A DNA stretch of 64,000 nt from a bacterium BMS3Abin03 (GTDB taxonomy: Bacteria > Bacteroidota > Ignavibacteria > Ignavibacteriales > Ignavibacteriaceae), in contig JAJDNK010000061.1 in the NCBI GenBank assembly GCA_022340715.1, positions 633 through 64,632 on the forward strand. Reading direction: 5' to 3'. A model generated the notes under the pieces. That model saw only the letters and a list, made by a program, of their open reading frames with translations, was not told the origin of the DNA and made no database searches. The position numbers and the translations under genes were made by a program. This document shows positions 1 to 64,000 of the stretch, piece after piece; positions within the stretch are counted from its first letter, which is position 1; every line of letters begins with the position of its first letter.

Positions 1-964
1 CAGAATCAAATCCGGTTGCAATAACCGTATAAGAAACGTAATCATTCATTTCTTCTTTGCGCACGCAGCCGAATATTACATTCGCTTCTTCACCTGCAGC
101 TTCGAAGATAATGTTGTTACCTTCATTAATTTCCTGCATTGTAAGATTGCTGGAACCTGTAACATTGAGCAGAACACTCTTTGCGCCCTTAATATTCAAT
201 CCTTCAAGCAGCGGACTTGAAATTGCCTTTTGTGCGGCTTCAATTGTGCGATGCTCACCGCTTGCAATTCCGCATCCCATTAATGCTTCACCACTCTGGT
301 TCATTACCGCACGAACATCTGCAAAATCAACGTTGATCAAACCTTCAACTGTGATTATGTCTGCTATTCCTCTTGTTGCTTCGTACAGCACTTCATTCGG
401 TTTATCGAAAGCAGCAAATGCATTTGTTGTGTTATCAAGGATCGAAAGCAGTCTTTCATTAGGAATCACAATCAAACTATCCACATGCTTTCTGAATTCC
501 TGGATTCCCTGTTCAGCATTCAACATTCTTGCTTTACCTTCCCATCGGAATGGTTTGGTAACAATGCCAACTACGAGTGCACCGATACTCTGAGCAACCG
601 AAGCAATTATCGGGGCACCACCAGTACCAGTACCACCGCCCATTCCAGCTGTTACAAAAACCATATCACTCTGAGACAAGACTTCAGCAATCTTCTCGCG
701 ATCTTCTTCCACTGCTTTTCTTCCGATGTTCGGATCTGCTCCGGCACCAAGACCACGTGTGATTGATGTACCAACCTGGATTTTATGAGTTGCCTTATTG
801 CTTTCAAGAACCTGAGCATCAGTGTTCACTGCAATGTATTCAACTCCATCTAATCCTCGTTCGATCATACTATCGATTGCATTGCAACCTCCACCACCAA
901 CACCTACCACCTTTAGTACTGCAGACATCGGTTGATCCTGATCGAGTGTGGCAAATTTATTCAT
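1..964 (-). CDS. ftsZ: Cell division GTPase FtsZ, N-terminal ~321 codons; the 3' end runs off the window start
   Basis: Absent from the ORF track because no stop lies in the window. My reverse-strand translation from the ATG (rc of 962-964) reads MNKFATLDQDQPMSAVLKVVGVGGGGCNAIDSMIERG...GLGAGADPNIGRKAVEE...VTAGMGGGTGTGGAPIIAS, which includes the tubulin/FtsZ GGGTGTG signature. AAGGAGG SD at rc 969-975. Lies directly downstream of ftsA. Confidence 0.93.
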   Translation of the reverse strand, partial: MNKFATLDQDQPMSAVLKVVGVGGGGCNAIDSMIERGLDGVEYIAVNTDAQVLESNKATHKIQVGTSITRGLGAGADPNIGRKAVEEDREKIAEVLSQSDMVFVTAGMGGGTGTGGAPIIASVAQSIGALVVGIVTKPFRWEGKARMLNAEQGIQEFRKHVDSLIVIPNERLLSILDNTTNAFAAFDKPNEVLYEATRGIADIITVEGLINVDFADVRAVMNQSGEALMGCGIASGEHRTIEAAQKAISSPLLEGLNIKGAKSVLLNVTGSSNLTMQEINEGNNIIFEAAGEEANVIFGCVRKEEMNDYVSYTVIATGFDS

Positions 965-981
965 GTTTCCTCCTTAAGGGT

Positions 982-2226
982 TTATAGTTCATCAAAAAAT
1001 TCCTGTACTCTTTTTACTATGTCTTTTATTTTTGTTTTCTTTCTTTTACTCCTGATGAGAGTTTGAAATTCACTCGACTTCTCACCGGGAATACCTCTGA
1101 TTAGTCCTGCAACAGTTGCAAACTCAGGACTTTCAATTTCATTAGCCAATCCCTGACCTAAATCCTGCGGCACACCAATTCTTGCCGGAAGACCAAAAAC
1201 TTCTTTTGCCAGATCTGTTGTACCACGTAGCAGAGAACCGCCTCCGGTTAAAACTATTCCGGCTTTGATTTTATTTTTAAAACCTGCATTTCTTATTTCG
1301 TTATCCACCAGGGTAAACAGTTCTCTCATTCTAAGTCCGATAATTTGTGTTAACAAACTGATCGGTATTTTTGTATTTCCTCTCGCACCCACGCCTCTTA
1401 TAAGAATATCTTCGTCTCTTATAATCGCCGTATCAGTTGCGTATCCAAATTCCTTTTTCAAATTTTCTGCTTCTTCTGAAACAACACCGAGCGATTCACG
1501 TATATCGTTTGTTACCTGGTTACCTGCAATGCCTATTACCTTCGTATGTTTAATAGCTTTTTTATGAAAGATCGCTATGTCGGTTGTTCCGCCTCCGATA
1601 TCTATCAATGCCACTCCAAGATCCATTTCATTTTCTTCGAGAATAGATGTACTGGAAGCAATTGGCTGAAGGATATAATCGTGAACTCTTAAACCTGCAC
1701 GCTCAACAGATTTCTTTATGTTTTGAATTGCAGGCACTGAAGCCAGAACAACATGATTGCTTGCTTCCAACCTGGAACCGGAAATTCCGATAGGGTTTTC
1801 TATTCCATTTTGATAATCAACCGAATATTCTTCGGGAATAATATGAAGTATCTGGCGATCGGACGGAATTCGAATCGTTCTTACATCCGCTTCAAGTCTG
1901 TTTAGATCATCTTTTGTGATTTCTTTTTCTTCACTCGTTATTGTAACATAATTCCGATGACGAATGCTTGTAATATGTTCACCGGCAACTCCAACATTTA
2001 TCGTATTCACCGTTATGCCTGCACGGTTGCTTGCAACAGACATAGCTGCTTTTATTGCCTCAGCAGTTTTACCGATGTTGGCAACTAATCCTTTATGCAG
2101 TCCTTCAGAAGGAGCTACACCAAATCCAAGAATGTTGAATTTATTTGTTTCGTTATCACGTTCAGCAATAACCGCACATACTTTAGTAGTACCTAAATCC
2201 AATCCTGCTATTATGTCTTTTTTCAT
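982..2226 (-). CDS. ftsA: Cell division protein FtsA (actin-like ATPase)
   Basis: 414 aa with DLGTTKVCAVIAE and IDIGGGTTDIAIF phosphate-binding motifs. Positioned between ftsQ and ftsZ. Confidence 0.93.
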   Translation of the reverse strand: MKKDIIAGLDLGTTKVCAVIAERDNETNKFNILGFGVAPSEGLHKGLVANIGKTAEAIKAAMSVASNRAGITVNTINVGVAGEHITSIRHRNYVTITSEEKEITKDDLNRLEADVRTIRIPSDRQILHIIPEEYSVDYQNGIENPIGISGSRLEASNHVVLASVPAIQNIKKSVERAGLRVHDYILQPIASSTSILEENEMDLGVALIDIGGGTTDIAIFHKKAIKHTKVIGIAGNQVTNDIRESLGVVSEEAENLKKEFGYATDTAIIRDEDILIRGVGARGNTKIPISLLTQIIGLRMRELFTLVDNEIRNAGFKNKIKAGIVLTGGGSLLRGTTDLAKEVFGLPARIGVPQDLGQGLANEIESPEFATVAGLIRGIPGEKSSEFQTLIRSKRKKTKIKDIVKRVQEFFDEL

Positions 2227-2990
2227 CCGTTTGTTTCCGAAGATTCAGTTTTACCAATAAAAATTTCATTATTAAATCTTAAATCGACATAGCTTGTGTT
2301 CTTAAACGGTTCTTTTTGTTTTCTCAATCCTTCCCAGATTGAATAAAGAGCAACAATCTTACTTCCTTCCAAACCTTTACCAAATATCACCGGACATTTT
2401 ACATGAGAAAATGTAAGAATGATATCACCGCCGAATCTCAGGTTAATTCCGGTAAGATTATTCAACATTGTTTCGCTTACAGTTTTTGCTGCATCGATTA
2501 TTTTAAAAGCATTGAATAAGTTAAAATTTTTAACTCGTCCCGAATTGATCTCCGCTTTTGTTAAACTTACATTACTAATCACCGGCATTTTTGATATATC
2601 GGAATTCGGTTCAAGCTTAACGAGTTCAAAACTATTTGTAATCAGGTAAGGATTATTAGCTGTAAGTAAAACGGCCATAAAATCCTTTTCAAAAATCCTG
2701 ATAACAACTTTATTTTTTCCTGCCAGTTGAACTTCAGCTTTGCTTACATAAGAATGTTTAATTATTCTCGATTTTATGTTATGCAAAGTCAGTTCGGAGT
2801 ATTCGGCAACATTATGCAAATCAGTTGTTTTTAAATAATCACTTACCGGAAGAATTTTATTTCCTTCGATTACTATTTCAGTAAAGTCATTCTTTTTAGT
2901 TTCCGACTTGAAGGAACTCACATAAAAAATTCCTGCAATAATCAATAAGAATAAAACTATACCTGTTATCGTTCCGAACTTTTCTTTCAT
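2223..2990 (-). CDS. ftsQ: Cell division protein FtsQ (N-terminal TM helix, POTRA-type periplasmic part)
   Basis: 255 aa with one N-terminal hydrophobic helix (ITGIVLFLLIIAGIFYV). Synteny murC-ftsQ-ftsA; 4-nt overlaps with both neighbours. Confidence 0.75.
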   Translation of the reverse strand: MKEKFGTITGIVLFLLIIAGIFYVSSFKSETKKNDFTEIVIEGNKILPVSDYLKTTDLHNVAEYSELTLHNIKSRIIKHSYVSKAEVQLAGKNKVVIRIFEKDFMAVLLTANNPYLITNSFELVKLEPNSDISKMPVISNVSLTKAEINSGRVKNFNLFNAFKIIDAAKTVSETMLNNLTGINLRFGGDIILTFSHVKCPVIFGKGLEGSKIVALYSIWEGLRKQKEPFKNTSYVDLRFNNEIFIGKTESSETNG

Positions 2991-4366
2991 ATTGTTTTAT
3001 TCTCCATCATTTCTACGAACTTATTCCCGAACTTCCAGATGTCACCGGCACCCATTGTAACAACTATGTCTTTATCTTTAACTATACTCATTAAAAATTC
3101 AGGTACTTTATTTTTATCAGCAATGTAATGGACATTTTTATGCCCGAATTTTTCTGTGATGTCGGAAATCAGCTTACCTGAAACACCTTCAATCGGTTTT
3201 TCTCTTGCTGGATAAACATCAGTACAAATAAAAACATCCGTATTTAAAAACGATCTTCCGAATTCCTGGTAAAAGTCTCTAGTACGTGAATAAAGATGCG
3301 GTTGAAAAACGACAACTAATCTTCTATCCCAGCCTGCTCTTATGCCGGACAAAGTTGCCGTTGTTTCGGTTGGATGATGTGCATAATCATCCACAACTAA
3401 AATTTTCTTATCATATTTAATTTCGAATCTCCTGTATACCCCGGAAAACTTTTCAAGAGCTTTTTTGATTTTTGGAAATTCAATACCTAACTCCCTTGCA
3501 ATTGAAACCGCAACTAAAGAGTTTTTCACATTGTGTAGTCCGGGAACATTAAGTTTTATTTTACCAAGCTCTTCACCTTTATACTTAACTGTATAAGTGC
3601 TCGAAAACTCACTATGTGCAATATCGACTGCTCTTATATCCGCCTGGGCAGTAACTCCGTATGTTAAAGCCTTTTTGTTTATCGACGGCTTAATGTCCTG
3701 CAACGCAGGTTCGTCTAGACAAATAACAACAAATCCGTAAAAAGGAACTTTGTTTGCAAACTCGATAAATGCAGATTTTATATCATCGAGGTCTTTATAA
3801 GTATCCAGATGTTCGCTTTCCAATGTTGTTAATACTGCAATTACCGGCGTAAGTTTCAAAAACGTTCTGTCAAATTCATCCGCTTCAACAACAATGAATT
3901 CACCATTACCCAATCTCGCATTTGTTCCACCAAGACCGCTAAGCTTACCTCCAACAATGATTGTTGGATCAATTCCTCCTTCTGTTAAAGTTAATCCGAC
4001 CATACTTGTAGTTGTAGTTTTACCATGAGTTCCAGCGATACCAATTCCGTACTTCATTCTCATAGTTTCAGCAAGCATCTCTGATCTTTTTATGATCGGA
4101 ATATTTCTTTTTACCGCAGCTACCACTTCAGGATTGTCGGTAGTTACAGCAGAGGAGTAAACAAGTACGTCGGCATCCTTCAAATTTTCCGGCGAATGTC
4201 CCTCATAAACTTCTGCGCCAAGATCTTTCAATCGATCTGTAACTTCCGACAAAGCTCTATCGGAGCCTGAAACTTCAAAGCCCTGATCTATAAGTATTTC
4301 AGCAATACCGCTCATTCCTATTCCGCCAATTCCAACAAAGTGTACCTTTTTTATATTCTTAAACAT
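2987..4366 (-). CDS. murC: UDP-N-acetylmuramate--L-alanine ligase
   Basis: 459 aa with GIGGIGMSGIAEIL and the Mur ligase P-loop GTHGKTTTTSM. Confidence 0.93.
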   Translation of the reverse strand: MFKNIKKVHFVGIGGIGMSGIAEILIDQGFEVSGSDRALSEVTDRLKDLGAEVYEGHSPENLKDADVLVYSSAVTTDNPEVVAAVKRNIPIIKRSEMLAETMRMKYGIGIAGTHGKTTTTSMVGLTLTEGGIDPTIIVGGKLSGLGGTNARLGNGEFIVVEADEFDRTFLKLTPVIAVLTTLESEHLDTYKDLDDIKSAFIEFANKVPFYGFVVICLDEPALQDIKPSINKKALTYGVTAQADIRAVDIAHSEFSSTYTVKYKGEELGKIKLNVPGLHNVKNSLVAVSIARELGIEFPKIKKALEKFSGVYRRFEIKYDKKILVVDDYAHHPTETTATLSGIRAGWDRRLVVVFQPHLYSRTRDFYQEFGRSFLNTDVFICTDVYPAREKPIEGVSGKLISDITEKFGHKNVHYIADKNKVPEFLMSIVKDKDIVVTMGAGDIWKFGNKFVEMMENKTI

Positions 4367-4845
4367 TACTTGTTTTCAACAATCGATTTTAATTCCATGA
4401 GCTTGTTATACAGATCATCTTCCTTATCGTAATCCGAAATCCGGAACATAATCGGTCTCATTCTGTCTTCAATTTTAATTCTAACAATTCTCAGTCTTTT
4501 AGGTTTTGATGTTCTTCTTTCCCTAAAAAATTTCACCCGAATAATCTGTTCTTTACCAAACCTTCTCTCTTTAAACCTATCTATAAATGCTATACCTGAT
4601 TCAGATATTTCAATGTGCTTGTTAAGAAAAAGATAGTAGAGAAGCACGATTAATGAGAACACCACAATGAGTGCAAGAAAGTAGAGTATCGGATCTTTCG
4701 TTACCAGAACGAATGAGTCTTCCACAAACTCTCCTCTTATGATCAGGTACAACGCAAAAACCACGAAGTATATTATTGTTGATTGATAATAGAACGACAT
4801 ATTGTATTTAAAAACATTTTCTCTATTTGAAGAATCTGAACTCAT
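4366..4845 (-). CDS. Hypothetical membrane protein embedded in the dcw cluster (2 predicted TM helices plus a basic C-terminal domain)
   Basis: 159-aa ORF with hydrophobic stretches IIYFVVFALYLII and ILYFLALIVVFSLIVLLYYLF. Its start overlaps the murG stop (ATGA, 4842-4845) and its stop overlaps the murC start (TAATG, shared T at 4366). I recognise no family. Confidence 0.6.
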   Translation of the reverse strand: MSSDSSNRENVFKYNMSFYYQSTIIYFVVFALYLIIRGEFVEDSFVLVTKDPILYFLALIVVFSLIVLLYYLFLNKHIEISESGIAFIDRFKERRFGKEQIIRVKFFRERRTSKPKRLRIVRIKIEDRMRPIMFRISDYDKEDDLYNKLMELKSIVENK

Positions 4846-5945
4846 GATGCCTCCAAATATTTTATTGCTCTTGTTGCAATAGTTTCAGCCGCATCCAGTT
4901 TTCCAAGAGAACGGGCATTAAGTTTTAATTCGTTCAGCTTGTTTTCTGTATTAATTAATTCACTTACTCTTTTGTACAACTCATCATTTAACATTTCATC
5001 TTTTATCAAAACAGCAGCATTTTTTTCTTCCAAAGATTTAGCATTATGATATTGATGATTTTCCGCTACGTTTGGCGAGGGTACAAGTATCGATGGTATT
5101 CCGAGAGCCAAGACTTCCGCAATTGTTGTTGCACCCGCACGAGCCAAAAGCAAATCGCAGGTAGAATAAGCTGCATTCATATCATCTATAAACTCAAGTA
5201 CTTTTACATCAGAACCGTTCAGGTTTTCGTATTCTTTGAAATAATTTTTACCTGTTTGCCATAAAACCTGAATACCTTTTTCTTCTAATCTATTTACAAT
5301 TGCTGCCATTGCCTTATTAATAGAAGCAGCGCCAAGACTTCCACCAATTATCAAAAGAGTTTTCTTTCCTGTCGATAATCCAAACTTCTTTAATGCTTTT
5401 TCTTTTTCTTCTGTGCCTAAATTTTTTCTAACAGGATTTCCTGTCAGGTGAAGCCTATCTTTTCGCCTCAAGTATTTTTCAGAATCTGTAAAACTTATAT
5501 GAACTTCATTTGCATAACGCTCAAGCAATCTTGTTGTTATACCCGGGTAACTGTTTTGTTCAAGTAATATAATTTTGGCTCCCAAAACAGATGAGCCCCA
5601 TATTGCCGGACCAGAAACATAACCGCCAGTCCCAATTGCAACACGTGGCATAAATTTCATATTTATGACAATCGACTGAATCAACGAAATAAAAAGCTTA
5701 ACCGGGAATAAAATATTTTCAAGATTGAATTTTCTTGAAAAACCTTTTATCCAGATCGATTTGAATCTATACCCTAATTCAGGCACAACCTTTCCTTCAA
5801 TCTTCGATTTAGTTCCTACAAATAATATTTCCGTTTCTGGTTTCATTTCTTTTATTTTTTCAGCAACAGCAATTGCCGGAAACAGGTGACCACCGGTACC
5901 ACCTCCGGCAATCAATATCCTGTATCGCGTCTTTACGCTGCTCAT
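4842..5945 (-). CDS. murG: Undecaprenyldiphospho-muramoylpentapeptide beta-N-acetylglucosaminyltransferase
   Basis: 367 aa with the N-terminal GGGTGGHLFPAIAVA motif. dcw synteny. Confidence 0.92.
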   Translation of the reverse strand: MSSVKTRYRILIAGGGTGGHLFPAIAVAEKIKEMKPETEILFVGTKSKIEGKVVPELGYRFKSIWIKGFSRKFNLENILFPVKLFISLIQSIVINMKFMPRVAIGTGGYVSGPAIWGSSVLGAKIILLEQNSYPGITTRLLERYANEVHISFTDSEKYLRRKDRLHLTGNPVRKNLGTEEKEKALKKFGLSTGKKTLLIIGGSLGAASINKAMAAIVNRLEEKGIQVLWQTGKNYFKEYENLNGSDVKVLEFIDDMNAAYSTCDLLLARAGATTIAEVLALGIPSILVPSPNVAENHQYHNAKSLEEKNAAVLIKDEMLNDELYKRVSELINTENKLNELKLNARSLGKLDAAETIATRAIKYLEAS

Positions 5946-7081
5946 GTTTCAACTTCAGCAAGAGGATGACCGGAAATATCATCATCAACTGAATCCGATT
6001 TTTTCTGATTTGAAAGAGCAATGTTTATTAATATTCCGATTCCAATACATACAAACAGAAGCGAGGTACCACCGTAACTTATAAACGGAAGTGGCAACCC
6101 TGTTGTCGGCATCAAACCTGTAGTAACCGCCATGTTCACAAGTGCATAAGAAACAATTGAAATTGTTATTCCAAATGCAAGAAGTTGTCCAAATCTATCC
6201 CTAGCTTTTTTCGCAATTAAAATTCCCGAAATAAAAAGAAGTAAATAACACGCAATTACAAACACTGTACCTATGAAGCCTGTTTCCTCACCAAGTATTG
6301 CAAAAATAAAATCACCATAAGCCTCTGGAAGAAACAGGTTACTTTGCATACTGTTTCCAATACCAACACCAAAAATTCCACCGCTGCCAAGACTATAAAG
6401 CGCTTGCTTCACCTGAAGGTTAGGGACACCACCATTGAATATTGCATTGAAGAACGAAAAAATTCTTTCTCTTGTATGTGGATAAATCATAGCCACAATA
6501 CCGCCGGAAGAAATAAACATCAACGTTGAAATCATTATATGCTTTAACCTTGCTCCGCCCACATATAATAATGAGAGCGATATTAAAATGATAAGTATTC
6601 CCGTGCTAAAATTCGGCTGTACAATAATCAAGGATGATATTGCTACAATCCAGAGAAACATTGGAATATATACATGCCGATAATCATCAAGCAGGTCATG
6701 TTTTTGATCCAGCATATATGCCAGGTGAATTACGAGTACTAACTTTGCCAGGTCTGCTGGTTGTATAGAAAACAACCAAAGATTCAACCATCGTGCTGCA
6801 CCTTTGATGTTAGGCGCTGCAATTAAAGTAAAAACCAGAACACCGATCATTATAAAAATTGCTGCTTTGCTGTAACCTTTGTACAATTCATAAGGAACAA
6901 AGCTGAATAAAATCAAAAATGAAATACTCAGAATAACTTTAAACAAGTGAGAGTTAAACAGGTAAAAGACACTATCAAACCTGTTTAAGCTGTAAGTACT
7001 GCTGGCACTCAAAACGATTACAAGTCCTAACAACATTAGAGCAAAAGCATCAAAAAATATTGTGATTGCAAGTTTTTTCAT
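5942..7081 (-). CDS. ftsW: SEDS-family peptidoglycan glycosyltransferase FtsW
   Basis: 379 aa, polytopic, with the PEAYGDFIFAILGEETGFIG motif. Positioned between murD and murG. Confidence 0.9.
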   Translation of the reverse strand: MKKLAITIFFDAFALMLLGLVIVLSASSTYSLNRFDSVFYLFNSHLFKVILSISFLILFSFVPYELYKGYSKAAIFIMIGVLVFTLIAAPNIKGAARWLNLWLFSIQPADLAKLVLVIHLAYMLDQKHDLLDDYRHVYIPMFLWIVAISSLIIVQPNFSTGILIILISLSLLYVGGARLKHIMISTLMFISSGGIVAMIYPHTRERIFSFFNAIFNGGVPNLQVKQALYSLGSGGIFGVGIGNSMQSNLFLPEAYGDFIFAILGEETGFIGTVFVIACYLLLFISGILIAKKARDRFGQLLAFGITISIVSYALVNMAVTTGLMPTTGLPLPFISYGGTSLLFVCIGIGILINIALSNQKKSDSVDDDISGHPLAEVET

Positions 7082-8427
7082 TATAACCTGTTAACAACCT
7101 CCTTAAAAACTCGCCCGCGATGCTCGTAATTATCGAACATATCAAAGCTTGCGCAGGCAGGTGATAATAAAACGATGTCTCCCTTTCTCGTCTCATTTAT
7201 TGCCGAAGTAACAGCATCTTCTAACGAATTCTTTATTTCTACTTTCACATTCGAGTGGAAGAAATTAAAAACCTTCTCAGCGGATGAACCGATAGCATAT
7301 ATTTTTTTCACACGTTCTATCACTAATGCTTTAATTTGCTCGTAATTATTTCCTTTATCCTGTCCACCAAGAATTAAGAATATTGGTTCGTTAAAACTTC
7401 TTAATGCGTACCAGACTGAATCAACGTTAGTTGCCTTCGAATCGTTGATGAATTTGACACCATCGATTTCTCTTACTAATTCAAGGCGATGCTCTACGCC
7501 ATCAAAAGTTTGCAAAGCTTTAATGATCCGTTCATTATCCAGATTATAAATTTTAGCTGCACAGATTACAGCCATTGCATTTGCAAGGTTATGATCACCT
7601 TTAATTTTCACATCCGAAACATTACAGCTAAACTCTTCCCTTGAATTAAGTCTGAAATAAATTTTATTTTCTTTTTTAAAACAGCCGTTATCTACCTCCT
7701 CATTCAAAGAGAAATAGAACGATTTACTTTTATGATCATTTAAATATTTCAGCACTTCACCATTATCTTTGTTAAGTATCAGGTAGTCGTTTTCATCCTG
7801 GTTCTCATATATTTTTTGTTTTGAAGAAGCATAGTTTTCAACTTTATTTTCATAACGATTCAGATGATCAGGTGTTATATTTAGAATCATCGCAACGCTA
7901 GGTTTAAACTGATCGATCAGATCCAATTGAAAGCTTGAAACCTCAAGAGCAACAAATTCATTTTCTTCAACATCTAGAGCAATTTCTGAAAATGCCAAGC
8001 CTATATTTCCTGCAACAAATGTATTGAAACCGCTCTGATTGAAAACATGACCACATAAGCTTGTTGTTGTTGTCTTACCATTCGTTCCGGTTATCGCGAT
8101 TATTTTACCTTTACAAACTCTAAATGCAAATTCTACTTCACTGATCAAATCAATCTTGAATTTTCTTGCTTTTATTAATATTGGTGCATCGTTTGGTACA
8201 CCGGGACTTACAATCATTAATTCGCAATCATAAACCCTATCCGAATGTTTTCCGGTTTCAAACTCTATATTTTCTTTTTTCAAATCATTAATTGAATCTT
8301 TCAACTTTACTTCATCACTCATATCACTAACGAATGGAATTCCACCTAACTTCTGTACAAGCTTAGCAGCGCTAATTCCGCTTCTTACTGCTCCTATTAC
8401 CGTTATTTTTTTGTTTTTTATTTCCAT
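7081..8427 (-). CDS. murD: UDP-N-acetylmuramoylalanine--D-glutamate ligase
   Basis: 448 aa with the Mur ligase P-loop GTNGKTTTTSL. dcw synteny. Confidence 0.92.
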   Translation of the reverse strand: MEIKNKKITVIGAVRSGISAAKLVQKLGGIPFVSDMSDEVKLKDSINDLKKENIEFETGKHSDRVYDCELMIVSPGVPNDAPILIKARKFKIDLISEVEFAFRVCKGKIIAITGTNGKTTTTSLCGHVFNQSGFNTFVAGNIGLAFSEIALDVEENEFVALEVSSFQLDLIDQFKPSVAMILNITPDHLNRYENKVENYASSKQKIYENQDENDYLILNKDNGEVLKYLNDHKSKSFYFSLNEEVDNGCFKKENKIYFRLNSREEFSCNVSDVKIKGDHNLANAMAVICAAKIYNLDNERIIKALQTFDGVEHRLELVREIDGVKFINDSKATNVDSVWYALRSFNEPIFLILGGQDKGNNYEQIKALVIERVKKIYAIGSSAEKVFNFFHSNVKVEIKNSLEDAVTSAINETRKGDIVLLSPACASFDMFDNYEHRGRVFKEVVNRL

Positions 8428-9536
8428 TACCTAATCTTAAATGAAACCAGACTCACGATCGCAAGAATTATTGCTATTATGTAAAAACGAACAACGATTT
8501 TCGGTTCCTGCCAGCCTTTCATTTCAAAATGATGATGAATCGGCGCCATTTTAAAAACACGTTTTCCTTCACCGTATTTTTTCTTCGTGTATTTGAAATA
8601 AAGTCTTTGAATAATGACTGAAATAGTTTCCATGAAAAACACACCACCCAGAATTGGGATGAATAATTCCTTTTTTATAAGAACTGCTAGTATTCCAAAT
8701 GCGCCACCAAGAGCAAGTGAGCCAGTATCTCCCATAAACACCTGGGCTGGGTAACAATTGAACCAAAGAAATCCAAGTGATGCACCGACAAGGGCAGCAA
8801 CAAATACTGTTAACTCACCGGAGCCGGGCATATAAATTATATTCAGGTATTCTGCAAGTCTTACATTTCCAGTTATATAGCTTAACAGAGCCAAGGCAAT
8901 CATCACAATTGCACTTACACCTATTGCTAATCCGTCTAATCCGTCTGTTAAGTTTACAGCGTTTGAAGTAGCTGTTACGATAAAAACAACAGCCGGAATG
9001 TAAAGTACCGACAAATCAAGATTTACATTTTTTAAGAACGGAACTGTTGTAAGTGTGTTGAAATCCTGAAACTCAGGCAACAAATAAATTGCAACACCTA
9101 TTACAAGCCCTATAAAAACCTGACCAAGTAATTTGTATCTTCCTATTAATCCATTAGGATATTTTTTAACTACTTTCAGGTAGTCATCTAAAAATCCAAC
9201 TGCACCTAACCAAAGCGTACCAACGGTTAAAAGAATTACATACACACTTTTAATATCTCCCCACAGCAAAACAGGAACAAAAACAGAAAGAAGAATGATC
9301 AGCCCTCCCATAGTCGGTGTGCCCGCTTTCGACCAATGAAATTTAGGACCATCCTGCTTCTTAGCTTCACCAATCTGGTTCTTTGTCAGGTAATTTATTA
9401 TACGCGGTCCGACATAAACGGCAAGGAATAATCCCGTAATAGCTGCAAGTGCAGAACGAAAAGTTAAGAACCTGAAAATATCAAATCCCGGTGGCCCGTA
9501 TACTTTATTTATATAATTGAATAAATAGTATAACAT
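8427..9536 (-). CDS. mraY: Phospho-N-acetylmuramoyl-pentapeptide transferase
   Basis: 369 aa, polytopic, with NAVNLTDGLDGLA and PIHHHFE motifs. Confidence 0.94.
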   Translation of the reverse strand: MLYYLFNYINKVYGPPGFDIFRFLTFRSALAAITGLFLAVYVGPRIINYLTKNQIGEAKKQDGPKFHWSKAGTPTMGGLIILLSVFVPVLLWGDIKSVYVILLTVGTLWLGAVGFLDDYLKVVKKYPNGLIGRYKLLGQVFIGLVIGVAIYLLPEFQDFNTLTTVPFLKNVNLDLSVLYIPAVVFIVTATSNAVNLTDGLDGLAIGVSAIVMIALALLSYITGNVRLAEYLNIIYMPGSGELTVFVAALVGASLGFLWFNCYPAQVFMGDTGSLALGGAFGILAVLIKKELFIPILGGVFFMETISVIIQRLYFKYTKKKYGEGKRVFKMAPIHHHFEMKGWQEPKIVVRFYIIAIILAIVSLVSFKIR

Positions 9537-10939
9537 CAGTTTTTCATTCTACCTGAGATTATTTTTGAGAATTCTTCCATTTGCATTCCGCGCGATCCTT
9601 TAACAAGAATAATTGAATTCATTAAGTCGAGATTTCTTAAAAAACCGCTTAATGATTTTCTCGATCTAAAATGTTTTAATATTAGTTTTTTGTCTTTCAA
9701 AGCATCAACAAGGGTTTTCATTCCACTACCGATAGTATACAACTCATCAATTCCATTTTTAATTACAGATGAAGAAAGAGATCTATGAAGCTTTATTTTA
9801 TTTTTTCCAAGCTCAAGCATATCGCCTAGAATCGCAATCTTTCTCCTATATGGATCTATTTTCCCAGTCATTTCTAAAACCGCTTTCACAGAATCGGGAT
9901 TCGCATTGTAACAATCATCTATCAGGATAAAACCCCGAAAATGTATTATGTTAATTCGTTTATCCGGAACAAACAATTTCCTGGTTCCGTTCCTTAACTG
10001 CTGTTTTGTAATTCCAAGCTCTAATGCAACTGAAACTGCAGCTAAATAATTATCAGCACTTAATCTTCCCGGCAGAGGCAGAGTGTCTACATATTCCCAG
10101 TCTTTAAATTTTATTTTTAAAGTAGGTTTGCCTTCCTTATTATATTTTATGATCTTTCCTTTAACACTTGAATCGGAATTAAATCCATACGAAATCTTAC
10201 TCTTAAATCTTCGGGAGCTTTCTTCCAACAAAGGATCATCATAGTTAATAAATACCTTACCTCCGTTTTCTTTTGTTACATCAAACAGAGCCAGTTTTTC
10301 TTTCAATACACCTTTTCTGTTTCGTAAAAATTCCAGGTGCGAATCACCGATATTTGTTATCAATGAATAATCCGGTTGTAAAATCTCAGCCGAATATTTT
10401 ATTTCACCAAAGTGATTTGTTCCAACTTCAGCGACTAGAACATCATGATGTTCATTTGCAGACAACACCGTTAAAGGTACACCTATATTATTATTGTTAT
10501 TACTAACTGTTTTCTGCACAGTATATTTCTCATTTAATAGCGTTGCCAATATTTCTTTTACACTTGTTTTACCGGAGCTTCCGGTTAAACCAACAACTTT
10601 TGTAATCTTATTCTTCGATAATTTTCTACGCCAAATTTTTGCAATATCTCCGAGAGCTTTAAGAGTATTTTGCACAGTAATTATAGGAACATTCACACTG
10701 TCAAATTCATTTAATTTTCTTTTGCTAATTACAACTACGCCTGCACCTTTTTTAACAGCTTCCTTTACAAAACAATGTCCATCGAGTCTTTTCCCTTTGA
10801 TTGCAATAAATAAAGAACCTCTTGTTACTTTCTTTGAATCGATAACAACTTTATAAACCGGCTTCAAATCATCCGGATTAAAAATAGTTGCTGTCGGTAA
10901 CTCAAACAGATCTTCAATATTTAAAGTCACTTTTCTCAA
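9536..10939 (-). CDS. murF: UDP-N-acetylmuramoyl-tripeptide--D-alanyl-D-alanine ligase
   Basis: 467 aa with P-loop GLTGSSGKTSVKE. Positioned between murE and mraY. Confidence 0.9.
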   Translation of the reverse strand: MRKVTLNIEDLFELPTATIFNPDDLKPVYKVVIDSKKVTRGSLFIAIKGKRLDGHCFVKEAVKKGAGVVVISKRKLNEFDSVNVPIITVQNTLKALGDIAKIWRRKLSKNKITKVVGLTGSSGKTSVKEILATLLNEKYTVQKTVSNNNNNIGVPLTVLSANEHHDVLVAEVGTNHFGEIKYSAEILQPDYSLITNIGDSHLEFLRNRKGVLKEKLALFDVTKENGGKVFINYDDPLLEESSRRFKSKISYGFNSDSSVKGKIIKYNKEGKPTLKIKFKDWEYVDTLPLPGRLSADNYLAAVSVALELGITKQQLRNGTRKLFVPDKRINIIHFRGFILIDDCYNANPDSVKAVLEMTGKIDPYRRKIAILGDMLELGKNKIKLHRSLSSSVIKNGIDELYTIGSGMKTLVDALKDKKLILKHFRSRKSLSGFLRNLDLMNSIILVKGSRGMQMEEFSKIISGRMKN

Positions 10940-12402
10940 GAATTCAAATATGTCTTTGCGACCTCACGATCAGAAAAATGAATACGTGTTCCTTTGATTT
11001 CCTGATAATCTTCGTGTCCTTTACCTGCAATTAGTATGATAGAATGATCTTTGCTGTTTGAGATCGCTTTTTTTATAGCTTCTTCCCGGTTTTCAATTAC
11101 GTCGTAATTCTTTTTGGAAATACCTGCTTTAATTGAATTTATTATTTCAAACGGATCTTCAAACCTCGGATTATCTGATGTTATAATTACTCTATCACTT
11201 AGTTCAGCTGCAATTCTACCCATTGCCGGTCTTTTTGATTTATCTCTGTTTCCACCGCAACCGAATACAGTTACTATTTCATCTCCATTCCTATTTAAAC
11301 CATGTATAGCACGCAAAGTTTTTTCCAGACTATCTGGTGTGTGTGAATAGTCAATTACGATCTTCCTGTTTTCTCTTATCAAGACTTCAAACCTGCCAGG
11401 GACTTGAGATGCTTTCTTAATTCCTTCGATGATTTTATCTTCATTAATTCCATTTAACACTGCAGTAGCAAATGCAGCACTGGCATTGTAAGCATTAAAT
11501 TCACCAACAAGCGAAGTGTTGATTGGATAGATTTCATTTTTGTAGTTAATTGTAAATGAAGTACCATTGATATCATACTTAATATCTTTAATCAGGAAAT
11601 CCGATTGGTTAGTGCCGTAACTATATTTTTTTGCCCGACAACCCTGGATTAATTTTTTACTGCTCGAATCATCCGAGTTGTAAACGGCAAATGATTCCTC
11701 TGATAAATTATCAAACAACTTCTTCTTCGCTTCCAGATAGCTTTCAAAATTGAGATGAAAATCAAGATGTTCATTTGTAAGATTCGTAAAAATTGCAGAG
11801 CTATAGTTCAATCCGTGAACCCTGTTCAAAGCCAGAGAATGAGATGAAACCTCCATGACTGCATAATTGCATTTTTCATTAACCATTTGTGAAAGGAGTT
11901 CATTTAAATCTCTGGATTCAGGTGTGGTTAGTTTCGAGTTTATAATTTTATCAAGAATCTGATTTGATATTGTTCCCAGCAGCCCCGATTTATATCCGGC
12001 ATTTTCAAGAATACTTCTAATGATATAAGCAGTGGTTGTTTTTCCATTCGTTCCGGTTACACCGATGAGGTTCAGCTTTTCAGATGGACGATTAAAAAAC
12101 AAATTTGAAAGCTCAGCAAGAGCAGTCCTGGAATCATTGACTAATATTTTTGCAGCATTGCTGTGTCTATAAAATTCATCTGGAACAACATTGTTTTGAT
12201 CGAGGATAATAGCACAAGCTCCTTTTAATAATGCATTGGGGATAAACTTGCGACCATCAACTGAAAAACCTTTGATAGCAACAAAAACAGAGTTCTTCTT
12301 AACATTCCGGGAATCGTATTCAATACCGGTTATTTCTTCGTCCTGAAAATTTCCGGCAACCTGAATTACTTTAATTCCATTTATGAATTCAGACAATTTC
12401 AT
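10936..12402 (-). CDS. murE: UDP-N-acetylmuramoyl-L-alanyl-D-glutamate--2,6-diaminopimelate ligase
   Basis: 488 aa with GVTGTNGKTTTAYI and the DNPR motif (ITSDNPRFEDP) typical of DAP-adding MurE. Confidence 0.92.
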   Translation of the reverse strand: MKLSEFINGIKVIQVAGNFQDEEITGIEYDSRNVKKNSVFVAIKGFSVDGRKFIPNALLKGACAIILDQNNVVPDEFYRHSNAAKILVNDSRTALAELSNLFFNRPSEKLNLIGVTGTNGKTTTAYIIRSILENAGYKSGLLGTISNQILDKIINSKLTTPESRDLNELLSQMVNEKCNYAVMEVSSHSLALNRVHGLNYSSAIFTNLTNEHLDFHLNFESYLEAKKKLFDNLSEESFAVYNSDDSSSKKLIQGCRAKKYSYGTNQSDFLIKDIKYDINGTSFTINYKNEIYPINTSLVGEFNAYNASAAFATAVLNGINEDKIIEGIKKASQVPGRFEVLIRENRKIVIDYSHTPDSLEKTLRAIHGLNRNGDEIVTVFGCGGNRDKSKRPAMGRIAAELSDRVIITSDNPRFEDPFEIINSIKAGISKKNYDVIENREEAIKKAISNSKDHSIILIAGKGHEDYQEIKGTRIHFSDREVAKTYLNS

Positions 12403-14405
12403 CAGTAGATATTTGCCCCTTTTATGATGGCTTCAGAACAGCTTATTTTTATTACATGATTAGGATTAATTTTTTCTCCGGGTTTTATACTTTGCGACGT
12501 TACGACTCCGGAACCATTTATATTATATTTCAATCCTAACAAGCTCAGTTTAACTATCGCATCTTTTGCAGAAAGACCTTTCAAATCCGGCATAAGATTA
12601 CTTTTGGCATCAACGAATTTATTTTTTACTGGCTGAACATTTTTAGTCTTCATCACTTTATTGTCTTCCGTACTATTTAATTTTGCCGTTACAAATTGAT
12701 CTTCTAATATTTCATTACCATCATATCGTTCAGGCTGTTGATATTTTTTCAAATCAATTTCAAGAATTCTCTCAATAATCTTTTTAAAAATCGGTGCAGC
12801 TACTTTTCCACCGTATTTTTCAACCTGCGGAGAGTTAACTAATACAAGACAAACTAGTTGTGGATTATCGGCTGGGAAAAATCCTACAAAGGAAGTGTTG
12901 TAATCCTGTTTTGAATAATTTCCATCAATATACTTTTGCGATGTACCGGTTTTTCCACCAACGGAAATTATTTCACTTTCAGCTTGTGAGCCTGTTCCCT
13001 TACTGACCGCTTCATGTAATATTTTTGTAAGTCTTTTGGAAGTTTCTTCCGATATAACACGACGTATTGGATTGGAAGGAACAACGGATTTTATATTGCC
13101 ACTTTTATCAGTAATGTATTTCAGGATATGAGGTTCGAATAAAATTCCTCCATTAACAACTGCCGAGTAGGCGGTTATTAATTGTAAAGGTGTTACGGAA
13201 ACCTCATACCCGAAAGACATAAAGGTCTTCGTGTATTCAGACCACTGGTTTGGTTTTTTCAACTTACCGGTAACTTCACCAGGTAAAGTGATGGAAGTAT
13301 AATTTCCGAAACCGAATCCACGAAGATATTTGTAGTAAGTGTCATTATCTATTTTTTGAATGAGCTTCGCAATTCCAATGTTACTGGATTCTTCCAGTAC
13401 ACCACTAACAGTAAGATAAGTGTTTTTATGAGTGTCTCTTATGTAAGTATTTTTAAATTTGTATTTACCATTTTCAACATATATAAGATCATTTTCCTTG
13501 CATTTACCGACATCTAAAAGAGCGGCTAAAGAAAAAGTTTTAAAAGTTGAGCCAGGTTCATAAGTATCGGTAATAGCACGGTCCTTTCTCTGATAATCTG
13601 AATACTTTCCATAATTATTTGGATCATAATCGGCAATGTTAGCGAGCGCCAGGATTTCGCCGGTATTAGGATCCATTATTATTCCAGTACCGGATTGGCC
13701 TTTATATGTTTCAATTCCGGATCTTAATTCATCTTCGAGTATGGACTGATAATTCTTATCAATAGTTAAAACAAGATTATCACCAGGTACAGCAGTCTTT
13801 GTTTCGGTATCGGAAATTGTGATAATACCTCCCATTGCATCCCTTTCAACAAGACGCATACCTTCTTCGCCGTTTAATACATCTTCATAATATTTATCTA
13901 TACCATTTGTTCCCACAAATTCACTATTAACATAGCCTAAAATATGAGATGCAAGAGATCCGTATTGATAAACTCTTGTAGGTTCCTCAATTGTAAACAA
14001 AGATTTTAATTTTATATCTTTTAATTTTTGAGCTATTTCAATTGGAACTTTTCTTGCAATTACAACTGTTTTATCATTTGGTTGTATCAATTTCGAATAA
14101 TAAGAAGAGCTTTTACCAAAGACTGAGGAGAATCGATTTGCAAGAGAATACTTTTTCCTGTCCGGAGTCATTCTCAAATCGAGGTAGTAAGTAATATCAT
14201 TACGATTGTAAACAAGTAAAACATTATTCCGATCAAAAATAAATCCCCGTTCGGCTTTAACTTTCTCTAATTTTGTGTGTTGCTTTTGAGCGTAATATTT
14301 ATAGTTATCACTTTTAATTATCTGAATATCAACTAGCTTAAAAACCAGTCCTGTAAAAAGTAAAATGACAATCAGTATAATTAATAAAGCACGTGAATTA
14401 CTCAT
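12402..14405 (-). CDS. ftsI: Class B penicillin-binding protein (FtsI-type transpeptidase) with a C-terminal PASTA domain
   Basis: 667 aa. SxxK (GSTFKTF), SxN (ESSNIG) and KTG (GGKTGTSQ) boxes. C-terminal MPDLKGLSAKDAIVKLSLLGLKYNINGSGVVTSQSIKPGEKI is PASTA-like. Confidence 0.9.
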   Translation of the reverse strand: MSNSRALLIILIVILLFTGLVFKLVDIQIIKSDNYKYYAQKQHTKLEKVKAERGFIFDRNNVLLVYNRNDITYYLDLRMTPDRKKYSLANRFSSVFGKSSSYYSKLIQPNDKTVVIARKVPIEIAQKLKDIKLKSLFTIEEPTRVYQYGSLASHILGYVNSEFVGTNGIDKYYEDVLNGEEGMRLVERDAMGGIITISDTETKTAVPGDNLVLTIDKNYQSILEDELRSGIETYKGQSGTGIIMDPNTGEILALANIADYDPNNYGKYSDYQRKDRAITDTYEPGSTFKTFSLAALLDVGKCKENDLIYVENGKYKFKNTYIRDTHKNTYLTVSGVLEESSNIGIAKLIQKIDNDTYYKYLRGFGFGNYTSITLPGEVTGKLKKPNQWSEYTKTFMSFGYEVSVTPLQLITAYSAVVNGGILFEPHILKYITDKSGNIKSVVPSNPIRRVISEETSKRLTKILHEAVSKGTGSQAESEIISVGGKTGTSQKYIDGNYSKQDYNTSFVGFFPADNPQLVCLVLVNSPQVEKYGGKVAAPIFKKIIERILEIDLKKYQQPERYDGNEILEDQFVTAKLNSTEDNKVMKTKNVQPVKNKFVDAKSNLMPDLKGLSAKDAIVKLSLLGLKYNINGSGVVTSQSIKPGEKINPNHVIKISCSEAIIKGANIY

Positions 14406-14727
14406 ATTTCGCTTCTAGTTCCTTGTTTATCTTATCGATCAATTTCTTATCTACTTTTACGGTTATCTTCGGTTGGGTTCTCCTTTGCATCTCCAGTTTA
14501 TTTTCAGCTATTGAGACTATTCTTTCTTCTGAACTGTATGACTGGAATTCGGCAATCAGGTTGACTTTTTTTGTACTTTCCTCGTTTAGTTTTTTCCCCT
14601 GTTGAACAATCTTTCTTGTTAATTCTTCATTTTTAAATCTCAATCCTATATTAAGTAAAATCAAGACAGCACTTACAACAAGTAAAAAGAGAATTTTAAC
14701 TATAAATGGTTTAGCACTTTTCTTCAT
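14398..14727 (-). CDS. ftsL: Cell division protein FtsL-like (single TM helix plus coiled coil)
   Basis: 109 aa with TM helix IVKILFLLVVSAVLILLNI followed by a charged helical tail. Position rsmH-ftsL-ftsI. Confidence 0.75.
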   Translation of the reverse strand: MKKSAKPFIVKILFLLVVSAVLILLNIGLRFKNEELTRKIVQQGKKLNEESTKKVNLIAEFQSYSSEERIVSIAENKLEMQRRTQPKITVKVDKKLIDKINKELEAKYE

Positions 14728-15650
14728 AATACCTCTGCTGCTCTTAGCTTGGCACTGCGTGCTCGTTTATTTGATTTTACTTCATCTATGGATGGTATTA
14801 CAGGTTTTCTTGTTAAAATTTTTAATGTCGATTGTTTATCGCATATACAAACCGGTGCATCTTTCGGACATATACAATCAAGTTCTTCATACTTAAAAAA
14901 TTCTTTTACTATCCTGTCTTCAAGAGAATGATAAGAGATAACAACAATTCTGCTTCCGCTTTTTAAAACTTTCATCGAATTATTCAGAAACTGTCTGAGG
15001 TTTTCCAGTTCTCCATTTATATAAATTCGTAATGCCTGGAAAACCCTCGATAAAGTTTTTATCAGATATTTCTGTTGCGTTACTTCTTCAATTAATTTTT
15101 TAAGATCATAAGAAGTTTTGATGATTTTTTTTCTTCTTGAGTTTACAATATGATGTGCAATTTTTCTTGATTTTTTTTCTTCACCAAACTCAAAAATGAT
15201 TGTTGCTAATTCTTTTTCATTCAATTTATTGACAATATCCATTGCAGTAGTTTTCAGATTTTTATCCATTCTTAAATCAAGAGGTGCATCCGAACTGTAT
15301 GTAAAACCGGATGAAGCATTATCTAACTGGTAAGAGGAAACTCCCAGATCTGCAATCACTCCGTCAAAGAACATCAACGATTCTAATTTTGCTATCGCAT
15401 CGATCATCGAAAAATTAAAATTGTACAATCTCACTCTCTTATCATTTTCAAATCTTTTCCTGCAATATTCAAATGCTGAACTATCAACATCTGTAGATAC
15501 CAGTATACCTTTCGAATTAAGACGATTCAAAATCTCACTGCTATGTCCGCCAAATCCCAAGGTACCATCAAAATATATCCCGCCTTTTTTTTTAATTAGC
15601 AGATCCATGCTTTCATTTACCATTACAGGTATGTGATGGCTCTGCATCAT
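14724..15650 (-). CDS. rsmH: 16S rRNA (cytosine1402-N4)-methyltransferase RsmH/MraW
   Basis: 308 aa with HIPVMVNE, DGTLGFGGHS and DLGVSSYQLD motifs. Confidence 0.94.
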   Translation of the reverse strand: MMQSHHIPVMVNESMDLLIKKKGGIYFDGTLGFGGHSSEILNRLNSKGILVSTDVDSSAFEYCRKRFENDKRVRLYNFNFSMIDAIAKLESLMFFDGVIADLGVSSYQLDNASSGFTYSSDAPLDLRMDKNLKTTAMDIVNKLNEKELATIIFEFGEEKKSRKIAHHIVNSRRKKIIKTSYDLKKLIEEVTQQKYLIKTLSRVFQALRIYINGELENLRQFLNNSMKVLKSGSRIVVISYHSLEDRIVKEFFKYEELDCICPKDAPVCICDKQSTLKILTRKPVIPSIDEVKSNKRARSAKLRAAEVL

Positions 15651-16084
15651 TTCGACATTACTTTAGCTGCAATTTGCTCGTATGTTTGACCTGTCTGGTT
15701 TATATATTCTTCATAAACTTTTGGATTCCAAACTTCGATCTTTTCCATTGCACCAAGTATTAATACTTCTTTATCTATCTTTGCATAATCCAGAAGAGAT
15801 TGAGGAATTAAAATTCTTGATTGCGAATCAAGTGTCCCATCAGTTGCATATTGAGAAATCATTCTTTTAAACAAAGCTTCTTCAGGATTAAATGAATTCA
15901 GTTGCAAAAGTTTATCTTCCACTTTTTGCCACTGATCCATTGGGTAGATATCTATGCAAGTAGCTGTACCTCGCGTCATTATAAAAGTATCATTGGCTTC
16001 ACCGGTAACATGCTTTCTTAGTTTAGCCGGTATGCTTATTCTACCTTTATTATCAATCGAATATGTATAATTACCTCTAAACAT
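15647..16084 (-). CDS. mraZ: Transcriptional regulator MraZ
   Basis: 145 aa with two SpoVT/AbrB-like halves (DNKGRISIPAKLRK and DSQSRILIPQSLL). First gene of the dcw cluster. Confidence 0.93.
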   Translation of the reverse strand: MFRGNYTYSIDNKGRISIPAKLRKHVTGEANDTFIMTRGTATCIDIYPMDQWQKVEDKLLQLNSFNPEEALFKRMISQYATDGTLDSQSRILIPQSLLDYAKIDKEVLILGAMEKIEVWNPKVYEEYINQTGQTYEQIAAKVMSK

Positions 16085-16105
16085 CTTCCTTTCATTTGGT
16101 ATTCT

Positions 16106-16160
16106 TCACCACAATTCCCCACCACTCCCCAAAATAATACAAAAAATTTTCAAATGTCAA
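16106..16160 (-). promoter_or_regulatory. Putative Pmra promoter plus three MraZ-box direct repeats
   Basis: The minus strand reads TTGACA (rc 16155-16160), a 15-nt spacer, TATTAT (rc 16134-16139), then TGGGGA (rc 16126-16131), TGGGGA (rc 16116-16121) and TGGTGA (rc 16106-16111) at exact 10-bp spacing, ending 22 nt before the mraZ ATG. Confidence 0.6.
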
Positions 16161-16858
16161 GAAAAATCTTTCAAGATCTCCACATTTATTTTTCGATCAA
16201 TCAGACGAGTTTTTTAATGTTCGGAAGATTTCAAAAAGATAAGTTGTTAAGAAAGCTAAAGTTAAGCAATCTTGCTTAAGAATTTATGTTAAATTGAAGT
16301 AAAAATTAGATGTGTAAATTAATTTTTTGAAATGAATTGTTTAAAGAAACTCTTACTGGGTGAGTTCCAAACCTAGAATAACTAAACACATAGTTTGGTT
16401 AAAATAAAAGTCCCCCAAGTGTATTCAAACTACCCTGATTAATTATTAAACAAATTATGTAATTCTTTTTTTCTCTTGTATGATCTATGTCCCAGAAAAG
16501 ATCCGGAAACTAAAAATACTGCCAACCAGAAGGCTACAATTAGTTCTAAAAAATTCATTGTTCTACCGATTTGTTTTTAATATTCGGGAAAGAACAATAT
16601 TTATACCAACAAAATCCCTGATTTATTTATCCCAAAGTCATTTAATTGAAAATAAAACAGTTTCAAGTTCATACATTTTCTCATTTTTTTTGATTATTTC
16701 GTTTTAAGATTAGTTGTTAATATAAAATAATAATTGCGCTCGTTAATTAATAAAATGAGAAATTTTCTTTCATAAAACAAAATTATTTTCAAGAAAATGA
16801 AAAATTAAGATTCATAACATTTGATCAAACAGTTGTTGTGCAATGTTAACGACAGCAA

Positions 16859-16930
16859 ATGAGCCAACTGCCGGAATCGAACCGGCGACCTACTCATTAC
16901 GAATGAGTTGCTCTACCAGCTGAGCTAAGT
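16859..16930 (-). repeat. Left island boundary (attL-type): 5'-truncated, non-functional copy of tRNA-Thr
   Basis: 72 nt identical to 22906-22977. Covers tRNA positions 5-73 plus 3 nt of trailer. Acceptor nt 1-4 are replaced, so no acceptor stem can form. Confidence 0.9.
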
Positions 16931-16952
16931 AAATTCAAAGCTTTCGGGGTCA

Positions 16953-16975
16953 CTGTTCAGTGAATTGTTAAGTGA
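16953..16975 (+). repeat. Left-arm tandem motif CTGTTCAGTGA / GTTAAGTGA (candidate recombinase arm sites)
   Basis: CTGTTCAGTGA at 16953-16963 and GTTAAGTGA at 16967-16975. The same 11-mer recurs at 22850-22860. Confidence 0.5.
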
Positions 16976-17017
16976 ATTAAAGCTTTTAGCACTCTTTTAG
17001 AAGAAAGGAGTGCATTT

Positions 17018-18051
17018 ATGTTTTTGTTTAAAAGAGGTAAGTATTATCATTTAGAATACTTTAATGAAAACGGAAATCGTATCCGGAGAATCTCAACACA
17101 AGCAACAAAAAAAAAACTGATGCTATCAAATTTCTAACAGAGTATAAAAAGCAAATCGTAAAGCATAGCAAATCCAAACATATTCTGTTATCAACATTCT
17201 ATAGTAAATATCAAGACTATATAACTACTAATTGTTCTAAAAAATATTTTTCAACTGTCTCCTTAGCATTCAGGCAACTATCTGATTTTATTGGTGATGT
17301 TCCGTTAATAAAACTAACCTATCATCAACTTGACCTGTTTATGAATGCAACCTTTAAGCGGACTCAACACGGCGCCTGGACTAATTACAGAGTGTTAAAA
17401 AGTGCATTCAATAAAGCAGTAAATTGGGGATACATAACTGATAATCCACTTAAAAGAATTCAGCTTCCCAAAATTGCTGTATCGTCGCCCTAATTTATCA
17501 AAGAAAAGGAATTTAATCTGATTGTGAGGAATACTGCTAATTCCGATTTAAAAGATATTTTCATAACAGCATTCAATTCAGGGATGAGATTATCGGAAAT
17601 AATAAACCTGAAATGGTCATCTGTTCATCTTAGTGACCGAACACTTTTAATTCAAAATCATTCTTCATTTAGAACTAAAAATAAGAAACCCAGAATTATT
17701 CCACTGAACAATACCCTATATCATTTGTTGAAGTCCAGAAAGCTAAAAGTTATTGGTATGGAATTAAATGAGTATGTGTTTGCGAAGTATTTTGGTGTTC
17801 CCTATTCAGTCAAATTTGTCAGCAAAGGGTTTAAAAAAATAGTGAGAAAGTTGGATTTAAACAGCAAGTATCATTTCCATTTGTTAAGAGTTGCCTTCGG
17901 TAGTAATTTATTAGCTAACGGAATTCCTATTAGCAATATATCTAAATTGCTTGGTCACTCATCCATAGCTGTGACTGAAAAGCATTACACAAGTCTCTCG
18001 ATGGAAAATCTTTTTAACGCCGTTAAAACATTAGATAGAAATGTAGTTTAA
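17018..18051 (+). pseudogene. Tyrosine recombinase / phage-type integrase, disrupted
   Basis: AAGGAG SD at 17005-17010 and ATG at 17018. That frame ends at TAA 17135 just after an A10 run (17107-17116). The reading continues in the -1 frame (TDAIKFLTEYKKQIV...NYRVLKSAFNKAVNWGYITDNPLKRIQLPK) to an in-frame TAA at 17491. The same frame then continues as track ORF 17524-18051, which has the catalytic R (GMRLSEI), HLLR, LGHSS and Y (EKHYTSL). Confidence 0.85.
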
Positions 18052-18255
18052 TCATATATACGAAGATTTTGAAAATGTCTCATTTCAAGCAGGAATTATT
18101 ATTATTCTAAGAATTTTTAAATAGTCAGGATGTTCAAATAATTAAAATTTGTGCACTTTTAAGGATTATGGATTCAGGAACAGTAGTTGAAAGTTGGAAT
18201 TATCGGATAATACTATTTAAAAGAGATTATTAAAGGTAAAATAGCACCTTACAAA

Positions 18256-18717
18256 ATGAACACAGTAATGTTTTTAGAGATATACCTTATATGGGGAATA
18301 GCGTGGGGTTTACTTTGTTTATCGGTAGCAAAAGAAAATAACAAAAACCCACAACTGTGGTTTACACTTGGCGTTCTGTTTAATGTAATCACTTTTATTA
18401 TGTTAATGAACTTACAAGTTGATAATGATTTTCAGGAAAACAAATCTATCTGTTCATTCTGTAAGCATAAAGTCGGTAGGAAAGATAGATATTGTTCTGA
18501 ATGTGGTGAGCTGTTAAAAGGCTTACAGACTGAAAATTTTACAAATAATTTTTGTATTCACTGCGGTAAAGGGATAAAAAAAGAATATAAATTTTGTCCA
18601 AACTGTGGAAGATTATTAATACCGTTAAAATCATTTCAACCCAAAGTGATAAATAATATTACCCAAATCCCTGACCTTTCTGAATTACCACCTGATTCAC
18701 TCCATTTAAAATTCTGA
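18256..18717 (+). CDS. Membrane-anchored double zinc-ribbon protein (hypothetical)
   Basis: 153 aa with two N-terminal hydrophobic helices followed by CSFCKHKV...YCSECG and FCIHCG...FCPNCG (two CxxC-Nn-CxxC ribbons). Confidence 0.6.
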   Translation: MNTVMFLEIYLIWGIAWGLLCLSVAKENNKNPQLWFTLGVLFNVITFIMLMNLQVDNDFQENKSICSFCKHKVGRKDRYCSECGELLKGLQTENFTNNFCIHCGKGIKKEYKFCPNCGRLLIPLKSFQPKVINNITQIPDLSELPPDSLHLKF

Positions 18718-18810
18718 TACTGAAGATTTAAGAACAGCAGTTGATAGGCTGAATTGAACTTATTAAGTTTAACAGGCACCTTTTAATTGAGATTATTAGG
18801 AGGAAAAAAT

Positions 18811-19044
18811 ATGAAAAGACATACATTCTTAATAATAGGGGGTTTCTGCTACCTTATTCTATTTTTATTCGTTGATTTATTTTTTATTGATAATGCCTAT
18901 TGGAAAGATGCGTCTGGACGTGTTTCAATACTTAGAAAACCAAATATTCTTGTCATTGGTATAATCCTAATTTCACAATCACTAATTGTATTTGTTACAG
19001 CAGTATTCTATGCATTAAAAACAAGGATTAAGAACATTGGGTAG
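18811..19044 (+). CDS. Small 2-TM membrane protein (hypothetical)
   Basis: I prefer the ATG at 18811, preceded by AGGAGG (18798-18803), over the track's TTG at 18787. Hydrophobic helices FLIIGGFCYLILFLFVDLFFI and ILVIGIILISQSLIVFVTAVFYAL. Confidence 0.55.
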   Translation: MKRHTFLIIGGFCYLILFLFVDLFFIDNAYWKDASGRVSILRKPNILVIGIILISQSLIVFVTAVFYALKTRIKNIG

Positions 19045-19285
19045 TGATATTGTTGATAGTTATAATCGTTTAGTGGAGGAAGCAATAGAAAGCAAAAAGG
19101 AATTTGCGATTGAAAAATTAAATGAAGCGTTAAAAATATTTGAAAAATATAAAAGTTATTTCGGTGAAGGTAATCAGAGTTTGGGAGAGCAACTAAAAGA
19201 AATGATTGTGGAGTGGGAAAATGGGAAAACTTGGTTAGAAAATACTAAGGATTGGGGAAAAGAGAATATGAGAATGGTTCCTTAA
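19037..19285 (+). CDS. Hypothetical helical protein; probably the N-terminal part of a frameshifted MORN-like gene
   Basis: 82-aa ORF overlapping the next ORF by 34 nt. Its C-terminus (VEWENGKTWLENTKDWGK) already matches the repeat period of the downstream ORF. Confidence 0.45.
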   Translation: MGSDIVDSYNRLVEEAIESKKEFAIEKLNEALKIFEKYKSYFGEGNQSLGEQLKEMIVEWENGKTWLENTKDWGKENMRMVP

Positions 19286-19578
19286 AAGCTGAATGGATTA
19301 ATAAAGATTATATGAAACGCGGAGATTATATAAAGTATTATAGAAATGGTAATATTGAGATGAGATGTAAATACCTCGATGAAGTAAATAGAGATGGATT
19401 AATGCACAAATATTTTGAAAATGGTAGACTTAAAGAGTTGTGGAGTTATGATAAAGGTAAACGAAAATTTGTAAAAAAGTATTTTGAAAATGGTAATCTG
19501 AAAACAGAGTGGTTATATGATGAATATGGAAACGATATATCCAAAGTATATTATGATAAAAACGGTAGTAGGAAATAA
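19252..19578 (+). CDS. MORN-repeat-variant protein (YwqK-like antitoxin/immunity family)
   Basis: 108 aa with repeated units: YENGSLKAEW, YYRNGNIEMRCKY, YFENGRLKELWSY, YFENGNLKTEWLY, YYDKNGS. The track start is a TTG with no SD. Confidence 0.6.
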   Translation: MGKREYENGSLKAEWINKDYMKRGDYIKYYRNGNIEMRCKYLDEVNRDGLMHKYFENGRLKELWSYDKGKRKFVKKYFENGNLKTEWLYDEYGNDISKVYYDKNGSRK

Positions 19579-19696
19579 ATATTTTTTAAGCTATGAATAA
19601 TTTTATTTTCAAATTAAATATTTTATTATTTATAGGTTGAAAAATGATACTTTTTTTAATATTTGTTGCACACCTGTCCTTCCTCGCTATTATTGT

Positions 19697-19954
19697 ATGT
19701 CTTTTATTACGCAAGTTAAACCATCAATCTTTATCCTTCTTGGTCTTATCTTAATTTATCTTGCATCACTTCCATACAGCTATTACTACAATAGAGAAAA
19801 AATTTGGCAATTCAATACTGTTGGTGAGGGGAGCGATATAACAAATACTAAAATAACGGAATTCAATGAGTGGCTTGGTTCGGCACAATATTGGAGCACT
19901 ACTATTTTTGATTTCTATATCCCAGATGGAGTAATGAAGCTAGAGCCCTTATAG
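19697..19954 (+). CDS. Hypothetical single-TM protein
   Basis: The track ORF starts at TTG 19637. The internal ATG at 19697 (MSFITQVKPSIFILLGLILIYLAS...) is a more plausible start. No SD and no recognisable family. Confidence 0.35.
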   Translation: MSFITQVKPSIFILLGLILIYLASLPYSYYYNREKIWQFNTVGEGSDITNTKITEFNEWLGSAQYWSTTIFDFYIPDGVMKLEPL

Positions 19955-20040
19955 TAAATAAAAATAAAATTAAAGTATATCAATAAATTGTAATAATGAT
20001 TAAAACTTAGCAATAAACAACCAACATATTTTATAAGTTT

Positions 20041-20114
20041 AATCCTTCTCTCGTGTCCTCTACTGGGAGACCGGCTGGCTGTCGGTTGCTAACACAAGAT
20101 GAAGGATTTTTTAT
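20041..20114 (+). terminator. Long interrupted hairpin plus T-run; probable terminator of the plus-strand island module, or a structured RNA
   Basis: AATCCTTCTCTCGTGT (20041-20056) pairs with ACACAAGA-T-GAAGGATT (20092-20108), with one mismatch and one bulge. The apical sub-hairpin is ACCGGC-TGGCT-GTCGGT. TTTTTATT follows. Confidence 0.5.
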
Positions 20115-20409
20115 TCTGAGGATGAAAATATTATCTAAAAAAAGTGAACCCGATAATGATGAATTTGAATGGCCATCTTTTTTATTAGACATTAAATGTT
20201 ATTAAAAAATTATAAACCGATTGAATACTCAAGCTATTATACCCCCTCCCCTATAAACTTAAGCCTCAAGTTTAATGCTAAGTCTTTATAAATAAATGAA
20301 TTAACTATTAAAATATTTCCATTTATTTCTGGTCATAATTGCATCCCAGTAAAAAGGGTTTTACTATTAATCCTTACGATTTAGGGTTAAGTCATTATAA
20401 AACAACGAG

Positions 20410-20509
20410 ATAAGTTCAAAAATTATTATACAATTTACGCCCTCTTTCTGCATGCACCTATATCCCCTCTTTTTAGGGTGTGCGGGACTAATTTTAGTTA
20501 GAAATTTTC
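20410..20509 (-). repeat. Island intergenic repeat, copy R1 (abuts the stop of the STAS gene)
   Basis: Aligns with R3 and R2. Shares ATAAGTTCAAAAA(A)TTATTATACAATTTACG with R3, the CCCT-loop-AGGGTGT hairpin core (20465-20481), and GTTAGAAA at 20497. Confidence 0.8.
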
Positions 20510-20510
20510 A

Positions 20511-20873
20511 TCAATTTTCTGGTTGATTATCCCCCTCAAAACTTTTGATTGCATCTTCCCTTGTATTGTATAAATCAAATAAACTAATAGTATTTGTCGT
20601 TAGAAATATATCTTCTTTAGAATGAATAGGTTTTACAAGTTTCAACTTTTTACCCATATCAGTCATCTTACCCAACGCCCAAATAATTCCTCCAAAGAAA
20701 GTTGAGTCGACGTAGTCGCATTTACTTAAATCAATAATTATATCTGTATGTCCAGCATTAATCTCTTCCTCTATGACTTTCCTAAATTCATAAGCGTCTT
20801 TTATTGTTGAACGAGTTAGGTTAACTGCTATTACATATACGCCGTCAACATATATCTTTTCAAATGCATCCAA
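20511..20873 (-). CDS. STAS-domain protein (anti-sigma-factor antagonist, SpoIIAA-like)
   Basis: 120 aa. IIIDLSKCDYVDSTFFGGIIWAL matches the STAS DLS-x-V-x-x-(I/V)DS(S/T) phosphorylation-loop pattern. Confidence 0.7.
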   Translation of the reverse strand: MDAFEKIYVDGVYVIAVNLTRSTIKDAYEFRKVIEEEINAGHTDIIIDLSKCDYVDSTFFGGIIWALGKMTDMGKKLKLVKPIHSKEDIFLTTNTISLFDLYNTREDAIKSFEGDNQPEN

Positions 20874-20940
20874 AATAGTTTCTTAATTATGATTATTATA
20901 GATACAAATTAAGTCGTCCTCTGGTTAATATCAATCATTT

Positions 20941-21033
20941 AAAAACTATTGTTATACAAATTATGCCTGTTTTCGATGTAGATACCGGCCCTTTGGTTTT
21001 AGGGTGTGGGGTAAAGTTTGGTTGAAAAATTTC
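20941..21033 (-). repeat. Island intergenic repeat, copy R2 (most diverged)
   Basis: GTTATACAAATTATG..., then CCCTTTGGTTTTAGGGTGT (core AGGGTGT at 21001-21007), then GTTGAAAAATTTC at 21021-21033. The order and spacing match R1 and R3. Confidence 0.7.
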
Positions 21034-21036
21034 ATT

Positions 21037-21078
21037 AAAAAAACCCTCCCGACTCTCATTTAAATATAATCGAGAGGG
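21037..21078 (-). terminator. Rho-independent terminator downstream of the lipoprotein gene
   Basis: The minus strand reads CCCTCTCG-ATTATATTTAAAT-GAGAGTCGGGAGGG followed by TTTTTTT (rc of the A7 run at 21037-21043). Confidence 0.55.
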
Positions 21079-21159
21079 AAACATTTAATCTTCAAGCTAT
21101 CCATATAAATTATAGACAGCTTGAAAGCATAGAATTTGGACAGTTAATTTGAGAATTTA

Positions 21160-21792
21160 CTAATTACCCTTAGGAGTTAGCTGTATTGTCCTCTTCAGCA
21201 CCTTAAGTGTTGAGAAATCACCATCATACCATACTCCATGATTAAACGCATTTAGGTTATAATTTTGCCCATCTGAACCCATTACATTTCCAACTACATG
21301 AAGACTATATGAGTTAATATTATTTTCGCCGTTAGCTAGTAAATCATTATCATTATACTGAAATTTAACGTTGCCAGTAGCAATTGGTTCGTTGCTGAAA
21401 AAGCTACATAAATCATTTGGGTAGTCACCAATCTCCCAAACAGATACAGACACATTATTGCCCGTAACCTTTTCGATAATTCTACCTCCATCTTCATTGC
21501 TTGGAGAAACAACATCCTGGACGTTTAAGATATCAGATTCTGCAGCCCCACAAATTGCCCCAGAAAAATCCTGAGCACCAATTCCCACTACTAATCCACT
21601 CTTCGCATCAGACCAAAACACAACGGCAGAACCTTGATACCTGACAACAATACCTGATTCGGCCGGTGAACCCTTAAGCATTGATTTAGTAGATGTAGGA
21701 TTAACATCATTATCAGTGGGTGTTTGCTCATCACAAGAAGTAACGATAAATACGCCAAAGGCTACGAGGGCAATAACAAGAAAATTTTTCAT
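21160..21792 (-). CDS. Hypothetical lipoprotein
   Basis: 210 aa with a signal peptide and lipobox (MKNFLVIALVAFGVFIVTSC). GGAGG SD upstream. I recognise no family. Confidence 0.65.
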   Translation of the reverse strand: MKNFLVIALVAFGVFIVTSCDEQTPTDNDVNPTSTKSMLKGSPAESGIVVRYQGSAVVFWSDAKSGLVVGIGAQDFSGAICGAAESDILNVQDVVSPSNEDGGRIIEKVTGNNVSVSVWEIGDYPNDLCSFFSNEPIATGNVKFQYNDNDLLANGENNINSYSLHVVGNVMGSDGQNYNLNAFNHGVWYDGDFSTLKVLKRTIQLTPKGN

Positions 21793-22002
21793 AGAACCTC
21801 CTATTAAAAATGTTGATAAAATTTTTTGTTAGAAATTAACTCTATGGAGCAAACTTCTAGCAGATTAAAATAAAAACATCTTTCTCGGAAGTCTTGTATT
21901 ATTCCTGCAAATGTTAGGACTTTTCAATCAAACATTAGTGTTTGTAATTAAATATTTATTGCAAGTATGAATTGTTTGTAGTACACGGCAAGATTAAATT
22001 AT

Positions 22003-22103
22003 ATAAGTTCAAAAAATTATTATACAATTTACGATGTCTTTCCGCTCGCACCTATGTCCCCTTGTTTTAAGGGTGTATGGGGGTCAATTTCGTTGAAAAC
22101 TTT
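22003..22103 (-). repeat. Island intergenic repeat, copy R3
   Basis: ATAAGTTCAAAAAATTATTATACAATTTACG..., then CCCTTGTTTTAAGGGTGT (core at 22070-22076), then GTTGAAAAC at 22092-22100. A partial extra GGTTGAAAT lies at 22117-22125. Confidence 0.8.
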
Positions 22104-22154
22104 GGTCATTTTTTAGGTTGAAATCTCAAATCTCTTTCATCTCACCTTCTGTTT

Positions 22155-22388
22155 TTATCCTTGTCCTCCAATGTCAGAATGTTCTGAATTATAATCTTCT
22201 TCATTATATTCTTCTAATAGTTTTTCTGCTTTCTCTCGCCAGATTTTTGCGAACGCATCCAGGAATTTTTCTTTATCTTCCATTCTGATGATAATGTCAT
22301 GAGCTTGTTTACCAATATCATATTCAGTGTGGCTAAAATATTTTTCTTGATATAATTTATCTAAATCTATTCGCATTTTTTTATCCAT
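22155..22388 (-). CDS. Small acidic hypothetical protein
   Basis: 77-aa ORF rich in E/D/K with a helical character. I recognise no family. Confidence 0.45.
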   Translation of the reverse strand: MDKKMRIDLDKLYQEKYFSHTEYDIGKQAHDIIIRMEDKEKFLDAFAKIWREKAEKLLEEYNEEDYNSEHSDIGGQG

Positions 22389-22839
22389 ATTAAAAATCCT
22401 TTGTACTTTTTATTTGATGTTAAACTATGCTCCCATTAAAGCTCAATCCATACTTTTGAGATTTAATTTGAACATTTACTAACTAATTGTTTTAATATAC
22501 AAAAATTGATTAGAATTTTTGTTCGTTTTTTAGGTTAAGATTCTTTTTCAATTTTTTTATCCTATTGTGGTGCTTCATTGAGCCAGATAAGAAACATAGG
22601 GTTAAGCATACAAAAATCTCATCTCTAAATCATTAATAATTAATTACTTACAACGATGTGACAAACTATCTCTTGACATTGCCATTAAAATTGTTTTATT
22701 AAGAGGTAGGATTCTGAAAGATGAGGTAACATATTGAATTTAACTGAGAAAGCCTGAAAGGAAATTAATAGGGACTCATCTCCCTTGAATCCGCCTTTTG
22801 GGCTTTTCTTGTTTATGTTCTTTAAGTAGTGCTAAGAGT

Positions 22840-22860
22840 GTTCAGTAAACTGTTCAGTGA
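22840..22860 (+). repeat. Right-arm tandem motif GTTCAGT / CTGTTCAGTGA (candidate recombinase arm sites)
   Basis: GTTCAGT at 22840-22846 and CTGTTCAGTGA at 22850-22860, in the same orientation as the left-arm copies at 16953-16975. Confidence 0.5.
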
Positions 22861-22905
22861 TATACTGAAAAATATTGAATGGGTAGAAATAAAAAGTTGC
22901 GTTTT

Positions 22906-22977
22906 ATGAGCCAACTGCCGGAATCGAACCGGCGACCTACTCATTACGAATGAGTTGCTCTACCAGCTGAGCTAAGT
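22906..22977 (-). repeat. Right island boundary (attR-type), contained in the intact tRNA-Thr
   Basis: 72 nt identical to 16859-16930. Confidence 0.9.
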
Positions 22978-22981
22978 TGGC
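22909..22981 (-). tRNA. tRNA-Thr (anticodon CGU)
   Basis: The reverse complement folds as GCCAACT-TA-GCTC-AGCTGGTA-GAGC-A-ACTCA-TTCGTAA-TGAGT-AGGTC-GCCGG-TTCGATT-CCGGC-AGTTGGC-T. This is 73 nt with all four stems Watson-Crick, the T-loop TTCGATT and anticodon CGT. CCA is not encoded. Confidence 0.93.
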
Positions 22982-23038
22982 TTCTTCACTTTAATTATAA
23001 AAGGTGGGTATATGTGGTGAAAGAAAAAATAATACTAA

Positions 23039-23134
23039 TTATCTAAGTTTCTTTTTATGCCTATTTTTTCTTAATCTTTTTTTTCTTTTATGAGTTGCCA
23101 TTTTATGGCGTTTTCTTTTTCTGCCACAGGGCAT
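23039..23134 (-). CDS. 31-aa Lys/Arg-rich mini-protein resembling small ribosomal protein bS22
   Basis: Below the ORF-track size cut-off. The reverse-strand translation is MPCGRKRKRHKMATHKRKKRLRKNRHKKKLR, ending in TAA. AAGGAG SD lies 6 nt upstream of the ATG (rc 23132-23134). Located between the TPR gene and tRNA-Thr. Confidence 0.55.
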   Translation of the reverse strand: MPCGRKRKRHKMATHKRKKRLRKNRHKKKLR

Positions 23135-23151
23135 ATTCTACTCCTTGTTCA

Positions 23152-24099
23152 TTACTGTTTATGTGAATTTAATAATTCCTCTGCGCGTTTGCCGACTTCA
23201 TTTTCGGGTCCCAAATCTACAGCTTTTTGTAACCATTTCATAGCTTCATCCATATTGCCAGCGGCAAGATTAACAATCCCCAGATTTAAATGAGCTATCT
23301 GATGATCGGGCTTATATTTAAGTGCCAACTTCATTTCCTTTATAGCTGAATTATAGTCCCGAAGATTATAATAGCATACGCCCATATCAACTCTTGCATC
23401 GGCGTCTGAAGGAACCATATTAAGATATTTTTGATATAAAGGAATTGCCTTTTCATAAAATCCGCTGTCATTCTGTAAATGAGCTAACTGTAATAAAGTT
23501 TCTTTGTCATTCGGATTAGCTTTTAACTTTGCTTCAAGTTCATTTATCTTCTGAATATTATTTAAGTTAATTCCCGAGTCGTTGTTTTGGATATTGTCGG
23601 AAATATTACCAGAGTTTACGGATACCCCAGAATCCAAGGCACCTGATGTTAACAAAATAACAATTGCGATTATTCCGATTATACTTGCGATCAGAATAAT
23701 CTTTTTAGAATCAATTTGTTTTTCTTTTTTAACACTAACACTAGGTTGAGACTTTTTCTTTACTGATTTACTTTTTTTCTTATCTGAATTCTTTACAGGT
23801 TGGTTAACTTTGGATTCATTCGATTCAACATCAGTTTTCTTTCTTTGAACAAAATCCCCTGAACTTTTTAATCTGGCACCACAACTAATACAGGTATCCG
23901 CAGTTTGAGGATTCTCCTCTCCACAATTATCGCAAACAATTACATTCAGCACATCCTGAGATTGTTCAGTTTCATCAATGTTCCCCTCTTTCTCCTGATT
24001 CCTATTCCGTTGGCGGGCAATAATTTCAGCACCACAATTAGGACAGAACTTGAAATCCTCGCTTACCTCTGAACCACATTGGGTACAAAAATTAGACAT
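23152..24099 (-). CDS. Double zinc-ribbon / TM / TPR-repeat protein
   Basis: 315 aa. N-terminal CTQCG...FCPNCG and CDNCG...CISCG, a central TM helix (IILIASIIGIIAIVILL) and C-terminal TPR repeats (YEKAIPLYQKYL, YNSAIKEMKLAL). Confidence 0.7.
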   Translation of the reverse strand: MSNFCTQCGSEVSEDFKFCPNCGAEIIARQRNRNQEKEGNIDETEQSQDVLNVIVCDNCGEENPQTADTCISCGARLKSSGDFVQRKKTDVESNESKVNQPVKNSDKKKSKSVKKKSQPSVSVKKEKQIDSKKIILIASIIGIIAIVILLTSGALDSGVSVNSGNISDNIQNNDSGINLNNIQKINELEAKLKANPNDKETLLQLAHLQNDSGFYEKAIPLYQKYLNMVPSDADARVDMGVCYYNLRDYNSAIKEMKLALKYKPDHQIAHLNLGIVNLAAGNMDEAMKWLQKAVDLGPENEVGKRAEELLNSHKQ

Positions 24100-24407
24100 T
24101 AAATGGCAGCCTCATGTTCATTTTGCATCATCCCATCATTAACCATTTCTTTAAATTCTTTCGAGAACTTAAATGTCGGTACATAATGTTCGGGCACAAA
24201 AACATGTTCACCGGTTTTGGGATTTCTTGCTTGACGTGCATTTTTCTTTTTCACTTTATAGCTTCCAAAACCACGAATCTCTATTCCTCTTCCATCCTTA
24301 AGAGAATCAATTACGGTTTTAAAAAATCCTTCAATTATGGCTTCAGTTTCAAGTTTAGTCAATCCTGTGCCGGCAGCCACTCTATCCACAATGTCAGCTT
24401 TTGTCAT
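24099..24407 (-). CDS. HU/IHF-family DNA-binding protein
   Basis: 102 aa. MTKADIVDRVA...IEIRGFGSYKVKKKNARQARNPKTGEHVFVPEHYVPTFKFSKEFK is the canonical HU/IHF fold with the beta-arm RNPKTGE. Confidence 0.88.
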   Translation of the reverse strand: MTKADIVDRVAAGTGLTKLETEAIIEGFFKTVIDSLKDGRGIEIRGFGSYKVKKKNARQARNPKTGEHVFVPEHYVPTFKFSKEFKEMVNDGMMQNEHEAAI

Positions 24408-24692
24408 TATAGTACCTCAGATTTTATCATTTCTAATTTATTTACGAGTAATTATCCAATAAAGTTATTTAACTTTTCCTGCAAAGTCAATATATACAAT
24501 AACTTACAGGATTTTTGGCATTGGTTTATTTCTTGTTAAATTTTTTTACAATTAAACTAGATCTTTTATCTCATTCTGGTATATTTTCTCATATTGATGT
24601 CGCAATATTAGTAAGTAGTTGGCCTATAATCCTTTACTTATTGGTATAAGTTTTGAGATTTGCTTAATTATTTTCCTTAAATTTCAAGAATA

Positions 24693-25091
24693 ATGGAACT
24701 TATTGAAACAATAGATTCAGATATTCTCTTCGCTTTCTTAGGATTTATATTTCTTGTGCTTCTAACCTTGGTGATTTTCAAACTCAGAAATCGAGCCAAA
24801 AAAGACAGAAATTTACCACTGAATTACAATCAAAATAAATTCGGGGAATCGGTTTCAAAGACAAACCAGATAGAATCAACTTCCACAATATACGGACATA
24901 ACAATGCATCAGAGAAGGTTAATGAACCAGAATTGCCGGATCAAAAATTTGAAGTAATTAACAATAAAACTGAAGAAGAATTACCTAAAAATATCCATAT
25001 TAATTATCATTCAAACGTTTATAAATATTATGATGAGACTGATTCTAAAAAGATGTTTAAACTTAAAGTTGATTCTGAAAATCCCACCTGA
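24693..25091 (+). CDS. Hypothetical membrane-anchored protein
   Basis: 132 aa with one N-terminal TM helix (ILFAFLGFIFLVLLTLVIF) and a low-complexity polar tail. Confidence 0.4.
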   Translation: MELIETIDSDILFAFLGFIFLVLLTLVIFKLRNRAKKDRNLPLNYNQNKFGESVSKTNQIESTSTIYGHNNASEKVNEPELPDQKFEVINNKTEEELPKNIHINYHSNVYKYYDETDSKKMFKLKVDSENPT

Positions 25092-25190
25092 TTTTTCTCT
25101 CTTTTAGACTCCCTCAATTATTATTTTTAACTTTAATTTTAGAAATTACTTTTTTCTAATTCATTCAATTTTTTATTTAATTGAATTATA

Positions 25191-25775
25191 ATGGACTCCA
25201 AAACTCTTCATATAAAAAATATGGTTTGCAACCGTTGTATAAAGGTTGTGCGGGAAGAAATTGAAAAACTGGATTATAATGTAGATAAAATCGAACTTGG
25301 TGAAGTACAAATCTCAACAAGCGAAAAAAACTTCGATATGGAAAAAATTCAATCCGTTCTTGAAAAAAACGGTTTTGAATTACTTAGCAGCAGAAATGCA
25401 AATATTATCGAACGGGTTAAAATTCTTATCATAAATCTGATTCATCACAATGAAGAAGATAACTTGTCAGAAGTCAATTTACACAAAGAGATAATTAAAA
25501 ACTCTGGCCTCAGCTATCAATATCTCAGCTCCTTGTTTTCCAGCATAGAAGGTATTACAATTGAAAAGTTCATCATTCAGCAAAAAATTGAAAAAGCAAA
25601 AGAATTGATTGTTTATGATGAGCTAACAATAAGTGAAATAGCATATAGATTAGGCTACAGTAGTGTTCAGCATTTATCTAACCAGTTTAAAAAAGTAACC
25701 GGGCTGTCTCCCAGCTATTTTAAGGGGCTCAAATCTCATAAAAGAAATCCAATCGATAAAATACAGCAATCTTAA
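25191..25775 (+). CDS. AraC-family transcriptional regulator with an N-terminal HMA-like (CxxC) metal-binding domain
   Basis: 194 aa. N-terminus LHIKNMVCNRCIKVVREEIEKL...LEKNGFEL resembles the ferredoxin-like HMA pattern with M-x-C-x-x-C. C-terminus ISEIAYRLGYSSVQHLSNQFKKVTGLSPSYF is an AraC HTH. Located directly upstream of copZ-copA. Confidence 0.75.
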   Translation: MDSKTLHIKNMVCNRCIKVVREEIEKLDYNVDKIELGEVQISTSEKNFDMEKIQSVLEKNGFELLSSRNANIIERVKILIINLIHHNEEDNLSEVNLHKEIIKNSGLSYQYLSSLFSSIEGITIEKFIIQQKIEKAKELIVYDELTISEIAYRLGYSSVQHLSNQFKKVTGLSPSYFKGLKSHKRNPIDKIQQS

Positions 25776-25870
25776 AATTTTATAAAATTATCCTTTCTTT
25801 ATATAACGAAGAAATTCGCTATTCAAACTATATTTAATACGTAAGAAATAAAATAAATGCAGGAATTAAA

Positions 25871-26068
25871 ATGGAACAAAAATTTAAAATAGAAGGAATG
25901 AGCTGCGGACATTGTGTAATGGCAGTTGAGAAATCATTAAACCAGTTAAATCTTATTAAAAAGAAAGTAAAAATTGGTTCTGCAAAAGTTAAGTTTGATC
26001 CTGAAATAGTAAGTGAACTGGAAATTAAAAATAAAATAGAAGAAGCGGGTTATAAAGTAGTACAATAA
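25871..26068 (+). CDS. copZ: Copper chaperone CopZ (HMA domain)
   Basis: 65 aa with FKIEGMSCGHCVMAVEKSL (GMxCxxC). Confidence 0.85.
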   Translation: MEQKFKIEGMSCGHCVMAVEKSLNQLNLIKKKVKIGSAKVKFDPEIVSELEIKNKIEEAGYKVVQ

Positions 26069-26082
26069 TATTGATTAAATAA

Positions 26083-28341
26083 ATGCTCGATATGGATTCA
26101 TCAAACTTAAATATTGAAAAAATTTCTGTTCCGGTTGAAGGAATGACCTGTGCAAGTTGTGTGGCGCGTGTGGAAAAATCCATTGCCAGAATTGATGGTG
26201 TACAGGAAGTAAATGTAAACCTTGCATCTGAAAAAGCTTCGATCACAATTGATAAATCAGAAGCAAATTACGAAGAAATAAAAAAAGCTGTGGAAGAAGC
26301 AGGTTATAAAATCAATTTTTCAGATCTTGATTCGGATCGGCTAAAAGAAAGTACTCATGATGAAAATAACAAAGAATCAGAATATGAATTAACAATTAAG
26401 AAAGAGTTTATCTTTGCCCTTATTTTAACAGTACCAATTTTAATTCTGAGTATAGGTTTTTCATTCGGTTTATTCGATGACTACCCTTCTTTCACACCAT
26501 ACATTAACAAAATACTTTTGATCCTGACCACACCTGTGGTTTTTATTCCTGGGAAAAGATTTTATAAAATCTTTTGGAACAATCTGAAGCACTTTACTGC
26601 CGATATGAATTCTCTTGTAGCAGTAGGAACCGGAGCTTCTTTTCTATTCAGTGTTTATATTACTTTGTTTCCAGAATTAATCTTATCACCAGGAGAAATT
26701 GCACATGCTTATTTCGATACAACTGTTGTTATTATAACCTTGATATTAATGGGCAGATGGCTTGAAGCAAGGTCAAAAGCAAAAACCGGAACAGCAATTA
26801 AAAAACTAATTTCGCTCAGACCTAAGGTTGCAATTATTAAAACAGTGGATGGTGAAAAATCTTTAAACATCAGCGAATTAATGATGAATGATATTGTTAT
26901 AGTAAAACCCGGTGAAAAAATTCCTGCTGATGGTGAAATAATTTACGGTAGTTCAACAATAGATGAATCGATGATTTCAGGAGAAAGTTTCCCGGTTGAA
27001 AAAAATACGGGTAGTAAAGTTGTTGGTGGGACAATTAATAACACAGGTTATTTTGAATTCAAAGTTACATCTACGGGAAAAAATTCTATTCTTGGAAAAA
27101 TAATTACTCTCGTTGAGGAAGCACAAGGTTCAAAAGCACCGATACAAAAACTTGCGGATAAAGTTGCTGAAGTATTTGTACCGGTTGTAATTTTAATCTC
27201 AATCATCACATTTATTCTATGGCTTGTATTTGGTGTAGAGAATTCATTCCAGGTTGCTTTGATAAATTTTGTTGCTGTATTGATTATCGCGTGTCCGTGT
27301 GCTATGGGATTAGCAACTCCCACAGCCTTAATTGTCGGTATGGGAAAAGGTGCTGAAAATGGAATATTAATAAAAAACGGAGAACATCTTGAGTTGGCTC
27401 ACAAAATAAATGCGATCCTTTTTGATAAAACCGGAACTTTAACCGAAGGTAAGCCGAAAATAAATTCAATTTTTAGTAACGGAACTGATGAGAAAATATT
27501 ATTGCAAATTGCTGCATCTCTGGAAAGCAGATCCGAGCACCCTATTGCAAAAGCGATTGTAGAGTATGCCGATTCACAAAAAATCACACTGATTCAACCC
27601 GAAGAATTTCAGAGCAGTACAGGACTTGGAATTTCAGGCAGAATAAATAATAAAGAAATATTGATTGGAACAAAAAGATTCTTAGAAGAAAATTCAATCG
27701 AAACTAACGGTACAGAGAATAAATCTAATGCTTCTGATTACAACGGAAAAACGAATGTATATATTAGTATTGATGAAAAAGTAGCTGGTTCGATATCATT
27801 AACCGACCCTGTTAAAGAAAATTCTGAGAAAGCAATCTCAGAATTGAAGAAATTAAAGCTTAAAACCGTAATGATTACCGGAGACAATAAAATCAGCGCA
27901 GAGCAAGTTGCGCAATCACTTAAGATCGATTCATTTGAATGGGGAGTTTTACCGGCTGACAAATCAAAGACTATTTCAAAATATCAATCCGGGAATAATA
28001 TTGTAGGTATGGTGGGTGATGGTATTAACGATGCCCCTGCACTCGCTCAGGCCGATGTTGGATTCGCAATTGGTACAGGAACGGATGTAGCAATTGAAAC
28101 CGGAGACATAGTTTTAATGAAAGGTGATTTGCAAGGTGTGGCTGGAGCAATAAAATTATCGAGGCAAACCATAAGAACGATTAAACAAAACTTGTTCTGG
28201 GCTTTTATTTATAATACTCTTGGAATTCCTCTTGCAGCACTTGGTTTACTTAATCCGATGTTTGCAGCTTTGGCTATGTCATTAAGTTCTGTTTCCGTAG
28301 TTACCAATTCATTACGTCTAAAAAGAGTAAAGCTTTCTTAA
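26083..28341 (+). CDS. copA: Copper-translocating P1B-type ATPase
   Basis: 752 aa with an N-terminal HMA (GMTCASCV), the CPC transmembrane motif (ACPCAMGLATP), DKTGTLT and GDGINDAPAL. Confidence 0.93.
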   Translation: MLDMDSSNLNIEKISVPVEGMTCASCVARVEKSIARIDGVQEVNVNLASEKASITIDKSEANYEEIKKAVEEAGYKINFSDLDSDRLKESTHDENNKESEYELTIKKEFIFALILTVPILILSIGFSFGLFDDYPSFTPYINKILLILTTPVVFIPGKRFYKIFWNNLKHFTADMNSLVAVGTGASFLFSVYITLFPELILSPGEIAHAYFDTTVVIITLILMGRWLEARSKAKTGTAIKKLISLRPKVAIIKTVDGEKSLNISELMMNDIVIVKPGEKIPADGEIIYGSSTIDESMISGESFPVEKNTGSKVVGGTINNTGYFEFKVTSTGKNSILGKIITLVEEAQGSKAPIQKLADKVAEVFVPVVILISIITFILWLVFGVENSFQVALINFVAVLIIACPCAMGLATPTALIVGMGKGAENGILIKNGEHLELAHKINAILFDKTGTLTEGKPKINSIFSNGTDEKILLQIAASLESRSEHPIAKAIVEYADSQKITLIQPEEFQSSTGLGISGRINNKEILIGTKRFLEENSIETNGTENKSNASDYNGKTNVYISIDEKVAGSISLTDPVKENSEKAISELKKLKLKTVMITGDNKISAEQVAQSLKIDSFEWGVLPADKSKTISKYQSGNNIVGMVGDGINDAPALAQADVGFAIGTGTDVAIETGDIVLMKGDLQGVAGAIKLSRQTIRTIKQNLFWAFIYNTLGIPLAALGLLNPMFAALAMSLSSVSVVTNSLRLKRVKLS

Positions 28342-28363
28342 TTAAGAGTATAGAAAATTATCT

Positions 28364-29380
28364 TTACTTCTTCGGAAGTCTTTCTAAATAGGAACTCTCA
28401 CTTAATATCGTAAAAGAATCCTTTGTTCTTAATTCATCCAGGTTCATACAATTCATATAGCTCATACAACTTTTCAGACCATCGGATATTCCATCGATTA
28501 CATTTTTAACCACGCCCTTGTATGGAACCATCGTTTCTTCACCTTCAATAAATTCATTTTTCATTTTCACACCGAATGAAGCTGAGCCACGGTATTTCTT
28601 CCATAATTGATCGTTATATTTTATTACCTCTCCTGGTGTTTCTTTCGTTCCTGCCAGCATTCTGCCAAGCATAGCAGCATCTGCACCTAAAGCAATTGCT
28701 TTAGCAACATCTCCGGGATTTTTTATACCACCGTCGGCAATAATTTTGATATTCAGTTTTTTATCTCTGCGAGCCTGAAGCACATCGAGCAATGAAGTAA
28801 CCTGACCAATTCCGATTCCGGTTTGAATACTTGTAGTGCAAACGCTTCCACTACCTATTCCTACTCTAACTGCATCTGCTCCTGCATTTTCCAATTGTTC
28901 AAGGGTTGCCCCGTGTGCGATGTTTCCAACAATTAATCTTAGATTAAACTTCTTTTTAATTTCTTCAGTTTTGTTTAAAACTTCATGATTATTCGCGTTA
29001 GCCGTATCCAGGCACAAAATATATCTCTTCTCTGCTAGTTTACCAATTATATCTATCGGTGTATTCAAAGCAATAGAAACTGATTTTATCTCATCACCAT
29101 TTTTGTCATTTTCAAGGATTTCCTTTAAAGAAGAATCAAACCTGTTTAGTATTCCTAAGCAACCTAAGCGACTCAATTCTTTTGCCATTACAATTCCAGT
29201 AACTGATTCCATGGGACTGGAAATTAGAGGAAGAAAAAGTTTTTCATCAAGAAATTTACAAGCGGTATCTGCTTCTTTTCTTGATTTAATCCTGCTTATT
29301 TCGGTTGGAACAAAACTAATGTCATCGTACGTAAGCGATTGTGAAAAATTATTAAGCTCGTCCTTGCTGTATACTTTCAT
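28364..29380 (-). CDS. IMPDH/GMP reductase family enzyme lacking a CBS pair (GMP reductase-like)
   Basis: 338 aa with YDDISFVP, the catalytic loop [10 protein letters not shown] and [20 protein letters not shown]. Confidence 0.75.
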
Positions 29381-29420
29381 TTTTAATAACCTCTAAAATT
29401 TTCCAGCTTTTAAAAATATT

Positions 29421-29452
29421 AACATAAAACACCCCGGACGAAATGACCGGGG
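29421..29452 (-). terminator. Rho-independent terminator downstream of pepF
   Basis: The minus strand reads CCCCGG-TCATTTCGT-CCGGGG followed by TGTTTTATGTT. The stem halves lie at 29432-29437 and 29447-29452. Confidence 0.65.
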
Positions 29453-29481
29453 CAACATTAAATCAAATATGTGTTTCTAAA

Positions 29482-31338
29482 TTACTTATCAGCAATTAAA
29501 TTTTCAATTTCAGATAATATTTCGTCCATCTTTGCAGATACAGCTAAAACAGGTTCAATGGAATTCATATCAACACCGGCTTCTTTCAAAATATTTATCG
29601 GGTAATCCGAGCTTCCGGATTTTAAAAAGTTCAAATATTTTTTAACGGCTGCTTCTCCTTCTGTTTTCACTTTATTAGCTAAAACTTCAGAAGCTGCAAA
29701 TCCTGTAGCATACTGATAGACATAAAAGTTGTAGTAAAAGTGAGGGATTCGTGCCCAGGTAAATTTTTCTTCTTCTTCAACGTGCATTGGTTCACCCCAA
29801 TACTTCTGATAAATATCTTTATATAATTCACTCAGAGTATCCCCTGTTAATGCTTCTCCTTTTTCTGTCTTATCATATACTATCATTTCAAACTCAGCAA
29901 ACATTACCTGGCGATAAAAAGTAGCTGTAATATTATTTAGATACTTTTCAAGTAGAAAAAGTTTTTGGTCCTTATCATCAGCATTTTTAATTAGGTAATC
30001 AAGCAGAAGTGCTTCGTTAAATGTGGAGGCAACTTCTGCAACAAATATCGAATAATTTGCATAAGGAAATGGTTGGGTCTTGCCTGTATAATATGAATGC
30101 ATATTATGACCCATTTCATGAGCAAGAGTAAAAACATCGTTAAGTAAATCTGTCCAGTTCAGAAGGACATAAGGATGAACACTGTAAGTTGTTCCGGATG
30201 AATAGGCACCGCTCTTTTTAGCTTTAGATTCATACACGTCAATCCAACAATTATCAAATGCCCGGGTAAGTGAACTCAGATAATCATCACCCAAATCCTT
30301 TAATGCCTCACATACAATTTTTTTCGCTTCCGGGTAAGGATAATTTTTCTCATTCTTATTTTGAAAAACGGAAACATAAACATCATAAGGTTTTAACTTA
30401 TCTATACCTAACAATTTCTTTTTTAAGTCCGCCCATCTATGTAAGGATGCTAAATTTTTATTAACTCCATCTACCAGATTATCATAGACCGAAAGAGGTA
30501 TATTATTTCTATCGAGGGCTGCTTCACGGGCTGAATTGTATTTCCTTGCTCTTGCGAAAAAGATATTTGTTTTAAGACTTCCATTGAACATTGTGGTAAA
30601 TGTATTCATATATTCTTTGTATGGAAGTAGATAAGATTTGAACGCTTTTTCCCTGAATGAACGATCTTTAGAATACATTGCAGCATAAAATCTTGCATGT
30701 GTAATTTCAATTTCATTTCCCGAATCATCTTTAACTTTTCCGAATCTCAGATCTGCATTAGTAAACATCGAATAACTATTATATGCATTCTGAGAAATCT
30801 CACCGGCAAGGGCCAGCAACTGTTCTTCAGGTTTTGACAAAGAATGAGTTTTTGTTCTAAGCAAATCATCAATTACATGCTGGTAAATTTTTAAATTTTC
30901 ATTTGAGCTCACCATTGCTAATAGTTTTTCATCAGGGATTTCGAGAAGTTCGGGTCTTATAAATGAACTTTCCGCAGAAGCTTTTGAATGAAGCGATTTT
31001 ATTCTTTCCTCCATTGCCTGGTACTTAGGAATGCTCATATCACTGTCTTTTGAGAGCATTGCATATAAATATAACCTCTCGAGCTTAATGCCGATTTCAT
31101 CATCAAATTTAAAGCACGCAAGAAGGTTTTCAGCATTGCTACTCAATTTACCGATGAATTTACGATATTCCGGAAGTTGATTCTTTACCCAGTTAAAATC
31201 TTTTTCCCAATCGTTATCAGATTTATAAATATCGGTTAAATTCCACTTATATTCTTCCGCTATCTCAGTGCGATTGGTAAAAGCACTATTCATTTCTTTA
31301 TTATGTAGTCTCATCTCATTTAATAAAAAGGCTTGCAT
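29482..31338 (-). CDS. pepF: Oligoendopeptidase F (M3B metallopeptidase)
   Basis: 618 aa with the zinc motif TLAHEMGHNMH and typical PepF length and architecture. Confidence 0.88.
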   Translation of the reverse strand: MQAFLLNEMRLHNKEMNSAFTNRTEIAEEYKWNLTDIYKSDNDWEKDFNWVKNQLPEYRKFIGKLSSNAENLLACFKFDDEIGIKLERLYLYAMLSKDSDMSIPKYQAMEERIKSLHSKASAESSFIRPELLEIPDEKLLAMVSSNENLKIYQHVIDDLLRTKTHSLSKPEEQLLALAGEISQNAYNSYSMFTNADLRFGKVKDDSGNEIEITHARFYAAMYSKDRSFREKAFKSYLLPYKEYMNTFTTMFNGSLKTNIFFARARKYNSAREAALDRNNIPLSVYDNLVDGVNKNLASLHRWADLKKKLLGIDKLKPYDVYVSVFQNKNEKNYPYPEAKKIVCEALKDLGDDYLSSLTRAFDNCWIDVYESKAKKSGAYSSGTTYSVHPYVLLNWTDLLNDVFTLAHEMGHNMHSYYTGKTQPFPYANYSIFVAEVASTFNEALLLDYLIKNADDKDQKLFLLEKYLNNITATFYRQVMFAEFEMIVYDKTEKGEALTGDTLSELYKDIYQKYWGEPMHVEEEEKFTWARIPHFYYNFYVYQYATGFAASEVLANKVKTEGEAAVKKYLNFLKSGSSDYPINILKEAGVDMNSIEPVLAVSAKMDEILSEIENLIADK

Positions 31339-31539
31339 AGGTATTACCCCCGTGTAAAATCAATAAATTATTTGAATTATTATACATTTTATTAAAATAA
31401 AAAAAATCCTTGATTATATAAAAATTTGTTGGCTTTTTTAAAGTCTAATTTGTGTTTTATAATGATTATTCCCCTATTTATAACATAGAACTAAAGTGGG
31501 GTTAAGTTTCGTATCCGTGTTTGAAGATATTTTTCAGAA

Positions 31540-31968
31540 TTAGTATGCCGTATTCAACTGAATTTTCAATTTCCCCGAAAAATCATCAGCTTCAATTTCT
31601 ATCAGGTATGGAACAAAACCGCTGAGCGATTCTTTGTAATTATATTCATTTGTATTTCCGAAATAACTGAACCGGTTAACCGATTGATTGTCTTTAATTT
31701 TAAACCTGAACGTACCGGAAGAATAATCCGTAATTGAAATTGATATCTGAGTATAGAACGATGAGAAATCTGCTTGTTTTTTATATTTTACACTTATTTT
31801 CTTTGCATCGATAAGAAATGTATACGAATTAAAATTGTTCAGTTCCAGGGGTTCATTTACATTTCCCGCAAATTCATCCGGTAAAACTATATTTTCACGA
31901 CAGGAAACACTTAAAAAGATAATATTACTAACAAAAATTAAGAAAATATTGGGGGAGAATTTGTTCAT
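31540..31968 (-). CDS. Hypothetical lipoprotein
   Basis: 142 aa with a signal peptide and lipobox-like FLSVSC. Confidence 0.5.
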   Translation of the reverse strand: MNKFSPNIFLIFVSNIIFLSVSCRENIVLPDEFAGNVNEPLELNNFNSYTFLIDAKKISVKYKKQADFSSFYTQISISITDYSSGTFRFKIKDNQSVNRFSYFGNTNEYNYKESLSGFVPYLIEIEADDFSGKLKIQLNTAY

Positions 31969-32097
31969 AATCGATTACTATCTTTTGAGTTTTCTTAACA
32001 TATTTTAAAAGAATATTATAAAAAACGCAATGGAATTACAAGCAAATTAAATGTCTCAAACCATAAGTTTGAATTACTTATCCTGAAAATCATTTTT

Positions 32098-33597
32098 TCA
32101 TTTTATTATAGCCCAGGCGGGCATCTGGTCGAGTCCGAAAATTACATTCCCCAACAAATACATGAGTAATATCAGAACGAAAACAGCTATAAAATCAATT
32201 ACCACTCCAGTTCTAAACATCTGATAGATTTTAACTTTTCCCGTAGCAAAGATTATAGTATTCGGTGGAGTGGCAACTGGCAGCATAAACGCCATCGAAG
32301 CTGATAGTGTTGCAGTGATCATCAGCAGCATTGGATTTAAATTAATTGCTACGGAAACAGAAGCCATAATCGGAAGAATCATTTGAGTTGTAGCAGTATT
32401 GGATGTTAGTTCAGTTAACAATATTACTGAAGTCGCTATTAAGAAAATCATTAAAATATGCGGGAAGGATACCAAACCCGATACCTGGTTACCTATAAAT
32501 TGAGAAAGTCCTGTCGATGTAAAACCATTAGCAAGTGCAAAACCGCCACCGAAAAGAAGAACTATCCCCCATGGAATTTTACTAAACACTTCAGAATCAA
32601 GTAGTGTTTTTCCTGAACTTTTTGACGGTATAAAAAATAATAGGGACGACATCGTAATTGCTACAGTGCCATCATTAATAAAAGAAGAATGAAAGAAAAG
32701 ATTTGACCAGCCGGGAATTTCGAATATTCCAAGATTCAGATTTGTTCTGAAGATCCAGAGAAATGCTGTAGACGCAAAGACGATACTTATAAATTTTTCC
32801 TCCGGTGTCATTGGTCCAAGTTTACGGTATTCAAGCCTGATAAATTCTTTTTCCAGGTAAATCAATTTATCTATTTTATAAAAAACTTTTGTTATAAATA
32901 AAGCTGTTACCACCAGCAAAATAATTGTGATAGGTAAAGCAAAGATCATCCAGGAGCCAAATGAAACTTCCGGTGAATCGGGGAAAACTATATTCAAAGT
33001 TTTAACGAATACAAGATTTGGCGGAGTTCCTACCAAGGTTGCCATACCGCCAATAGAACATGAATATGCAATTGCTAACAACACAGCAATAGAGAAATCA
33101 CCAATTTTTTCTTTACCAAATTCATCTTCCAGCCTGGAGATAATTGCCGATGCAATTGGAAGCATCATAATTGCTGTTGCCGTATTTGAAATCCACATGG
33201 ATAAAAACGCACTCGCGACCATAAAACCTATAATTATTGAGTTCGGACTACCGCCAAATAATTTAATTATTCTAAGAGCAATTCGTTTGTGTAATCCCCA
33301 GTTTTCCATTGCTATAGCAATCATAAATCCACCAACGAACAAGAATATTATGGAGTTAATATATGATCCTGCAACTTTCTCGGCAGTGAGTATTCCAAAA
33401 AATGGATAAAGTATTAAGGGAACTAATGAAGTAGCGGCAAGTGGAATTGCCTCAGTTATCCACCAAAGTGCCATTAAGGCTGCGATTGCTGCCATTGTTG
33501 TAACCTGTGGATTAGAAGGATCGAGATTTCCGAAGTAATAAATGATTAATGAAACAATTATTCCCGCAATCAGACCGAACTTTTTTGCTGCATCCAT
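32098..33597 (-). CDS. SLC13/DASS-family anion (dicarboxylate/sulfate):sodium symporter
   Basis: 499 aa, polytopic, with duplicated SNTAT-type hairpin motifs (ISNTATAIMMLP and TSNTATTQMILP). Confidence 0.8.
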   Translation of the reverse strand: MDAAKKFGLIAGIIVSLIIYYFGNLDPSNPQVTTMAAIAALMALWWITEAIPLAATSLVPLILYPFFGILTAEKVAGSYINSIIFLFVGGFMIAIAMENWGLHKRIALRIIKLFGGSPNSIIIGFMVASAFLSMWISNTATAIMMLPIASAIISRLEDEFGKEKIGDFSIAVLLAIAYSCSIGGMATLVGTPPNLVFVKTLNIVFPDSPEVSFGSWMIFALPITIILLVVTALFITKVFYKIDKLIYLEKEFIRLEYRKLGPMTPEEKFISIVFASTAFLWIFRTNLNLGIFEIPGWSNLFFHSSFINDGTVAITMSSLLFFIPSKSSGKTLLDSEVFSKIPWGIVLLFGGGFALANGFTSTGLSQFIGNQVSGLVSFPHILMIFLIATSVILLTELTSNTATTQMILPIMASVSVAINLNPMLLMITATLSASMAFMLPVATPPNTIIFATGKVKIYQMFRTGVVIDFIAVFVLILLMYLLGNVIFGLDQMPAWAIIK

Positions 33598-33766
33598 TTA
33601 ATCATTTGAGGTTAGCTTAATTATAATGTAAAAATAATTATTTATCCATTAATAATAAATCGTTCTTACAATTAAGATTATTAAAAAGATAATAATGATT
33701 TCTTTCATTGATATCCTCATTCCATTCTTTTAAATTGCAAACCAATTCTTGATTTAATTAAACTAT

Positions 33767-35050
33767 TTGATGTCATTATTCCGTTCGTCAGATCTTATTT
33801 TCAGATCAGTACTCTTAGCTACTGTAATTTTTCTTTTAATTTTTCTTTTAAAAGAGCTTATAGGTTCTAAAACTGAAACTAACGAATTATTATCTTCACC
33901 TGTTTTAGTTAATACAAATGTATTTGGTTTTGTTGATGATACTTTAAACCAGACAACTGAAACTGTTAGCAATAATGAAACCCTTTCAGAGATTTTAGAT
34001 CCATATTTTTTACAGAATACAAATGTTTCTAAGATCGCACAAATCTCAAGAAATATTTTTGATGTGCGAAAAATCCGTTCCGGTAACACCTATCATTTGT
34101 TTACATTGAATGACAGTCTGAGTACTCTCGAGTATTTTGTTTATGAGTTAAACGCAATAGATTATGTGGTCTTTGATCTTAGGGATTCTGTTAATGTTTA
34201 TTCCGGGGAAAAAACAGTCACAATTCGAAAAAACAGTAAATCTGCAATTATAAAGACATCGTTGTTTGATGCTTTAATAGAAAACAATGCAAGCATAAAT
34301 CTGGCAGTCAGGCTATCAAAAATTTTTGCATGGCAAATAGATTTTTACCGGCTTCAAAAAGGCGATAATTTCAAAGTGATTTACGAGGAAGAATATGTGG
34401 ACGACCAAATGGTAGGAATCGGGAAAGTGCTCGGAGCATATTTTTCTCACTACGGAAAGAGTTATTACGCTATACCATTTATTCAGGATAGTGTATATCA
34501 ATTTTTTGATGAAAATGGAAACAGTCTGAGAAAAGAATTCCTGAAAATGCCGATTGAGTTTGCCAGGATTACATCACGTTTTAGCTCCCGAAGATTGCAT
34601 CCTGTCTTAAAAGTTTACCGTCCGCATTATGGTGTAGATTATGCGGCACCCACCGGAACACCAATAAAATCTGTTGGTGATGGAACTGTTGAATCTGCTT
34701 CTTATTCAGGAGGTAATGGAAATTATGTTAAGATAAGACATAACTCAGTTTACACAACAATGTATTTGCATATGTCGAGATTTGCAAAAGCAATTAAAAG
34801 AGGCACAAAAGTAAAACAAGGTCAGATAATTGGTTATGTTGGAAGTACAGGTTTAGCAACCGCTCCGCATTGTCATTATATTTTTTACGTTAACGGTACT
34901 CCCGTAGATCCATTAAAAGTTGAACTACCGCCTTCCCATCCGGTTAAAGCTAATTTAAGAAATGCTTATCAAATACAGAAAAGATTAGTGATGTATGAAT
35001 TGGAAAAGGTAAAATTACCGGCAGATAGTTTAGACCAACCACCGGCTTAA
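33767..35050 (+). CDS. M23-family (LytM-type) peptidoglycan endopeptidase
   Basis: 427 aa with an N-terminal TM helix. HYGVDYAAPTGTPI and ATAPHCHY are the HxxxD and HxH zinc motifs. The likely real start is the ATG at 33770. Confidence 0.85.
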   Translation: MMSLFRSSDLIFRSVLLATVIFLLIFLLKELIGSKTETNELLSSPVLVNTNVFGFVDDTLNQTTETVSNNETLSEILDPYFLQNTNVSKIAQISRNIFDVRKIRSGNTYHLFTLNDSLSTLEYFVYELNAIDYVVFDLRDSVNVYSGEKTVTIRKNSKSAIIKTSLFDALIENNASINLAVRLSKIFAWQIDFYRLQKGDNFKVIYEEEYVDDQMVGIGKVLGAYFSHYGKSYYAIPFIQDSVYQFFDENGNSLRKEFLKMPIEFARITSRFSSRRLHPVLKVYRPHYGVDYAAPTGTPIKSVGDGTVESASYSGGNGNYVKIRHNSVYTTMYLHMSRFAKAIKRGTKVKQGQIIGYVGSTGLATAPHCHYIFYVNGTPVDPLKVELPPSHPVKANLRNAYQIQKRLVMYELEKVKLPADSLDQPPA

Positions 35051-35291
35051 TAAAGTTTACGATCCTTCAAATCCGATAAAAACCACTTATCATTTAACTT
35101 TTAATTCACCTTTTATCAAGTTATGATTCTTTCATATATTTAATAATTCAATTTTAGTGCTGACTTAATACTTATAAAACAAGCACAATTAATTTGTCAT
35201 AAAACAGTAAAAGCACATATTAGAATAATCAGTTATACAAAAGAAAGTTTAAATCTAATTAAATACTTTTCAAAAATTCCCGGAGATAAAA

Positions 35292-36242
35292 TTGTCGGCG
35301 AAAGAAAATCTGAAAAAATTTTTCTCATTAAAAAAAACTGAACGTAAAAAACCGCAAACACCAAAAGAAAAAGTCATAGAATTTTTCAGACAGTTGTTTT
35401 TTGCTGCTATTGCTGCATTTTTTATAATTACTTTTATAATCCAGAATACTCGTATTCCAACTGGTTCAATGGAAGATACAATCCTCGTTGGTGATTTTGT
35501 ATTAGTAAATAAATTTATATACGGATCATCTTCACCAAAATATATTCCCTTTACTGAGGTAGAAATACCTCATTTCAGATTGCCAGCTCTTAGGGAACCA
35601 CACCATACGGATATTGTTGTTTTTGAATACCCGGGGGATCGCGATCAGCTTAAAGCCACTGAACTTGGAGTGAATTATGTTAAAAGATGTATTGGAACAC
35701 CCGGTGACACAATCCTGATTAGAGACAAAGTTGTCTTTGTTAATGGAAAAGAGTTCTGGCGTCCACCACACATAAAATATTACCGTGGAATGAACGGTGA
35801 TTTCTTAAAACCGAAGCCCCTTGGTTATGGAGATCCAAGAATTTTTCCCAAAGGGATGAATTGGAATGAAGACAATTATGGACCTTTAGTAGTCCCTAAA
35901 AAAGGTTATACAATTCCTTTAAATAAAGATAATGTTGAACAATGGCGTACAACAATAGATCGTGAATATGGTGAAAGAGTAGTTAATGTAGAAAATAACG
36001 TAGTTAAAATTAAAGGAGTTCCGGTTACATCATACACATTTAAGAAAGATTATTTTTTTATGATGGGTGATAACAGGGATGATAGTTTGGATAGCAGATT
36101 CTGGGGATTTGTAGCAAGAGATATGGTTGTCGGACAAGCCTTTATTACACTCTTTTCTTGGGATAGAAATATTCCCTTCTCTGAATTATTTAAACTTCTT
36201 GGTTCAATAAGACTGGACCGGGTACTAAAACTATTACATTAG
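35292..36242 (+). CDS. lepB: Signal peptidase I
   Basis: 316 aa with the catalytic Ser box IPTGSMEDT, the Lys box YVKRCIG and GDNRDDSLDSRFWGFV. TTG start with a GGAG SD. Confidence 0.9.
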   Translation: MSAKENLKKFFSLKKTERKKPQTPKEKVIEFFRQLFFAAIAAFFIITFIIQNTRIPTGSMEDTILVGDFVLVNKFIYGSSSPKYIPFTEVEIPHFRLPALREPHHTDIVVFEYPGDRDQLKATELGVNYVKRCIGTPGDTILIRDKVVFVNGKEFWRPPHIKYYRGMNGDFLKPKPLGYGDPRIFPKGMNWNEDNYGPLVVPKKGYTIPLNKDNVEQWRTTIDREYGERVVNVENNVVKIKGVPVTSYTFKKDYFFMMGDNRDDSLDSRFWGFVARDMVVGQAFITLFSWDRNIPFSELFKLLGSIRLDRVLKLLH

Positions 36243-36250
36243 AATTAATT

Positions 36251-36278
36251 AAAAAAGGCTGCCATAATTGGCAGCCTT
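36251..36278. terminator. Terminator hairpin between convergent lepB and the TonB receptor gene (stronger on the minus strand)
   Basis: AAGGCTGCC-ATAATT-GGCAGCCTT (9-bp stem, 36255-36278). It is flanked by an A6 run at 36251-36256, whose last two A form the base of the stem; on the minus strand this reads as a run of T at and beyond the end of the stem. Confidence 0.75.
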
Positions 36279-36303
36279 CATAATAATTATATATCTAAAA
36301 TTA

Positions 36304-39063
36304 TTATAGACCTACTCTGAAACCGGCGTTAAATGTTGTTGGCATACCAACATAAACTTCTGCTGAACTTGCAGAGTGAGACTGGTAGTACTCTCCATTT
36401 ACTTTGTATCCATTATATGAACTGTTATCTGTTGCTTCCTGAACGTACAGATTATTAAGCACGTTGAATACGTGTCCAAAAACTGTTACATCCAAACCGG
36501 CAACTTGTCCGGGGATTCTATAAGATACATGTAAGTCAAGCAGACTGTATGAAGGTATCTGCCAAACCTGTGCACGATCATTAACATCGGTTCTAGTGAA
36601 TGGATCAAACTGAGAATAATAGGTATCGTAGAATCTCCATACTGCTTCGGTTTGAAGACCAAGTGGCCAGAAGCAGGTAACTGAAGCTGCGATCTGGGTT
36701 TGTGGCTGGTCACCAACCTTCAAATCTTTAATAGCGTAAGTATAATTTACTACAGAATTAGGATCTGATTGATCAGGAATATACCTTCCACTAACGTCGT
36801 CAGTATATGTCCAGAAGCCCTGACTTGCAGCAACATCGAATCTGATAAATCTAATTGGCTGATACACAGCATCAAGTTCAATTCCTGCATTTTGTTCGTC
36901 AATACCATCCAATCTAACAAATCCATCACTACCATCTGTGTTGGTTACTGTAATAGCCTGATATCTATCTGTCCAGATTGTGTAATAACCATTTAGCTTT
37001 ACTGTTAATTTGTTTTGCAATAAATGTGAATTTATACCCAATTCGCCGGATAGGAATTTTTCACTTTGCGGATCAGGAACCTTTGTACCGGTAACATCAT
37101 CGATTACCTGGTCAAAAATAGGAACTTTAGCAACATAGCCTGCATTGGCATATACATCTACTTGCGGATTTATTCTAAAACTGGCACCACCTTTGAACTG
37201 GTAACCGTTTATCCAATCACTAGCAATTTCTCTCTCACCGCCGGAAGCATCTTTAACAAAATGATCTACAAAATCATACTTTACTACCGAATAACCGGCT
37301 GTAGCATAAACCGACCATCTATTGAGAGTATATTCACCCTGTACATAACCGCCTAACCATTTAACGGTGTTTGTATTATCGTAATCAATATGGTCACCCA
37401 ATTTCTTGTAATATTGATTTCCACTTTCAAATTCATTTCCTGTCCAGTAATAGTAATCATTTCCCAATAAATCTCTGACCTCTCTGTAATGGTTAATTTC
37501 TGCAATTCTGCCATCTATTCCGAATTGTAAATTTAGATTTTCGGTAGCTTTCCAGAATAATTTTGAAATTAAACCCCAGGTCCATTGAGAATTAACACTA
37601 TTTCTTAATATACCGCCGCGATTGGGATCACCGCTAATATTATTGGATACAATATAATCGGTTGGACCATTTCCAAAATCAACACTTTGAACGTGTGTTC
37701 TATTACTTTCAATTGTGGCATCCCAATCAACAATTCTCTGGAGTAAACCGTAATCATACATCAAACTTCCAAAAGTTCCGGTTCCTCCACCTTGTCCTCC
37801 GGACCAATAAAGGGTAGAATATAGACTGGTTTTTGGTGAAAACTGAGTATACCAGTTTAAGTTAACAACCGGTTTATGAAAATAATTTTCTCTTTCGTGT
37901 ATAAATGTGGGATCGTAACGTTGATTAATATCGTTGTTCCAGTATGATCTTTCCCATTGCAATCCCTGGTAAGATGTACTTACACTATTCCAGTTTGAAT
38001 TGTATAATATTCCTTGCTCCCTTAAACTTTTTTCGTTAAGAGCCTGTTCAGGAAAACCTAAATCCCTGGCTAATTTATGGCTATAAGTTGCTAAATTTAA
38101 CTTATATAAATTCTGACCATGTTTTTGTGGTGCACCCAAGGCGTATAACTCTAACCTGTTTTTATCGTTAATTTGATATGAAGCACCAAGATAATATGCC
38201 CAAGCATTGGTATAGGTTTTATCAACTTCTCCATCACCAACTTTATGTACGCCACCTATACTTAAAGCAAATTTGTTATCAATCAACCCGGTATGTGCAT
38301 ATAAAGTATTCTTGCTAAAATTACCGGAGCCTATTTCCGACTGGTACATAACACCAGCTTTTTGTCTTGTAGGATCGGTAATAACATTAATAACACCACC
38401 TACTGATGGCGTAGCCAGTGTAGTTGCGCTGAGTCCTCTTTGTATCTGAATAGAAGAAGAAACATCTCCTAATCCATCCCAGTTTGACCAGTAAACCCAG
38501 GCATTCTCCATATCATTAATAGGAACACCATTAATCATAATGGCAATATTTCTCTGATCAAATCCACGAAGGTTTATACGCGAGTCACCGGCACCGCCGC
38601 CTTGCATAGTTGAATAAACCGAAGGCGTTGTATTTAAGACCAGAGGAATGTCCTGTGAACCAAGATTAAACTGGATATCCTTTTTGGTTATATTTGTGAA
38701 AGCAACAGGTGTTTCCCTGTCTTTTGCTCTGTCTGAAATTACCTCTACAGAAAGTGTAAACTGGTATTCCGTCATAGCAAAATTTAATGTCATATCGGCA
38801 TTTACATTAATTTCCTTTTCGATTTTAGTAAAACCGATATAACTGCAGGTAATTGTGTACGAACCTTCATCAACAGTAATTGAGTATTCGCCGTTTGCAT
38901 CGGTTGCCGCACCCCACGATGTACCAAGAAGGTAGACATTTGCCCCTAGAAGTTTATCCCCTGTTGTAGCATCAGTTACAACCCCTGATATTTTGTACTG
39001 TGCAGCCCATGAGGTGGAAAACAGGAGAACTGTAATTAGAATAGCCTTGTACAGCTTGCTCAT
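36304..39063 (-). CDS. TonB-dependent outer-membrane receptor with an N-terminal carboxypeptidase-regulatory-like domain
   Basis: 919 aa. Signal peptide, then YKISGVVTDATTGDKLLGANVYL...GEYSITVDEGSYTITCSYIGF (CarboxypepD_reg), a plug domain and a long beta-barrel. Confidence 0.85.
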   Translation of the reverse strand: MSKLYKAILITVLLFSTSWAAQYKISGVVTDATTGDKLLGANVYLLGTSWGAATDANGEYSITVDEGSYTITCSYIGFTKIEKEINVNADMTLNFAMTEYQFTLSVEVISDRAKDRETPVAFTNITKKDIQFNLGSQDIPLVLNTTPSVYSTMQGGGAGDSRINLRGFDQRNIAIMINGVPINDMENAWVYWSNWDGLGDVSSSIQIQRGLSATTLATPSVGGVINVITDPTRQKAGVMYQSEIGSGNFSKNTLYAHTGLIDNKFALSIGGVHKVGDGEVDKTYTNAWAYYLGASYQINDKNRLELYALGAPQKHGQNLYKLNLATYSHKLARDLGFPEQALNEKSLREQGILYNSNWNSVSTSYQGLQWERSYWNNDINQRYDPTFIHERENYFHKPVVNLNWYTQFSPKTSLYSTLYWSGGQGGGTGTFGSLMYDYGLLQRIVDWDATIESNRTHVQSVDFGNGPTDYIVSNNISGDPNRGGILRNSVNSQWTWGLISKLFWKATENLNLQFGIDGRIAEINHYREVRDLLGNDYYYWTGNEFESGNQYYKKLGDHIDYDNTNTVKWLGGYVQGEYTLNRWSVYATAGYSVVKYDFVDHFVKDASGGEREIASDWINGYQFKGGASFRINPQVDVYANAGYVAKVPIFDQVIDDVTGTKVPDPQSEKFLSGELGINSHLLQNKLTVKLNGYYTIWTDRYQAITVTNTDGSDGFVRLDGIDEQNAGIELDAVYQPIRFIRFDVAASQGFWTYTDDVSGRYIPDQSDPNSVVNYTYAIKDLKVGDQPQTQIAASVTCFWPLGLQTEAVWRFYDTYYSQFDPFTRTDVNDRAQVWQIPSYSLLDLHVSYRIPGQVAGLDVTVFGHVFNVLNNLYVQEATDNSSYNGYKVNGEYYQSHSASSAEVYVGMPTTFNAGFRVGL

Positions 39064-39436
39064 AGATCCTCTCCTTATAGATTTGTTTTAAAATATGTTG
39101 ATTAGAATTCCCGAGTTAATTAACTCTCCGTAGATGGAAATGACATCTACTAAAAAATTCATTAAGCAATGTTAATATGGAACTATTTGCAGAGTTATTC
39201 AAGTATTCCGTGTAAATTAATTATTAATTAATGCTTGGTTATTTTCTCAAATTATGGTTAAATTTATGACAAATTATAAAGTTTTGTAGGCTTTCCAGAA
39301 ATTCCCCCAAATTTTCAGACTAAATTAATTTTTAAACCGGAAGTGGTTGCTTTTATATAAATCATCATTGGTATTAACCTCATTGTTTGATAATTTTAAA
39401 TAAAATAATAGCAATTTTATATAAGTAATATTAAAA

Positions 39437-40675
39437 ATGAAAGAGAAGATTAATAGTTTCCGTAAGCTGTTTTTAGTAATATTAGTTACTCTTTTCAGTT
39501 CTGGTATTTTTGCACAATCACAACCTTATGTAATCCTGATTTCTTTTGATGCTTTTAGATGGGATTATTCAAACAGGAATATCACACCAAATATAGAATC
39601 GTTTGCAGAAAACGGAGTAAATGCTCAATCTCTAAAACCGGTTTTTCCATCAAAAACATTCCCAAACCATATTTCAATAATAACGGGAATGTATCCTGAA
39701 CATCACGGAATAATTTTCAATGATTTCTATAATACTTTTACCGGCTCTCATTATAAATTATCTGATTCCGTAGAAGTAAGAGATAGCAGATGGTACAAAG
39801 GAGAGGCTTTCTGGGAAACAGCCAAACACCAGGGAATTATAACCGCAAGCTATTTTTGGCCTGGTTCCGATATTAATATGGAATACAGACGACCAAATTA
39901 TTATTATCATTATTCGCATGATACTCCTTATAAGCAGAGAATAAATGGAGTGATCGACTGGTTGAAGTTACCGTATAATAAAAGACCTCATTTTATCACA
40001 TTGTACTTCGAACTTACCGATGATATAGGACATCGTTACGGGCCAAATTCACCACAGATCGATACTGCTATCGCCAGTTTAGACAGCACCTTTGGCTCCC
40101 TATTAAATTCTTTACGAAATATTCAAATGATCGATAGTGTTAATATTATTCTTGTTTCTGATCATGGAATGACTGATGTGAGTGGAGATAGAATAATCAA
40201 TATTGAAGAAATGTTGAAAGGATATGACGTTAAATATTCAAATTACGGGCCTGTAATGATGATTCAGCCTGAAGAAGATGATATAGAAAAAGTTTATTCA
40301 TTACTGAAAAACAACGAAAATCATTACAAAGTCTACAAGAAAGATGGAATACCTTCGTATTACCATTTCTCAGAAAACCCATTTATCTATAAAATATTGG
40401 TGGTTGCTGATCTTGGCTGGAGTGCTATATTAAATCGCGATCTAAAATGGTACAAACAGGGTTCAACCGGTGGTAATCACGGATATGATAATAATACTCT
40501 CGATATGCATGGGACTTTTATTGCTTCCGGCCCACTATTTAAAGAACATTACAAAACTGGAATGATAAATTGTTTAGACATTTATCCTCTTCTTTGTAAA
40601 ATTTTTAATGTTTATCCTAATGCTAATATTGATGGTCGTCTCGATAGAATAAAATTTATTTTAAAAGAAAACTGA
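39437..40675 (+). CDS. Ectonucleotide pyrophosphatase/phosphodiesterase (alkaline-phosphatase superfamily, NPP type)
   Basis: 412 aa with a signal peptide, ISFDAFRWDY, the catalytic-Thr motif PSKTFPNHISIITGMYPEHHGI and SDHGM. Confidence 0.85.
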   Translation: MKEKINSFRKLFLVILVTLFSSGIFAQSQPYVILISFDAFRWDYSNRNITPNIESFAENGVNAQSLKPVFPSKTFPNHISIITGMYPEHHGIIFNDFYNTFTGSHYKLSDSVEVRDSRWYKGEAFWETAKHQGIITASYFWPGSDINMEYRRPNYYYHYSHDTPYKQRINGVIDWLKLPYNKRPHFITLYFELTDDIGHRYGPNSPQIDTAIASLDSTFGSLLNSLRNIQMIDSVNIILVSDHGMTDVSGDRIINIEEMLKGYDVKYSNYGPVMMIQPEEDDIEKVYSLLKNNENHYKVYKKDGIPSYYHFSENPFIYKILVVADLGWSAILNRDLKWYKQGSTGGNHGYDNNTLDMHGTFIASGPLFKEHYKTGMINCLDIYPLLCKIFNVYPNANIDGRLDRIKFILKEN

Positions 40676-40693
40676 TCTTACTGTATCCCCCAA

Positions 40694-41965
40694 ATGGAAC
40701 TTTTAAATCTAAAATACGAAAAATATAAGCTAAGTAATGGACTTGAAGTAATTCTTCATCAAAATAAAAATATTCCTCTTACCGCGGTGAATATATGGTA
40801 TAAAGTAGGTTCAGCGCAGGAGAAGAGAGGAAAAACAGGGATTGCACATCTTTTCGAACATATGATGTTCCAGGGATCCGAACATGTTGCAAAAGAAATA
40901 CACTTCCGTTTAATACAGGAAGCAGGTGGTTCATTAAATGGATCAACCAGCTTTGATAGAACTAATTACTATGAAAAGGTACCATCCAATTTTCTTGAGC
41001 TTGCCTTGTGGCTTGAAGCTGACAGAATGGGATTCTTGCTGCCCGCTCTGGATCAGGAGAAACTTGATAACCAGACAAAAGTAGTATACAATGAACGTAT
41101 GGAAAGATATGACAATCAGCCATACGGTTTGGCATGGGAATTATTAATTACAAATCTTTATAACAAGTCTCATCCTTACAGTTGGCCAACTATAGGATTT
41201 GCTGAAGATATAAAAAGTTACACACTTGAGGATGTATCAGGATTTTTTAAGAAATTTTATTCACCCGGCAATGCCTCACTGGTTGTTGCAGGTAACCTTG
41301 AAATTGATAAAACAAAATTCATAGTTGAAAAATATTTTGGAGATATAAAAAGTAACAACAAAGTAAACCATTTAGATGTACCTACATTTGAATTAAACGA
41401 GACAAAAACAATAATTCATAAAGATACTGTTCAGTTAGAAAGAATTTATATTTCATGGTTAACTCAAAAAGCTTTCGATAAAGATGATGCAACTCTGGAT
41501 ATTTTATCAGATCTTCTTGCAGGCAGTAAGAACGCAAGATTGTATAAATCACTGGTATTTGAAAAAGAAATTGCTCAGGATGTCTCAGCATTCCAATTTT
41601 CCGGAAAATATGGTGGGCATTTTACAATCGTTGCAACCGCTAAACCGGGAAAATCATTAGAAGAAATTAAATCGGAAATATTTAGAGAGATAGACAATAT
41701 CAAAACCATTGGCATTAAATCTTCAGAATTAAAACGATCAAAGAATGGAATTAAATCGAGCTTCGTTTTTTCACTTCAAAATTTGGATACTATTGCCGAT
41801 CATCTCAATTTATACAACTTTTATCTGGATGAACCAAACTCATTTGCGTTCGATTTAAACCGTTATGAATCTGTTGGTAAAGAAGAAATAATTAAGGTAA
41901 TATCGAACTACCTAACAAATTCTTTTATTGAATTAAGAATCATCCCAAAGAATAAAATTTCATGA
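40694..41965 (+). CDS. M16-family zinc peptidase (active subunit)
   Basis: 423 aa with the inverted zinc motif HxxEH in GIAHLFEHMMFQGS. Confidence 0.88.
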   Translation: MELLNLKYEKYKLSNGLEVILHQNKNIPLTAVNIWYKVGSAQEKRGKTGIAHLFEHMMFQGSEHVAKEIHFRLIQEAGGSLNGSTSFDRTNYYEKVPSNFLELALWLEADRMGFLLPALDQEKLDNQTKVVYNERMERYDNQPYGLAWELLITNLYNKSHPYSWPTIGFAEDIKSYTLEDVSGFFKKFYSPGNASLVVAGNLEIDKTKFIVEKYFGDIKSNNKVNHLDVPTFELNETKTIIHKDTVQLERIYISWLTQKAFDKDDATLDILSDLLAGSKNARLYKSLVFEKEIAQDVSAFQFSGKYGGHFTIVATAKPGKSLEEIKSEIFREIDNIKTIGIKSSELKRSKNGIKSSFVFSLQNLDTIADHLNLYNFYLDEPNSFAFDLNRYESVGKEEIIKVISNYLTNSFIELRIIPKNKIS

Positions 41966-43317
41966 AATTCGACCGCAGCATAATACCTTCCCCTTCCCCG
42001 GTATCTTTATTCAATGTTCCTGAGGAGGAAATAATTAAACTTGATAACGGGTTGCAAATTTTTCACATTAAAAAATCAGAATTGCCGATTGTACTGGTTA
42101 AAGTTGTGATAAATGCCGGTAGTAAATACGATCCTTCAGATAAAAAAGGAACATTTAACCTTCTTTCGATGTGTATTGATGAAGGGGCTGGTGAATTCAA
42201 CTCGCTTGAATTAAGCGAACAGTTTGATCTTTTGGGCACCAGTTTTTCTATTCATTGTAATAGTGATAATATTCAACTGACATTCCAGACTCTGAAAGAA
42301 AATTTTAATAAATCCCTCGATCTGTTATCAAAAATTCTGACCGAACCTCATTTAAAGAATGAAGATTTTGAGCGCGAGAAAAGAAAGATTCAAACAAGAC
42401 TTCAGCAATTGAAAGACGATCCTGATTATCTGGCAAATGTTTCTTTCGAATCTATACTAATGGGTAATCAGAATCCTTATTCATTTCCTGTTTTAGGAGT
42501 TGAAAATAATATTGAACAAATTATGTTAGAAGATATAATCGTCAGCCACAAGAATTTTATTTTTCCAAATAATGCTTTTGTGATTGTTACCGGTGATATC
42601 GATAAGAATGAATTATCATACATTCTGAATAAAAATTTATCGGGATGGCAGAAAAACAGTTTAATTAACAAGCTTAAACTGGAAAATAAAAATGATATCC
42701 ACAAGGTGTATATTGTGGATAAGAAAGATTCGGTTCAAACAGAAATACGAGTTGGTCATCATTCTTCCGACAGAAATTCAAAAGATTATTTTGCTAAACA
42801 TTTGCTTAATACAACTTTGGGTGGTCAGTTTACAAGCAGGATTAATCTTAATCTTCGCGAAAAACATGGGTTCACTTATGGTGCTGGATCTAATTTCAAT
42901 TATTATAAAGACTATGCTTATTTTTCTGTTTACACCTCCGTTGGAATCGATGAAACATACAACGCATTAAAAGAAATCTTTCATGAATTAAACAACATCA
43001 GAAACGGAGTTACAGAAGAAGAACTGAATTTTGCCAAATCATCTATTATAAGAAAATTTCCTTCAAACTTTGAAACTTATAAACATATTACATCCAACTT
43101 GGCAGGAAAAATTATTTTTGGTTTACCTGACGATTATTTTAAAAGGTATATAGAAAATATCAATTCTGTTCCGCTCAATGATGTTAATAAAGCTGCAGCT
43201 GAAAATATTTTTCCTGATCAAATTACTACTGTATTAGTTGGTGATAAAGATAAGCTTTTAGAACAATTGAAAAGCAATAAATTTGGTGAAGTGAAAATTT
43301 ATGAAAGTGAAGAGTAG
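41962..43317 (+). CDS. M16-family peptidase-like protein lacking HxxEH (probable non-catalytic partner)
   Basis: 451 aa with the M16 fold pattern, but the equivalent position reads GTFNLLSMCIDEGAG. There is a 4-nt overlap with the upstream M16 gene. Confidence 0.8.
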   Translation: MKFDRSIIPSPSPVSLFNVPEEEIIKLDNGLQIFHIKKSELPIVLVKVVINAGSKYDPSDKKGTFNLLSMCIDEGAGEFNSLELSEQFDLLGTSFSIHCNSDNIQLTFQTLKENFNKSLDLLSKILTEPHLKNEDFEREKRKIQTRLQQLKDDPDYLANVSFESILMGNQNPYSFPVLGVENNIEQIMLEDIIVSHKNFIFPNNAFVIVTGDIDKNELSYILNKNLSGWQKNSLINKLKLENKNDIHKVYIVDKKDSVQTEIRVGHHSSDRNSKDYFAKHLLNTTLGGQFTSRINLNLREKHGFTYGAGSNFNYYKDYAYFSVYTSVGIDETYNALKEIFHELNNIRNGVTEEELNFAKSSIIRKFPSNFETYKHITSNLAGKIIFGLPDDYFKRYIENINSVPLNDVNKAAAENIFPDQITTVLVGDKDKLLEQLKSNKFGEVKIYESEE

Positions 43318-43335
43318 AATAGCACCTTCTGAATT

Positions 43336-44349
43336 CTATTTTGCCACTGGTTTTTGAATCAAAAGAGAAGGATGAACAACTTTATAACCGATCTTTTTGA
43401 ACCTGTTTATTTCAGGAATTAGCTTTTCAAATCCTTCATAATTAACAACAATAATCTGGCTTCTGCCATCACCCATATTCTTAATTAAATAATCGAAATC
43501 GTTTTTAATCTGAAGTTCGTTTTCATATTCGAGATTGACTAAATTCCCTAACTCCAGCAATTTGATATTTCTTTTATCAAGCTCCCCTTTTATTAACTTG
43601 AATATATCTGAATGGAACAAATCCGAATTATTATCAATAACAAAAAAAGATGCTCCGGAAAAATCTTTTATAATTGTGAATAATGTAGATTTTATTCTGT
43701 CCTGTGAATAATCATCACGAAGTTTGTATTTTATTTCTGTAATCTTATCGTTCAACAAGATTGAAAATGTTTTCTTTTTCTCTGTGATAAATCTTGCTAT
43801 ATCAAAATTTTTCATCGAAGGAGGCATTAAAGGAGAAAATGGTTCTGGAATATGGAGAAGTAAAGAATCCTCTGAATCATTTAATTTATAATCACTTAAT
43901 ATGAATGAAATAGTTCCTGCAATACGGTGGATTGTATCATCATATTTAAACTCCGATTTTAGCAGGATTTTATTTCCAGCATAGATTTTTGTTTCAGTTT
44001 TTCCTGAAGCATTCTTTTCTTCGGAAAAAATTTTTAACCTCTTGTTGCTAAAGTTTAAATTTAGTTCAGCAAGCACAACTGGTATTGAAAGATCAACAGG
44101 TATATCAACTAGATATGATTTTATATTTTTTGAATTCCCCGTTTCTTTTATCCAATCGTTGTTAATTCCAAAACTGTGAAGTGAATACAGAAATAGACTA
44201 TCAATCCCGGATATATTAATCTTACTCTGGTAGATATTAGGTTCAGGTGTTTTGTTAAAAATACCAACAAGCAGATTCGCAATTAATAATAGCAAAGCCG
44301 CACCAAATAAAGCAAGTGCGGCTGTTTTCTTTTCAAAATTAAATTTCAT
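43336..44349 (-). CDS. Hypothetical membrane-anchored protein
   Basis: 337 aa with an N-terminal TM helix (AALALFGAALLLLIANLLVGIF). I cannot assign a confident family. Confidence 0.5.
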   Translation of the reverse strand: MKFNFEKKTAALALFGAALLLLIANLLVGIFNKTPEPNIYQSKINISGIDSLFLYSLHSFGINNDWIKETGNSKNIKSYLVDIPVDLSIPVVLAELNLNFSNKRLKIFSEEKNASGKTETKIYAGNKILLKSEFKYDDTIHRIAGTISFILSDYKLNDSEDSLLLHIPEPFSPLMPPSMKNFDIARFITEKKKTFSILLNDKITEIKYKLRDDYSQDRIKSTLFTIIKDFSGASFFVIDNNSDLFHSDIFKLIKGELDKRNIKLLELGNLVNLEYENELQIKNDFDYLIKNMGDGRSQIIVVNYEGFEKLIPEINRFKKIGYKVVHPSLLIQKPVAK

Positions 44350-44351
44350 AT

Positions 44352-45134
44352 TTACTTGTTCTTAAACAATGGTTTTCGCTTTCCTAGGAATGCAGATGTT
44401 CCTTCTTTAAAATCTTCTGTTCCGCAACATAAGGCAAAAAGACTTGCCTCCAGTTTTTGCCCTTCTTTAAGCGAGATTTCATTTACAGCACGAATACTTT
44501 TCATTGCCAGACGAATTGCCTGCTGACCCTTACCCGCTATTTTCGTTGCCATACTTTTTGCACTATCCATTAATTCATTTATTGGATAAACTTTGTTAAC
44601 AAGTCCGATACGTAAAGCTTCATTTGCATCGATCATATCGGCAGTTAAAATATATTCCGTAGCTCTTCCCGAATTTATTAACCTTGCAAGTCTTTGAGTA
44701 CCACCATAACCAGGTATAATTCCCAGGTTTAGTTCCGGCTGACCGAATTTTGCAGTTTCACTTGCCACACGAATATGACATGCAAGTGCAAGCTCACAGC
44801 CCCCGCCAAGTGCAAAACCATTTACCGCCGCTATTATAGGCTTATCGAATTGTTCAATTTTGTTGAAAATACTTTGTCCTCTTTCGGAAAATTCTTTTGC
44901 ACTTACAACATTTAGTTTGTTAAGTTCTGAAATGTCCGCGCCGGCTACAAATGCTTTCTCGCCACTGCCTGTTATAATTATCACATAAATTTCGTTTTCG
45001 TTTTTTAACGTATCAAAAACCGAATTAAGATCATTAATTGTTTGGGCATTTAATGCATTCAATTTATCCGGTCTATTTACCGTAATAACAGCAACGTGAT
45101 CTTTTATTTCCAGCAAAAGTGTTTTATAATTCAT
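44352..45134 (-). CDS. Enoyl-CoA hydratase (crotonase family)
   Basis: 260 aa with ITGSGEKAFVAGADI, AAVNGFALGGGCELALACH and GIIPGYGGTQRL. Confidence 0.9.
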   Translation of the reverse strand: MNYKTLLLEIKDHVAVITVNRPDKLNALNAQTINDLNSVFDTLKNENEIYVIIITGSGEKAFVAGADISELNKLNVVSAKEFSERGQSIFNKIEQFDKPIIAAVNGFALGGGCELALACHIRVASETAKFGQPELNLGIIPGYGGTQRLARLINSGRATEYILTADMIDANEALRIGLVNKVYPINELMDSAKSMATKIAGKGQQAIRLAMKSIRAVNEISLKEGQKLEASLFALCCGTEDFKEGTSAFLGKRKPLFKNK

Positions 45135-45142
45135 TTTAATAT

Positions 45143-45733
45143 TTAATAATTAATAAATAGTGGGATTCTAACTTTGAGGTCGACAGAAATAAACTGATTA
45201 TTTTCCAGGTAATTATACGAAGTGATAATTTCCATAAGAAACATAGATAATCCAACACCGGCAGTTGCCCCGAATTTTGCAGTTTCTTCTGTAAAGTTAT
45301 TTATGCCTGATCCGGCTTTAAATTCATGTAGTTTATCAAAATAAGTGAATGAAGCTGAAAGCTCAACTATGGGTATGAATAAAACAACTTGTTCAAGCAG
45401 AGGGCTGAAATAATACCGAACACCGAGTTGCAGCGGAAAAGCACTTGTTGAAAGATTTGAATATTGAGTTTCCTGATAAAAACTTTGTGAGCCGGGATAT
45501 TGTTCAAAGCCTACTTTAGCAAAAATGAAAAAAGGTAAAACATCATTATCGGTATATGAAACTTCTATATTAAATCCGTAACCCAGATCAGTTGAGTTGG
45601 AGAGATTCCCAACTGGCATCCTTGGTCCAACACCGAATGCAAGAAAAATTCCCTGGGCTTTTTCAGCAGGTGGATCTATTGCATAAGTCTGAACACTAAT
45701 TACAAGCACAAAAAAAATAAAAAACTTTTTCAT
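45143..45733 (-). CDS. Hypothetical outer-membrane beta-barrel protein
   Basis: 196 aa with a signal peptide, alternating hydrophobic beta-strand pattern and a C-terminal aromatic residue (PLFINY). Confidence 0.5.
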   Translation of the reverse strand: MKKFFIFFVLVISVQTYAIDPPAEKAQGIFLAFGVGPRMPVGNLSNSTDLGYGFNIEVSYTDNDVLPFFIFAKVGFEQYPGSQSFYQETQYSNLSTSAFPLQLGVRYYFSPLLEQVVLFIPIVELSASFTYFDKLHEFKAGSGINNFTEETAKFGATAGVGLSMFLMEIITSYNYLENNQFISVDLKVRIPLFINY

Positions 45734-45779
45734 TCAAATCATTGTTTTCCTTGATCAAAAAATAGTAAAAAGTAATCTT

Positions 45780-46247
45780 TTAATCATTCATTTTCGGATT
45801 ATCAATTCTTAGTTCAGTTCCAACTCCAAATTTTTTTACCAGATCCCCACCATAATAAGAAGTTTGATAAATAAGGAAACAACCAAACAACGCCAGCAAA
45901 ATTATAAAATATTCAAATGCCTTATTCGATTTTTTCTTTAAAACAAAGAATGTTTTTAGCACCAATAATCCTGAAAAATACCAGACAGTTAGATTTGCAT
46001 ATGTTTGATGGTGACTGAATAATTCCCTGCTTGCAGTGTTCCAGTTGTGAAAAGTTGAAAATGCTTGATTCCCTGTAAGCACAGCCGCTATAGCGCCGAT
46101 TACACCGAGAAATAAAAGTAAGTGAGCCGTTTTAGAGAAAAAAATCTTCTTAAATATAAATCCGATCAATTCACAAAGAACATAGGTTAATAAAAGTGCG
46201 ATCGGAAAATGAACTACTTTTGGATGTAAACCGGCTAAAAAATCCAT
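45780..46247 (-). CDS. DUF2231-like membrane protein
   Basis: 155 aa with N-terminal GLHPKVVHFPIALLL and four hydrophobic helices. Confidence 0.6.
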   Translation of the reverse strand: MDFLAGLHPKVVHFPIALLLTYVLCELIGFIFKKIFFSKTAHLLLFLGVIGAIAAVLTGNQAFSTFHNWNTASRELFSHHQTYANLTVWYFSGLLVLKTFFVLKKKSNKAFEYFIILLALFGCFLIYQTSYYGGDLVKKFGVGTELRIDNPKMND

Positions 46248-46256
46248 AAATAATAT

Positions 46257-46982
46257 TTAATAATCTACTCTGTACAAAAACAGTCCTTTTGCCGGGACAG
46301 AATCTCCGGCAGCTTCTCTGGATTTATCATCAATAATCTTTTTGATATAATCATTTCCTTCTTTTTTATTTACAGCTTTTAATATAGTGCCTATTATAGC
46401 CCTTACCATGCCGTGTAAAAATCTATCAGATGAAATAAAAAATAAATAAAAATTATTTGTTTCCCGCCATGTAACTTGTTTTACCTCACAAACTTTGTTT
46501 TCAATATCGGATTTTTTCTTGCAGAATGAAGAAAAATCTTTTTTTCCTAAAAAATTTGTACTTAATTCTTTAAAAGATTTGATATCAAGATTTTTTTTAT
46601 AAACTGAATATTTATAGTAAAATGGTGATTTTATTTTCGAGAAAAGGTATAAATAAGTTCTTTGCTTAGCATCAAAACGTGAATTAAACAACTCATCAAC
46701 TTCTTCAATCCTTATTACAGAAATATCTTCAGGCAAAACTGCATTTATTGAATGCTGAAAAGAATAAACATCAATTTTATTTTCGCATCTAAAATTTGCT
46801 ACTTGCCCAATCGAATGAACACCTGAATCTGTTCTACCTGAACCAATAAGATTTATCTCTTCTCTTAGAATCGTTTTTATTGATTCCGAAATAATTCCTT
46901 GTATGGTTTTTGCATTCTCCTGAATCTGCCAACCTGCATAATCAGTTCCATCATACTGAATTGTTAATCTGTAATTATTCAA
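46257..46982 (-). CDS. truA: tRNA pseudouridine(38-40) synthase TruA
   Basis: 241 aa with YRLTIQYDGTDYAGWQIQ and the catalytic Asp motif GSGRTDSGVH. Confidence 0.92.
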   Translation of the reverse strand: MNNYRLTIQYDGTDYAGWQIQENAKTIQGIISESIKTILREEINLIGSGRTDSGVHSIGQVANFRCENKIDVYSFQHSINAVLPEDISVIRIEEVDELFNSRFDAKQRTYLYLFSKIKSPFYYKYSVYKKNLDIKSFKELSTNFLGKKDFSSFCKKKSDIENKVCEVKQVTWRETNNFYLFFISSDRFLHGMVRAIIGTILKAVNKKEGNDYIKKIIDDKSREAAGDSVPAKGLFLYRVDY

Positions 46983-47038
46983 TTCGGGTTAACATTCATA
47001 AATAAAAGATTTTGGAATTCTAAGCGGTATTTTTCTTA

Positions 47039-48355
47039 TTAAACATAGAAGATAAGTGTTATCAATGAAACAAAAACCAGAAGACCGAGTCCGATCGAAA
47101 CAAACTTCATAAACTCTTTTGACCCCCAGTAAAGTGATATTACAATCTTAACAATATTATTGGCCGCAGTAGCAATAATTATTGCTGCTACCGCTGTAGA
47201 AATATTAATTGAAACAGGTAAAAGATGAATAACAGAAAGAACAATTGCATCTACACTGGTTATACCGGCTATTGCACTTACACCATATAAAGCCTCGGTA
47301 CCGAGATATAACTGAGCGGCTTTACTTACAACTATTACAATACCGAATATCAACCCAAACAATAAAGCAAATCTTAGTTCAAGTGGATTTTTTAATTCAA
47401 ACACTTCATTGATTGGACTCGGTATTTTCTTTTTAAACAAATAACTGATCAACAGTCCGGTAATACCAAAAATAATTAGTGGCAGCCAGGCATGCATTGC
47501 AAGCTTTAATTCTAAGAATACAACTATGATGAAAATCCTTAGATACATAACTGAGGATGCAAGTAAAACACCGACAGCATAATTACCGGCAAGCATTTCA
47601 CTTTCTTTGCTCTTCTTTGACATAGAAAATGTAACCGCAGTACTTGAAACCATTCCACCTAAAAATCCTGTTAACCCAATGCCCTTGTCTTTTCCAACAT
47701 ATTTAACAAGAATATATCCAACAAAACCAATACCGCTTACAAATATCACCATAAGCCATATCGTTCTCGGATTAAAAATGTTTAAAGGATCGATTGTTTG
47801 ATTGGGAAGCAACGGCAATATAATAATTGTTATTATGGCAAGCTTCACAATAGCAAGAATATCTTCACTATTAATCTTACCTACAAATGAATGCAACTGA
47901 ATCTTCAATGAAAGAAACAATATTGTGAAAACTGCAATGGCTGCTGCTACTAAAATCATATTCCAGTAGACAAGAGAGCCAAGAATAAAAACAAGTAGCG
48001 CTGATGCTTCAGATGTGCCGCCAAGTCTTCCTTCTCTTGCAGATGAGATGTATGAAGTTGTAATCAATGCTGAATAACCTATAAAAATAATTCCATATAA
48101 CCATACATTTGTAATAGAAGCAACTAATGCTGCAGAGAAACCAAGCATAGAAAGTAAAGGATAGGTTCTTATACCAGCGAAAATTTTACTTGCTTTAGAT
48201 CGGGAGTGTTCACGTTCCAATCCAATTAATATCCCTATAAGAATTGCAATTATTAATTTCTGAATAATTATGAAAAATTCGTCCGGCCCCAATACCGATT
48301 GTGGTATGGGAAAGTTGAATTGAAATGATTTTGCGGAATCCTGAATTGGCGTCAT
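47039..48355 (-). CDS. MgtC/SapB-family plus DUF4010-type integral membrane protein
   Basis: 438 aa, polytopic. The N-terminal LIIAILIGILIGLEREHS matches the MgtC motif. Confidence 0.7.
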   Translation of the reverse strand: MTPIQDSAKSFQFNFPIPQSVLGPDEFFIIIQKLIIAILIGILIGLEREHSRSKASKIFAGIRTYPLLSMLGFSAALVASITNVWLYGIIFIGYSALITTSYISSAREGRLGGTSEASALLVFILGSLVYWNMILVAAAIAVFTILFLSLKIQLHSFVGKINSEDILAIVKLAIITIIILPLLPNQTIDPLNIFNPRTIWLMVIFVSGIGFVGYILVKYVGKDKGIGLTGFLGGMVSSTAVTFSMSKKSKESEMLAGNYAVGVLLASSVMYLRIFIIVVFLELKLAMHAWLPLIIFGITGLLISYLFKKKIPSPINEVFELKNPLELRFALLFGLIFGIVIVVSKAAQLYLGTEALYGVSAIAGITSVDAIVLSVIHLLPVSINISTAVAAIIIATAANNIVKIVISLYWGSKEFMKFVSIGLGLLVFVSLITLIFYV

Positions 48356-48542
48356 TTTTGCAATATTTTCCTATTTATTAAGAAGTTACCGGCACTGCGG
48401 GTATCCTAAAAATATTCTACAACAAAATATATAAGATTCCTGATTAAAACAGCAGATATAAGTCGCTTAATTAAAAATATTATTTCCAAGTTATAACTGC
48501 TAAAATATGGCAAATGATCTTAATTACCGATGAGTAAATCAA

Positions 48543-51500
48543 ATGGGTAAGAACAATACATACAAGTCGTTATTCGAAGAAGCAAACGAATCCCGGTTTA
48601 TTATTGAATTAAAATCTCTTTCATTGATTGACATAAATAGACAAGCAAGAAAGTTACTTGGAATCACCAAATCAAAAACAAAAAAATATTGTCTGCCTGA
48701 TTTTTTTCCCGAGGATAAAAGAAAAGTCTCAGTTACAAGGTTTAATAAAATAAAATGGAGGAAGACGGGAATTCTTGAAGACATTGAAATTCAAAATTTA
48801 AAAGGGGGGGGGGAAAATGTAGAAATAGAAACTGCAAAGATTAAAGTTGAAGATAAGATACTTGTTGAATGTAAAGTTAATGCTCATAATAATAATTCAC
48901 TGGTTATAAAACATAATGAAGTAAAATTTAAAACATTATTTGAATCAGCAAACGATGCAATACTGCTCTTGAACAACGACACATTAATAGATTGCAACGA
49001 AAAAACACTTGAAATTTTCGCCTGTTCACGTAATGAAATCTTAAATCAAAAACTTTATAAATTTTCTCCGCTCAACCAACCTGATGGAAATAATTCTAAA
49101 GAAATATTTCGGGAAAAAATAAAAGCTGCGCTGGATGATTTTCCGCAGTTTTTTGAATGGAGACATAAAAAAGCAGATGGGGCTCTGTTTGATACAGAAG
49201 TAAGTCTTAATCGAATTGTTCTTGAAAACCATGTGATGCTTCAGGCAATTATTCGTGACATAACTGATAAAAAGTTAAAAGAATCAACTATTCGTGAACA
49301 GAATAGAAGAATCAATACTTTGATGAGTAATCTGCCGGGAATGGCATACCGCTGTAAGTTAAACAGAAAATGGACTATGGAATTTGTAAGTGAAGGATGT
49401 CTTTCTCTAACCGGTTATAAACCGGAAGATTTTATTAATGATAATACAATAGCATATAATAACATTATTCATCCTGAAGACCGTGACAGGGTATGGATTG
49501 AAATTAACTACGCTACTGAAAGGAAGAGGCCTTTCACAATTTTATATAGGATATATACTCGTGACGGTTTTGAAAAGTGGTTGTGGGAAAAAGGAATAGG
49601 AATCTTTAATGATTCAGGTGAAATAATTGGATTGGAAGGATTCATATCCGATATAACCGACAGAAAACTATCCGAAGAAAAAATATCGATGCTTGCCCAT
49701 GCTTTGAAGAGCATAAGTGAATGCGTATGGATTATGGATATGAATGAAGTCATCATGTTTGTAAATAATTCATTTTGCAAGACTTATGGTTATGAACAGG
49801 ATGAAATAATCGGTAAAAAGATTTCCGTAATACGTTCACCAAATAATTCCATGCAATTGATAAATAAAGTTCGTTCTTTCACTTTAGAGGATGGCTGGAG
49901 TGGAGAACTATTAGACATTAAAAAATCTGGCCAAGAATTTCCTGTACTACTTTCGACCTCAATTATAAAGGATGACTCTGAGAAATCGATTGCATTAATT
50001 GGTATAACCAATGATATAACTGAAAGAAAAAGAGCTGAAGAGGCATTGAGGCAAAGCGAAGAAAGATTTAAATCTTTAGTTGATAATATGCTTGAACCTG
50101 CAATTATATTAAGCATGGATGGCTCAATTCTTTTTGCCAATAATAGTGCCGCTGACCTTGTAGAAATTCATTCTCCGGTTGAAGCAAGCGGAAAAGATAT
50201 TTTTGAATTTTTACATCCTGATTTCAACCTAAAATTAAAACGTTCTTTTATTAAGGCGAAAAAAAATCCCGACTTATTTTCTGCGGAGTTTAAAATAGTT
50301 ACATCGAAAAACAATGAAAAATGGATTGAAGGTTTAGGCAAAGAAATAATTTTTGACGGGAGGAAAGCAGTTCTCATAACTTTACATGATATTTCAGGAA
50401 GGAAAAAAGCCGAAGAACAATTGAAAGAGGCCAAAGAATATGCAGAAGAAATGAATAAATTAAAATCTGCATTTCTTGCTAATATGAGTCATGAGTTAAG
50501 AACTCCGCTTGTTGGAATACTAGGATATTCTGAAATGTTGCTTGAAAAATTAGAAGACCCGGACCAGGTTGATATGGTTGACAAGATTCTCTTCAGCGGT
50601 AATAGACTCATGGAAACTCTTAACTCTGTGCTCGATCTCTCAAGAATAGAAGCTAACCGAATTGATATATACCTGGAACCAATTAATGTTCCCGCAGTCG
50701 TTAAAAGACATACGGATATGTTTAAACCTACAGCAGAAAAAAGAGGACTTTATCTTCGCAAATTATTTTCTGATGAAAATATAACAGCACTTTTAGATGA
50801 AAGATTTCTCGGACAAATAATAAATAACCTTGTAAGCAACTCAATAAAATTTACTAAGAAGGGTGGAATTACCGTACGAGTTGATACTATCCAGGATAAA
50901 ATGGAGAAACTTGTACAGATATCTGTTTCTGATACAGGAATTGGAATACCACAAAAAAACCTGGATACAATCTTTGAAGAATTCAGACAGGTAAGTGAGG
51001 GTATCAACCGACACTTCGAAGGAACAGGTTTAGGTTTAACAATCACAAAAAGGTTTGTAAAACTAATGGAGGGAGAAATTAGTGTAAACAGTAAAGTAGG
51101 CACAGGATCCGAATTCGTGGTCACATTTGCAGCACTTGATGAATCAACAGACAAAATGAAACCGAAAGAAGAAGATATTAGCCGTCCTTTAGCCTCTCAG
51201 AGCGATTTTCTACAATTACCAGCAGCACGGCAAGTACTATTTGTCGAAGATGATCAATCAAGCAAAGATGTTACGCAATTATTTTTAGAAGGAATTTGTG
51301 ATTTAACATTTGCTAAAACAGGTGAAGAAGCCCTGGAAATAGTAAAACAAAAAAAATTTGATGCAATTTTAATGGATATTAACCTTGGTTCCGGAATCAG
51401 CGGAGTTGAAACAACTAAGCTTATCAGGAAAATGAAAGAGTATAAAAACATTCCTATTGTAGCAATAACAGCTTTTGCTATGCAGGGAGATAAAGACAAA

Positions 51501-51611
51501 TTCCTTAGTTGTGGCTGCTCCCATTACCTTTCAAAGCCTTACGATCGAAACTCGATTTCCAAATTGATGAAAGATATATTTGAAGGCCAATTAAGCAGAC
51601 ATAAAATATAA
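48543..51611 (+). CDS. Cytoplasmic hybrid sensor histidine kinase (multiple PAS, HisKA, HATPase_c, REC)
   Basis: 1022 aa with the H-box [13 protein letters not shown], the G-box FEGTGLGLTITKRF, and receiver LFVEDD...AILMDINLG...SKP. No TM segments are evident. Confidence 0.9.
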   Translation: MGKNNTYKSLFEEANESRFIIELKSLSLIDINRQARKLLGITKSKTKKYCLPDFFPEDKRKVSVTRFNKIKWRKTGILEDIEIQNLKGGGENVEIETAKIKVEDKILVECKVNAHNNNSLVIKHNEVKFKTLFESANDAILLLNNDTLIDCNEKTLEIFACSRNEILNQKLYKFSPLNQPDGNNSKEIFREKIKAALDDFPQFFEWRHKKADGALFDTEVSLNRIVLENHVMLQAIIRDITDKKLKESTIREQNRRINTLMSNLPGMAYRCKLNRKWTMEFVSEGCLSLTGYKPEDFINDNTIAYNNIIHPEDRDRVWIEINYATERKRPFTILYRIYTRDGFEKWLWEKGIGIFNDSGEIIGLEGFISDITDRKLSEEKISMLAHALKSISECVWIMDMNEVIMFVNNSFCKTYGYEQDEIIGKKISVIRSPNNSMQLINKVRSFTLEDGWSGELLDIKKSGQEFPVLLSTSIIKDDSEKSIALIGITNDITERKRAEEALRQSEERFKSLVDNMLEPAIILSMDGSILFANNSAADLVEIHSPVEASGKDIFEFLHPDFNLKLKRSFIKAKKNPDLFSAEFKIVTSKNNEKWIEGLGKEIIFDGRKAVLITLHDISGRKKAEEQLKEAKEYAEEMNKLKSAFLANMSHELRTPLVGILGYSEMLLEKLEDPDQVDMVDKILFSGNRLMETLNSVLDLSRIEANRIDIYLEPINVPAVVKRHTDMFKPTAEKRGLYLRKLFSDENITALLDERFLGQIINNLVSNSIKFTKKGGITVRVDTIQDKMEKLVQISVSDTGIGIPQKNLDTIFEEFRQVSEGINRHFEGTGLGLTITKRFVKLMEGEISVNSKVGTGSEFVVTFAALDESTDKMKPKEEDISRPLASQSDFLQLPAARQVLFVEDDQSSKDVTQLFLEGICDLTFAKTGEEALEIVKQKKFDAILMDINLGSGISGVETTKLIRKMKEYKNIPIVAITAFAMQGDKDKFLSCGCSHYLSKPYDRNSISKLMKDIFEGQLSRHKI
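48804..48813 (+). repeat. G10 homopolymer inside the kinase CDS (currently in frame, encodes GGG-E)
   Basis: AAAGGGGGGGGGGAAAAT; 10 consecutive G in an otherwise AT-rich sequence. Confidence 0.95.
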
Positions 51612-51827
51612 TTCTCTCTTTTTTTAATCACCGTTTATATCAATAAAAACAGACAAATTTTATCCGACTTCTTTGCTATTTTAAAGTTATTTGAGGAAAA
51701 AATTGCAGCTTTTTAGCCATTTTTACAATTAATAGTCGCAATTAATCTATTGTAACCATTTAATTGCTGGCATAGAATTTATTGATTATTTGCATTTAAT
51801 AAGCCTTAGGGAAGTATATTCTAAAAA

Positions 51828-54707
51828 ATGAAACTCTTTAATCCTTCGAAATCTGAAACACAAGTACTCGAAGAAAAAAATATGCATAATTGGGACAACA
51901 TTAGCGAATTGGAATATACAATTCAGCTTTCCGCAAGATCATTTGAATGGCTTTCTAATAATCTGGGAGTTTGTTTTTTCAAAACCAGAATTGACGGGAC
52001 TCTCCTATATGCAAATGAGTATGCCGCCAGGACATTTGAATTCAAATCCAGGGACGGTTTTTATAACAAAAGCACTATTTCCTTCTATAAGAATAAGACA
52101 GACAGACAGAAGTTCATTGAGTTACTAAAAGAGAACTCTGAAATACAATGCTTTGAAACAGAGTTCATAACGAAATCCGGTAAAGTAAGAGCTATGCAGG
52201 TTAGTGCTATTCTGAATGGTGATATTATAACAGGTATGGCTGTCGATAAAACTGACAATAAAATTGCCAAGGATAGAATTGAAGATTCGTTATCGCTTTT
52301 ACGTTCAACTTTAGACTCTACTGCGGATGGTATATTGGTAGTCGACAAAGGTGGAATGGTAAAAAACTTTAATCAGAATTTTATTAATATGTGGAGAATC
52401 CCGTTATCTATTACTGAAACACGGGATGATGAGAAATTACTAAGGTTTGTTTTAGATCAGCTAAAAAATCCCGAAGAATTTCTTAAAAAAGTTAAGCACC
52501 TGTATGCAAATGCGGAAAAAGAAAGTTTTGATGTCCTTGAATTTAAGGATGGAAGAGTTTTTGAGCGTTATTCATGTCCTCAAAGAATCGAAGATAAAAT
52601 CATTGGGAGAGTGTGGAGTTTTAGAGATGTAACAGAACAAAAAGCTATAAAAAGAGAACTTATTGACAATGTATTGAAATATAAAACTCTCTTTGAAACT
52701 GCAAATGATGCAATCTTCTTAATGGATGGAGAGAAATTTATAGATTGTAATACAAAAACCCTCGAAATGTTTGGCTGTAAACGGGGAGAAATTATAAACC
52801 ATACTCCTTTTAAATTTTCTCCGCTGAAACAACCTGACGAAAACAATTCAGCAGAAAAAGGAGCCGAGTATATTAAAAAAGCCATTGAAGGTGAACCGCA
52901 ATTCTTTGAATGGAAACATTGCAGATTAGATGGAACCTTATTCGACGCCGAAGTCAGTCTAAATAGATTTGAACTTCACGGAGAAGTATTGATACAGGCT
53001 ATAGTAAGGGATATTTCCGATAGAAAACGTTACGACTTTCTGCGCGAAGCAGTATATAAAATTTCTCAGGCTGCAAACTCTTCCAGAGATTTAAATCAGC
53101 TTTATTCTAAAATTCACAAAATTATTAGTGGATTTATTAATGCAAAAAATTTCTATATCGCTTTATACAACAAGGAAGAAAACTTATTAAGTTTTCCTTA
53201 TTTCGTGGATAAATATGATGAAGCTCCTTCTCCCAAAAAACCAGGTAAAGGATTAACTGAGTACGTTATTCGATCAGAGGAACCTGTTCTGGTAAATCCT
53301 GAAGTATTCGAGACACTTGTAGAAGAAGGTGAAGTTGAAAGAATTCTAACTGATTCAATAGACTGGCTTGGTGTGCCTTTAAAAGTCAGAGGTGAAACAA
53401 TCGGTGCTTTGGTTGTTCAAACCTATACTGAAAACGAACGATACACTGAAACAGATAAAGAATTTTTGAGTTTTGTTTCAGATCAAACTGCAATGGCAAT
53501 TGCACGCGCCAGATATGATGAAGAGCTCATTGAGGCAAAAAACAAAGCCGAGGAAATGAATCGTTTAAAAACGAATTTTCTTGCTAATATGAGTCATGAA
53601 CTTAGAACGCCGATGGTTGGTATAATGGGCTACACAGAAATATTAAAAAGAGAAATTACGAACCCGGAACTTAAGGAAATGTCATCCGAAATTTATGACA
53701 GTGCAAACAGGCTATTAGGTACATTAAACCTGATTCTCGATCTTTCAAAGATTGAAGCTGATAAATCTGAGATACATAGAGAAATAATTAATGTTGGAGA
53801 CGTAACGGTAAGCCAGATTAAAACATTTGAAGAGCTGGCAAAAAAGAAAAACTTATATATCAGAACTGTTATCGCAGATAAAAATATTTATTCCTTGTTG
53901 GATGAACGAATATTCAGGCAGATTGTTAACAACCTTATAAGTAATGCTATCAAATTCACTCAAAAAGGCGGCATTACAGTTGAAATTGACAAAAAAATAG
54001 TAAGCAACACTGAAAACGTAATACTAAAAGTAACTGATACTGGTATCGGCATTCCGGAAAACAGTCTCGATCTGATTTTTGAAGAATTCAGACAGGTTAG
54101 TGAAGGCTTTGATCGTGGTTTTGAAGGTAGTGGTTTAGGACTTAGTATTACTAAAAAATTTATCTCTCTTATGAATGGAAAAATTTCTGTTGAAAGCAAA
54201 GTAGGTAACGGTTCGGTATTTACTATTTGTTTCCCGGGAGATGGAAAAAATGAAATGTCAGATAAACCGACAACACTTTCAAATAAGGATGAAAATAATT
54301 TGGAAGAGCAAGAAACAAAAAAATCTAAAGATCTACCAGATGTTTTATTAGTAGAAGACGATTACTCAAATGCAGGAGTGATTGAATATTTACTTGAAGG
54401 AATTTGCAACCTGGAAACAGTAATAAGTGGTGAAGAAGCAATCGAGAAAGCTGCAAATAAACAGTATAATGCAATACTAATGGATATTGCTCTCGGCAGA
54501 GGTATGAGTGGACTTGAAGCTGCTAAAAGAATAAGAAAAATAGATAGATACAAAGATTTACCGATAGTTGCAGTTACTGCACTGGCAATGAAAGGTCAGA
54601 GAGAATTATTTCTTTCGGAAGGTTGTTCACATTATATTTCAAAACCGTTTGACAAAAATTCTTTTTTGAATTTAGTCACAAGCATTCTACCTAAAAAAAA
54701 CAGCTAA
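51828..54707 (+). CDS. Cytoplasmic hybrid sensor histidine kinase (PAS x3, GAF, HisKA, HATPase_c, REC); paralog of the upstream kinase
   Basis: 959 aa with the H-box [13 protein letters not shown], the G-box [14 protein letters not shown], receiver LLVEDD...AILMDIALG...SKP, and a GAF-like block ([19 protein letters not shown]). Confidence 0.9.
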
Positions 54708-54736
54708 AAATCAGTTTCTATATCCGGAACGATTGC

Positions 54737-56101
54737 TTATTTCACATAAACAGTTTTAATATTTAAAAATTCCCTTATACCAAATACTGAAAGTTCCCTT
54801 CCATAACCCGATTGTTTAACACCGCCGAATGGCAATCTTGGATCAGATTTTACAAATGAATTTATAAAACAGGAACCGGCATTCAATTTTTTCTTTGCAA
54901 TCTCTTCTGCTTTACTAACGTCCCGACTGAATATTGCCGCACCTAATCCGAATATTGAATCGTTAGCAGTTTCTATTGCTTCTTTTTCATTCTTTACTTT
55001 AATTAATGCAGCAACAGGTCCGAATAATTCTTCATCGTAAGCCGGCATTCCTTTCTTAACACATGATAAAACTGTAGCTGGATAAAATGCACCTTTCATT
55101 TTCGGTAGTTCACCGCCAATTAGTAAATTTGCTCCTCTTTCAATACTATTTAAAACCTGCTGATGTAATTCATTCCTAAGTGAAACACTTGCTTGCGGAC
55201 CTAATAAGTTTTCCTTTATTAATGGATCGCCCATCTTTACTTTCTTCATCTTTTCAACAAATAATTTTTCAAACTCAGCATAAACAGATTCGACAATAAT
55301 AAACCGTTTTGCCGCAATACAGCTTTGCCCACCATTAATTAATCGCGAAGTAACACAAGTTGAAGAGGCCTCTTCAAGATCAGCATCTTCAAGAATAACA
55401 TAAGGATCGCTTCCACCTAATTCCAATACTGTTTTTTTTAATTCAGATCCGGCTTTTGTAGCCACAGCTTTCCCTGCAGGAACACTACCTGTAAGTGTAA
55501 CTGCTTTTACTAGCGAATGTTCAATTACAAATTCCATTTGAGACGATTTTACTAGTATAGTTCTGAACAGGTTTTCCGGAAACCTGGCTTCTTTAAAAAC
55601 TTCTTCAATTGCTAAAGCACATCCCGAAACATTGGAGGAATGTTTAAGAATACCTGCATTGCCTGCCATTAAACCTGGAGCAGCAAAACGAAAAACCTGC
55701 CAGAACGGAAAGTTCCATGGCATCACAGCCAGCACTACTCCAAGCGGCCGATAAGAAATATAACTCTTAGAAGCATCTGTTTCTATTAACTCATCACTTA
55801 AAAATCGTTCTGCATTTTCACTATAGTAATCACACACCCAGGCACATTTTTCTACTTCAGCAATGGATTGTTCTATCGGCTTTCCCATTTCCAGGGTCAT
55901 TATTTCGCCGAATTCATCTTTCTTTTTTCTTAAAACATTTCCTGCTTTTTTCATTAAGGCAGATCGTTCTTTGAATTCAACCTTTTGCCAGGAAAGAAAT
56001 GCTTTATCAGCACTTTCAATTATATTTTCGATTTCTTGGCGGGAATGTTCCGGGTAAGTTTTAATTACTTCTTCTGTGTAAGGGTTGATAGATTGCAGCA
56101 T
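54737..56101 (-). CDS. NAD(P)-dependent aldehyde dehydrogenase, succinate-semialdehyde dehydrogenase-like
   Basis: 454 aa with VLELGGSDP (catalytic Glu), GGQSCIAAKRF (catalytic Cys) and PFGGVKQSGYGRE. Confidence 0.85.
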   Translation of the reverse strand: MLQSINPYTEEVIKTYPEHSRQEIENIIESADKAFLSWQKVEFKERSALMKKAGNVLRKKKDEFGEIMTLEMGKPIEQSIAEVEKCAWVCDYYSENAERFLSDELIETDASKSYISYRPLGVVLAVMPWNFPFWQVFRFAAPGLMAGNAGILKHSSNVSGCALAIEEVFKEARFPENLFRTILVKSSQMEFVIEHSLVKAVTLTGSVPAGKAVATKAGSELKKTVLELGGSDPYVILEDADLEEASSTCVTSRLINGGQSCIAAKRFIIVESVYAEFEKLFVEKMKKVKMGDPLIKENLLGPQASVSLRNELHQQVLNSIERGANLLIGGELPKMKGAFYPATVLSCVKKGMPAYDEELFGPVAALIKVKNEKEAIETANDSIFGLGAAIFSRDVSKAEEIAKKKLNAGSCFINSFVKSDPRLPFGGVKQSGYGRELSVFGIREFLNIKTVYVK

Positions 56102-56132
56102 AAGTTTAACCCTTCTTTTAAATAATAAAAAA

Positions 56133-57371
56133 TTATTTTGATGTTCGCTTTTTAATAACTACAAGTGTCTTGTCGTCACTGTAACTACCATTTTTAGAAT
56201 ATTTAATAACATCTTCAAGTATTGTCAAGACGATTTCTTTTGATGATAACTTAGAAACTTCTTTTAATTTATTAAGCAATCTTTCATCTCCATAAGGTTC
56301 AAATTCAGAATCTGCAGTTTCGGTAACTCCATCAGAAAATAATAAAAGTATATCACAGTTTGAAAAATTAATACTGTCGATATAATAATTCGCATTTGGA
56401 GCCGGACCCAGCAACGGCCCGGTAGTTTCCAGCAATGAAACTTCATTGTTTGCAGCTTTATAAAATAATGGTGGATTATGCCCGGCATTTGCATACAAAA
56501 ATAATCCGCTTTGCTGTAATGAAAGTTCTCCATAAAACAAAGAAGCAAACTTATCATCTTCAAAAATCTTGTGAACAAGTTCGTTCATTCTTCTCATAAG
56601 AGGCACAATCTTTATTTCAAAACTACTCGCCATTCTCAGAGCGCCTGAAATGTACATTGCCTCCGCTGCCGCACCGACGCCTTTACTTGCAGCATCACCA
56701 ATAGCTATACCAAGACGTTCATTTTCTTTGCCCGCTTCAATGTAATCAAAAAAATCCCCGCCAACTATTTCAGCAGGTTTTGTAACACCATATATTTCAT
56801 AATCTCCGAATTGAATCTCGTGTTCGGGCAATATACTTTTTTGCAGCTTACGTGCTTCATCAAGATTTGCCTTAAGATGTGACGCACTTTTAGAATAACG
56901 CCATTCTTTTATTTGAGAAGTAAGGGAGGTTGCAATTATGTTGAGCGCAAGTCTTAAATTTTCATCTATATTTTCGCTGTTAAGAGCTAAGATATATTCA
57001 TAGTATCGTTTATTATCTATTTTTTTCTTCGAGCCCACACCTGAAGCTGAATACCGGAATATCCCTTTCTCTCTCAACACTTCGTTGGTTTCATTGCCTA
57101 AAATTGTTCTCTCCTGAACAAGATGGCTGAAAATTGGATTCTCTTCAACTTTTAATTCAAATGCCGCATTCAGCTTTTCAAAATTTCCTGTTTGGTAAAG
57201 AATTTTGTATGATTTTTCCTCTTCATTCAAACGCCAGATTCTACCGCCGGTAATTTTTATATCCTCATTTTCAACAATTTGATCTATTACTTTGATGAGC
57301 AGTTCTTTTTCTGTTGAAAACTCTCGTGAGGCAATAGTTTCTACAAGCTTATGTAATTTTTTTTGATCCAA
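56133..57371 (-). CDS. SpoIIE/RsbU-family PP2C serine phosphatase with an N-terminal sensor (GAF-like) region
   Basis: 412 aa with VGGDFFDY, GIAIGDASKGVGAA-type and LLLFSDGVTE motifs of the SpoIIE phosphatase domain. The N-terminal domain assignment is tentative. Confidence 0.82.
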   Translation of the reverse strand: MDQKKLHKLVETIASREFSTEKELLIKVIDQIVENEDIKITGGRIWRLNEEEKSYKILYQTGNFEKLNAAFELKVEENPIFSHLVQERTILGNETNEVLREKGIFRYSASGVGSKKKIDNKRYYEYILALNSENIDENLRLALNIIATSLTSQIKEWRYSKSASHLKANLDEARKLQKSILPEHEIQFGDYEIYGVTKPAEIVGGDFFDYIEAGKENERLGIAIGDAASKGVGAAAEAMYISGALRMASSFEIKIVPLMRRMNELVHKIFEDDKFASLFYGELSLQQSGLFLYANAGHNPPLFYKAANNEVSLLETTGPLLGPAPNANYYIDSINFSNCDILLLFSDGVTETADSEFEPYGDERLLNKLKEVSKLSSKEIVLTILEDVIKYSKNGSYSDDKTLVVIKKRTSK

Positions 57372-57389
57372 GTTTTTTCCGTTAAAAAA

Positions 57390-58670
57390 TTATTTGGTAT
57401 AAAAATCAATCATTCGTTGTAATGCCCTTTTGCAAACCGGGCAAAAGTTATCGTAGCTTATAGATTTCATGGTACAGTCTTCATAAGGTCGGTAAACACC
57501 TTTTGCTACATAACCGCCACCTTCAAACACACCTACTTTATCTTTGTACTCAGGAGTATCAGGTGTTGGAATTGGTATGCTATCCTCCACGAGATCTTTC
57601 CATTTAGAATCGAAATCGACTAACGTAGTTATATTCGGATCCAAAGGTTCAATATCAGTCGGATAAAAATCTTGATAAGCAACATCGGATGTATAATATT
57701 CATCTGCAAGAGAGCCAAAGCCATGACCAAATTCATGAACAACAATATATTCAGCAAACCTGCTATCCATTGCACAAACAGAATAATGATTGTAAATAGA
57801 TCCGCCGCCATATTTTTTCGTATTTACCAGAATATATATCTGATCATACGGCGCATAAGATGCAACATCTCTAAGACTTTTATTATCTGCAGTCATCAGG
57901 TATCTATCAAGATCGAATGTATAAAAAGATGTGTTAACCACTGTATTTTTCCAGATATCATTTGCTGGAATATCTGTTCCTGATTCTTCTGAGGGTGCAA
58001 TGATCCCCCTAATATTAAACTTATCTTTATTTTCCCTATACGGTGAGCAACCGAAAAGATATCCGGCAAATTTATCGCAGTCTTTTTTGAATTTATCTAT
58101 TTCGTCTTCAGTATAACCTTCTGGAACAAGTACGATATCCACACAAATTGCAGGATCACCTGAAATTATTACATCAAAATTACTGTACTTTTTGCTACGT
58201 TCTGTTTTTATAAAGTAGTTATCGGGATCTACTATATATTCAAATTTTTTCACAGGTTCGTTCTTTTTGTTTCTGTCATAAAATTCAACTATCACTGTTT
58301 TTTTAGGATAAGGAAAAATAATAGTTTCGCTGAAAGATTTAACTGTTTGTTTAGCTTCTTCTGTCGTCTGCCACTCACCGAATAATGTTGAGTACGTTCT
58401 TGAATAAATCAATTGATTACTTGTTGTATCAATTACCCTAAATATATATTTACCGTAATTAAACCAGTCTATTAAATTCACTTTTGAACCACCCCAGAAT
58501 GGTTCTTCCTTTAATTCATCAAATGAATATGAATCACTTTCATTATTGCCGGTGTGGTAATAATCCAGACGAAGAGTTTTATCGTAAAAGTAATCATCAA
58601 AATTTATCTGGGCCGAAATAAAATTTGCGATAAGCACAGAAATAAAAATTGATATCGGTAGAATTCGCAT
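57390..58670 (-). CDS. M64-family (IgA-peptidase-like) metallopeptidase
   Basis: 426 aa with a signal peptide and the zinc motif VVHEFGHGFGSLADEY. Confidence 0.8.
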   Translation of the reverse strand: MRILPISIFISVLIANFISAQINFDDYFYDKTLRLDYYHTGNNESDSYSFDELKEEPFWGGSKVNLIDWFNYGKYIFRVIDTTSNQLIYSRTYSTLFGEWQTTEEAKQTVKSFSETIIFPYPKKTVIVEFYDRNKKNEPVKKFEYIVDPDNYFIKTERSKKYSNFDVIISGDPAICVDIVLVPEGYTEDEIDKFKKDCDKFAGYLFGCSPYRENKDKFNIRGIIAPSEESGTDIPANDIWKNTVVNTSFYTFDLDRYLMTADNKSLRDVASYAPYDQIYILVNTKKYGGGSIYNHYSVCAMDSRFAEYIVVHEFGHGFGSLADEYYTSDVAYQDFYPTDIEPLDPNITTLVDFDSKWKDLVEDSIPIPTPDTPEYKDKVGVFEGGGYVAKGVYRPYEDCTMKSISYDNFCPVCKRALQRMIDFYTK

Positions 58671-58712
58671 ATTAATCCTGAATTTAAAGGAGAATCATCA
58701 TCTGGAAATGTA

Positions 58713-59303
58713 TTAACTTTTTACCGGTAATTTTCTTGAGCCAGGTTTCACTAATTCCGAACCATTTTTACATAACGGGCATTCTTCCGGTGAGTATGAT
58801 ATAGCTTCAAGTTTGATTGTACTTAACTGGGGAACTCCAAAATCAACCTTTCCATTACTTCTATCTACAATAAATCCAACTCCGGCAACTTCGGCATTAC
58901 AGGATTTTGCAATATCCATCACTTCGAAAACAGAGCCACCTGTTGTTACTACATCTTCACAAACTAAAACTCTTTCGCCTTCTTTAATAGAAAAGCCTCT
59001 TCTTAAAGTGAGTTTTTTATCCTCACGTTCAGCAAAGATAAATCTTTTATTTATTTGCTTAGCAACTTCATGCCCAACAATAATTCCACCGATTGCCGGA
59101 GCAATAACAACATCAATATTTTTATCGCAGAATTCATCTGCTATAATCGAACATAATTCTTCGGCATAATCAGGATGCTGTAATATTTTAGCACATTGAA
59201 AATACACTTCACTGTGTCGGCCTGAAGTTAAAAGGAAATGACCATGAAGTAATGCATCGGTCTCGTGAAAGGTTCTTAATATATCAACATCATTCCAGCT
59301 CAT
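58713..59303 (-). CDS. pyrE: Orotate phosphoribosyltransferase
   Basis: 196 aa with the PRPP-binding motif VLVCEDVVTTGGS. Confidence 0.9.
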   Translation of the reverse strand: MSWNDVDILRTFHETDALLHGHFLLTSGRHSEVYFQCAKILQHPDYAEELCSIIADEFCDKNIDVVIAPAIGGIIVGHEVAKQINKRFIFAEREDKKLTLRRGFSIKEGERVLVCEDVVTTGGSVFEVMDIAKSCNAEVAGVGFIVDRSNGKVDFGVPQLSTIKLEAISYSPEECPLCKNGSELVKPGSRKLPVKS

Positions 59304-59601
59304 TCAGAAATCCCTCCATTTCGTTTGCGGTATGTGTATCACCCTGCTCTTTTGCGGCTTTGATTCCTTTCCTGTAAAGATCAGCAGCCTCATCAAAGTT
59401 GTTTAGTTTTTCTTTTATTTGTGCAAGTTGCATATATGCCGGTACATAATCAGGATTTGATTGTAATATTGAAGTCAGATATTTTTCAGCTTTTTTATGT
59501 TTCTCCAAGGAGATATATTCAAGCGCAATTCCATACGCAACAAATGAGTCTTTTGGATCTTTCTGATAGAGCTCAAGAAGTGATTTTAGTCTATCTACCA
59601 T
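59290..59601 (-). CDS. Small TPR-like helical-repeat protein
   Basis: 103 aa with TPR-type helices (AYGIALEYISLEKHKKAEKYL, YMQLAQIKEKLNNFDEAADLYRKGI). Overlaps both neighbours. Confidence 0.6.
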   Translation of the reverse strand: MVDRLKSLLELYQKDPKDSFVAYGIALEYISLEKHKKAEKYLTSILQSNPDYVPAYMQLAQIKEKLNNFDEAADLYRKGIKAAKEQGDTHTANEMEGFLNELE

Positions 59602-59881
59602 TATTTAGCTTCTCAATTCTGTGTGCAAGAATGAAATCTTTTTCTGTAACATCACCTTCACTGTGTGTAGATATTGTTATCTGTACTTTATTCCAAGAAT
59701 GAATAAAAATATCCGGATGATGGTTCAACATTTCAGCAGCTTCACCAATTTTATTTACAAAATCCAGAGCATCTTTAAAATTATTCAACTCATATTCTTT
59801 GCAAATTTGTTTTTCTTTATAGTTCCATCCTTCCAATTCATCGAGCTTTGAATTTATTTTTTCAGGTGGTAATATAGCCAT
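59591..59881 (-). CDS. 4a-hydroxytetrahydrobiopterin (pterin-4-alpha-carbinolamine) dehydratase
   Basis: 96 aa with the family motif AEMLNHHPDIFIHSWNKVQITISTH. Confidence 0.85.
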   Translation of the reverse strand: MAILPPEKINSKLDELEGWNYKEKQICKEYELNNFKDALDFVNKIGEAAEMLNHHPDIFIHSWNKVQITISTHSEGDVTEKDFILAHRIEKLNNGR

Positions 59882-59933
59882 ATTAACCTCAATTTTGGAT
59901 ATTTAAAGATGTGTAAATTTAAAGAAAAAAAAG

Positions 59934-59966
59934 CGTATTTATAAAATACGCTTTTTTAACTTCGAA
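59934..59966. terminator. Bidirectional terminator downstream of clpC
   Basis: Perfect palindrome A8-GCGTATTT-ATA-AAATACGC-T6 (stem 59942-59960), with A and T runs on either side. Confidence 0.75.
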
Positions 59967-59981
59967 AAAATGAAGAAGAAA

Positions 59982-62462
59982 TTAATTTGTATCGGATTTT
60001 TCCGTCTCTAAAGATTCGTCGTAGAAGACTAATTCCTCAGCATTTTCTGCATGCTTGGCGATTATCTTTGTGCCTTCTTTAAATGAACCTCTTAATATTT
60101 CTTCAGCAAGAGGATCTTCAACATATTTTTGTATAGCTCGTTTCAACGGTCTAGCACCGTATTTCTCATCAAAACCTTTATCAACGAGGAATTCTTTTGC
60201 AGTATCATCAAGAACCAGATCCAGCTTGTTTTCTTCAAGATTCTTGAAAAGACCTTTAAGCTCAATCTCTATGATCTGCTTAATATCTTCCCTTGCAAGC
60301 TTGCGGAATACAATTGTATCATCAATCCTGTTTAGAAATTCAGGATTGAAAAGTTTTTTCATAGCATCTTCAACCGTATTTTTCAATTGAGTATGTCTAT
60401 CTTGTTCTTTCTCTTCATCGCTAAATCCAAACGAGCTTATGTTCTTTATATCTCTCGTTCCTATATTCGACGTCATAATGATAATTGTATTCCTGAAATC
60501 GACCTTTCTTCCGAGACTATCAGTAAGTAAACCGTCATCAAGTACCTGAAGAAGTATACTGAAAATATCCGGATGTGCTTTTTCGATCTCATCAAAAAGT
60601 ACAACGGAATATGGTTTTCTTCTTACTTTTTCTGTTAGCTGTCCGCCTTCTTCATATCCAACGTATCCGGGAGGTGCACCAACTAATCTTGAAAGAGAGA
60701 ATTTCTCCATATACTCGCTCATATCGATTCTAACGAGTGAATCTTCGGAATCAAAAAGATACCTTGCAAGTGCTTTACATAATTCGGTTTTACCAACTCC
60801 TGTCGGACCTAAGAATATAAAACTTCCTATTGGTCTGTTAGGATTTTTCAATCCTGCTCTCGTCCTTCTTATTGCTTTAGTCAGCTTGGAAATGGCCTCA
60901 TCCTGCCCAACAATTTGCTCTCTAAGAGCATGATCCATTTTCAACAGCTTTTCGGATTCTGTTTGAGCTATCCGGTTAACAGGAATTCCGGTCATCATCG
61001 CCACAACAGTAGCAATATCGTCTTCTGTAACATCGTGAACGATATCGCGTGTTTTAGCATCCCATTCCCGTTTAGCAGTATCGAGATCAGACTGCAAGTT
61101 ACGCTCTTTATCCCGTAGTTTCGCAGCTTCCTCGTAATCCTGTCTTTTAACCACAGCAGCCTTTTCCTGCCTTACATCTTCTATTTGTTCTTCAAGTTCA
61201 AGTACCTCCTGAGGTACTTCAAAATTCCCCATATGAACCCTTGAACCAGCTTCATCAAGTACGTCAATCGCTTTATCCGGTAAGTGTCTGTCCGTAACAT
61301 ATCGGTTGCTGAGTTTTACAGCTGAATCAACTGCGCTCTTAGAATATCTTACATGATGATGTTCTTCATATTTGAATTTTATCTTTTCAAGTATTTCAAT
61401 TGTTTCTTCGTAACTCGGAGGATCGACCATTACTTTCTGGAATCGTCTGTCGAGTGCACCGTCGGTTTCAACATACTTCCTGTATTCATCTAATGTAGTA
61501 GCACCTATACACTGAATATCCCCACGCGATAAAGCCGGCTTGAACATGTTTGAAGCATCAAGAGAACCGGAAGCACCGCCAGCTCCAACAATTGTGTGCA
61601 ACTCATCAATAAAAAGAATTACATCTTTTGCTTTTTCAAGTTCGTTCATCAACGCTTTCATTCTTTCTTCAAACTGTCCCCTATATTTTGTTCCTGCAAC
61701 CAGGCCAGCAAGATCGAGAGTTACCACTCTTTTTTCCTGCAAAATTCTTGGTACTTTCTTTTGAACAATTCTTAATGCAAGACCTTCAGCAATTGCTGTT
61801 TTACCTACACCGGGTTCACCAATTAATACCGGATTGTTTTTCTTTCTCCGGCTTAAAATCTGGGCAACCCTTTCAATTTCCTTTTCCCTTCCAACAACGG
61901 GATCGAGCTTGTCTTCAATAGCAAGTTTCGTTAAATCCCTGCCAAAATTGTCTAAAACAGGTGTTTTTGTTTTATCAGTTTTTTTATCCTTAGCAATCGT
62001 TCTACTGGAACTATCCCTGGAACCTTTACTGCTTAACATATCATTCAATTCTGAACGTGCTGTATCATATGTAACATTAAACTGATGTAAAATTTGGGTA
62101 GCTATATTATCTTCATCTCTTAATAATGAAAGAAGAAGATGTTCTGTACCGATAACATCAGCTTTATAAATTTTTGATTCTATCTGTGTAATCTTTAATA
62201 CTTTTTCAGCTTGCTTGGTTAACGGAATATTACCAATCGTTAAAGTTCCACCTGAAGTTCTGACAGTATCTTCAATCGCTTTTTTAAGCTTCATAAGATC
62301 ACAATCAAGGTTACGTAATATCCTGACCGCTACACCCTGTCCTTCACGGATAATACCAAGTAAAAGGTGTTCGGTACCGATATAATCGTGTCCTAATCTA
62401 AGCGCTTCTTCACGACTTAACCTTATTACGTCCTGTAACCTATCAGAAAAGTTTCCGTCCAT
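59982..62462 (-). CDS. clpC: ATP-dependent Clp protease ATP-binding subunit ClpC (class I AAA+)
   Basis: 826 aa with two Clp_N repeats, Walker A GEPGVGKTA and GPTGVGKTE, and a UVR-like linker (QEKAAVVKRQDYEEAAKLRDKE). Confidence 0.92.
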   Translation of the reverse strand: MDGNFSDRLQDVIRLSREEALRLGHDYIGTEHLLLGIIREGQGVAVRILRNLDCDLMKLKKAIEDTVRTSGGTLTIGNIPLTKQAEKVLKITQIESKIYKADVIGTEHLLLSLLRDEDNIATQILHQFNVTYDTARSELNDMLSSKGSRDSSSRTIAKDKKTDKTKTPVLDNFGRDLTKLAIEDKLDPVVGREKEIERVAQILSRRKKNNPVLIGEPGVGKTAIAEGLALRIVQKKVPRILQEKRVVTLDLAGLVAGTKYRGQFEERMKALMNELEKAKDVILFIDELHTIVGAGGASGSLDASNMFKPALSRGDIQCIGATTLDEYRKYVETDGALDRRFQKVMVDPPSYEETIEILEKIKFKYEEHHHVRYSKSAVDSAVKLSNRYVTDRHLPDKAIDVLDEAGSRVHMGNFEVPQEVLELEEQIEDVRQEKAAVVKRQDYEEAAKLRDKERNLQSDLDTAKREWDAKTRDIVHDVTEDDIATVVAMMTGIPVNRIAQTESEKLLKMDHALREQIVGQDEAISKLTKAIRRTRAGLKNPNRPIGSFIFLGPTGVGKTELCKALARYLFDSEDSLVRIDMSEYMEKFSLSRLVGAPPGYVGYEEGGQLTEKVRRKPYSVVLFDEIEKAHPDIFSILLQVLDDGLLTDSLGRKVDFRNTIIIMTSNIGTRDIKNISSFGFSDEEKEQDRHTQLKNTVEDAMKKLFNPEFLNRIDDTIVFRKLAREDIKQIIEIELKGLFKNLEENKLDLVLDDTAKEFLVDKGFDEKYGARPLKRAIQKYVEDPLAEEILRGSFKEGTKIIAKHAENAEELVFYDESLETEKSDTN

Positions 62463-62851
62463 TTTGTTTCCTTAATGCGTTTTAGTGATTTTTAATAAGG
62501 TAGTGTCTACCGATATTGCTATATTATAGAAAAATGAAGGAATATCCTAATAGCTTTGAGGTAGATGATCACCCTTATTTGTGATAAATATCATTTATTG
62601 CTGTTTCTAAAATAAACAAAATAAATGCCAAGAGAAGTATAAAAAATTGGTTCGTGATTCATTATTAAAGCATTTCAGTATCTCCCGATTCCGAAAAAGA
62701 TACGATATTTATTACCATAACTCAGAATGATAAGTTCCCTGCTAAAATAATATTATTAGCTATTTGGAGTAAATTCGAATTTTTCGAAATATTCTTTAGA
62801 ATAGACTATATTTGAACACCCATTAAACTCAAATAATTACCGGAGAAAATC

Positions 62852-63844
62852 ATGGAAGCTATGACTGGCTTATCAATCGTTATAATTATTGCAATTTTTC
62901 TATTTATTATCCTGTTTCTTTACTTCATACCTGTACGTCTATACATTGCAGCAATAGCATCAGGTGTAAAGATTAGGATCTTCCAGGATCTGATTGGAAT
63001 GCGCCTGAGAAGAGTTCCTCCAACCGTTATTGTTAACAGTATGATAACGGCAACAAAAGCAGGATTAGAAGTTCTTCAGGGTAAACTTGAAGCACATTAT
63101 TTAGCAGGTGGAAATGTTATTAGAGTAGTTCAGGCTTTGATCTCTGCTGACAAAGCAAATCTCGGTTTATCTTTTGAAAGAGCAGCAGCAATCGATCTTG
63201 CAGGAAGAGATGTTCTGGAAGCTGTTAAGATGTCTGTATTACCAAAAGTGATTGAAACACCTTTGGTAGCTGCAGTAGCAAAAGATGGAATTCAGTTAAA
63301 GGCAATTGCAAGAGTAACGGTGAGAACGAATATTGAAAGACTGGTCGGCGGTGCCGGCGAAGCGACAATACTTGCAAGGGTTGGTGAAGGAATAGTATCA
63401 ACAATCGGTTCAAGTGGAACTCATAAAGAAGTACTTGAAAATCCTGACAGAATTTCCAAGAGTGTATTGGCAAAAGGATTAGATTCCGGAACTGCTTTCG
63501 AAATTCTTTCCATCGATATTGCAGATGTTGATATAGGACAAAACATCGGTGCGATTCTTCAAACCGACCAGGCAGAAGCAGATCTTAAAGTTGCGAGAGC
63601 AAAAGCGGAAGAAAGACGTGCAGCAGCAGTTGCAAGTGAACAGGAGAACTTTGCAGAGGTTGCAAAACAGAGAGCAAGGGTTGTAGAAGCAGAAGCTGAA
63701 ATTCCTAAAGCAATCTCAGAAGCTTTCAGATCAGGTAATCTTGGAATAATGGATTATTACAATCTGAAAAATATTCAGGCTGATACACAGATGCGCGATG
63801 CAATAGCAAAACCGGAAGCAAAAAAGAAAGACGATAATGGATAA
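62852..63844 (+). CDS. floA: Flotillin-like protein FloA (SPFH domain, UPF0365 family)
   Basis: 330 aa with an N-terminal TM helix, then [27 protein letters not shown]...[11 protein letters not shown], typical of FloA/YqfA. Confidence 0.85.
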
Positions 63845-64000
63845 TTTTTTTGAAATACTTATCTATGTTTTAATAATCGCAACCTTTCTGAGTTCATTAT
63901 TCAGGAAGAAAAAGGTTCCTCAAAAAGAAGGTACAGAAGATACACTGAGAAGACCGGAAACGGACAATCGTCCGGTAACAAGAACGGAAGCAACTCCTAA
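63837..64000 (+). CDS. Partial ORF, small membrane-anchored protein (the 3' end lies outside the window)
   Basis: The ATG at 63837 overlaps the floA stop (ATGGATAA). It translates as [54 protein letters not shown].. and stays open to the window end. Confidence 0.4.

Follow-up and report, generated by a model that had tools for sequence, protein, structure and literature searches.

The island and its three repeat copies

The window analysed here, a stretch of 64 kb, contains an island bounded proximally by an intact tRNA-Thr(CGT) gene (22908..22981, minus strand) and distally by an exact 72-nt duplicate of the 3' part of this tRNA (16859..16930, minus strand). A tyrosine integrase pseudogene of the generic Phage_integrase type lies at the distal tRNA repeat (17065..18051, plus strand); its reading frame contains a stop at 17491-17493 and is broken in the N-terminal part, and no other recombinase is found near the array. 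The genes of the array are located on the minus strand and comprise an acidic ORF of 77 aa (22155..22388), a lipoprotein ORFan (21160..21792) and a STAS-domain gene of 120 aa (20511..20873; PF01740, E 6e-5). Their order, acidic-lipoprotein-STAS, was constant in about 60 metagenomic contigs carrying this island, with no gain or loss of cassettes. The lipoprotein gene was found as two natural alleles with 58% amino acid identity, the exchanged tract starting shortly behind the signal peptide and ending at the 5' border of the second repeat copy (R2). For the STAS protein of the window 156 homologues were found, 57-100% identical. The conserved 5' region of its gene (20874..20945, minus strand) holds a predicted promoter (−33 TTG at 20934-20932, −7 TTAATTTG at 20912-20905), which we take to be of the Bacteroidetes type, whose consensus is TTTG / TAnnTTTG.

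Three homologous repeat copies, R1 to R3, share the strand of the STAS, lipoprotein and acidic genes. Against a family HMM made from a 12-copy alignment that includes R1-R3 themselves, R1 (20395..20516), the canonical copy, scored 64.2 bits (E 1e-18), while the solo copies R2 (20921..21040) and R3 (21988..22110), the latter being the closest relative of R1, scored 55.7 bits (E 6e-16) and 73.0 bits (E 2.5e-21). The layout of R1 is the double stop of the STAS gene (TGATGA), followed by box A (TTTCTAAC), box B (CCCGCACACCC), box C (GCAGAAAG), box D (TTGTATAAT) and a short tail. With blastn against the window, R1 and R3 showed 78% identity over 119 nt (20410-20526 versus 22003-22121, E about 2e-21). 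The block of 30-31 nt which an earlier note on this DNA had called near-identical in these two copies proved to be exact. R2 is less similar to R1 (69% over 95 nt, E 4e-4) and matches R3 over 47 nt (79%, E 1e-4), but is alignable end to end despite this weaker identity. The three elements are real and lie where the earlier note had placed them, on the strand of the genes. Its coordinates hold, but the extent of ~95-100 nt was too short by about 15-20 nt at each end, the homology reaching up to the STAS stop codon region on the gene-strand 5' side and into the tail on the 3' side. Only R1-R3 were found by nhmmer in the 64 kb, all of them within 1.7 kb; a partial fourth copy at 22503-22541 was dismissed, as the match was not significant.

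The repeats had been described as each following a gene on its 3' side. This is correct for R1, located at the STAS stop, whereas R2 is separated from the lipoprotein stop by an intrinsic terminator directly 5' of it (21037..21079, minus strand), read from the sequence as a hairpin with T7. R2 starts right after the T-run of this terminator and lies between it and the predicted STAS promoter, its tail directly adjoining the −33 TTG. Upstream of R3, a stretch of about 50 nt (22105..22153, minus strand) resembles the 3' end of a STAS gene (EDAIKSFE...QPEN*), and STAS homologues show the same tail. Its local alignment with the STAS tail scored 38, compared with 23.3 ± 4.4 for shuffled sequences (z about 3.3, the top of 300 shuffles being 44), which suggests, but does not prove, that it is the remnant of a lost STAS copy.

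A repeat family beside STAS genes of Ignavibacteria

Further copies were found in relatives, 3' of a single small ORF, as the earlier note had proposed to check. At ten out of 12 distinct Ignavibacteria STAS loci the repeat starts at the stop codon of a STAS gene of 113-120 aa, with nine full or nearly full copies and one 5' half (L051-53). It begins 0-5 nt past this codon and no terminator is found in between. The STAS proteins at the repeat-bearing loci are 57-81% identical, and the repeat is conserved where they are only 57-75% identical to the window protein. An HMM built without the test loci detected the repeat after the STAS gene in L042 (E 1e-13), L037 (E 4e-11) and L039 (E 2e-8), and more copies are present in L027, L024, L034, L028 and L055. 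In about 175 kb of Ignavibacteria DNA, 17 copies were counted, none of them farther than about 2.5 kb from a STAS gene; 16 are co-oriented with it and one, in L055, is inverted. Nearly always the orientation is also that of the flanking genes. In L042 two STAS genes in tandem precede the repeat, and L027 carries two adjacent STAS genes. The loci are often situated just downstream of tRNA or tmRNA genes, and the flanks of the copies are mutually unrelated, the STAS tail excepted. R1-R3 share the family features, with boxes A-D in order, the stop-codon context of STAS and the STAS strand. The repeats do lie 3' of small ORFs, but the family is tied to one gene family, STAS, and not to just any cassette. 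This STAS gene is a widespread orphan.

The family came to light only via STAS homologues: scans of genome and metagenome contigs with exact patterns of the window version returned chance matches or the same island alone. No STAS relatives were found in viral contigs, and a literature search on Ignavibacterium and anti-sigma antagonists yielded nothing useful.

Of the 26 columns conserved in the family, most of them A/T, R1 matches 22, R2 21 and R3 23. Differences of R2 from R1 and R3 are rarer at the family-conserved columns (16-20% versus 45-48%, Fisher p 0.008-0.03). Together with the conservation at 57-75% STAS identity, this avoidance of conserved columns points to purifying selection on the repeat, the solo copy included. 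It also bears on the idea that R1-R3 are functionless remains of a local duplication, which would suit R1 and R3 as recent copies (78-84% identical, with the exact block of about 31 nt) in a decaying island with an integrase pseudogene. Neutral AT-rich intergenic DNA, however, would be unalignable at the divergence seen among these STAS loci, and the solo copies in L037, L042 and L055 retain all boxes. Neutral debris is highly improbable and is largely refuted by the family-wide conservation. The repeat, about 105-120 nt long, is a conserved, previously undescribed non-coding element specific to this lineage, and is named here the STAS trailer.

Fold, promoter and recombination-site searches

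The statement that no described family has this sequence was borne out. Using cmscan on the window and seven related loci (gathering score, or E ≤ 10), Rfam gave tRNA and tmRNA only, and no match to the repeat was present in plasmid and phage collections. Conserved secondary structure was likewise sought in larger alignments. RNAalifold predicted 0 pairs with 12 copies on both strands and reached at best −2.1 kcal/mol with 15 copies, and single-sequence folds were no better than those of shuffled sequences. Folded as single-stranded DNA, either strand of the copies gave minimum free energies between −4.6 and −6.7 kcal/mol, and comparison with shuffles put the z-scores between +0.2 and +1.0. 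The CCCT/AGGG hairpin is present in R1-R3 as previously described, but is not kept in a conserved register across the wider family, where 52% of cells are paired, below the shuffled mean and no better than slid controls. Pairing at long range between the G-rich region and the tail looked suggestive in a few copies and was rejected, alifold giving no support.

Neither an intrinsic terminator (G+C-rich hairpin plus U-run) nor a sigma-70-type site (TTGACA-N16-18-TATAAT) was found inside the repeat, and the strict Bacteroidetes-type pattern TTG-N19-21-TAnnTTTG was absent from both strands of 15 copies. The TATAAT of R1 and R3 is not conserved across the family. A TAnAAT-like hexamer in box D was considered as an opposite-strand promoter; it has no −35 or extended −10, was negative in the scan and is retained as a minor possibility. 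Motifs of sigma-54, ECF, sigma-B and sigma-28, compared by eye, did not fit in spacing. A coding function was discarded in view of 1-nt indels between copies, stops in all frames of R3 and a frame test without a consistent anchor. A role as C-terminal extension of STAS was also discarded, as longer STAS homologues share no conserved extension.

The earlier note had likened the array to integron cassettes (attC/CALIN), and the features in common are these: one repeat of about 100 nt per small, mostly ORFan gene, co-oriented, with AAC-containing end boxes and inside an island. The letters at the ends, T-YYY-AAC at the start and TTTGAAC or TTTAAAT at the end, were read correctly. The resemblance to R''/R' boxes did not survive closer inspection, since the end boxes are direct repeats and no RYYYAAC...GTTRRRY pair coincided with R1-R3 in a regex scan of both strands of 20300-22250. 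Unlike attC sites, the repeat shows no imperfect palindrome or extrahelical-base architecture, and it is linked to STAS across genera. A cassette array is further contradicted by the lack of an integron integrase, by the lack of turnover in the ~60 contigs and by the vicinity of all 17 copies to STAS. The variation of ORF-plus-repeat units between strains which such an array might show was not seen, gene order being the same in every metagenomic contig recovered.

More broadly, the repeat could be a recombination site bounding mobile gene-plus-repeat cassettes, either attC-like or of a new non-integron system. Genes do lie between direct copies in the window, in L024 (R-DUF8292-R), in L037 (R-OMP+beta-lactamase-R) and in L042; in three solo copies the 5' edge is sharp and immediately follows a terminator; the tRNA and tmRNA neighbourhood is recurrent; and the breakpoint on the 3' side of the swapped lipoprotein tract coincides with the 5' edge of R2. 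The other breakpoint, however, is inside the signal-peptide coding region, as expected from ordinary homologous recombination. Furthermore, inverted core sites and a palindrome are lacking, IntI is absent with the local integrase a pseudogene of the tRNA island, no integrase or other recombinase is annotated in the partial flanks (0-10 kb per side) of the other repeat-bearing loci, gene order is identical in contigs from many samples, and viral, plasmid and phage collections contain no matches. Such a site is very unlikely. A variant to which we give very little credence would give the repeat the role of boundary and homology module for gene arrays of a non-integron kind, on Ignavibacteria islands linked to tRNA or tmRNA genes, in which new secreted-protein genes with their terminators are captured or exchanged at copies seeded by the STAS-repeat module; this would explain the terminator-repeat junctions, the repeat-gene-repeat units in several genomes and the allele swap ending at R2.

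With REP/BIME and MITE elements the repeat has in common that it is short, repeated and intergenic, at gene 3' ends. It differs from them in that it is not palindromic, occurs in few copies and only in the vicinity of STAS genes, and lacks target-site duplications. The REP/BIME proposal fails on the absence of a palindrome and of dispersal, with three copies in 64 kb and 17 in about 175 kb, all near STAS. A MITE was rejected, no terminal inverted repeats being seen in alignments or folds. What remains of the earlier interpretation is a real, undescribed family with copies in relatives, but not an attC/CALIN or REP/BIME mechanism. With a high degree of confidence, the repeat is a conserved STAS-linked element whose array stems from duplicated modules, and not an attC, REP or MITE.

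Origin of the array and possible role of the STAS trailer

The native position of the trailer is immediately after the stop codon of the small Ignavibacteria STAS-domain gene. The array in the window most probably arose by local duplication of STAS-trailer modules inside the now decayed tRNA-Thr island. R1 would be the intact module, while the two others would then have lost or replaced STAS, leaving only the STAS-like tail of ~50 nt at R3 and only the stop-codon context at R2. The STAS-like stretch ahead of R3 and the tandem or adjacent STAS genes of L042 and L027 speak for duplicated modules; the modest score of this stretch counts against them. Selection would keep the primary sequence, boxes A-D and the tail, and not a fold. 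The trailer would be part of the gene-strand transcript where two transcription units meet, probably as the 3' trailer of the STAS mRNA beside STAS and, for solo copies, as a leader or short independent RNA. It may be a sequence-specific RNA signal, for instance for binding, processing or base-pairing via the C-rich CCCCAYACACCC box, and might affect STAS and/or the following gene. This explanation as a whole, duplication of modules plus a selected trailer acting at the RNA level, is favoured at slightly better than even odds, and the RNA-level mechanism by itself is put forward tentatively, at somewhat less than an even chance.

A hairpin and T-run downstream of the repeat in L034 (12-bp stem, T8), L028 and L042 argue for an RNA, as do the start of the repeat 0-5 nt past the STAS stop with no terminator in between, its orientation, which is nearly always that of the flanking genes, and its persistence beside a convergent next gene (R1, L027). 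In the same direction points a promoter-like block, TTGAGA-N15-TAKAAT, which lies about 30 nt ahead of the solo copies of L037 and L055 and is 98% identical between the two. R2, L024 5034-5132 and L042 7053-7153 argue against an RNA: these three solo copies start directly after a terminator T-run, and their transcription would need readthrough or an unrecognised promoter. The missing consensus structure, the single folds comparable to shuffles and the inverted copy in L055 also count against an RNA.

Upstream regulatory DNA is a close rival of the RNA mechanism, possible though rather unlikely. The repeat would then serve the next gene's promoter as an operator or a UAS-like platform, with a DNA-binding factor recognising the direct-repeat boxes A (TTCTAAC) and D (TCTAnAAC), about 75 bp apart, and controlling the core promoter just downstream. 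A co-oriented gene is found 43-280 nt downstream of all six forward-oriented solo copies and is the next gene at seven of the nine STAS-linked copies for which this was scored. R2 ends with its tail directly against the −33 TTG of the conserved predicted STAS promoter, and 35-50 nt past the repeat in L024, L037, L042 and L055 there is a T-rich block plus CTTGAC...CAATTTG, a Bacteroidetes-like −33/−7. In L024 the 3' half of the repeat and a leader of ~150 nt are duplicated ahead of two unrelated genes. The position of solo copies after terminators, the A/T-dominated conserved columns and the lack of an RNA fold point the same way. A regulator site for a downstream gene would not need to start exactly at the STAS stop, however, and the repeat is fully conserved despite a convergent next gene (R1, L027). 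Moreover, a strong terminator separates it from the next gene in L034, no gene for a DNA-binding protein is consistently linked to it, and other STAS promoters have no upstream copy. The solo copies with a co-oriented next gene and the leader duplication in L024 fit regulatory DNA equally well.

Read as an RNA, the trailer recalls 3'-UTR elements and 3'-UTR-derived sRNAs with stand-alone paralogues, such as CpxQ, DapZ and MicL of enterobacteria and the C-rich RsaE/RoxS type of Firmicutes. Common features are the start at the stop codon, a terminator after the repeat in some loci, solo copies with their own promoter-like block, and a C-rich box as plausible pairing motif. The trailer differs in lacking a conserved terminator, conserved stem-loops and any sequence similarity or Rfam match, and it comes from another phylum. 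Like the duplicated regulatory regions termed 'putative mobile promoters', it forms homologous intergenic modules ahead of non-homologous genes, with copies more alike within a genome than between genomes (L024, L037, window). Unlike these, it contains no recognisable sigma-70- or Bacteroidetes-type core promoter, and its place is fixed at the 3' end of genes of a single family.

For genome scans the array carries a caution, as duplication of a gene plus its trailer followed by decay can leave an island in which each small ORF has its repeat, with no cassette machinery needed. The 17 copies, with their boxes A-D, make up a defined family usable as a covariance or HMM model. Neither a regulatory RNA nor an operator is known from this phylum, which has been studied little. 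If the trailer is an RNA trailer or sRNA, or an operator, it would offer a first handle on how Ignavibacteria control the adjacent variable genes for secreted, T9SS-type and lipoproteins.

Copies of R in the window and in related loci

Three minus-strand ORFs of the window, encoding a STAS protein (120 aa, 20511-20873), a lipoprotein (210 aa, 21160-21792) and an acidic protein (77 aa, 22155-22388), each have a homologous non-coding element, R, on their 3' side, as the earlier note had described. These copies are R1 (20395-20516), R2 (20921-21040) and R3 (21988-22110). R1 and R3 share 78% identity across 119 nt (20410-20526 against 22003-22121; blastn E about 2e-21), and the near-identical block reported for them was recovered as an exact stretch of about 31 nt. 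R2, flanked by the lipoprotein terminator (21037-21079) and the conserved STAS 5' region, is more divergent (69% over 95 nt with R1, E 4e-4), yet alignable over its full length. The homology is slightly longer than first reported, starting on the gene strand in the STAS stop-codon context and ending in a short tail beyond the TTGTATAAT box. No fourth copy was found in the window by nhmmer with a three-copy profile (next match E 0.49); a candidate partial copy at 22503-22541 was rejected as not significant. A 128-nt direct repeat pair in the window (50412-50539 and 53517-53644, 72% identity, about 3.1 kb apart) is unrelated to R.

Exact-pattern scans with the window version of R gave only chance matches and the same island, and the family was uncovered by tracing STAS homologues to their contigs (Ignavibacteria loci, L numbers). 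The three-copy profile placed R directly behind the STAS stop codon of L027 (Ignavibacterium sp. CP070637.1, E 3e-8) and of L024 (E 5e-8). L024 is syntenic with the window, its genes running HMA-ATPase, AraC, HU, TPR/zinc-ribbon protein, tRNA-Thr, small gene, STAS. A core profile built without STAS coding sequence located copies outside its training set: after STAS in L042 (E 1e-13), L037 (E 4e-11) and L039 (E 2e-8), and as solo copies, not directly following a STAS gene, in L037 (E 4e-9) and L042. Three further copies are in L055, one of them inverted. Copies 3' of a single small ORF, which the earlier note proposed to look for in relatives, are present there after STAS stop codons.

In all, 17 copies were counted across about 175 kb of distinct DNA from Ignavibacteria. 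Each lies no more than about 2.5 kb from a STAS gene and 16 share its strand, a linkage that carries ascertainment bias as these 175 kb were chosen through STAS homologues. No copy unlinked to STAS was found in the 64-kb window or in the 17-20-kb flanks of L028, L034 and L037; flanks of the other loci measured 2-11 kb. R begins at the STAS stop codon in 10 of 12 distinct STAS loci, with nine full or nearly full copies; it is reduced to boxes A and B in L051-53 and lost in L020. On the gene strand the family reads stop-codon context GTTGAYSAAAA, box A TTTCTAAC, box B ACCCCAYACACCC, a G-rich stretch, box C GCGGAAAG, box D CATAnATTnTAnAACAAnTTTTT and tail AAAWCCRWTAnTTGC.

Directly 5' of genes encoding secreted, T9SS-tail and outer-membrane proteins, the related loci carry another conserved non-coding motif, about 90 nt long (L024 5206-5296; L027 5745-5822; L037 10557-10644; L055 3321-3402; L034 2279-2364, 12869-12957 and 18322-18419), with no sites in the window. 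Its core, TCTACACCTYnGAGGArGGTTGTGkAr...GATTAyAGTAyATTC...TTTCCCCTkGAGGTTTAG, carries a CTACAC/GTGTAG hairpin and matched no Rfam family at gathering score. We consider it a candidate for a new RNA motif in 5' leaders of Ignavibacteria.

The tRNA-Thr island and the cassette reading

An exact 72-nt direct repeat of tRNA-Thr(CGT) delimits a segment of about 6 kb that contains R1-R3. The repeat is formed by the intact gene (22908-22981, repeat part 22906-22977) and a distal partial copy (16859-16930). The tyrosine integrase adjoining the distal repeat (17020-18051) has decayed to a pseudogene: it carries an in-frame stop at 17491-17493, and its frame is also broken in the N-terminal part, near an A10 run; all metagenomic copies examined have the same defects. 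The segment is a decayed tRNA-integrated island. The STAS protein is labelled 'bacterium BMS3Abin03' in a public source, and an Ignavibacterium sp. genome encodes a homologue at 66% identity. The MORN-repeat region (19037-19578) is called as a single 180-aa ORF in part of the metagenomic copies but as two ORFs (82 and 108 aa) in other copies and in the window, which points to a strain-variable frameshift within the island. A tRNA or tmRNA lies 0.6-4.7 kb upstream of the STAS-R module in five of nine loci scanned for RNA genes (the intact tRNA-Thr of the window; L024 3205-3278; L042 2503-2576; L034 9306-9366, partial tRNA; L039 980-1341, tmRNA), co-oriented with the module in the window and L024. 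This suggests that STAS-R modules are carried by islands linked to tRNA or tmRNA genes.

The earlier note had likened R1-R3 to a gene-cassette array with attC-like sites, or to a REP/BIME-type family. The same island was recovered from many metagenome assemblies, on 23 contigs through STAS, 24 through the acidic ORF and two more through a DNA pattern. The order acidic-lipoprotein-STAS was constant in every contig spanning more than one of these genes, and no recovered contig had gained or lost a gene+R unit, against the strain-variable content of a cassette array. No RYYYAAC...GTTRRRY pair coincides with any of R1-R3; the two AAC-containing end boxes, compared earlier with the R''/R' boxes of attC, are direct repeats, and single-stranded DNA folds (-4.6 to -6.7 kcal/mol) are not better than shuffles. 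R had no Rfam match even at E <= 10, which agrees with the earlier statement that no described family was known, and no similarity to plasmids or phages; no STAS relatives were found in viral contigs. Because of the constant gene order, the attC tests and these negative searches, the attC/CALIN, REP/BIME and MITE readings, each examined for its defining features, are unsupported.

The only large polymorphism among the island contigs is an allelic replacement (21037-21735) at the lipoprotein ORFan. The two alleles, from islands of different samples, share about 70% DNA and 58% amino-acid identity, with breakpoints just past the signal-peptide coding region and at the 5' edge of R2; outside this tract identity exceeds 99.5%. 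Contig breaks at about 21028-21031 and near 21868 match the allele bubble. This pattern suggests that a surface-protein domain was exchanged by recombination.

Proposed origin of R1-R3 and probable selection on R

Of the three, R1 is the canonical copy, linked to STAS. R3 resembles a trailer whose STAS gene has been lost, because the roughly 50 nt before it align to the last STAS codons (score 38 against 23.3 +/- 4.4 for shuffles, largest 44) and L024 has a STAS gene in exactly this upstream place, after the tRNA and the small gene. R2 retains the stop-codon context only. Tandem or adjacent STAS genes occur in L042 and L027. Duplication of STAS-R modules, with later deletion of STAS or its exchange for ORFan genes, is the best reading of the array.

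R can still be aligned between loci with STAS proteins of only 57-75% identity, a distance at which neutral intergenic DNA at 31% G+C would be unalignable. R2 mismatches R1/R3 at 16-20% of 26 family-conserved columns against 45-48% elsewhere (Fisher p 0.03 and 0.008), and solo copies in other genomes keep all boxes. Taken together, these sequence comparisons argue for purifying selection on R, including copies without a STAS gene.

Possible function of R and its relation to known elements

R was rejected as coding sequence. No consensus RNA structure was obtained on either strand with 12 copies (0 pairs), and 15 copies gave at best a 4-bp hairpin (-2.1 kcal/mol); single-sequence folds were not significant. 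In the family as a whole the CCCT/AGGG stem, said to be kept, shows 52% pairing, less than the shuffled mean and than some slid controls. R contains no sigma-70-type and no strict Bacteroidetes-type TTG-N19-21-TAnnTTTG site, and the TATAAT of R1/R3 is not conserved across the family.

A role as gene-strand RNA trailer or leader is tentatively placed first, by a small margin. R starts 0-5 nt past the stop codon without intervening terminator, is followed by a hairpin and T-run in L034, L028 and L042, and is kept despite a convergent next gene (R1, L027). About 30 nt upstream, the L037 and L055 solo copies have a common 98%-identical block with TTGAGA-N15-TA(T/G)AAT. This 55-nt block, GTTCTTTCAGAAATCGTTAGTTGAGACGGTGATTTWTTGCTTAKAATTGAA (L037 12600-12660, L055 3060-3120), occurs on two unrelated metagenome contigs, is far better conserved than R itself and is promoter-like (TTGAGA-N15-TAKAAT).

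That R is instead upstream regulatory DNA, a putative operator, is ranked only slightly behind the RNA reading, and each of the two is less likely than not. An intrinsic terminator T-run immediately precedes R2, the L024 solo copy and the second L042 copy, and a co-oriented gene follows every forward-oriented solo copy. In L024 the 3' half of R and a leader of about 150 nt are duplicated ahead of two unrelated genes. The R2 tail abuts the -33 TTG of the predicted STAS promoter (TTG-N19-TTAATTTG, 20934-20905); homologous STAS loci have a perfect TAAGTTTG (L027, L028) or TATGTTTG (L034, L055), promoter classes which we presume from general consensus knowledge rather than from experiments in this phylum.

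By position, R is most like a conserved 3'-UTR element or 3'-UTR-derived small RNA with stand-alone paralogues; it also closely resembles a duplicated regulatory region. R does not belong to the attC, REP/BIME or MITE families or to any Rfam family. It forms a family not described before, though of a familiar general sort: a conserved non-coding element that is gene-linked and lineage-specific. While the cassette interpretation is not upheld, R is real, conserved and unannotated.
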